34,580 nt of DNA from contig JAYEMF010000113.1 in assembly GCA_034717975.1 (NCBI GenBank), positions 1-34,580 on the forward strand, read 5' to 3'. Both the position numbers and the translations under genes were made by a program. Shown piece by piece: positions 1 through 34,580 of the stretch. Numbering within the stretch: the first letter of the stretch is position 1; the number at the start of each line of letters is the position of its first letter. Under the pieces are notes generated by a model, which saw only the letters and a program-made list of their open reading frames with translations, did not search any database and was not told where the DNA came from. The stretch comes from Campylobacterota bacterium (GTDB taxonomy: Bacteria > Campylobacterota > Campylobacteria > Campylobacterales > Sulfurimonadaceae).

Positions 1-1429
1 ACTCTTTTGATTTGATGGAGATATCGGTAATATCTGTAAATGAGATCACATAATGATATTCATTCGTATTAAGTTGATTGATCTTGACACTGAATGCTTT
101 GGGCTCGGCACTTTTCTGGCATATCATCGAAACCACTTTTCTGTGCTCTTCATTCTCATGAAGCAGATGGTCGACCCAGTTCTCATCTTTGTCAAGCCGG
201 GCAAGGCTGAAGAAACTTTCATGCTCCAAAAAGAAGTCACAGATACAGTCGTGTGACTGCTTAAACACTTCAAGCGAGGGAACATTGAAAAAGTTTAAAA
301 ATGCTGTATTGCATGAAAGGATCTGTTGACCGTCGGTAGTGATGATAATGTTTTCCTGCAGATCCAAAAGGCTCTGGGTATAGGTGTGCTGAAGCTCCAG
401 CTCCTCATGGCTTCGCATCAGCTTTTTCATAAAGTAGTTAAATCCCCAATTAAAAAACAACAGCATAATGGCAAGGACGATCACCGGTGCCGCAACAGCT
501 TTCACAAGGGCACTATAGTAGGCTTTTTCATCTTCAGTGATATCAAAAGATATCAGTACGGTTCCCTCGGTTTTGTCATCATGATTGGTAAGTAAAACCT
601 GATTCCACCGCAGTAGGTAAGTATGCTGATCTTTTTTAATAATATGGCTATTGTCAGAGAAGTTGAGTTCTTTGTCCAGAAGGTATTCAAAAAAGTCTGA
701 ATGCTGTGCGAGATTGTAGGGGCCGATTTTATAAAGATGGTGCTCTCCGCTTTGATGATATAACTGTTTGCTCGAATGTAAAAGTGCGATATGAATATTG
801 TTTTTGTCCTGGCTGTGGGTATGTTGCAGCGTCTCCAGCGCTGCCGAAATTATTTGTGAAGAGCCAATACCAAATTCCATAGTACCCAGATAAACATCGC
901 TGTCAAAGATTGGGAATGCCATCCGGTACAGCAGCGCATCGGAGCCATGAAGCATCTTTCCCACCTCAAAGCCCTCTGTTGCTTGCTGATGTTTATGAAC
1001 AGCATCAATCATCGGTCTGATTTCTGTGAGGTCATCGCCATATTTTTCAGGTTTGTGCATCCGTAAAAAAGAGCTGCCATCAGGCTGATGAAAGTGCATG
1101 ATACCGAAAAACGGATTTTCATCTTTCAAAATATTATACTGATAGATCACCAATTCATAGAGTCTGTTTCGATCTTTCATTTTTACAGCTTCTATAATGG
1201 CGCTGTTGTTTAAAAAATATTTGGCACGTGAAGTGTAAAAAGTACGAAGTTTTTTTTGCTCCAGGGCAACAACCGTCTGGATGTGCTCTGTTACTCTCTG
1301 TACTTTAGAGTCAAAGATCTCTTTGTTATGGTTAATATCAAGATATAAACGAATGCCTGCCACTATAAGGACAATAGCGGTGATCATTAGCAGAATCTGT
1401 TTTTTCAGCTGTTTTTCTTTTGTAAGCAT
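1..1429 (-). CDS. Membrane sensor (two TM helices, Cache-like periplasmic domain, cytoplasmic PAS-like domain); partial, runs off the left edge before the output domain
   Basis: Not in ORF track. Manual translation from ATG at 1429 (AAAGGG upstream) is open to position 1: MLTKEKQLKKQILLMITAIVLIVAGIRLYL...MHFHQPDGSSFLRMHKPEKYGDDL...GFEVGK (Cache-like), second TM VIVLAIMLLFFNWGF, then LLDLQENIIITTDG...CICDFF...ISFTDITDI (PAS-like end). Confidence 0.85.
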   Translation of the reverse strand, partial: MLTKEKQLKKQILLMITAIVLIVAGIRLYLDINHNKEIFDSKVQRVTEHIQTVVALEQKKLRTFYTSRAKYFLNNSAIIEAVKMKDRNRLYELVIYQYNILKDENPFFGIMHFHQPDGSSFLRMHKPEKYGDDLTEIRPMIDAVHKHQQATEGFEVGKMLHGSDALLYRMAFPIFDSDVYLGTMEFGIGSSQIISAALETLQHTHSQDKNNIHIALLHSSKQLYHQSGEHHLYKIGPYNLAQHSDFFEYLLDKELNFSDNSHIIKKDQHTYLLRWNQVLLTNHDDKTEGTVLISFDITEDEKAYYSALVKAVAAPVIVLAIMLLFFNWGFNYFMKKLMRSHEELELQHTYTQSLLDLQENIIITTDGQQILSCNTAFLNFFNVPSLEVFKQSHDCICDFFLEHESFFSLARLDKDENWVDHLLHENEEHRKVVSMICQKSAEPKAFSVKINQLNTNEYHYVISFTDITDISIKSKE

Positions 1430-1479
1430 TTAAACATCAACCCTTTATACATCTTAACACAGAGTATTGAAAACAGGAC

Positions 1480-1633
1480 TATAGTTTACGGTAACCCAAG
1501 TTTAAATTTTATTGCCTCGTCATCCTCAGCTTGACCGGGGGTCCAGTTTGTCATACAGCATAATTTAGACTCCCATTCAAGCTGAGAGCGACAGGTTTTT
1601 GTTATTTTCTTAACCTTGAATTCCCATGCTATA
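1480..1633. mobile_element. Putative MITE/REP-doublet element
   Basis: Inner imperfect 27-bp inverted pair: GTCATCCTCAGCTTGACCGGGGGTCCA (1519-1545) versus the reverse complement of 1566-1592, GTCGCTCTCAGCTTGAATGGGAGTCTA. Outer degenerate inverted ends both read TATAG...GG.AA..CAAG.TTAA (from 1480 and from 1633). Confidence 0.55.
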
Positions 1634-1636
1634 AGT

Positions 1637-3091
1637 TCAACCGTCATCTACCCCTTTTTTAGGCAAAGCCATCTCAAAACAGATACCGCCCTCTTTGCGA
1701 TTCTCTGCTTTGATAACACCATTTAGATGCTTCTCGATAATGGTTTTGCTCATATAGAGCCCCAGTCCGGTACCATTCTTTTCACCCTTTGTCGAAAAGT
1801 AGGGGTCATAGATTTTTGCAAGTATCGCCGGGTCGATCCCTTTTCCGTTATCGCAGATCGAAATATAGACATGCTCTTCATCTTCACGGGTAGCGACCGA
1901 GATCAGCGGGTCCTTGATCCCATCTTCAATCAGCGCTTCTTTGGCATTTTTGAAGATATTGATGAAAACCTGCAGCAGCTCCCTGGAGAAGATGGCGATC
2001 GGTGTCTGGCTGCCATACTCTTTTTCTACCGCGATATTATGATTTTCCAGACTCTTGCCGACAATGGAAAAGTTCTCTTCCAGGACATCATTGACCAGAG
2101 TCATCTCCGTTTTTTTGTTCGGTCGGAAGAAGTTTTTGAAATCGTCGATCGTCTTGGAGAGGTGATGGCTCTGTTCAAGCATCATCGCTGCACTCTTCTT
2201 GACTTCTTCGGGTTCCACATTTTCAAGTTCGACATCGGCCAGCAGATTGTTGGCCCCCATGGCGATCACCGTAATAGGCTGGCGCCACTGATGGGCGATC
2301 ATACTGATCATCTCTCCCATCGCGGCGTGACGCGACTGGGCGAGCATCATCTCCTCTTTTTCCATTAGCTCCTGAAGTGAGTTTTCCAGATTGTTGTGTG
2401 TGACAATAAGGTCAGATTCCATTTTTCCAACGATGCGTGTAATATAAAGTGCCAGTAAAATAGTGAGCAGTAAAATTGAGCCTGGCAGCCAGAGCGCAGT
2501 GGTTTTTACTTTACTCAGACGCAGACGGTTCTCCTGAAGGTGGACTGTTCTAAGGCTTGTGAGCTCCTCCATGAAAAACGTTTCATACTGTTTGAGGTAG
2601 TCAATGGAATTTTTCAATTGGCTCAGGTGAATATAGAACAGACTCTCCTCGCTGGAGTTCAGCCCCTCTCCCAGACGTCGCAGCAGCGATTTGTCCATTG
2701 TATTTTTTGCCTGAAAGAGCGGGTCTTCAAGTTGTTTTAGAATCGAATCCATCTCATTTTGAATGACACCCCATAACCGATTGAACTCTTCTGATTGTTT
2801 ACCTCGTATTTGAACAAGCTGTTGAAGGCTTTCTTCAAAATCATTTCTATTCTGCTTCCATAGAAATTTCTGGGCCACCAGGTCATGTGTTGTCAGCAAG
2901 CGTTCAGTGTTATATTTCAGTTCAAACAGAATATCATAGGCATTTTCTGTAACCTGCTGCTCTTTTCTAAGCGTCTCAAGGCTGTAAAGCAGAGTAACCA
3001 ACACAGCGGCACTAATTATGGAGCCAACAATAAGTATCAAAAAACCAAGAAACGAGATTTGTTTGATGTTATTTTGCTTCATTATCTGCAC
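1637..3091 (-). CDS. Membrane sensor histidine kinase (NtrB-like HisKA + HATPase)
   Basis: Two TM segments; H-box MGEMISMIAHQWRQP; N-box QVFINIFKNAKEA; G1 DNGKGI; F/G2 PYFSTK..GTGLGLY. Start may be the ATG at 3082. Confidence 0.93.
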   Translation of the reverse strand: MQIMKQNNIKQISFLGFLILIVGSIISAAVLVTLLYSLETLRKEQQVTENAYDILFELKYNTERLLTTHDLVAQKFLWKQNRNDFEESLQQLVQIRGKQSEEFNRLWGVIQNEMDSILKQLEDPLFQAKNTMDKSLLRRLGEGLNSSEESLFYIHLSQLKNSIDYLKQYETFFMEELTSLRTVHLQENRLRLSKVKTTALWLPGSILLLTILLALYITRIVGKMESDLIVTHNNLENSLQELMEKEEMMLAQSRHAAMGEMISMIAHQWRQPITVIAMGANNLLADVELENVEPEEVKKSAAMMLEQSHHLSKTIDDFKNFFRPNKKTEMTLVNDVLEENFSIVGKSLENHNIAVEKEYGSQTPIAIFSRELLQVFINIFKNAKEALIEDGIKDPLISVATREDEEHVYISICDNGKGIDPAILAKIYDPYFSTKGEKNGTGLGLYMSKTIIEKHLNGVIKAENRKEGGICFEMALPKKGVDDG

Positions 3092-3547
3092 TTTATTGTT
3101 AAATTTAGAGGCGTTTTATAAAACCTGCTCTGCTTTTCTCTGTCCACGCTTACAATCGTGATATTGAACACTCTATCCGGGACTGCTTACCTCAGCACAT
3201 TGCTCGTACTCAGTATATCCTTATTCACCTTGACAATATTTCAATTTAAATGATCTGAGTCAAAATCCATATAACTGTTAATACGGAAAATCAGCAAAAT
3301 CAAACTTCTCGTAAACGATTATCGACATGGTACAGTTAAGCCAATCCTGCCTTGAAACCGGCAGCTAAAAGTCTGCTAATCCAGTGTTGTGGCAGATTTG
3401 ATTCAATTTTGGAACAGTAGTACAAAAAGATCTATATTGTGACAAATTTACACACAATAATTAAGATAATTTTTTGTGTGTTTAAATATATTATTCTAAA
3501 TAAACAATCAGTTAATATAAATTTATTTATTCTTGAAAAGGATGCAC

Positions 3548-4498
3548 ATGAAACCAGTAATCAGCAGTATCGTTGCTTTAAGTACGCTTGCAATATTAAC
3601 CGGATGTGGTGGTGGCGGAGGTGGCGGAAGCAGTAGCTCTTCTGACGGTTTACCTGCGGTAAATGCCGTTGAAGCCTCACCGAGCGCAGCAAATGGGGCT
3701 GACGCGACACAAACAGTTCTTGATATGGGGGATGTCAGCAGCCTCGGTCTTCTTGCTGCGTCTGATGAGAAAAGAGTTGGTTTTGATGCATTGAAATTTG
3801 CAGCACTTCAGCAAAAGATATTAATCAATAGCCTTGATGCGCAAACACCGGCTTTAAATGAAACAGTTAACAATACTACTCAATGTAGTGGAGGTGGAAC
3901 AATATCAATAACAGGTTCCCAGACAGAGACAAGTATGGACTATACTTTGAGTGCTGACAATTGTATAGAAGGAAGCATAACACTAGATGGTTCCATTCAT
4001 GTAACAACAACTGGTACTAATTATGGTGAGACGCTCAGCAGCTTACACATGGGTTTTACAGAAGACTATACCATGGGCTATGGCTCTTCAACAGTAAAAA
4101 TCCATCAATGGAGCTATATTGATCTTGATTACTCTTCATATACAGATGATAATACTTTTGCAGGAACCTATACCAGCTCTTTGTGGTTTGAATTAGATGC
4201 GGCTACACCTATTGAAGCCCGTTATGACGATCTTACTGTCGCATTTTCATACTCAAGCAGCAGTATCGAGCACTGCTATAAAGCTGGTAGAATTTACATC
4301 AACAACATCACTGAATATCTAGATATTGATGAAACATATGATCCAAACTGCGATCACCCTTTTGTTCATGATGGTTCACATCTGCTCTCAGGTAGCCTTG
4401 AATATAGTGTCAGTGATGGCCGACACGTACATGTTGAAGTAACAGATACCAATGAAATCACTATCACAGATGATGAGGGTGGTAGTGAAGTTATATGA
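3548..4498 (+). CDS. Lipoprotein, Ser/Thr-rich, predicted beta-rich, unknown function
   Basis: AAAGGAT RBS before ATG 3548; signal MKPVISSIVALSTLAILTG-C lipobox followed by a GGGGGGGSSSSS linker; Cys pairs (CSGGG...NC; C...NC). Confidence 0.85.
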   Translation: MKPVISSIVALSTLAILTGCGGGGGGGSSSSSDGLPAVNAVEASPSAANGADATQTVLDMGDVSSLGLLAASDEKRVGFDALKFAALQQKILINSLDAQTPALNETVNNTTQCSGGGTISITGSQTETSMDYTLSADNCIEGSITLDGSIHVTTTGTNYGETLSSLHMGFTEDYTMGYGSSTVKIHQWSYIDLDYSSYTDDNTFAGTYTSSLWFELDAATPIEARYDDLTVAFSYSSSSIEHCYKAGRIYINNITEYLDIDETYDPNCDHPFVHDGSHLLSGSLEYSVSDGRHVHVEVTDTNEITITDDEGGSEVI

Positions 4499-4510
4499 GT
4501 TTTAACGAAA

Positions 4511-5347
4511 ATGCTTAAAAATCTTTTATTACTGATTCCTCTGCTCGGAGGAGTTGGTCTTGCTGACACTTACTCTGTCAGTACCAAATGGCTTGAGAGC
4601 ACATTGAAATATAATGTGAAAGATCCAAACCGCCAACTTGAGGCGGAGCTTGAGTTTCCAGCAGAGGCAGTGGCGATTGCACTTGGGTATACGCATGACT
4701 TTCAAGTCGGATCACTCTCCTTCTCGGTGGAACACTCTATCTATTCCAATGACAGAACAGGCAAAGATACGGATTGGCATCAAGGTGAAACAACGGTCTA
4801 TTCAGAATCCAACACGGAGCTTGATAAGTACTTTAACTTGGGTGTAGCCTATGATTATCCACTTCTTGACAGTACTGCTATTGGTATTGAGCTGTTTCAT
4901 GAAGAGTGGAAAATGACCTGGTCAGATACAAAACAGACCAGTTACTACAACAATCAATATGTCGAAGTTTCAGGCTCTACTGTAACTTATCAGCAAAAAC
5001 TGGATGGGGTTAGATTCTATCTAGGTTATGAAAATGACTTTTCCGGCATCCCCTGGCGACTGTCTGCCGGCTATGATATTGCCTATATAGATAGTAAAGA
5101 TCAGCACCTGCTGCGTTCATTTTATACTTCCAGTCAGGATTGGATAGATGGGTATCACGTTGATTTAACTATCGAGCTTTTCCACTATAACTCTTCTCTG
5201 ATAACTATGGGCGGAAGTTATCGAAAAGTCGAAGGTGATGCAGATATGGATTTTCATCATGATAACGGTGAAAAATACATGACACTGCCTGCAAATTATG
5301 AAACTATAGTTAAAACTTTCGAGTTTCAATACAGCTATCGATTTTAG
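4511..5347 (+). CDS. Omptin-like outer-membrane beta-barrel protease
   Basis: Signal peptide; C-terminal YSYRF beta-signal; GKDTDW matches the omptin DxDW Asp pair; KDQHLLR matches the omptin DxHxxR Asp-His dyad; 278 aa fits a 10-stranded barrel. Confidence 0.7.
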   Translation: MLKNLLLLIPLLGGVGLADTYSVSTKWLESTLKYNVKDPNRQLEAELEFPAEAVAIALGYTHDFQVGSLSFSVEHSIYSNDRTGKDTDWHQGETTVYSESNTELDKYFNLGVAYDYPLLDSTAIGIELFHEEWKMTWSDTKQTSYYNNQYVEVSGSTVTYQQKLDGVRFYLGYENDFSGIPWRLSAGYDIAYIDSKDQHLLRSFYTSSQDWIDGYHVDLTIELFHYNSSLITMGGSYRKVEGDADMDFHHDNGEKYMTLPANYETIVKTFEFQYSYRF

Positions 5348-5459
5348 AGAGCTGTTAAAATCGCTTTTACAAGTCTCCTTTATCTACTTTATGCATAAAT
5401 CATTGTATCCTTTTATATGAGAAGAAGGCATCTTCCAAAAGCCAGTTTGTGAGCAGAGA

Positions 5460-6698
5460 ATGGAAAAAGAGATATATATCGGCAGACAGCCCATTTTAGA
5501 CCGGGATAACAACACCTTTGCCTATGCCCTGCTTTACCGCGATATGGAAAGTGATAATTTCATAACCGACGATCGCAGTGCGACGGCCTCACTGCTTGTT
5601 ACGATTCTCAATCAGTTCGGGATGAAAAAGATCATCGGTGAATATCCGGCTTTCATCATCATTGATGGCTCTTTTTTATTACAGGAGATGGTACTCTCCA
5701 TTCCAAAAGAACACTTTATTCTGGCGCTCATGGAGAGTGTGACCTTGAGCAGTGCCGTGGTAGAGCGCATCCATCAGCTTCATAAAGAGGGGTACCGTTT
5801 TGCCATCAACGACACACTTTTTGATCAAAATACCATTACCAAATTTCAACCCATCCTGAAGCAGATCAGCTATATCAAAGTCGATACTACCGAAGCGGAT
5901 CCGGCACTCATGACACCACTGCTTGACACACTCGACTTGAAACACGTTAAATTCATCGCGACTAAAGTGGAAACTCACTCCACCTTTGAAACATGGGCGG
6001 GAGAACCCATCGACTATTTTCAAGGCTACTATTTTTCACGTCCGAAAGTGATCTCCGAAAAAGTCTTTACCCCCGAACAGATAGCCGTTCTAAAAATCTG
6101 GCGGCTTATTATGGATGATGTTCCTGTCAAAGAGATCACCGATGCCTTTGAGGAGACTCCGACACTCACTCTTCACCTGTTGCGCTACGTTAATTCCGGC
6201 ATGTTTCACTTTAGAGATCCCATCAAGTCTATCGCACAGGTCATCACACTGATCGGCCGTCTTCCGCTTCTGCAGTGGCTCCTACTCCTCATCAATGCTA
6301 AAAACATGGCTACTGACACTCAGACGGCACCCATGCAGGCTCTACTGATCAACCGTATGCAGATCATGTTGGGGCTGCATACACTGATTGATCCAAAAAA
6401 TACCATCCCACAGAGTGAAGTCTACTTTGTCGGACTGCTCTCGCTCATCGATATTCTGCTGGGAGTCTCGCTGCAAACAGTCATCAGGGAGCTCAATGTC
6501 GACAGCTCCATCAACGATGCTATTTTGTATCAGAAAGGTGAACTCGGCGATATCCTGATAGCTGCACGGGCCATAGAACATTTTGATACTACCGCTATTG
6601 AAGGTTTTCTCGAAAAGTATGAGATCGCCATGGATGATATCGTTAATCTGACTCTGCAGACTATTGAAAAAGTCAATAGCTTCGAAGCTACCGTATAA
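5460..6698 (+). CDS. EAL + HDOD domain protein (YuxH/PdeH-like), EAL degenerate
   Basis: IGRQPILD start, YFQGYYFSRP, HDOD LLRYVNS...IKSIAQVITLIG and YFVGLLSLID. Catalytic acidic residues are altered (YALLYR, AIND, IATKVE). Confidence 0.88.
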   Translation: MEKEIYIGRQPILDRDNNTFAYALLYRDMESDNFITDDRSATASLLVTILNQFGMKKIIGEYPAFIIIDGSFLLQEMVLSIPKEHFILALMESVTLSSAVVERIHQLHKEGYRFAINDTLFDQNTITKFQPILKQISYIKVDTTEADPALMTPLLDTLDLKHVKFIATKVETHSTFETWAGEPIDYFQGYYFSRPKVISEKVFTPEQIAVLKIWRLIMDDVPVKEITDAFEETPTLTLHLLRYVNSGMFHFRDPIKSIAQVITLIGRLPLLQWLLLLINAKNMATDTQTAPMQALLINRMQIMLGLHTLIDPKNTIPQSEVYFVGLLSLIDILLGVSLQTVIRELNVDSSINDAILYQKGELGDILIAARAIEHFDTTAIEGFLEKYEIAMDDIVNLTLQTIEKVNSFEATV

Positions 6699-6757
6699 AT
6701 TACATTAATTTAGTAAAACTTCTGTAATATTCCACTATTAATAAACAAGGACACCTA

Positions 6758-8679
<1,922 letters not shown>

Positions 8680-8721
8680 TGACGGAATAATAAACGCAAA
8701 TTTCTTTGCGTTTATCCGTCA
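8680..8721 (+). terminator. Long hairpin immediately after the groEL stop (terminator or stabilising stem)
   Basis: TGACGG..ATAAACGCAAA-TTTC-TTTGCGTTTAT-CCGTCA; no clear U-tract follows. Confidence 0.5.
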
Positions 8722-8803
8722 GAAACCGTAGGCGTTGTGCGAATGAAATGAGTACCGCCGTAGGCTTCACATTAGATAGTTAACTACTTTAGCCGAACGA
8801 AAC

Positions 8804-8862
8804 CAGAAGCGTTGCACTAGAAATCATTTAGTGATTTCTAGCAGTGGACTTTAGTCCTTCTG
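8804..8862. repeat. Branched palindromic intergenic element
   Basis: CAGAAG/CTTCTG closing stem encloses CTAGAAATCA-TTTAG-TGATTTCTAG (8817-8841) and GGACT-TT-AGTCC (8846-8857). Confidence 0.45.
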
Positions 8863-8944
8863 CCAAAGGCACCGCTGGCGGCTTAACATAAATAGTAAAC
8901 CATTTATCTTGAACAAACCCCACACAACCAATTAAAGATTTCCA

Positions 8945-9187
8945 ATGCAAAACCCCTTCTCCAAAGAACAGATCAAAAACTACCTGCTCCTCTATGGCGC
9001 TATTGTTGTTATTATGGTGCTCTTTTATATCCTTAACAATCTGCTTAACAAGCAGAAGAGTCATGAACAGAAAGTTTTTGAGACTGGCAGTTCGGTTCAG
9101 ATAAAAGAGAGTAGTGAAAAGCCTAACGAAGAGGCAGAAAGCAGCAACAACAACAGCCGCTTTAAACTGCTGGAGAAAGGGTATTAA
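8945..9187 (+). CDS. Small single-TM hypothetical protein
   Basis: Hydrophobic YLLLYGAIVVIMVLFYIL followed by a charged tail; fills the gap between groEL and a convergent gene. Confidence 0.65.
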   Translation: MQNPFSKEQIKNYLLLYGAIVVIMVLFYILNNLLNKQKSHEQKVFETGSSVQIKESSEKPNEEAESSNNNSRFKLLEKGY

Positions 9188-9231
9188 GAGCTAACGCCCA
9201 CTACTTCAGGCACTGCTCTGTAAATGAGATT

Positions 9232-12021
9232 TTACTCCGCCGGTTCTGTCCGAAGTTTCGCTTCTGCCGCGGCGATGTAAGTCCCCTGAACAAAATCTGC
9301 TCCCAGTGAAGCAACCATATCAAAAACTGCCAGGTTTTCGACATACTCAGCAACGACTTGCATTCCTAGATCATGGGCGATGGCGATGATCGATGCGACG
9401 ATGCGCTGTTTTTGCTGATCCTGATCGATATCAACGATCAAGGTCCCATCAATTTTAATGATATCCACACCCAGGTCTGTCATATATGCATAATTCGAGT
9501 AACCGCTTCCAAAATCATCGATCGCGATCTGACAACCATGTCTTTTGAGCTGTTTGAAAAACTCTTTTACTTTCTCCAGGCCTTCCATCTCTGCAGACTC
9601 GACAAGTTCAAACATAATGCGTTCAGCTGCTGTGGAGTTATGGAGCTGTTCTATAATAAAGGCTGCCGTTTTATCATCGGTAATATCTCCTACGTCAATA
9701 TTGACAGAGAAGGAGTAGGTCGGATTTAGCTCTGCCATTGCCAGGGTGTTGAGCATCACCTGACGGGTCAGTTTCGAATATAGCCGCGCCCCTTTGGCAA
9801 CATCGATAAAAGTTGTCGGCGGATACAGCGTGCCATCTTTATCAAGCAGGCGCATCAATCCTTCAAACTTCTCTACTTCACCGGTTTTGACATTAAAGAT
9901 CGGCTGATAGTGGCAGATGATCGTCTCATTTTTAATCGCATAGTCCAGCCGTTCGACGGTAGCGAGATTCGCTTCAAGCTGAAGTGATTTATCGGCGATC
10001 TCTGCGTAAAAATAGTACGAACGCGGTCCGTTTTTCGCTGCTTTGAGTGCGATACTCGCCATCGCTATCAACGGGCGCCGTCCGTCATTGCGTGCTTCAA
10101 TGACTGCACCTATGCTTATGCGCACAATAATCTCATGAATAAAACAGCTTAGCTTAAGAGCATTGAGATGGTGAGAGAGCATGACGACATCTTCATGGAA
10201 GTTTGTCGCACTTACCCGCTTGTCCGCCAAAACCGCAAACTCATCTCCGGCCAGTCTGAAAAGCTCCAGCGAACTGTCGCCCATCATCAACTTGAGCTGC
10301 TTGCCGAGCTGGACGATCACCTCATCCCCCACACTTTCGCCATAGATGGTATTGATACGATGAAACTGGTCGATGTCGAGCAAAATCAGTTTACGATCCT
10401 CACGCTGTTTGATAATGTCATGAAAAGCAGTTCGGTTTGGCAAGCCGGTCAGATCATCCGTAAAGAGCCGGTTTTCCAGTTGGTGTTCATGATCTTTCAG
10501 TGCAGTGATATCCGACATAATTGAGATAAATTCAATGATCTCCCCTTTTCCATCGAGGATCGGAATGATCGTACTCTTCACAAAAAAGCTCTTGCCATCT
10601 TTTGCACGGTTTTCAAAGACGCCGCGGTAGACCTGTTTATCGCGGATCGTATCCCAGAGCATTTCAATTTTCAGATTACTGGTATTCTCAGAACGAAAGA
10701 TTCCGATGCTCTTACCGGTAACCTCTTCACATTTATAGCCACTCAATGCTTCATAGGCAGGATTGATGTAGGTAATAATCCCCTCAGTATCCGTTTTATT
10801 CACCAGTGCACCATTATCAACTGCACGCTTATACTCTCTCAACAGTGAGTGCTGCGCCTGCAGTTTATCGATCATCCGGTTCATAGAGTTGGAAATATGA
10901 CTAAACTCATCCCTGCCCCGGCTTGGCAGACGGGCAAGCAGATCACCCTCAGCCACCTCATTGGTCACTTCGATCAGTTCATCAATGGGACGACGTACCG
11001 AAATAAAACTGGCGATGAAGAGATAGAGCCAAACTGCTCCCGCAATCAGGAGAGTATCCATGATGATGTACTTCATCCATCTGGCCTGATTCATCCGTGC
11101 TCTGATCTCTGTTTCCAGGTAGGGCACATTCAGATTGAAAAATTCCTGCATCGCATCGCTGAGTTCGCTGCCGCGCTGATAGAAGTGATGCGGATTGCTT
11201 TGGCCCTGTTCTTCTACAATATCACGCTGAATCCAGTTATCGAAGGTGCGCAGCTGCTTGACGATGGTTTCAGTTGAGGCGCTGAGCTCTTTGTCGCGTT
11301 CAACCAGGGCCTTCATCCTCGCCATCAGCTGTACCCAGCTGATCTCAACTGCCCCGCTCAAGTCGATAATATGAGCATAAGTCACACTGTCAATCGACCC
11401 GACCTGCAACACACTGCTTCCCGAACCCCGCAGCTCGCTCACCATGGACATTATCCGCGGGAGACGATCAAAAGCACTCTCAATCCGGATAAATGTATCG
11501 ACCTCATATTCCTGAAGCAGTACGGTATGGATATTGACCTGATCCATAATGAAGATGATTGATTCGACAACGCCATTCATCTTCTCATAATAGCCGCGCG
11601 GATCATTATGTATAATGGACTGCATCGCCACATGCATATCTTGACGTGCTCTCTCAAGCAGCGGTTCGATCTGCAGGGCGTACCCCTGTTGAATCATAAC
11701 ATCATCAACCATTAAGAAACGCTCATCCAGCTTCTGCTTTAGCTGATGCGGATCACTGATCTTGCAGCCACCATGCAGACAGAGATAACCACGATCTTTG
11801 TAGTGTGTCGAGAGACGCAGAAGAGTGAAGAGGCGCTGATTGATCGCAATCCCCTGAAGTTTCTTCTCATTCTGGACGATCTCACTGTCCAGTTTCTCCG
11901 CATAGAGGTAAAAGGTACCAAAAAGCAAGATGACAACGCCAATAAAAAGCAGTGCACTTTTACCAAAATAAGAGAGTCTGGACATAATCCAGACGGCCGG
12001 GAAGAAGAGTTTTTCTATCAA
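9232..12021 (-). CDS. Membrane sensor with HAMP, PAS, GGDEF (AGDEF) and EAL domains
   Basis: Two TM helices; HAMP GDLLARLP..GRDEF; PAS ITYINPAYEALSGY; TDDLTGLPNR and RLAGDEF; YQPI..FEGLMRL, IAIDDFGSGYSN, VAEYVE. Confidence 0.93.
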   Translation of the reverse strand: MIEKLFFPAVWIMSRLSYFGKSALLFIGVVILLFGTFYLYAEKLDSEIVQNEKKLQGIAINQRLFTLLRLSTHYKDRGYLCLHGGCKISDPHQLKQKLDERFLMVDDVMIQQGYALQIEPLLERARQDMHVAMQSIIHNDPRGYYEKMNGVVESIIFIMDQVNIHTVLLQEYEVDTFIRIESAFDRLPRIMSMVSELRGSGSSVLQVGSIDSVTYAHIIDLSGAVEISWVQLMARMKALVERDKELSASTETIVKQLRTFDNWIQRDIVEEQGQSNPHHFYQRGSELSDAMQEFFNLNVPYLETEIRARMNQARWMKYIIMDTLLIAGAVWLYLFIASFISVRRPIDELIEVTNEVAEGDLLARLPSRGRDEFSHISNSMNRMIDKLQAQHSLLREYKRAVDNGALVNKTDTEGIITYINPAYEALSGYKCEEVTGKSIGIFRSENTSNLKIEMLWDTIRDKQVYRGVFENRAKDGKSFFVKSTIIPILDGKGEIIEFISIMSDITALKDHEHQLENRLFTDDLTGLPNRTAFHDIIKQREDRKLILLDIDQFHRINTIYGESVGDEVIVQLGKQLKLMMGDSSLELFRLAGDEFAVLADKRVSATNFHEDVVMLSHHLNALKLSCFIHEIIVRISIGAVIEARNDGRRPLIAMASIALKAAKNGPRSYYFYAEIADKSLQLEANLATVERLDYAIKNETIICHYQPIFNVKTGEVEKFEGLMRLLDKDGTLYPPTTFIDVAKGARLYSKLTRQVMLNTLAMAELNPTYSFSVNIDVGDITDDKTAAFIIEQLHNSTAAERIMFELVESAEMEGLEKVKEFFKQLKRHGCQIAIDDFGSGYSNYAYMTDLGVDIIKIDGTLIVDIDQDQQKQRIVASIIAIAHDLGMQVVAEYVENLAVFDMVASLGADFVQGTYIAAAEAKLRTEPAE

Positions 12022-12025
12022 AAAA

Positions 12026-12406
12026 TTACTTTTTCGTGACGATGTAAAGCTGCTCGTGATTCAGCTTTTTAAGGATATCCATCACCGTGACAAAGTCCTG
12101 GAAGGTGGCTTCCTTGTCACTGCGAAGAACGACAGTCTGATCACGATCGATCCCACTGAGTTTTTGCTCCAACTCCTCCGCTGTGACCGGCTCTTTATCA
12201 AGAAAAAGTTTCCCCTCCTTGGTGACATTGATACTCACCTCTTTTTTATCCTCCTGCTTTTGCGACTCTGTCGCATCAGGAAGATCAACCGGGATGATCC
12301 CCTGTTTGACAAAGGTCGCCGTCGTCAGAACCATGACCAGCAGTACCAGCATAATGTCAATAAAGGGGATGACATTGATCTGATCAAATTTTTTCAGTTT
12401 TTTCAT
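12026..12406 (-). CDS. exbD: Biopolymer transport protein ExbD
   Basis: INVIPFIDIMLVLL TM motif; VVLRSDKEATFQDFVTVMDILK. Confidence 0.93.
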   Translation of the reverse strand: MKKLKKFDQINVIPFIDIMLVLLVMVLTTATFVKQGIIPVDLPDATESQKQEDKKEVSINVTKEGKLFLDKEPVTAEELEQKLSGIDRDQTVVLRSDKEATFQDFVTVMDILKKLNHEQLYIVTKK

Positions 12407-12478
12407 AAATGATTATCCATTTTAAGTGATTTTACTCACATCGAACATGCCTCCGAGCATCTTCTTTGGCGAGATATC

Positions 12479-12931
12479 CTAGCTGGTTTCGTTGCGGGCA
12501 TCTTCCCATACAGTTACGATACGTTCTGCCTTACGCAACAAGATCGTGTAGAAGGCGATCGAAGGGATAGCGACGATCAGGCCCATCGCTGTCGCTTTGA
12601 GAGCAAGGGCAAGACCGGTCATAATGCGTTTCGGATCAACCGCGCCCACATCTCCAAGGGTATAGAAGGTGATCATGATCCCCAGAACCGTTCCGAGCAG
12701 ACCCACGTATGGTGCATTCGCACCGATAGCCGAGATCACGGAGAGGTTGTCGCTCAGATCAAATTCAAGCAGCTCTTTATTGGTGTAATCACTGTGACGG
12801 ATAGAACGGTAAAACATCAGGCGCTCGATGAAAAGCCATAACGAGACGATGCTCATAATGATCAAGATCCCCATAACGCCATAATCAAGCGCCTCTTCTG
12901 CATAAAGCATCCACGAACTGCTGTTTTCCAT
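12479..12931 (-). CDS. exbB: Biopolymer transport protein ExbB
   Basis: IGANAPYVGLLGTVLGIMITF and ALKATAMGLIVAIP (MotA/TolQ/ExbB channel). Confidence 0.93.
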   Translation of the reverse strand: MENSSSWMLYAEEALDYGVMGILIIMSIVSLWLFIERLMFYRSIRHSDYTNKELLEFDLSDNLSVISAIGANAPYVGLLGTVLGIMITFYTLGDVGAVDPKRIMTGLALALKATAMGLIVAIPSIAFYTILLRKAERIVTVWEDARNETS

Positions 12932-13768
12932 CTAACTCACCCCTTTAAAATCTAAAATCATTGTCGTACCCTCGCCCTTTTTAGAGCGTACATGCAGTTT
13001 GATCTTCTGCTTGTCACAGAAACTTTTGACCAGACCCAGGCCAATGCCGTAACCCGGCATCGTCGCATCGCTTTGGTAGTAACGGTCAAAGATCTGGAAA
13101 AGCTCCACTTCATCCATCCCGACACCGTGGTCCCGGACTTCCAAAACACTCTTATGCAGCTCTATCTCGATCTTCCCTGTGGCACTGGAGTACTTCACGG
13201 CATTGTCAATCAGATTATCGATCACTTTTCGTAAACCAATTCTATCCATATTTAACCTTGTCGGCTCTAAATCAACAGAGAATTCAAGCTGTGCATAGAG
13301 TGGTTGTAAAAAAAGGAGCCTTTCCTCGATCAGTTCGGAAAGATCAAATGACTCAACGACTTCACGCTGCATCTGGGTTCGGATGAGATAATCCAGCTCG
13401 GCATAGCGCTCCTGCAGCATCTTCGAAGCGGCTTCGATCCGCTCGATCCGCTTGAGGTCTTTCTCATCATCGGCGTGCTTCTTTTTGAGCATCTTTGTAT
13501 TGGTCAAAATCGTATTGACCGGCAGATTCAACTCATGAAGGGTCTCTTTGGAGAAGCGTTCAAGATGATCAAAATGTTCCTGCAGCGGTTCGATCGCCAT
13601 CTTGGCAATAATAAATCCGAGAAAGACCGTCATGACTATCGCACCAAGCAGAAGCAGATAGATATTTTCTATATTGAACAGGGTGATAGCATAGTAGTGC
13701 ACCACGACTATCGACAACACCGTGACCACATAAAAGGTCAGGATCGTCAGCTTGAAGTTACGTAACAA
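12932..13768 (-). CDS. Sensor histidine kinase with very short sensor region
   Basis: H-box LHELNLP, NLIDNAVKYS, DHGVGM, GYGIGLGLV; overlaps the upstream response regulator. Confidence 0.92.
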   Translation of the reverse strand: MLRNFKLTILTFYVVTVLSIVVVHYYAITLFNIENIYLLLLGAIVMTVFLGFIIAKMAIEPLQEHFDHLERFSKETLHELNLPVNTILTNTKMLKKKHADDEKDLKRIERIEAASKMLQERYAELDYLIRTQMQREVVESFDLSELIEERLLFLQPLYAQLEFSVDLEPTRLNMDRIGLRKVIDNLIDNAVKYSSATGKIEIELHKSVLEVRDHGVGMDEVELFQIFDRYYQSDATMPGYGIGLGLVKSFCDKQKIKLHVRSKKGEGTTMILDFKGVS

Positions 13769-14414
13769 GCCTGTACCCTATCCCACGGATATTTTCGATA
13801 TGCTCAGCGCCCAGTTCACTTTTAAGCCGGTTGATATAAACCCGTACCGCCCCGTCACTCACCTCTTCCGAAACACTCCACAATGTCGTGATGATCATCT
13901 CTTTCGTCACCACACTGCCGGCATTTTTCATCAGCAGTGCCAACAGCTGATACTCTTTAAGCGTGAGATTAAGCAGCTCACCGCTGCGGGTAATCGACTT
14001 ATGCGCTTCATCAAGGCAGAGTTCGCCGATACACTTTGTCGCCTTCCCTTTGGTGCGACGCAGCAGAGCGGAAATACGCAGAAGCAGTTCATCCATATCG
14101 ACCGGTTTTTTGAGATAATCGTCCGCACCGTTTTCAAACCCTTCCGTCATCGTCTCTTTATCCTGATGGGAGGTCAGATAGATAGCCGGTGTCTGATCAT
14201 CGGCGCGCCGAAGATCTCCGAGCAGTTCCAGACCGTTGACCAGCGGGACATTGATATCGAGCAGATAGAGATCAAACTGCGCCTCGTAGGTTCGTTCAAG
14301 TGCTTCCTGTCCATTACGGCACAAGGTGATGGCATACCCCTCTTCTTCGAGAAAGTCCTGCAGGCTCTCACCAAAGAGGAGATCATCTTCAAGCAGTAAA
14401 ATCTTTGCACTCAT
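13758..14414 (-). CDS. OmpR-family response regulator
   Basis: ILLLEDD, LLDINVP, GADDYLKKP; winged helix VRVYINRLK...NIRGIGYRL. Confidence 0.95.
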   Translation of the reverse strand: MSAKILLLEDDLLFGESLQDFLEEEGYAITLCRNGQEALERTYEAQFDLYLLDINVPLVNGLELLGDLRRADDQTPAIYLTSHQDKETMTEGFENGADDYLKKPVDMDELLLRISALLRRTKGKATKCIGELCLDEAHKSITRSGELLNLTLKEYQLLALLMKNAGSVVTKEMIITTLWSVSEEVSDGAVRVYINRLKSELGAEHIENIRGIGYRLVT

Positions 14415-14446
14415 AATTTACTTCTACCCTTCACTATTCATCACTC

Positions 14447-14473
14447 CGTCACTCCTGCGAAGGCAGGAGTCTA
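14447..14473. repeat. CGTC-tagged REP-like palindrome
   Basis: CGTC-ACTCCTGC-GAAG-GCAGGAGT-CTA: perfect 8-bp stem with a GAAG loop, between pyrC and the regulator. Confidence 0.6.
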
Positions 14474-14522
14474 AATCATGGACCCTATATCCCTATGAGA
14501 CCACTACTTTTTACTACTCACC

Positions 14523-15581
14523 CTATTCAACATTTTCAATCGACCAGCCAATCGTCTCCTCAGCAAACATCGGTACGACATCACCATACTTGGCCGGTAC
14601 TTTGAAAGGCGTATCGGTCAAGACCACCTCTTTAAACTCCGGACAGATCCCGTAGATGCTCTGGGCATTGTCACTGACAAAAGATTGAAGGTTGTCGAGT
14701 TTGCCATGCTTGTCGAAGAGCTCACAGAGTGACTGCAGCGCGATCGGTGCGGTAAAGACACCTGCCGCACATCCGCAAGCCTCTTTTTTATGCTGAGGGT
14801 GCGGTGCCGAATCAGAACCGAACATCACTTTCGGATGCGCTTCGAGTGCCACAGAGAGCAGGGCGTCGCGATCTTCCGGACGCTTGGCGATCGGTTTACA
14901 GAACAGATGCGGCTTCAGCATCCCACCGGCTACGTCATCGAGATCGATCAGCAGGTGATGCAGGGTGATCGTCGCATAAAGATTTGGGTGTCTGTCCAGC
15001 ATATCGACTGCCGCTTTGGTCGTGATATGTTCCATAATGATCTTAAGCTCCGGGAAGTTCACAGCCAGCATCTCATAGATACTCATAAACTCCGCTTCAC
15101 GGTCCATCACAAAGCCGTCTGTTTCACCATGCACACACAGCGGGATCTCAAGCTCGCTCATCGCTTCAAGCGTCGGACGCATTGCATCCAGATCAAATGA
15201 CTTCACCCCGCCTTCGGAGTTGGTCGTGATCCCTGCCGGATAGAGCTTGACAGCAATGATCTCATCGGCCACATCCGCTAAAAATTCTCTGTCGTAGTTT
15301 TGGTAGAAGAGCGTCATGAAGGGTTCAAAATCACCGCCGAGCCCCTCATCTTCCATAAACTCATCTATCTCATCATCATGAATATTCTGACCGCATGCAT
15401 TCAGAACACGATGCCTATAGGCAAGCAAAGCCTCTTTATCGGTAACCGGCGGCACAAGATTTGGCATGATGACTGCACCTGAAAAAGTGTATGAGGTCAA
15501 AGGCCCTACGGTTTCCAGCATTGCGCCATCACGAAGATGGAGGTGCATATCAAGTGGCATTAAAAGTGTTTGAGTTTTCAT
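14523..15581 (-). CDS. pyrC: Dihydroorotase (homodimeric type)
   Basis: [41 protein letters not shown]. Confidence 0.97.
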
Positions 15582-15584
15582 CGT

Positions 15585-16955
15585 TTATCCTTGTAAATTT
15601 TGCTTCGCCTGTGTGATCAGGTCGTTAAGTACTTTCTCATAATGTTTGGCTTCAGCCTCATCGGTCGACTCGAAACGGGTCACCAGTACCGGAGTCGTGT
15701 TACTGGCACGGACGAGTCCCCACCCTTTCTCAAAGATGACACGCACGCCATCGACATCTATGATCTCTTTGATCACCGGGAAATCCTCTGGCGGATTTTC
15801 AAGCAGACGTTTCAGCTCATCGATCAGCGGAAATTTTTCGGTTTCGGTTGTTTCCACCTTGATCTCTTCGGTCGAGAAAGTCTGCGGCAGTTTTGCCAGT
15901 TCGGCATCGAGGTCGATCCCGTCATTGACCAGTTCGAGCATCCGCAGCGTACCGTAGATGGCGTCGTCATACCCGAAGTAGCGGTCATTGAAAAAGACAT
16001 GGCCGCTCACCTCGCAGGCAAGGTCCGCATCCAGCTCTTTCATCTTCACTTTGATGTTGGAGTGGCCGGTCTTGTACATCACCGCTTTGGCACCGCGGCG
16101 TTCGAGCTCATCGTACATCACCTGCGAGCACTTCACTTCACCGATGACTGTCGGGTTTGTCATCTCCATCGAGTAGAGCAGCGCCATCTGGTCGCCCTTG
16201 ATGTTGTTCGCATGGGTCAGTACGGCGATACGGTCGGCATCACCATCGTAAGCAAAGGCGATATCTCCTTCTTTGGCTAACAGTGCTTTGACGTCGGCAA
16301 GGTTTTCTTCGACAGAGGGATCGGGGTGATGGTTTGGAAAAGTGCCGTCCGGTTCAATGTAGATGCCCTTGGTGTTTAATCCAAGTCCGCCGAAGATCTT
16401 CTCGGTCACTATTCCCGCTACACCGTTACCGCAGTCATAGACAATACGCTCTTTCATCCCTTTAAGATGTGAAAATGCATTTAACATGTACTCAACATAA
16501 CGTCCGACAGCATCGATTTCCGTCACATCACGTTCAACCGTGTCAGGCATCCCCATTGACTCGACCTCATCACCGAGGGTGTAAATATCCTGGGCAAAAA
16601 ACGGTGCTCTGTCGACGGTGATCTTGAAGCCGTTGTATTCGCTTGGGTTGTGCGAACCGGTGATCATCACTGAAGCCGAAGCCGTAATACCGTTAAACTC
16701 CTGATAGTTACAGAAGTAGTTCACCGGTGTCGGCACGACTCCCATGCCAAGCACTTTCAAACCACCGGCATTGAGACCCGCCACCAGGTATTTAAACAGT
16801 ATAGGCGAATGCGTTCTGGCATCATACCCCACCGCAATGACATCACCAATCGGCTTGATACGCTTTGCCAGCGCATAACCGATCTTCGTTACTGTCTCTC
16901 TGTTTAACTCTTTTTCATAAATACCGCGAATGTCATACTCTCTGAAAATGCTCAA
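15585..16955 (-). CDS. Phosphomannomutase/phosphoglucomutase (AlgC-like)
   Basis: IFREYDIRG, ITGSHNP, YDGDADR, GWGLVRASNT. Start placed at TTG 16955 because AAAGG lies 6 nt upstream. Confidence 0.95.
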   Translation of the reverse strand: MSIFREYDIRGIYEKELNRETVTKIGYALAKRIKPIGDVIAVGYDARTHSPILFKYLVAGLNAGGLKVLGMGVVPTPVNYFCNYQEFNGITASASVMITGSHNPSEYNGFKITVDRAPFFAQDIYTLGDEVESMGMPDTVERDVTEIDAVGRYVEYMLNAFSHLKGMKERIVYDCGNGVAGIVTEKIFGGLGLNTKGIYIEPDGTFPNHHPDPSVEENLADVKALLAKEGDIAFAYDGDADRIAVLTHANNIKGDQMALLYSMEMTNPTVIGEVKCSQVMYDELERRGAKAVMYKTGHSNIKVKMKELDADLACEVSGHVFFNDRYFGYDDAIYGTLRMLELVNDGIDLDAELAKLPQTFSTEEIKVETTETEKFPLIDELKRLLENPPEDFPVIKEIIDVDGVRVIFEKGWGLVRASNTTPVLVTRFESTDEAEAKHYEKVLNDLITQAKQNLQG

Positions 16956-16980
16956 TATTTGCCTTTGAATCAATTGAGAA

Positions 16981-16988
16981 ATTATACA
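16981..16988 (-). promoter_or_regulatory. Sigma70 -10 box for the pmm/pgm-pyrC operon
   Basis: Minus strand TGTATAAT about 25 nt upstream of the start codon. Confidence 0.55.
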
Positions 16989-17040
16989 GTTTAGGCTCTA
17001 AAAATGGTGTTAAATCCAATCTCCAGCTACTCCACACCCA

Positions 17041-17068
17041 TTCCCTCTTCCCTCCTCCCTCTTCCCTC
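17041..17068. repeat. 7-bp tandem repeat (TTCCCTC)x4
   Basis: ttccctc ttccctc ctccctc ttccctc in the divergent intergenic region. Confidence 0.8.
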
Positions 17069-17153
17069 TTTTATGGCATTTTGTCATATTATTGTGATTA
17101 AATATCACTATTCCCCTATACTTATCACATAAATTAGATTTAGGAGTTTGATT

Positions 17154-17819
17154 ATGTTTCAAAGTATGAGTGAGATTGCAGAAGCATACGACGTATCCGC
17201 GAAGGCAGTCGGGCAAGCCCTTTATGTGCTTGGTATTCGAAACCCGGAGCATCCTGTTCAAAAAGGTTTCCCACATGAGCAATACATCACCCACGGCATT
17301 GCCCAGCCCATGGAAAATAAACAGGGAGAAATCCGCTATTACCACTACAATATCGAAACACTCAAAGATGAGTTTGAAAAAGTGCTTGCAGGCAGACAAA
17401 AGGCGAATGTTAAACATAGAGAAAAGCGTGACAGCGGGCATATTTTACAGGAGGGACTTACGAAAATAGAAGCGCTTCTCTCGAGCTTACCCAATCAGGA
17501 GAAGCAGCCCGTAGTCAAGCTAATCAGAGAAGAGCTCGCCACGTTGCAGTCCCATCTCATCAACACCGATATCAACCTTGCCCTGCCGCTTGACGAAAAA
17601 GCGAAAGCCTTGCTGGAGAAGCTGAAACAGTGGAGAAAAGAGGAAGCAGTCGAACAGGACAAACCAGCCTTTACCATCCTCGGCAATGCTGTTCTCCATT
17701 ACCTGGCCTATTATCAGCCGCATGATGAGGAGGAGCTGCTCGGCATCAAAGGGATCGGTGAGAAAAAAGCGGCGCTTTACGGCAAAGCAGTTTTAAAGAT
17801 CATTCACCAAGCTTCGTAA
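17154..17819 (+). CDS. HRDC-domain protein with N-terminal HTH-like region
   Basis: AGGAG RBS before ATG 17154; C-terminal LEKLKQWRKEEA...PAFTILGN...LLGIKGIGEKKAALYG is an HRDC signature. Confidence 0.85.
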   Translation: MFQSMSEIAEAYDVSAKAVGQALYVLGIRNPEHPVQKGFPHEQYITHGIAQPMENKQGEIRYYHYNIETLKDEFEKVLAGRQKANVKHREKRDSGHILQEGLTKIEALLSSLPNQEKQPVVKLIREELATLQSHLINTDINLALPLDEKAKALLEKLKQWRKEEAVEQDKPAFTILGNAVLHYLAYYQPHDEEELLGIKGIGEKKAALYGKAVLKIIHQAS

Positions 17820-20800
17820 CATATACATCCCTGTAACCAAGCAAAGGATTAGCATTGAATGCTCCTTCCACTGCTCCGGTTATCAGGACTCTATTATCAC
17901 CATCAATGGCTACGTCATTAGCCTCATCCCATCCGGACGTTCCAAACTGCTGTATATCCATTACTGAACCATCACTGTTCAGCTGCATCATAAAGGCATC
18001 ATCCTTCTCTTGAAATCGGGTAACATCCCCCATGCTACCCTCTGTTTTACCAACGAGATAGAGTCGATCATTCGTATCAATACCGATCTGATTTAAACTG
18101 TCATACTGCGATGAGCCATACGTGTTTTGCCATAGTGTATGCCCTTCGCCATCCACCTTAATGACATAGAGTTCCTGATCATCCCCTCGTCCGAAAATCT
18201 CACCAAAATAGCCCAGCGTATTGCCGGCAAGGTAAAGGTCACCGCGACTATCTATCACCATGCCGCTAAACTTGTCATACTCATTTGTCCCAAAACGCTT
18301 CGTCCAGGCATACTCCCCCAACGGGTTGTATTTGACAAGTACAATATCGGTATCGCCTATGACAGATGTTCCGGCCAGATCGCTATTGCTCTCACCTGCA
18401 AGATAGAGCGTACCATCTTCTTTGACACTCAACTCTTTCGCATATTCATTACCAGCGCTTCCAAACTGTTTTACCCACACTTGGTTACCCTCAGAACTGT
18501 AGTGTGCGACAAACATATCTTCACTGCCATACGAAGCAGCACCCAAACGGCCAAAAGTCGAACCGGCAATATAGACATTTCCTGCGCTGTCCAATTCAAT
18601 TGTATTGGCCTGCTCAACATCACTTGACCCAAGCATCCGTGTCCACTTCCGCGTTCCCAAACCGTCAATCTTGATGATGAAGGCATCGAAGTTCCCTTTA
18701 TAATGCTGACCATGTAGCGAACCGGCCGCATAACCTGCAATATAGGCATTCCCTTCCATATCTACTGCAATATCTGTTGGAATATCGACACTCGATGTAC
18801 CATACAGACGTGTCCAGAGACGATTGCCGTCACGATCAAACTTCGTCACAAACACATCTATAAACCCTATGGCTGACACACCGTCGATCGCGTCCCATGT
18901 CGTACCTGTAACATAAACGGAGCCATCGCCGCCTGCAGCTACACCCACTCCGATATCTTTTTTTACATTACCATACTGAGCTGTCCACTCATGTACACGA
19001 AACGTTACAGTTACCGGGTTGCTTTCCCCAAGCTCGTTGACAGCCTTTGCCTGAAGTGTGTAACGTGAACGCTGTGCATGATCGATACTCGCTCCATCAG
19101 CCACCCGGATAAATCCGTCCGATGTAATCACAAAGTCTTCAGCACCCTCTCCTTCGAGACTCAGCATCGGTATATCACCGCCGGCACGGTTGACAACAAG
19201 AATGCCGACCAAGGTACCTGCCGACGTACCGCTGGAGATCGTCCCGGAAAAATCCGCAAGTTCCGGTCGCCCCTCCTGCACATCCTCAATCTGGATCACA
19301 AGAGTTCCGGAAATTGTCTTTCCGGTACTGTCATAAACAACAGGTCGCAGATCATAACGGTTAAGCTGTTCGGCATTGAGCGGATTGCGAAGGTAGATCA
19401 AGCCATTTTGATCCACTTCAAAATGTCCGGAAGCCAGGGTGTACCAGACGATAGGATCATCCCCCTCCTCGACCACATTCACTGCACCCACACGTGTTCC
19501 GACAGGCGTATCTTCGGGAATAGTGATGCTATCGGCTTCGATCTTTGTCTGTTCGACAATATTGAGTATCTCGATCGTGACCTCAAGTGTGCTGCTATGG
19601 CCGCTGGGGTCACGGGCTTCCAGCACTATCTCATACCTGTTGTCTGCATTGCTATCCTGAGGCTTTTCATAATCAGCAATCGACCTGAACGAGAGCTCAC
19701 CATCCGTACTTAGCACAAACAGCTCCTTATCATCACCACCTATAAGTGCATAACTGACACTGCCGCTGTTATCTTCGGCAGTGGCACTATAAGCATGCGT
19801 ACTGTTTTCAAACAGACTCACTGACGAAGCGCTTAAAAAAGTAGGTGGCGTCTGATCGGGTGTTGAAAATACCAGGCTCATCTCACTACTGATGACCTGA
19901 CCGGCATCATCGACACGTTTTAGTGTCAGTGTCATGGTGTAGTCTCCGGCATCGGCCAAGGTGCTCTCGGGCTTAAAGGTGACGTGATGACCATCAAACG
20001 TCACACTCCCTGCGACCTCTTCATCGTTGCTATCTTTCACGACAAGGTCTATCTGATCCAAAGCTACATCATCCATATTCGCATTAAAATCAATCATCAG
20101 GGTATCGTTCTGATTGCCATAATCATAAACAACCGTATCTACAACGATCCGTCCATAGACCAATCTGTATGCATCCTCATAGATCGCTTCATTCATATAG
20201 ATCTTTTGGACAATAGGTTCGATCTCTGTAGCGTAATCAGCATAGAGTTTACTCTTGTCAAAATAGGGAAGCCATGTCGGAAGGTCATACCTGTCGACAG
20301 TACCGTCACTGTTACTACCAGACTTCAACAGTTTTACAGCGACTTCATCCAGCCGCATTTCAACGGCCTCAGTCGTTGCATTTTGAGCAAGCAGCCCTTT
20401 TGTCAGCTGATAGCCGACCTCCGTTAAAATATTTACTTTCAGCCCCTGCGCCTTGATCTGCGCTCCGCTGTAGATGGCATGCAGCGCACCCTTGTTAACT
20501 GTCACATTTTCATCAAGTTTCATATCATCATCGGCGTCGATATCTTCACCGCCTTTAATGGCGAGAAGGTATAGCTTTTCATCTTCTAGCTCTTCTCTAA
20601 AAGTACTGGGAAAACTGATAAGTCCCGTGGTAATATTTGATCCGCCATAAGTTGTCGAACCGGTATGAAGCGGTAGTGTCATATTGCTATCAAAAGCATC
20701 ATAAAGTTCGATTGCAGCCCCTCCAAGCGGGCCAAGAAGAGCCTGATCGAGTACAGGGATCAGTTCATAGACTGTTGACGCTCCGCTTTTCACAACTGTC

Positions 20801-22215
20801 GTGCTCATAGGCGTGAAAACATATGAACCACCACTATTCCCACCAACCGGATCACTTCCACCACCAAGCATCAAGATTTGCGGCTGTTCCTCCTCTACTT
20901 CTGAAATATACAGATCGGCCACATGGCCAAGATCAAGTGCCTCTTCAGCAGCAACATCTAATGCAAAAAGCTCATCCCCGCCGAATTTTTTCACATTCAG
21001 AAGCAGTGTCACCGGTGTCTCGGAAAGACACTCAAGCGATGCATCACTACTGGTCTCATGGGTAATATGTATACCAAAATATCCCAGCCCGATATCACCC
21101 TCTTTTTCTACATAATAGTGCTCTAGCCCTACCCCATCGATATCATCAATATCTTTGATGCCTGCTTCAAACTCCAGATCCATATCAATACTCGGATAGT
21201 TCCAATGCAATCCAACAGTTATGAAGCCCTCTTTGGCGGTAATATTTTGATCTTCTGCATCACATGGGCACTCACCATTGACAAAAGTTCCTCCAACTTG
21301 ATGAAGCTTCCCCAAAGACTCATAATAAACATTATCAATCGAAGCAATCTCACGATCAAACTTGTGTTCTAAGTGAACCACTTTGCCACCCAGACAACTC
21401 TGTTCAAATTTTGCTTTCCATTGTGTAGATGTTTCATCGAGCGTACCTTGCAACTGCTTGAATTTATTCATAATTTTTGTTCGTGGGTCATCCTGATCAA
21501 GATAGGCTGATACAAAACCGTGTCCAGGTACTCCTTTGGCATTTGATTCAAGACTTCCAAAGATGGGATTAATCACAAAATCACCAAAGATAGTGACATA
21601 CTCTCCATGCTTGGCTTCAATCTTTGAGGCTGGCGTAGCAACCTGTAAATTGGCAAAATAATCGCTGTATTGGCTGCCTTTCAGTTTCTTCGTATAGATA
21701 CGATTGGCAAATAAATTCCCCTGGGAGTGAGAGATCAGTAATACACGATGAGATTGCTTAAAACTATAATGATAATACTCTTCCCACATCTTATCAACAT
21801 TGCTTTGTTCAATTTCGGCAATAGATACATCGTATGCCGCTTCATAAGCAGCACGCATGGCATCATTGGCCAAAGAGGTAAAGAGAGCAAAAAATCCTAT
21901 GGACTCTTCAACTTGACCGGAGAGTTTTAATTGATAAAAGGTTTCAAGGAGGTCGGCCATAGTCCCTTCTCCCCAGTTATAGGCAAGATAAATTTCTTCA
22001 CCATGCTTTTGCTTCATAAGATTTGAATTTTTATAATATACAGTTGCTTTTAACTTTTTAATTAATTTTTCTATACTATCTTGGGCATCTTCTTCTTCAT
22101 TCCACACCCCATTCCCAAACCAAATATCTGTTTGACATTCACTAACTGAATAATTTGCATTTACATGAGCATAAATTAGTGATAAAACAATTAGAAATCG
22201 AACTATTGTTTTCAT
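17800..22215 (-). CDS. Large secreted multidomain protein: alpha/beta-hydrolase (SHSQG), YfaP-like, Ig-like, cadherin repeats, SBBP beta-propeller
   Basis: Signal peptide; LISHSQGNLFAN; VGLHWNYPSIDMDL; cadherin motifs DYEKPQDSNADNRYE and IPEDTPVGT; about seven repeats of D..GNVY.AG.T...D.F..K....G...W....G. Confidence 0.85.
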   Translation of the reverse strand: MKTIVRFLIVLSLIYAHVNANYSVSECQTDIWFGNGVWNEEEDAQDSIEKLIKKLKATVYYKNSNLMKQKHGEEIYLAYNWGEGTMADLLETFYQLKLSGQVEESIGFFALFTSLANDAMRAAYEAAYDVSIAEIEQSNVDKMWEEYYHYSFKQSHRVLLISHSQGNLFANRIYTKKLKGSQYSDYFANLQVATPASKIEAKHGEYVTIFGDFVINPIFGSLESNAKGVPGHGFVSAYLDQDDPRTKIMNKFKQLQGTLDETSTQWKAKFEQSCLGGKVVHLEHKFDREIASIDNVYYESLGKLHQVGGTFVNGECPCDAEDQNITAKEGFITVGLHWNYPSIDMDLEFEAGIKDIDDIDGVGLEHYYVEKEGDIGLGYFGIHITHETSSDASLECLSETPVTLLLNVKKFGGDELFALDVAAEEALDLGHVADLYISEVEEEQPQILMLGGGSDPVGGNSGGSYVFTPMSTTVVKSGASTVYELIPVLDQALLGPLGGAAIELYDAFDSNMTLPLHTGSTTYGGSNITTGLISFPSTFREELEDEKLYLLAIKGGEDIDADDDMKLDENVTVNKGALHAIYSGAQIKAQGLKVNILTEVGYQLTKGLLAQNATTEAVEMRLDEVAVKLLKSGSNSDGTVDRYDLPTWLPYFDKSKLYADYATEIEPIVQKIYMNEAIYEDAYRLVYGRIVVDTVVYDYGNQNDTLMIDFNANMDDVALDQIDLVVKDSNDEEVAGSVTFDGHHVTFKPESTLADAGDYTMTLTLKRVDDAGQVISSEMSLVFSTPDQTPPTFLSASSVSLFENSTHAYSATAEDNSGSVSYALIGGDDKELFVLSTDGELSFRSIADYEKPQDSNADNRYEIVLEARDPSGHSSTLEVTIEILNIVEQTKIEADSITIPEDTPVGTRVGAVNVVEEGDDPIVWYTLASGHFEVDQNGLIYLRNPLNAEQLNRYDLRPVVYDSTGKTISGTLVIQIEDVQEGRPELADFSGTISSGTSAGTLVGILVVNRAGGDIPMLSLEGEGAEDFVITSDGFIRVADGASIDHAQRSRYTLQAKAVNELGESNPVTVTFRVHEWTAQYGNVKKDIGVGVAAGGDGSVYVTGTTWDAIDGVSAIGFIDVFVTKFDRDGNRLWTRLYGTSSVDIPTDIAVDMEGNAYIAGYAAGSLHGQHYKGNFDAFIIKIDGLGTRKWTRMLGSSDVEQANTIELDSAGNVYIAGSTFGRLGAASYGSEDMFVAHYSSEGNQVWVKQFGSAGNEYAKELSVKEDGTLYLAGESNSDLAGTSVIGDTDIVLVKYNPLGEYAWTKRFGTNEYDKFSGMVIDSRGDLYLAGNTLGYFGEIFGRGDDQELYVIKVDGEGHTLWQNTYGSSQYDSLNQIGIDTNDRLYLVGKTEGSMGDVTRFQEKDDAFMMQLNSDGSVMDIQQFGTSGWDEANDVAIDGDNRVLITGAVEGAFNANPLLGYRDVYVTKLGE

Positions 22216-22218
22216 ATT

Positions 22219-22803
22219 TTAGTTTTCAATTTTTGTAATATCAACTTCGCATGTTGAGAGGGAAGGGAAAATTTTCACTGTAAATACTTTGCCGCTTAGT
22301 GCAGCATTATAATCAAAATAAATTTCCAACCTTTCTCTTGTATTAAATACAATATCTTTATATTCAGCATCTAAAATATCCTGACTTTTTGAGTCTTCAT
22401 TTAAATGATACTGTTCATAGTAGTACTCTTCACATTCACTCGCCTTACTCATCATCTGCTGAGACGTCATCGCCTTCTCAGCCCCAAACTCCAAAATATG
22501 CTGCACCGCACGACCATACTGCATAGCAATAGCCCGTTCTTTATTGGCATGTTCAAACCCCTGAAACCTGGCATAAATATACCGCTCCACATCATCACGC
22601 ACACCGTTAACGTTATGGTCTATTCCAAGTAAAGTATCATCTCCGTCACTCCCGGGATCGGGCGGTACAGGTTCGCCATCAACTTCGAGCGGGACAACAA
22701 CTTTTTTGCCGTCAATTACAAATGAACCATCCTGTTCGCTATTTCTGGACGAACAACCCAACAACATAAAAAGAAGAAAAACGGAAATGGAAAAACGAAG
22801 CAT
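22219..22803 (-). CDS. Lipoprotein of unknown function, co-transcribed with the large hydrolase
   Basis: Lipobox LLG-C; PPDPG...TLLGIDHNVNGVRDDVERYI (DxDxNG-like Ca-binding loop); ends 3 nt before the next ATG. Confidence 0.85.
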   Translation of the reverse strand: MLRFSISVFLLFMLLGCSSRNSEQDGSFVIDGKKVVVPLEVDGEPVPPDPGSDGDDTLLGIDHNVNGVRDDVERYIYARFQGFEHANKERAIAMQYGRAVQHILEFGAEKAMTSQQMMSKASECEEYYYEQYHLNEDSKSQDILDAEYKDIVFNTRERLEIYFDYNAALSGKVFTVKIFPSLSTCEVDITKIEN

Positions 22804-22905
22804 ACTTGGCCTTTTAAAATATTTATCATATTATTGTGATATAAACCGGCAAAGTATAGTGAAGGATTTGTTAAAGGGCTCTTAATTTATTACATTTTTG
22901 TGATT

Positions 22906-23298
22906 TTAATACCAATCTTTAACGGGCAACTCTTTAATTCGGCTAAACTCTTTTGTATTATGGGTAATCAATGTAGCATGATTGGCTTTTACACAACCGG
23001 CGATCAGCGTATCGACAGGACCAATGGGCATGCCAAGTTTTTCCAATTCAGCTCTGATATCTGCAGCAGCTTTTGCTTCCTGATCAGTAAAGTCAATGAT
23101 CTTTACATGCTGTAGCAGTTCATGCAGTTGCTCTGTTCTTTTTTCCGGAGCATTTGACTTGGCAATGCCCACGTAAAGCTCATACACGACAATAGAAGGA
23201 ATAGCAATGTCCTGCGGCGAATGCCTAAAAAAATTTTCTGCCACATTGCCCATGCCTTTAAAGAAATAGATCAATGTATTTGTATCAAGCATATACAT
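22906..23298 (-). CDS. vapC: VapC PIN-domain toxin
   Basis: YMLDTN, VVYEL, IGPVDTLIA, LITHNTKEF. Confidence 0.93.
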   Translation of the reverse strand: MYMLDTNTLIYFFKGMGNVAENFFRHSPQDIAIPSIVVYELYVGIAKSNAPEKRTEQLHELLQHVKIIDFTDQEAKAAADIRAELEKLGMPIGPVDTLIAGCVKANHATLITHNTKEFSRIKELPVKDWY

Positions 23299-23529
23299 TT
23301 AAAAATCCTCACGTTTCATATCGTCAACTTTTGTCTGTCTGATCTCTTTTTCATTCGGAAAATCACTCCAGCTGCCGCTTAGTTTTTTTATGGAATTCGG
23401 CCACTCCTCTTTAAGTTGCTGTTCAACAGCCGATACGATGAACTTGCTTATAGAAACATTCATCGACTGTGCAATTTTCTTGATCTTCTCTTCCAGCTGA
23501 TTATTAATATAGATTGTAACCTGTGACAT
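23299..23529 (-). CDS. CopG/ribbon-helix-helix antitoxin (VapB-type)
   Basis: MSQVTIYI...SISKFI; abuts vapC; GGAG RBS. Confidence 0.85.
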   Translation of the reverse strand: MSQVTIYINNQLEEKIKKIAQSMNVSISKFIVSAVEQQLKEEWPNSIKKLSGSWSDFPNEKEIRQTKVDDMKREDF

Positions 23530-23553
23530 GAAAACTCCTAAAAAGGTCCCTTA

Positions 23554-23575
23554 ACTTATATGTGTAATTATAAGT
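23554..23575. promoter_or_regulatory. Probable vapBC autoregulatory operator overlapping the -10 box
   Basis: ACTTATA-N8-TATAAGT inverted repeat overlapping a minus-strand TATAAT; three TAACTTA direct copies within 23552-23597. Confidence 0.55.
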
Positions 23576-23607
23576 GTTTAACTTACAACATAACTTAAAA
23601 CATTCTT

Positions 23608-24417
23608 CTAATTTCTCACCCGAATAAACACAGGATACTTCGGCTTCCCCTTTTTAGTCAGCCCATAATATTTAAATGTGATCTGTGTACCAATAGTTGG
23701 CGGTGCTGTTCGATCTACATTTTTCAAGCCGCTGCCAATTTTCACGATCTGGTCATTCCATTTGCATTGCAGCGCACCGACAAGCCCTTTGAACTTCCCT
23801 TTACCTGGAAGATAACCGACAACTTCACATTCGTCATCGTCAAACCCCTTGTATTTCAGTGACCGCCTGTCTCTTCCGGCATAATAAAGTGCGTCTGGAT
23901 TCCGAAGCACTGCACCTTCCCCGCCACCCTCTATAATCGCATCAAAAAAATCTTTTAGATTATCTCTATGGTCAATTTTTATCTGCGAAATAATTTTAAG
24001 ATACCGGTTTGGATGATCTTCCAAATAATTTTCCAGCTTTTGCAGTCGTTGCAGCAAACCGCCTTTGGCTTTCGGAACTTCAAAAACATTGTAAGTGATA
24101 ACCTGCCAGCCATCATGCGGCTTACGGGTATTGACAATAGATACGATCTGTTCAAAATTACTCCGGGAAGTCCAGAGTTCACCATCGATAGAAAATGGCG
24201 GAAAGCCCTTTGTAAACCAAATTGGCGCATCAAACACCCTGCCGCCACGGCTGATCAGTTTTTTCCCATCCCAATACGCCCGAACACCATCGAGCTTTTC
24301 GCTCATCAGCCAGCCGGTCACATCCATTGAACTATCATAAGTTTTAAGAAGCAGCAGGTTCGGAGCTTGTGCAAAGAGGTTATAAATCAAAAAGAGAAGA
24401 GGAACAATGTATTTCAT
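23608..24417 (-). CDS. Minimal ATP-dependent DNA ligase with N-terminal signal peptide (Lig E type)
   Basis: Hydrophobic leader MKYIVPLLFLIYNLFA; motif I SEKLDGVRAYWDG; IDGELW; EGAVLR; OB-fold KIGSGL...PKYPVFIRVR. Confidence 0.92.
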   Translation of the reverse strand: MKYIVPLLFLIYNLFAQAPNLLLLKTYDSSMDVTGWLMSEKLDGVRAYWDGKKLISRGGRVFDAPIWFTKGFPPFSIDGELWTSRSNFEQIVSIVNTRKPHDGWQVITYNVFEVPKAKGGLLQRLQKLENYLEDHPNRYLKIISQIKIDHRDNLKDFFDAIIEGGGEGAVLRNPDALYYAGRDRRSLKYKGFDDDECEVVGYLPGKGKFKGLVGALQCKWNDQIVKIGSGLKNVDRTAPPTIGTQITFKYYGLTKKGKPKYPVFIRVRN

Positions 24418-24443
24418 CTGTTTGCTCTGAAAGAAAATGAAGT

Positions 24444-24469
24444 CGCCATCCCAAAGAAGAAGAATGGCG
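24444..24469 (-). terminator. Hairpin between comEA and the ligase
   Basis: Minus strand CGCCATTCT-loop-GGGATGGCG followed by a U-rich ACTTCATTTTCTTTC. Confidence 0.45.
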
Positions 24470-24486
24470 GAAAGGAAGACTAAAAC

Positions 24487-24726
24487 TTAAACGTTCAACT
24501 CATCTTTGATCTTGTCATATTTCTTCTGACCGATACCCTTAATGTTCATGATCTCACGCGCATCTTTAAAACCATGTTCTTTACGATACTCGATGATCTT
24601 CGCAGCCGTTCCGGCACCGATGCCTTTTAACGTTGCCAGCTCTTCAGCCGTCGCCGTATTTAAATTGACCGCAGCAAAAAGCTGAGCGCTCAACAACAGT
24701 GAAACAATAAATGAAAACAGTTTCAT
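24487..24726 (-). CDS. comEA: ComEA-family periplasmic helix-hairpin-helix DNA-binding protein
   Basis: Signal peptide, then VNLNTATAEELATLKGIG...IKGIGQKKYDKIK; AGGAG RBS. Confidence 0.92.
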   Translation of the reverse strand: MKLFSFIVSLLLSAQLFAAVNLNTATAEELATLKGIGAGTAAKIIEYRKEHGFKDAREIMNIKGIGQKKYDKIKDELNV

Positions 24727-24835
24727 ATCAAACTCCTGTGATAAATTTCACAAAAAGTTTATCTATTTGTTATTTAAATACATCTTAAATATTATTACAT
24801 TTTTGTGATTTATTGGAAATTCTATAGAACTTATT

Positions 24836-25020
24836 CTATGCTATCTTTTTTGAGACCTCAAATACTGCCGTAACGCCAAGGCCCAGATATTCGGCGATCT
24901 CTGTCTCTAAATAATATGCCGATGCATTAACAATCTTTTGGTTTCTCTCCAGCCGTTCAACTGTTTCAAAAAATGAGCTCAAATGTTCACACTTTTCACT
25001 TAAAATGGGAATACATTCCC
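24836..25020 (-). pseudogene. Probable remnant of a RAYT-type transposase C-terminal HTH
   Basis: LSSFF...ERNQKIVNA...TEIAEYLGLGVTAV resembles LEHYF...REFAIVHA...TEIAHYLHLSNVAI in the intact transposase at 32246-33289; no HUH domain present. Confidence 0.5.
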
Positions 25021-25075
25021 GCTTATTAAATAAATAGATGGTATTATATTCCCATAATACTTGAAAGGCCATACT

Positions 25076-26269
25076 ATGTCTATAGTAAATTCACTAAAAG
25101 AGTACTCACTCCTATTCTTAAATAAACCAATACCAAGCTATGAAAGAGATCTTTTACATACCATCAATCTAAAAAATAAAATTATTGGGATTGTGGGCGC
25201 AAAAGGTGTTGGTAAAACAACGCTTCTTTTGCAGTTCATGAAAAAACAGAACCTGAGTGTTGATGAGATGATGTATATTAGTGTCGACCACCCTTTAATG
25301 AGTTCTACAACAATATTAGATATAGCAAAAGAGTTTTCTTCACTAGGTGGGAAACTATTGGTTTTAGATGAAATACATAATCAGGAAAACTTTGCAAATG
25401 ACTTGAAAACCATATGGGATTTTTTAGATATTAATATTATTTTTTCTGGTTCATCTGCTCTACACCTTGATAGTGCTGATTTAAGCAGAAGAGCTTTGAA
25501 ATATGTATTACCAACTCTCTCTTTTAGAGAATACCTTGAAATGGAGACTTCCCACATATTTGATAAAGTCGATTTGAAAGAGCTATTAAAAAATCATACT
25601 TCAATAGCCTCAGATGTAATGGCAAAAATAAAACCACTTAAATATTTCAAAGAGTATATAGAGTATGGGCACTACCCTTTTTATTTGGAAGACAAAACAA
25701 CATCTAAAATGAAACTAAGTGAAGCTATCACCAAAACAATTGATGTGGATTTACTTAAAATTTATAATATTGATCCAAAAAAACTACGAAATATAAAAAA
25801 GATTTTAACGATGTTGTGCACATCAGTACCTTATAAACCCAATATGAAAAGTTTATCAGATGCTGTAGATGTAGACCCTAAAACACTTTATGTCTATTTA
25901 AATGCGCTAGAGCGGGGCAAAATCATCAGAATGATTTCAGCTCTTGGCAGAGGAGAAAACATCATTAAAAAACCGGAGAAAATATATTTAGATAATCCAA
26001 ATATTTTTTATGCGTTATGTACTTCACCAGACATTGGTACTATTCGGGAGAGTCTGTTTGCATCAAGCATACAAAATGCTTCTTACGCTATTGTCGTTTC
26101 AAAAAAAGGAGATTTTAGAGTCCAAGAAACCTTCACTTTTGAAATTGGTGGTAAAAACAAAACCTATAAACAGATAAAAGATATAGAAAATAGCTTTGTC
26201 GTTTCTGATGATACAGAAATTGGATTTGGCAATAAAATACCGTTATGGTTATTTGGTTTCTTGTATTGA
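25076..26269 (+). CDS. AAA+ ATPase, AAA_14/DUF4143-type
   Basis: Walker A GAKGVGKT, Walker B LVLDEIH, FSGSS, KPEKIYLDN, C-terminal FEIGGKNK...KIPLWLFGFLY; AAAGG RBS before ATG 25076. Confidence 0.9.
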   Translation: MSIVNSLKEYSLLFLNKPIPSYERDLLHTINLKNKIIGIVGAKGVGKTTLLLQFMKKQNLSVDEMMYISVDHPLMSSTTILDIAKEFSSLGGKLLVLDEIHNQENFANDLKTIWDFLDINIIFSGSSALHLDSADLSRRALKYVLPTLSFREYLEMETSHIFDKVDLKELLKNHTSIASDVMAKIKPLKYFKEYIEYGHYPFYLEDKTTSKMKLSEAITKTIDVDLLKIYNIDPKKLRNIKKILTMLCTSVPYKPNMKSLSDAVDVDPKTLYVYLNALERGKIIRMISALGRGENIIKKPEKIYLDNPNIFYALCTSPDIGTIRESLFASSIQNASYAIVVSKKGDFRVQETFTFEIGGKNKTYKQIKDIENSFVVSDDTEIGFGNKIPLWLFGFLY

Positions 26270-26302
26270 CGATAAAATGTCAATCAGAACAGCCCTGTAC
26301 CA

Positions 26303-26430
26303 CTACTTTATATGACTGTTTTTCCCAGTGTAATAATCACGAAGATAATCTATAGCTGTAACATACTAACCTGAGTCATAAAAGGCAATCATTCGCTTAT
26401 TAAATTCCAATTTATCTTTAGCTTTAATAT
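26303..26430 (-). pseudogene. Fic-family C-terminal fragment
   Basis: Translates IKAKDKLEFNKRMIAFYDSG*YVTAIDYLRDYYTGKNSHIK*, versus IKAKDKLEFNKRMIAFYDSGDYASALEYLRDYYIEKNSHIK* in the intact Fic. Confidence 0.92.
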
Positions 26431-26499
26431 ATAATGAAGTCAATAGATCTTAATTTTATCATTTTTTTATGATACTATTTTGGCTTTCTAAACAATCAG

Positions 26500-26508
26500 T
26501 GCTATAAT
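26500..26508 (+). promoter_or_regulatory. Extended -10 promoter of mntA-hepT
   Basis: TGCTATAAT ending 7 nt before the ATG at 26516. Confidence 0.7.
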
Positions 26509-26515
26509 CCAACCC

Positions 26516-26884
26516 ATGATAGATAAACTTACTGCGAGTCTTAGAGAGCTGGACAGTGTCCTTTTTGCTTATCTCTTCGGATCTCAAGCAACCAAACAGA
26601 CCCATAATAATAGTGATGTGGATGTAGCCGTTTTCATCGCTTCAGACAAACTAGATCTGGACGAACAATTGACCATCCACCATGCATTAAGTAAAGCACT
26701 GCACCAAGAAATTGATCTGGTCATTTTAAACAACCTCAAAAGTTTGACATTGCTGGAAAACATCCTCAAAGATGGTGTTTTACTAAAAGACACTACCAAT
26801 GATCTACGAGAACTGTTTGAATTAAAATCTCATCATGACATTCTTGACTACAAAGCTTTTAAACGGTCTGTCCATGCAGCATAG
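26516..26884 (+). CDS. mntA: MntA-type minimal nucleotidyltransferase antitoxin
   Basis: YLFGSQA....SDVDVAV (GSx10DxD) and EIDLVILN. Confidence 0.9.
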   Translation: MIDKLTASLRELDSVLFAYLFGSQATKQTHNNSDVDVAVFIASDKLDLDEQLTIHHALSKALHQEIDLVILNNLKSLTLLENILKDGVLLKDTTNDLRELFELKSHHDILDYKAFKRSVHAA

Positions 26885-27284
26885 AATCAAAAAGAAGATT
26901 GTCAAACTGCGTAGCAATATTTCACTTTTGGAATCTTATGCACCCGATTGCAAAGAACGCTTTTTAAAAGACCCGATGTATGAAGGTGCACTGCTGCACT
27001 ATCTGTACCTCGTCAGTGATGGCTGCATCGCCTTGGCAGAGATGGTGATCAAAGAAAAAAATCTCGAACAACCGGAAAGTTATGCCGAAGCCATTGACGT
27101 TCTGGGAGACAATGGCGTTATACCAAGAGAATTTGCCTATGATTTCGCTCGCATCGCATCATTTCGAAACTTTCTCGCTCATGATTATGAAAAAATCGAT
27201 CACTTGGTCATTTGTGAACAAGCTTTAGCAAAATTGACTGATATAAAGACCTACCTTCATCATATTGAATCAACGCTCATTTAA
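26874..27284 (+). CDS. hepT: HepT-type HEPN (DUF86) RNase toxin
   Basis: FRNFLAHDY (RxxxxH followed by the modifiable Tyr); start overlaps the end of mntA. Confidence 0.9.
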   Translation: MQHRIKKKIVKLRSNISLLESYAPDCKERFLKDPMYEGALLHYLYLVSDGCIALAEMVIKEKNLEQPESYAEAIDVLGDNGVIPREFAYDFARIASFRNFLAHDYEKIDHLVICEQALAKLTDIKTYLHHIESTLI

Positions 27285-27301
27285 AAGTAAAGTCCTGACC
27301 C
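27281..27301. repeat. 21-bp direct repeat, copy 1 (TTAAAAGTAAAGTCCTGACCC)
   Basis: Identical to 33325-33345; contains the hepT stop codon. Confidence 0.9.
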
Positions 27302-27336
27302 AATCTTTATTTTCTTGTAAATGTAAAGCATTTTTA

Positions 27337-28191
27337 TTATTCTTCCCGCTTACCACTACTGATAAACTCCAAAAAGAAGGCCAAAAAGACTGATAGCATC
27401 AATCCGGTTACAAATGCCACGACAACAATCAACTTTTTCTTCGGTTTGATAGGGTAATCCATCACTTCGACTTTACCGATCACTACTGCTTTTTGTATTT
27501 TCAATGGTGAGACGGAGAGTTCTAAATCATTTTTCTTATTTCGTAAACTATAGATTTTATTTGTTGCATCATTCAGTTCAGTCTGCTTTTTCCCGATCTC
27601 AATAGCATAAAGCCCCGCCAAAGCCGCATCTTGTTTGGAGATAGTTAAGAGTTTATTTTCATAATCTTGCATCCGCCCTTCGATCTCTATAATGAGTTGT
27701 ACATTACGATCGATATCTTGTTTGATCAGACTAAGCTTCTCTTTCTGAATGTCCGTATAACTGGCCAGTTCTTTATCTTGAGCCGCCATAACATAGTCGA
27801 TGATCTCTTGCAGCTTCTGCTGTGCCGTAGCATTGTCATACCCCTGTGCGTGTAACACCAAGATATTACTTGTTTTTTTCGGAAGGCTCACTCCGCTGAG
27901 CACAGGCAACTCAATCTTCTTGCCTTTGGCATTCACTTCAAATATGACTTCCAGTTTCTGTTTCAGGTCTGTCAGGTTTTGCACCGGCTTCTTCTCGATC
28001 TGCGCCAGTTCCATAACAGCCTTCACCTCATAAATCGGCTTCACCAGCAGTGCATAAACTACGGCCAGCAAGGTGATCAGTGCCGTCACCACACCTATCA
28101 TCATCTTGCGCTTCATTAATATTCGCCAAAGCTCTCTTAAGTCGATTTTATCTTCTTCTATGTATTGAGATTGCATATTTTGTTCGTTCAT
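27337..28191 (-). CDS. wzz: Wzz-family polysaccharide chain-length regulator
   Basis: EDKIDLRELWRIL, two TM helices, coiled coil, PIKPKKKLIVVVAFVTGL. Confidence 0.88.
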   Translation of the reverse strand: MNEQNMQSQYIEEDKIDLRELWRILMKRKMMIGVVTALITLLAVVYALLVKPIYEVKAVMELAQIEKKPVQNLTDLKQKLEVIFEVNAKGKKIELPVLSGVSLPKKTSNILVLHAQGYDNATAQQKLQEIIDYVMAAQDKELASYTDIQKEKLSLIKQDIDRNVQLIIEIEGRMQDYENKLLTISKQDAALAGLYAIEIGKKQTELNDATNKIYSLRNKKNDLELSVSPLKIQKAVVIGKVEVMDYPIKPKKKLIVVVAFVTGLMLSVFLAFFLEFISSGKREE

Positions 28192-28210
28192 TTTTTCCCT
28201 TCCACTCTTT

Positions 28211-28259
28211 TCAAAAATTCATCATTTCAAATTCATAATTCAAAATTTAACATTAAAAA
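28211..28259. repeat. Degenerate 7-bp tandem repeat (about 7 units)
   Basis: tcaaaaa ttcatca tttcaaa ttcataa ttcaaaa tttaaca ttaaaaa, directly after the sugar transferase stop. Confidence 0.75.
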
Positions 28260-28264
28260 TTTCA

Positions 28265-29584
28265 CTAGCTCGCCCCGTTACGCAACAGCACCGTCTTAAT
28301 CGTTTTCATCAAGATCACAACATCCATCCAGAGATTCCAGTTTCTTATGTACCAGACATCGAGATAAACCCGTTCCATAAAATCAATATCACTGCGTCCG
28401 CTGACTTGCCATAACCCGGTGATACCTGGCTTAACAGCCAAAACAGTTTCCAGACTCTCACCTATCTTCTCTTTTTCATTAAGCATATAGGGACGCGGTC
28501 CCACAAAACTCATCTCGCCTTTGAAGACATTAAAGATCTGCGGCAGTTCATCGAGTGACGTACGGCGTAGAAAATCACCTATCTTTGTAATACGTGGATC
28601 ATTCTCATACTTATGATATTTGGCATAGTTTTCAACCTCTTCAGGATACTCTTTCAAATAGCTTTCGAGCAGTTCATCGCCACTTTCTGCCATGGTTCTA
28701 AACTTATAGCAGACAAACACTTCATCGTCTTTTCCCATACGCTCCTGTTTAAAAAGGATCGATCCTTCTGGCTCCTCTTTTTTAATCCTGTAAGCGATCA
28801 TAGCCAAAACAGGCAGCAACAGCGGAAAAGCAATAAGAAACATCATGATGTCTGAAATCTGCTTCAACCAGATGCGGTACCGACTCTTCAGACGATTTTG
28901 AAAAACGACAAGATTGGTTCGTGTATTGGAGAGCTCATAGATATGCGACTGCGTCAGATCATACTCATCCATCAGCGGAATAAATACCACCTCATGCTTA
29001 TTTTTTATTTCCTGGTCAATGATACGGCGCAGTTCAGCAGCATCAGCACCTTTGGAGTTTACAAAGATCGTCTTAGGTTCTTTCCCCTTTGCTTCAATAT
29101 AACCCAGATAGTGATTTTCAAATATCTCCTCTTTGATAAACAGATCATCTCCATACACTTTGGCTTCACGCTGCCATAGTCCCATACTAAAAAACTTTTT
29201 CTTGGCAATATTCTTAAATAGCGGTATCAAAAAAACCATAAATATAAAACTGAAAATAATAACTGCCCGTGAAAAATCCTCAATACTCTTTGTCATGGCC
29301 AGATACGCCATTACAATCAAAAAGGCAAAGCTCAGCCCTTTCAGAACATTTCGACTCTCATGCCAGAAGTCATACCGTCGAGTATAAATACCCTCATACG
29401 CCAGCATGCTCAGCGTCACCACATAAATAAGTGAGAAACCAAGATAATCCGCTAATGATTGGGAATGTGTAACGATAAAATAGTCATCAAATGTCATTCG
29501 TAATTCATATGCAATAAAAATAGAAAGGAAAACAGCCATGAAATCTAGTAGTAACAATAAAATTTTTGATATTGTCTCTTTCAC
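28265..29584 (-). CDS. Undecaprenyl-phosphate sugar phosphotransferase (WbaP/WcaJ family), copy B
   Basis: Four N-terminal TM helices; [38 protein letters not shown]; minus-strand TATAAT at 29610-29615. Confidence 0.93.
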
Positions 29585-29640
29585 TAATAACTCTTATTGT
29601 TTTTGGTGAATTATAGCCAAACAGGCCTTAGGCCACCTCA

Positions 29641-30357
29641 CTACTTGATATGACTGTTTTTCTCAATGTAGTAATCACGCAAATACTCCAAGGCACTCGC
29701 ATAATCACCACTGTCATAAAATGCAATCATCCGTTTATTGAATTCAAGTTTGTCTTTAGCTTTGATATTGAGCATCGGGTAGCCGGCAGAAAGCAAAATA
29801 CCGTTCATCATCAATCGTGAAACACGCTTATTTCCATCATAAAAAAACTGCGTTCTGGCTCCAAAAAGAAAATAGCTCAAAGCTTTGATAATGGGATGAT
29901 TGAGCTGTTCAATTGCTTTTATGCCCTCTTCAAAAACCTCATCCAGTGCTTCAGGAACCGGAGGCAGATAATCTGTACCCCCGATGTTCACATTGCCATC
30001 ACGGAATCGTCCCCATTGCAACGCTTCTTCACGGGCAACTTCAGCATGCAACGTACAAAGTATCTGTTTATTGACACTAAAACCATCATTATCCAGTAAT
30101 TCAAACAGCAGCTTAACGCTTCGGTCCTGGTTTAAGATCTGCTGCTCATCACTCAGCTTATGTCCACCAACCGTTATGCCATCAAGAAGGGTTTCGACTT
30201 CCGGGTACGTCATGGCATTACCCTCAAGGGCAGCAGTGTTATAGATAAAGTCAATTTTGTCTTTTTTTGCTAAAAAAACATACCGCTTTTTGTCTTTGGT
30301 AAAATCTAAATGAGTCGTGTCAATATTGTTGATCTCTGCCGCGTTAAACTTCATCAT
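29641..30357 (-). CDS. Fic-domain protein (class II inhibitory helix, non-canonical active site)
   Basis: TAALEGN inhibitory motif; QFFYDGNKRVSR in place of HxFxDGNGRxxR; GGAGG RBS before ATG 30357. Confidence 0.9.
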   Translation of the reverse strand: MMKFNAAEINNIDTTHLDFTKDKKRYVFLAKKDKIDFIYNTAALEGNAMTYPEVETLLDGITVGGHKLSDEQQILNQDRSVKLLFELLDNDGFSVNKQILCTLHAEVAREEALQWGRFRDGNVNIGGTDYLPPVPEALDEVFEEGIKAIEQLNHPIIKALSYFLFGARTQFFYDGNKRVSRLMMNGILLSAGYPMLNIKAKDKLEFNKRMIAFYDSGDYASALEYLRDYYIEKNSHIK

Positions 30358-30372
30358 AAAACCCTCCATCTT

Positions 30373-31551
30373 TTAATACAAAAATCCAAACAACCAGAGT
30401 GGAATTTTATTTTTAAATCCAATTTCAATATTGTCTGCCACTACGAACGAATCCGGTATGTTTTTTATCTGCTCAAATCCTTTATTTCGACCACCAACTT
30501 CAAAAACATATCTATCATTAACTATAAAATCACCGACATTACTATACCTGACATCATGTGATTGCTTGACTTGTGACACAAAAAAACTCTCTCTTAAACT
30601 TCCGCTATTTTTGTTAGAACAAAGTACATTATATAAATTTATATTTTCAAGATATATTTTGTCGGGCTTATTTAGCAGCTTTTTATTTTTAAAATTTCCA
30701 CCAATAATCTCAATCAAGTTGGCTTTTTGCAAATAATAAAAATAGGAGTAAAGTGTATTGCGACTTATTTCACAACGCGAAGCAAGGTTTTGAATGTTTA
30801 ACTCTACAGGAACACTACTGCACAGCAGATGCAACAGCTTTCTTATTGTGTTGATCTTGTGTGCATCGACGTTGTATATGGAAGCCACTTCACTGTCAAG
30901 TATAATGTTAATAACCTCATTTAACCGTAAATCATACCCCAATTCACCCTCAGTAAAAAATGGGTAAGCCCCAAAAGCTTTATACTGTTCAAAATACTCT
31001 AAAGGCTTAAACTGTTTCTTGATTGTTTGCGCAATATCCTGGTGATTACCCAAAATCTCCTCAAGTGTATACGGTTGTAGGTCAATTCCATGTTTTATCG
31101 AAACAAACTCTCTAAATGAGAGCGAACCCAACTCATAAAAAAGTGCTCGTCTACTTAGGTCAACTTTTGCATTTTCTATCTCTAATGCTGATGAACCGGA
31201 AAAGATGACTCTAATATTTACAAAATCATAGATGGTTTTTAGTTCCAATGCAAAATCATCTGCCTTGTGTATCTCGTCAACTATAAGCAACTCTCCACCA
31301 AATGCACTGAACTCTATTGCAATTTCACTCAGTGTTTTCGTGATGTTGTCAGCACTGATGTAAAGCATTTTAGAAGTAGAAAGATTATAGTTTTGAGCAA
31401 TTTGCCTAAGAAGTACAGTCTTTCCAACCCCTCTTTGACCTAAAACACCTATTAATTTCGATTTGAAATCAATAATATTATATAAATAACGCGTAAAGGC
31501 AGGAGTAGGAAGAGAAAAATAGAGATTAGATAATTCTATAAGTTTTTGCAT
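30373..31551 (-). CDS. AAA+ ATPase, AAA_14/DUF4143-type (paralog of 25076-26269)
   Basis: GQRGVGKT, IVDEIH, FSGSS, KPDKIYLEN, KIPLWLFGFLY. Confidence 0.9.
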   Translation of the reverse strand: MQKLIELSNLYFSLPTPAFTRYLYNIIDFKSKLIGVLGQRGVGKTVLLRQIAQNYNLSTSKMLYISADNITKTLSEIAIEFSAFGGELLIVDEIHKADDFALELKTIYDFVNIRVIFSGSSALEIENAKVDLSRRALFYELGSLSFREFVSIKHGIDLQPYTLEEILGNHQDIAQTIKKQFKPLEYFEQYKAFGAYPFFTEGELGYDLRLNEVINIILDSEVASIYNVDAHKINTIRKLLHLLCSSVPVELNIQNLASRCEISRNTLYSYFYYLQKANLIEIIGGNFKNKKLLNKPDKIYLENINLYNVLCSNKNSGSLRESFFVSQVKQSHDVRYSNVGDFIVNDRYVFEVGGRNKGFEQIKNIPDSFVVADNIEIGFKNKIPLWLFGFLY

Positions 31552-31653
31552 TATTCACCTTTTCAATGCATTGAAAAGAATAATATCATATATTTTAAAT
31601 ATATTGAAAGAAATTTGCCAGAACTCTCTATTTCACTATAAAAAAAAGCCCTC

Positions 31654-32283
31654 CTATGTTCGGCTTAATTTTTTTTCAAAAAAACTTCGCATATCTTCTT
31701 TACTTATTACCTCTTCTGGTTCCAAATATAAAATATTATCATCTTCTATATCATCAATATAAATCAAAGCGACTGCAAACAATTTAAAGTTGATTCCCTC
31801 AATAATATGTAAACTTGCGTCAAAGATCTGCTTTAAACTCATTCCATTTTTCACTAAGCTGTAAATATCATAATAATCTCTATACTTTGCTCTTAAAAAT
31901 AGGACATTTACTTTCATTGCCGCAATCTGGTTTAAATTTGCCAAATTGAATTTTTCCGGTTTCCGAGGCCTTAAAAACTTCCATTTTGCATTAAAAAAAG
32001 TCACCTTCACACCATTAAGCAGCAGATCAATCTGTTCATCGGTTTGATTTAATATCTCTTTTATTTCAAACACTTTCAAATACTCAAAAATTTCTTTTTT
32101 ATCGAAATTGTCTTCATAAGTAAAAAAGTGCAAATCCTCGCTCTTTCTGTGGCAAATATGCAGGGTAAGTGCGGAGCCACCAACTAAAACATACTTCTCT
32201 AAAAAAGGAGAAGTCTCAATTAAAGTCAACAGCAGTTTTTTAGTATCAGGAAGCAAGCAATCTAAGTTTTTCAAGTCTCTCAT
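31654..32283 (-). CDS. AbiEii/AbiGii-family nucleotidyltransferase toxin
   Basis: LVGGSAL..HRKSEDLHFF, IAAMK, RAKYRDYYDIY; AAAGGAGG RBS before ATG 32283, inside the upstream gene. Confidence 0.88.
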   Translation of the reverse strand: MRDLKNLDCLLPDTKKLLLTLIETSPFLEKYVLVGGSALTLHICHRKSEDLHFFTYEDNFDKKEIFEYLKVFEIKEILNQTDEQIDLLLNGVKVTFFNAKWKFLRPRKPEKFNLANLNQIAAMKVNVLFLRAKYRDYYDIYSLVKNGMSLKQIFDASLHIIEGINFKLFAVALIYIDDIEDDNILYLEPEEVISKEDMRSFFEKKLSRT

Positions 32284-33289
32284 TTTTGCCTCCTTTAAAA
32301 AACCCACTTTCTACATTCATTGACAAGAACACTCTGGCAATCATTAAATTTAGTTTTAGAAATCTTTTATCATTTTTTACACTTTTTTCCCAAACTCTTT
32401 TGACAGCTCTTTTTCCAAAAAGTTTAAAAACATTTTCCATATCGACAAAGTCACCATATTTAAGCACATACTCAATCAAGATAGCTTCACCTGCTTCCAT
32501 ATAGGTCACATCTTTTGCATAACTCCAAAAAATGCCTTTATCCCTGAGTTTTTCAAACAGTTTGACTTTTTCTCTGTAAATTTTATAGGACTTTGAGATA
32601 GCAACATTCGATAAATGCAAGTAGTGCGCTATCTCTGTCTGTTTATAGCCATCTTTAAGTGCATGCACAATGGCAAACTCTCTTGAGTAAGTATGAAAAT
32701 AATGTTCCAAGCTACTTTTCTTTATTTCGATTAATACTTTTGTATCGACATCGACCTTTGAATTATATAGCTTATTGATAGCGACATGCTCTTCATCACT
32801 AAACATAACCGTAAAATCGATCTTATCCATCAACTCAAAATGCAGCATTGGCAATTTGACATTATAACTGCTCATAGACCAAAAAAACTTCCCAATCCTA
32901 TCTACAACACCGGCCTTTACGGGATTGTACTCAATATATCGTATCAAGGTGTCAAGGTAAACTTCATCATAGACATACCATGATTTAAATCGCCCTTGCC
33001 ATAAAGGCCCGACTCTTTTGTACTTTTTATTAAAATAGATGGTGTATCTTGCATTGATAGATTTCATGATGTCAGATAAGTTTTCTCTGCTTGTCTTCAA
33101 AAGTAGATGATAGTGATTATCCATCAAACAAAACGAATAAATTTCAAAGCCATAGGTGAGTGCTGATTCTTGCATATAACCTAAAAACACCTCATGATCT
33201 TCCTGATCAATAAAGATGTCTCGTCTCTCCACCCCTCGATTAACAACATGGTAAAACCCAGGATAATCCAATCTTGTTTCTCTTGCCAT
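32246..33289 (-). CDS. HUH Y1 transposase (RAYT-type) fused to an HTH and a C-terminal antitoxin-like domain
   Basis: MARETR..PGFYHVVNRG, HUH motif MDNHYHLL, GPLWQGRFKS, catalytic YIEYNPVKAG; then GYKQTEIAHYL; then GIFWSY...LIEYVLKYGD...FGKRAVKRVW. Confidence 0.9.
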   Translation of the reverse strand: MARETRLDYPGFYHVVNRGVERRDIFIDQEDHEVFLGYMQESALTYGFEIYSFCLMDNHYHLLLKTSRENLSDIMKSINARYTIYFNKKYKRVGPLWQGRFKSWYVYDEVYLDTLIRYIEYNPVKAGVVDRIGKFFWSMSSYNVKLPMLHFELMDKIDFTVMFSDEEHVAINKLYNSKVDVDTKVLIEIKKSSLEHYFHTYSREFAIVHALKDGYKQTEIAHYLHLSNVAISKSYKIYREKVKLFEKLRDKGIFWSYAKDVTYMEAGEAILIEYVLKYGDFVDMENVFKLFGKRAVKRVWEKSVKNDKRFLKLNLMIARVFLSMNVESGFFKGGKNERLEKLRLLAS

Positions 33290-33307
33290 CTTTTACGCCT
33301 TTGCTTA

Positions 33308-33335
33308 TTCTAACCAATAAATTATTAAAAGTAAA
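33308..33335 (-). promoter_or_regulatory. Putative promoter of the transposase-abiEii operon
   Basis: Minus strand TTTACT-17 nt-TAGAAT; the -35-like hexamer lies within the 21-bp repeat. Confidence 0.45.
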
Positions 33336-33346
33336 GTCCTGACCCC
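33325..33346. repeat. 21-bp direct repeat, copy 2 (minus strand GGGGTCAGGACTTTACTTTTAA)
   Basis: Identical core to 27281-27301; sits between the truncated fic and the transposase start. Confidence 0.9.
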
Positions 33347-33732
33347 TAGTCTTTCGTTCCTCCTATGTTGACATTGCCATCGCGAAATACACCCCACCGT
33401 AAAGCCTCTTCGCGGGCCACTTCTGCATGCAGTGCCAAAAGAGTTTGTTTGTTCAACTGAAAGTTCTCCTGCTCCAGCATGGCAAAAAGTAAATCGACAC
33501 TTCTATTTTGATTGAGAATCTGCTGCTCATCGCTTAGTTTATGTCCACCAACGGTAATCCCTTCCAAAAGTGTTTCAACCTCAGGGTAAGTCATGGCGTT
33601 ACCCTCAAGCGCAGCAGTGTTATAGATAAAGTCAACTTTGTCTTTTTTCGCTAAAAAAGTATAACGTTCCTTGTCTTTGGTAAAATCCAAATGACTTATA
33701 TCGATACTATTGATCTCTGCTGCATTAGGCAT
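33346..33732 (-). pseudogene. Truncated Fic (N-terminal half only)
   Basis: About 22 differences over 124 aligned residues against the intact Fic (hand count); homology stops at NIGGT, followed by KD-stop running into the GGGGTCAG motif. Confidence 0.9.
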
Positions 33733-33752
33733 TGTCTCTCCTTTTCATACTT

Positions 33753-33787
33753 ATAAACATTGACAATCAAACATTCAACATTAAAAA
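33753..33787. repeat. Degenerate 7-bp tandem repeat (about 5 units)
   Basis: ataaaca ttgacaa tcaaaca ttcaaca ttaaaaa, after the stop of the second sugar transferase. Confidence 0.7.
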
Positions 33788-33792
33788 TTATT

Positions 33793-34580
33793 TCAGCTCG
33801 CCCCTTTTCTCAAGAGAACCGTTTTAAGTGTTTTCAGCAAAATGACAAAATCAAGCCAGAGATTCCAATTTCTAATGTACCAGACATCCATCTCAACACG
33901 CTCTTTAAAGTCAACATCACTGCGCCCACTTACCTGCCAGAGTCCGGTTATTCCAGGTTTCACTGTCAAAACAGTTCCAAGCCTATCTGAAATTTGATCT
34001 TTTTCATCAAGCATGTAAGGTCGTGGTCCAACAAAACTCATCTCTCCCTTGAGGACATTAAAAATCTGCGGCAGTTCATCGAGCGACGTCTTGCGTAAAA
34101 ACTTTCCAATTTTTGTAACCCGTGGATCATTTTCATACTTATGATATTTTTCGTAATTTACAACTTCTTCAGGATGATCTTTCAAATAGCTTTGCAACAT
34201 AGCATCACTATCACACTTCATTGTTCTGAACTTATAACAGACAAATGGCACTTCATTTTTACCCATACGCTCTTGATTAAACAGAACTGGGCTGTCTGCT
34301 TCATCTTTTTTGATCAAAAGGGCTATAAAACTTAAAATAGGAACTAAAAATGGCAGTAATATAATGGCCAAAAGAAAATCGGAAAAATATTTCAAGACGG
34401 TGCGATAACGACTCTTCAACCTGTTTTGAAACACTATAAGATTATTCCGGGTATTGGAGAGTTCATAGATCTGTGACTGGGTTAAATCATAGTCATCAAT
34501 CAGAGGGATAAAAATCACTTCATGTTTTTGATCGATCTCTTGTGAAATCATTTCACGCAGCTCTTCTGCCGTGGAACCAG
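33793..34580 (-). CDS. Undecaprenyl-phosphate sugar phosphotransferase (WbaP/WcaJ family), copy A; 5' end outside the window
   Basis: Frame stays open to the edge ([13 protein letters not shown] aligns with [13 protein letters not shown] of copy B); same C-terminal motifs. Confidence 0.93.

Follow-up and report, generated by a model that had tools for sequence, protein, structure and literature searches.

The locus described here raises the question of why a Y1 HUH nuclease ends in a DUF6922-like domain and overlaps the gene of an AbiEii-like nucleotidyltransferase (NTase). It lies in the window, by which we mean the whole stretch of 34,580 nt from a Campylobacterota bacterium that was analysed (Table 1). 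Our preferred explanation, which we hold with moderate confidence, is that the two genes belong to the AbiE/MenAT (DUF1814 nucleotidyltransferase) superfamily as a toxin-antitoxin-like module whose partner protein is composite, with a DNA-binding half of the TIRYT-HTH type.

Table 1. Features of the locus and its surroundings, in window positions.
Feature	Position	Strand	Basis or remark
Fusion gene, 347 aa	32246..33289	-	ORF list; Y1 HUH nuclease, HTH and tail of ~100 aa
Y1 HUH nuclease core, residues 1-140	32870..33289	-	HUH = H59/H61; catalytic Tyr118 in Y---NP
Linker, residues 141-195	32705..32869	-	Low conservation
HTH, LuxR/GerE / HTH_23-like, residues 196-244	32558..32704	-	Sub-threshold Pfam and weak PDB profile matches
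DUF6922-family all-helical domain, residues 245-347, putative NTase-binding (antitoxin) part	32249..32557	-	phmmer, hhalign, Atlas clusters
AbiEii/MenT-like nucleotidyltransferase, 209 aa	31654..32283	-	Pfam AbiEii, PADLOC, Foldseek
His52 codon CAC, second Asp place of the NTase S-x-D-x-D motif	32128..32130	-	Alignment of 71 sequences
Left terminal-repeat-like box GGGTCAGGACTTTACTTTTAA	33325..33345	-	Shares bases with the -35 of the operon promoter; reads GGGGTCAG if G at 33346 is included
Promoter-like site, TTTACT - 17 nt - TAGAAT	33307..33335	-	Consensus scan 9/12; putative function
Second exact copy of the 21-nt box, direct orientation	27281..27301	-	4.35 kb past the NTase stop
AAA_14/DUF4143 ATPase, recurrent neighbour, possibly associated	30373..31551	-	Directly downstream; Pfam and PADLOC

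The sequence-only reading had described one ORF with an intact Y1 HUH nuclease, an HTH and a tail of about 100 aa, and all the motifs could be located in the protein: NHYH at residues 58-61, YIEYNP at 118-123 and the tail pattern FWSY..LIEYVLKYGD..FG..VW. It had also placed the RBS and the start of an AbiEii-family NTase inside the 3' end of this gene, which is where they were found. The NTase ATG at 32283 follows the RBS AGGAGG (32289-32294) and lies 38 nt before the end of the fusion gene, which gives an overlap of 38 nt. The longest NTase frame begins with a GTG at 32307 (217 aa); all homologues align from the ATG at 32283 (209 aa). When the fusion protein was used in a sequence search, 1539 proteins were found at E<=0.001, and the best 120 of them are 341-375 aa long with a coverage of 97-100%. 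Logan contigs from DNA runs cover the fusion stretch without indels, and one of them spans 31600-33351. A one-off readthrough or an assembly artefact is ruled out by this conserved full-length family and the indel-free contigs. The fusion is a conserved family, and the arrangement is neither chance nor artefact.

To which class does the N-terminal half belong? Residues 13-121 match Pfam Y1_Tnp (E 7.3e-17), and the core has the RAYT trait of an HUH motif with the tyrosine in Y---NP (Y118-IEY-N122-P123). His59 is present in 118 of 120 family members and His61 and Tyr118 in all 120; this conservation suggests that the nuclease still acts on DNA. The NCBIfam model REP_Tyr_transpos gave 77.3 bits (E 1e-21), just under its curated cut-off of 80, while transpos_IS200 reached 21.9 bits against a cut-off of 55. 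We also observed a weak profile match of the Y1 part to E. coli TnpA-REP (PDB 4ER8, E 0.012). An IS200/IS605 transposase (TnpA-IS200) was rejected on the sub-threshold score, the single full copy in the genome and the lack of hairpins. The mean identity of homologues to the window protein falls to 30% in the linker (residues 141-195), compared with 58-64% in the other three parts.

The sequence-only reading had called this half a RAYT, and here it had to be corrected. RAYTs with palindromic REP hairpins dispersed through the genome do not fit, and the REP hypothesis was dropped because there was neither enrichment nor hairpins: the 8-mer GGGTCAGG occurs 61 times in the genome against 53 expected, dispersed repeats were not found, and no ssDNA fold was better than in shuffles (z -0.14 to -1.67). 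The N-terminal part fits the TIRYT/TIRtron type, also named TnpA-Y1 subclass 2.1 or RAYT group 1, as characterised in the available text of the published descriptions (Di Nocera 2013, PMC3733652; Quentin 2018, PMC6006769). According to these, the Y---NP core is followed by an HTH_23-, HTH_28- or DnaA_C-like domain and REP hairpins are lacking. The fusion shares the lack of hairpins and the core followed by an HTH_23/HTH_28-like domain. The HTH trait is present at a weak score, since all HTH matches are below the Pfam cut-offs: among 20 homologues, HTH_23 was found in 10 (best E 0.001), GerE in 8, and Sigma70_r4 and HTH_28 in 4 each. The HTH part also gave weak PDB profile matches to the ComA HTH (E 0.6-0.9).

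TIRYT terminal repeats carry the motif GGGGWSAS (PMC3733652, available text). The box upstream of the fusion gene in the window reads GGGGTCAG and so has this trait, and across the family the box fits or nearly fits the motif. With up to 2 mismatches and within 150 nt upstream of the start, GGGTCAG-N3-TTTACT was present in 34/39 fused loci compared with 2/46 loci without a Y1 domain. GGGTC and TTACT are invariant in all 20 aligned upstream regions; nine of these have GGGGTC and the remainder mostly AGGGTC. The promoter-like site scores 9/12 in the consensus scan, and a TATAAT-like hexamer is conserved at equal spacing in the aligned loci. The left repeat and the promoter are kept together as GGGGTCAG-N3-TTTACT, while the right repeat is usually absent from fused loci. 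In TIRYT-only paralogues, related GGGTCAGG boxes stand on both sides as inverted repeats in 17/33 loci. These profile matches and alignments show that the first ~245 residues correspond to a predicted TIRYT-type Y1 HUH nuclease plus HTH with its own left terminal repeat and promoter.

The tail was proposed to be DUF6922-like, and this assignment holds at the level of profiles. The Pfam DUF6922 model itself matches residues 251-299 with E 0.011 and 15.6 bits, below the gathering score of 27. Such sub-cut-off matches were seen in 7/20 fused and 33/65 free-standing homologues, the best with 26.7 bits. However, hhalign of the fused family against 10 proteins with pre-existing PF21956 annotation gave 99.8% (E 1.3e-27, 110 columns). 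Precomputed PF21956.2 annotation is present on 10/39 matches of the free-standing profile, and the nearest Atlas clusters carry DUF6922, in the best cluster on 56% of members. With residues 245-347 alone, phmmer returned 127 matches, many of which are free-standing proteins of 100-123 aa that align end to end. These comparisons show that the last ~100 residues of the fusion are assignable to the DUF6922 family, whose domain also exists as a free-standing protein of ~110 aa. The domain was modelled with pLDDT 90.6. No PDB relative of the model was found by Foldseek (best E 8) or VIA-align (48,161 chains, best Z 4.4), although this is no evidence of a new fold. Pfam, PADLOC, Foldseek and VIA gave no likeness to AbiEi or to solved antitoxins. 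In 201 genomes of the class, PF21956 returned the weak match of the window itself and none in the other 200. The domain is accessory in its distribution: 6/401 genomes sampled from the phylum have it, and its surroundings vary and frequently include other toxin-antitoxin genes.

The downstream NTase matches Pfam AbiEii above the cut-off (E 3.1e-11, 44.1 bits, cut-off 22.5) and the PADLOC AbiEii models (best E 3.4e-8). Its model has a pLDDT of 92.5, and in Foldseek it matched JHP933 (E 1.5e-6), MenT1 (3.1e-5 to 4.6e-4) and MenT4 (1.5e-4). A PDB sequence search with the NTase profile returned a chance serpin match alone. Across 71 NTase sequences the S, D, D, K and RDYYD residues are invariant or nearly so.

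We then asked how firmly the two genes belong together. The sequence-only reading had stated that small DUF6922-like proteins typically sit upstream of AbiEii genes, and the free-standing members do directly precede AbiEii-like NTases in metagenome loci as well as in another phylum. Among 80 metagenome loci, which comprise close relatives only (the closer alignment set A5), an NTase was directly downstream in 76, 37 of them fused, 35 free-standing and 4 cut at the 5' end. In the other phylum, where 20 loci of distant free-standing homologues had enough downstream sequence, an AbiEii-like gene of ~205-220 aa was directly downstream in 16 and upstream in 1. The free-standing pair has the same short NTase directly downstream with the same overlapping start. 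Beyond the window, fusion and AbiEii neighbour are conserved together in related genome and metagenome loci; in 11/16 related genome loci fusion gene and NTase gene overlap at the 3' end of the former. It is missing beside one intact fusion gene (L006) and in four metagenome loci. In a tree of the C-terminal domain and the NTase, the state changes between fused and non-fused at least 11 times, 8 of these forced by supported branches. Therefore, the core pair works without the TIRYT half. The DUF6922 tail, the free-standing pairs and the conserved neighbour make it reasonable to regard the fusion protein as partner and regulator of the NTase, a conclusion based on gene order and domain architecture.

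Other N-termini are found on the same domain. In two loci (L093 and L095) a DUF6088/AbiEi_4 winged-helix N-terminus precedes the DUF6922 domain and the same NTase follows; the partner gave 23.1 bits with AbiEi_4 (cut-off 25, weak) and 26.9 bits with DUF6088 (cut-off 25). The DUF6922 domain is also fused to an XRE HTH and to a serine resolvase (P0251).

In the preferred explanation, the DUF6922 domain would bind the NTase and hold it inactive by sequestration or by induced autophosphorylation. Antitoxin-induced autophosphorylation of DUF1814 toxins has precedents in AbiEi and MenA (PMC11375011 and bioRxiv 10.64898/2026.01.19.700257, available portions), and the candidate phospho-acceptor is the invariant Ser48 of S-E-D-L-D. 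The TIRYT-HTH half would bind the GGGGTCAG..TTTACT box over the -35 and autoregulate the operon, which is the job of the AbiEi winged-helix half in classical AbiE. The fusion would most likely go back to the insertion of a TIRtron in front of a DUF6922-NTase pair, with loss of its stop codon and right repeat.

This scheme resembles AbiE as presented in the accessible parts of PMC3985639 and bioRxiv 10.64898/2026.01.19.700257: two genes in one operon, that of the partner ahead of that of a DUF1814-type NTase, and a partner with a DNA-binding half and a toxin-directed half. In the L093/L095 variant of the family there is even an AbiEi_4/DUF6088-like N-terminus. In contrast to AbiE, the toxin-directed half is here a DUF6922-family helical domain without detectable AbiEi likeness (the fusion protein matched no COG5340-type AbiEi model in Pfam or PADLOC), DNA binding would fall to a Y1 HUH nuclease with an HTH, and the NTase, a short protein of 209 aa, shows only a partial match to the AbiEii models. 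MenAT1 (PDB 8AN5; PMC10435456 and PMC11375011, available text) has a short NTase toxin, MenT1, of similar size and fold and a small antitoxin. The S/T-x-D-x-D active-site loop is shared and its conserved hydroxyl residue could be the phospho-acceptor, whereas neither sequence nor fold searches relate the partner found here to the MenAT1 antitoxin. Among structures, the NTase model is closest to a putative nucleotidyltransferase from within the same phylum, JHP933 of Helicobacter pylori (PDB 4O8S/4OK0), but the identity of the two is only 16-18%. With the TIRYT elements, as far as the available text describes them, the fusion shares low copy number, patchy distribution and the flanking repeat that fits or nearly fits GGGGWSAS; it differs from them in the extra DUF6922 domain, the NTase gene and the right inverted repeat, which most fused loci lack.

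Some observations stand against the preferred explanation. If the TIRYT half only bound DNA, the strict conservation of the HUH and Tyr residues would be unexpected, and the sub-cut-off DUF6922 Pfam score, the missing AbiEi likeness and the NTase-less loci also count against it. A variant that we regard as distinctly improbable makes the HUH half a sensor or switch for ssDNA, in which attack of Tyr118 on ssDNA would free the NTase to stop translation. Triggers could be replication intermediates of phages or plasmids, or the GGGGTCAG..TTTAC site of the element itself when a fork exposes it. After the attack, the antitoxin would be covalently tied to DNA or changed in shape, and the fusions to a resolvase and to an XRE HTH would likewise couple other DNA events to one toxin.

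It could also be that the Y1 enzyme moves a GGGGTCAG-bounded cassette and that the DUF6922-NTase cargo punishes loss of the element, which is the addictive mobile element that the sequence-only reading had suggested. Conserved catalytic residues and a patchy distribution over varied contexts are in line with a transposon. Two exact 21-nt copies of the box lie 6 kb apart in the window, and within 10 nt of the upstream one a Fic gene is cut short; in the 2.52-Mb genome the 13 specified bases of the box occur exactly in these two places alone, against 0.08 expected copies. Extra boxes occur within 200 nt after the NTase gene in 5/33 fused loci (~0.5 expected), and a Fic + TIRYT pair in a relative (L207) is bracketed by inverted boxes. 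A precedent is given by toxin-antitoxin genes in Tn3 transposition modules (PMC7157771, available text), where the pair is tied physically, and perhaps in its regulation, to a recombinase gene. The serine-resolvase fusion is parallel to this, but the Tn3 genes are separate and the transposon demonstrably mobile, while here the antitoxin-like domain is fused to the Y1 enzyme and any mobility would be hypothetical. Against mobility, a genome carries a single full copy, and a matching repeat after the NTase gene was found in 3/29 fused loci (1 inverted, 2 direct) and was missing in 26/29. Since the right repeat is usually missing, mobility is not supported and the claim of an addictive element is weak. 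The second box of the window is direct, not inverted, and distant, and it is not followed by a gene on its strand. Hairpin ends are lacking, and within 300 nt of the NTase stop no inverted repeat in the window exceeded shuffled controls. No plasmid record covers at least 80% of the fusion protein (28 records match the Y1 part only), and viral contigs gave no match for the resolvase fusion or the NTase profile with the patterns used. The search of relatives for an empty site by way of the HepT and Fic flanks gave no usable site; the HepT flank gene was found in 1/40 other genomes of the family, and the same-genus contigs L212 and L213 are short. Autonomous mobility of TIRYT/RAYT genes is itself unproven according to the available text of PMC6006769. 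An active transposon thus seems unlikely to us.

We give no better chance to an explanation without any toxin-antitoxin pair, in which the NTase would be under regulation and would act jointly with the HUH nuclease on nucleic acid, perhaps adding tails or tags to the ssDNA or RNA ends that the nuclease makes, and DUF6922 would be a docking or specificity subunit, not an inhibitor. Translational coupling and strict co-occurrence would fit any obligate two-subunit enzyme, and the HUH active site is conserved. The NTase is also better conserved than its partner (homologues 56-75% identical, compared with 54-66%), and the PDB title of JHP933, its best structural match, says nothing of a toxin. Nevertheless, pairs of a free-standing DUF6922 protein and an NTase are common in the absence of a nuclease, and the order, size and overlap of the genes match the usual toxin-antitoxin arrangement. 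Toxin-antitoxin or defence genes are frequent in the neighbourhood, and by family and fold the NTase belongs with the proven toxins MenT and AbiEii. The catalytic point change in the window resembles toxin erosion.

This change concerns the D-x-D metal-binding motif, which the alignment shows to be a trait of the NTase family that the window copy lacks. D-x-D is present in 70/70 other near-full homologues, whereas the window NTase reads D-L-H and is the sole one with His. The codon showed no alternative letter in contigs of 4 DNA runs (one study). Since D-L-H replaces D-x-D, the window NTase is probably inactive. Without the second catalytic Asp the module may not work here, and in this genome the fusion would be left as an orphan regulator or antitoxin. 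Whether the window copy as a whole is a decaying relic, with a dead toxin and a fusion gene that is a leftover or regulates neighbouring genes, is a related matter. We think this possible, though doubtful. The D52H substitution, unique among the 71 sequences, and the mosaic character of the locus are in its favour. However, both reading frames are intact and full length, as are promoter box and RBS, and a single substitution need not abolish all activity. Moreover, a relic would concern the window copy only and is compatible with the preferred explanation, a toxin-antitoxin-like module, at the level of the family. Recombination has made a mosaic of the locus itself, in which the Fic gene is split, sugar-transferase genes are duplicated and remnants occur.

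Our results point to a probable role for an uncharacterised Pfam family, with DUF6922 as the apparent cognate partner, probably the antitoxin, of a short and widespread AbiEii/MenT-like NTase branch. The domain is a portable module that is joined, by lineage, to an AbiEi-type winged helix, an XRE HTH, a serine resolvase or a Y1 HUH enzyme. For TIRYT or subclass 2.1 Y1 proteins, the fusion offers a concrete testable setting with a 21-nt box, a protein partner and a growth read-out. If it is true that nuclease activity controls the toxin, single-strand DNA processing would be linked to translation shut-off; were the HUH half a sensor, this would be a toxin-antitoxin or abortive-infection system triggered directly by ssDNA chemistry. 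In the literature we found no description of a Y1 HUH-DUF6922 fusion coupled to an AbiEii-like NTase and no paper under the term DUF6922. The available text of PMC5581495, on RAYTs and toxin-antitoxin systems, mentions no such fusion, and that of PMC3733652 and PMC6006769 no toxin partner or DUF6922 domain; a term search in two supplementary files of Quentin 2018 gave no match.

The ATPase gene downstream of the NTase was identified by Pfam AAA_14 (E 5.3e-22) and the PADLOC candidate PDC-S01 (E 8.5e-29). Among fused loci of at least 4 kb, 5/23 have a homologue (two of these are identical copies), compared with 0/11 non-Y1 loci of that size.

The 347-aa ORF claimed by the sequence-only reading is present in the ORF listing, with NHYH at residues 58-61, YIEYNP at residues 118-123 and the tail that was quoted for it. 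In Pfam, Y1_Tnp covers residues 13-121 (E 7.3e-17) and DUF6922 gives a weak match on residues 251-299 (E 0.011; 15.6 bits, cut-off 27). In NCBIfam, REP_Tyr_transpos narrowly misses its threshold (77.3 bits, cut-off 80), and transpos_IS200 stays below its own (21.9 bits, cut-off 55). With the whole protein as query, 1539 relatives passed E<=0.001. Of these, the top 120 are 341-375 aa long and cover 97-100% of the query at 54-66% identity; the few source names among them are Sulfurimonas, Sulfurospirillum, Hydrogenimonas and Arcobacteraceae. In the same 120, H59 is kept in 118 and H61 and Tyr118 in all, and conservation is good in the Y1, HTH and C-terminal parts but not in the linker (residues 141-195). 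Logan contigs from four DNA runs of one study carry the fusion stretch without insertions or deletions, one of them covering 31600-33351 unbroken; the runs possibly include the source sample and are therefore not independent support for the fusion. The idea that the two parts are really separate ORFs, or were joined by an assembly artefact, fails because of the conserved full-length family and the indel-free coverage.

The tail had been proposed to be DUF6922-like. When residues 245-347 were searched separately with phmmer against 1.84 billion representatives, we obtained 127 matches, many of them proteins of 100-123 aa aligned across all 103 residues. Such short proteins matched Pfam DUF6922 below its cut-off in 33 of 65 cases (best 26.7 bits versus 27). 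Searching with a profile built from the free-standing proteins brought up 39 proteins, 10 of which have a precomputed PF21956.2 annotation, and hhalign of the fused family against these 10 gave 99.8% (E 1.3e-27, 110 columns, residues 240-347). The nearest ESM Atlas clusters of the tail are ~104-aa proteins with DUF6922 on 56%; no solved relative of the domain model was found. Judged by these profiles, the tail is a member of the DUF6922 family, as proposed.

This domain is modular and portable. Loci L093 and L095 have it behind a DUF6088/AbiEi_4-like winged-helix N-terminus, again with the same nucleotidyltransferase (NTase) downstream; it is joined to XRE HTH_3 in one protein (P0259, 192 aa) and to a serine resolvase and HTH_7 in another (P0251, 313 aa). 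A maximum-likelihood tree of 63 loci, built from the C-terminal domain and the NTase together, requires at least 11 switches between the fused and non-fused states, of which supported branches force 8. This means that the Y1-HTH half was repeatedly lost or gained and that the core pair works without it. At L160:2495-3391 a DUF6922-like domain is N-terminal in a PhnA/YjdM-domain protein, with no NTase adjoining.

The NTase ORF, also on the minus strand and ending at 31654, matches Pfam AbiEii above cut-off (E 3.1e-11); nine AbiEii models of PADLOC hit it too, the best at E 3.4e-8. Every homologue aligns from the ATG at 32283, which is the start, and not from the GTG at 32307. Both the ribosome-binding site (AGGAGG, 32289-32294) and this ATG lie within the fusion 3' end, as had been claimed; the ATG falls 38 nt inside the fusion gene, and related loci have the identical overlap (e.g. 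5007/5044 in L001, L005 and L011). Among the 16 genome loci matching most or all of the fusion protein, the combination with an abiEii neighbour recurred, the NTase overlapping the fusion 3' end in 11 (L001, L002, L004, L005, L007, L008, L010, L011, L013, L015 and L016). L003 stops at the fusion gene, L012 has just 359 nt downstream of it with no NTase detected therein, L009 and L014 carry damaged fusion copies, and L006 has an intact fusion gene without NTase. We also fetched 80 metagenome loci using close free-standing DUF6922-like members. The NTase is directly downstream in 76 and missing in 4; of the 76, 37 have a fused partner and 35 a free-standing one, while 4 are truncated on the 5' side. 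In another phylum, that of the L006 genome, the tail domain occurs in 25 of 401 sampled genomes, nearly always as a small ORF. There, 20 loci offered both an identified ORF and 450 nt or more of downstream sequence; a 187-223-aa AbiEii-like gene (motif YLAGGTAL..GHR.S.DLDFF) directly follows in 16 and lies upstream in one. The rule that DUF6922-like genes sit upstream of AbiEii genes is thus borne out across wide divergence.

The box pattern GGGTCAG-N3-TTTACT (up to 2 mismatches, within 150 nt upstream) was found at 34 of 39 fused loci versus 2 of the 46 that lack the Y1 part, with a background rate of 0.015 per 225 nt. An alignment of 20 upstream regions shows GGGTC and TTACT without variation, followed by a TATAAT-like hexamer at promoter spacing; the promoter-like site of the window is TTTACT-17-TAGAAT. 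Paralogues of ~250 aa with Y1 and HTH only, one of them in the window's own genome, have related GGGTCAGG or GGGTGTCAGGCAC boxes upstream, and in 17 of 33 such loci the repeat recurs in inverted form just past the gene, over 15-30 nt (shuffled-control maximum 13-19 nt). They share these upstream boxes and inverted copies with TIRYTs and their elements, the TIRtrons. Passages of Di Nocera et al. (PMC3733652) describe TIRYTs in TIRtrons as RAYT-like genes flanked by terminal inverted repeats sharing GGGGWSAS. In passages of Quentin et al. (PMC6006769), TIRYTs are equated with TnpA-Y1 subclass 2.1, defined by Y---NP, an HTH_23/HTH_28/DnaA_C-like extension and no REP hairpins. The window's genome has only two exact copies of the box (0.08 expected) and no enrichment of the 8-mer GGGTCAGG, and neither strand folds as ssDNA better than shuffles, which agrees with the TIRYT assignment. 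The proposed RAYT-type transposase keeps its intact Y1 nuclease but, lacking REP-like dispersal or hairpins, is by its sequence features a TIRYT.

Few members of the fused family have a repeat after the NTase gene (of 29 loci, one has it inverted and two have it direct); a looser motif scan placed a box copy within 200 nt after it in 5 of 33 fused loci. With the far repeat so rare, the fused module looks like half a TIRtron, which would have retained the left repeat and promoter and lost the right end at fusion. At L003, L007, L114 and L120 the GGGTCAG..TTTACT box also stands in front of neighbouring ATPase genes (AAA_14/DUF4143 or ATPase_2/DUF234); box and promoter look as though they had been reused to head a cassette. 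At L148 (180-2117) the 5' part of the fusion gene is partly duplicated in tandem along with its box (copies at 180, 253 and 973), which suggests recombination at or near the box.

The NTase structure model is confident (pLDDT 92.5). Its best PDB match is JHP933 of H. pylori (E 1.5e-6), then MenT1 (3.1e-5) and MenT4 (1.5e-4), with MenT3/TglT weaker. Across 71 near-full NTase sequences, H-R-x-S-E-D-L-D-F-F, RDYYD and the Lys of AAMKVN vary little or not at all, and we infer, without an alignment, that the S-x-D-x-D spacing is the one implied by the S78A and D82A mutants named in the TglT PDB entries. The second Asp of D-x-D is His in the window alone and Asp in all 70 others, and the His codon (32128-32130) has no alternative letter in contigs of the four DNA runs. 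These observations point to a window copy that is probably catalytically impaired. A decayed module copy in this genome is one rival reading, and a non-toxic two-subunit enzyme is another.

These sequences are best read as a toxin-antitoxin-like module within the AbiE/MenAT superfamily, with a composite partner protein. The DUF6922 domain would be the toxin-directed half, binding the NTase, and the TIRYT-HTH the DNA-binding half, recognising the box from which the operon would be controlled. Antitoxin-induced autophosphorylation is reported as demonstrated for MenT1, MenT3 and AbiEii in two sources (PMC11375011; bioRxiv 10.64898/2026.01.19.700257), and would be a plausible mode of neutralisation since Ser48 of the NTase is invariant. 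The NTase would be toxic, and the conserved nuclease site may have some use. Our literature search found no paper on DUF6922 by name and, one supplementary file aside, no description of a Y1/HUH-antitoxin fusion or of a TIRYT with a toxin partner. The parts are of already known kinds (DUF1814 toxin family, TIRYTs, modular antitoxins); their combination and the DUF6922-NTase pairing appear undescribed.

Within the window's phylum, 6 of the 401 genomes sampled hold the tail domain, which makes the module an accessory one. Its surroundings vary: polysaccharide-synthesis genes, further toxin-antitoxin pairs, and AAA_14/DUF4143 or ATPase_2/DUF234 ATPases are frequent neighbours, and in the related loci L004, L007, L010, L011 and L015 it is flanked by glycosyltransferase or sugar-nucleotide genes. 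From high to low coordinates, the minus strand carries the second sugar transferase, the truncated Fic fragment, the box, the fusion gene, the NTase, an AAA_14 ATPase, full-length Fic, a sugar transferase, Wzz and the second box, past which lie the MNT/HepT pair and the Fic C-terminal remnant. Since the Bac_transf paralogues flank the region on both sides and a Wzz-like gene is present, the defence-type genes lie within a polysaccharide locus. PADLOC labels Fic as PDC-S04/SoFic and the first AAA_14 as PDC-S01; together with MNT/HepT and the second AAA_14 this makes a small defence-type island.

Features of the module and its surroundings in the window
Feature	Position	Strand	Remarks
Box GGGTCAGGACTTTACTTTTAA, 21 nt	36-56 nt upstream of fusion start codon		
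Fusion ORF, 347 aa	32246..33289	-	ORF listing
Full Fic gene, 242 aa	29641-30369	-	
Fic N-terminal fragment	33346-33732	-	aa 9-133, 82% identical; ends at most 10 nt from GGGGTCAG box
Fic C-terminal remnant	26306-26437	-	aa 199-242, 80%; 6.9 kb from N-terminal fragment
Bac_transf sugar-transferase paralogues (two)	28265-29584, 33793-34578	-	71% identical, aa 179-439
Wzz-like gene	27337-28191		
MNT (Polbeta NTase)/HepT toxin-antitoxin pair	26516-27284	+	just past second box copy
Second AAA_14/DUF4143 ATPase	25061-26269	+	just past second box copy

The two partial Fic pieces look as if inserted DNA had divided a single gene, the full-length Fic being a second paralogue carried by the insert. In a relative (L207; G805:C299, 1467-3043) a full-length Fic gene overlaps a 252-aa TIRYT-only gene, the pair being enclosed by inverted GGGTCAGGACAT(A/C)AATATAAGTTT repeats; this is another example of a TIRYT accompanied by a toxin-type gene. 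The Fic fragments, the second box copy and this pair between inverted boxes keep alive the rival reading of an active addictive transposon or mobile cassette, which they do not establish.

The window's genome also has two tandem copies of GGGTCAGGACATAAGTATAAGTCTTTACCTC, 157 nt apart (C35:20409 and C35:20566); the Fic-TIRYT pair of the relative has this repeat type on either side. A perfect 20-nt palindrome, CTTTTCAATGCATTGAAAAG (31559-31578), separates the NTase stop from the start of AAA_14. It is AT-rich and not terminator-like, and may be an operator for the AAA_14 ATPase gene.
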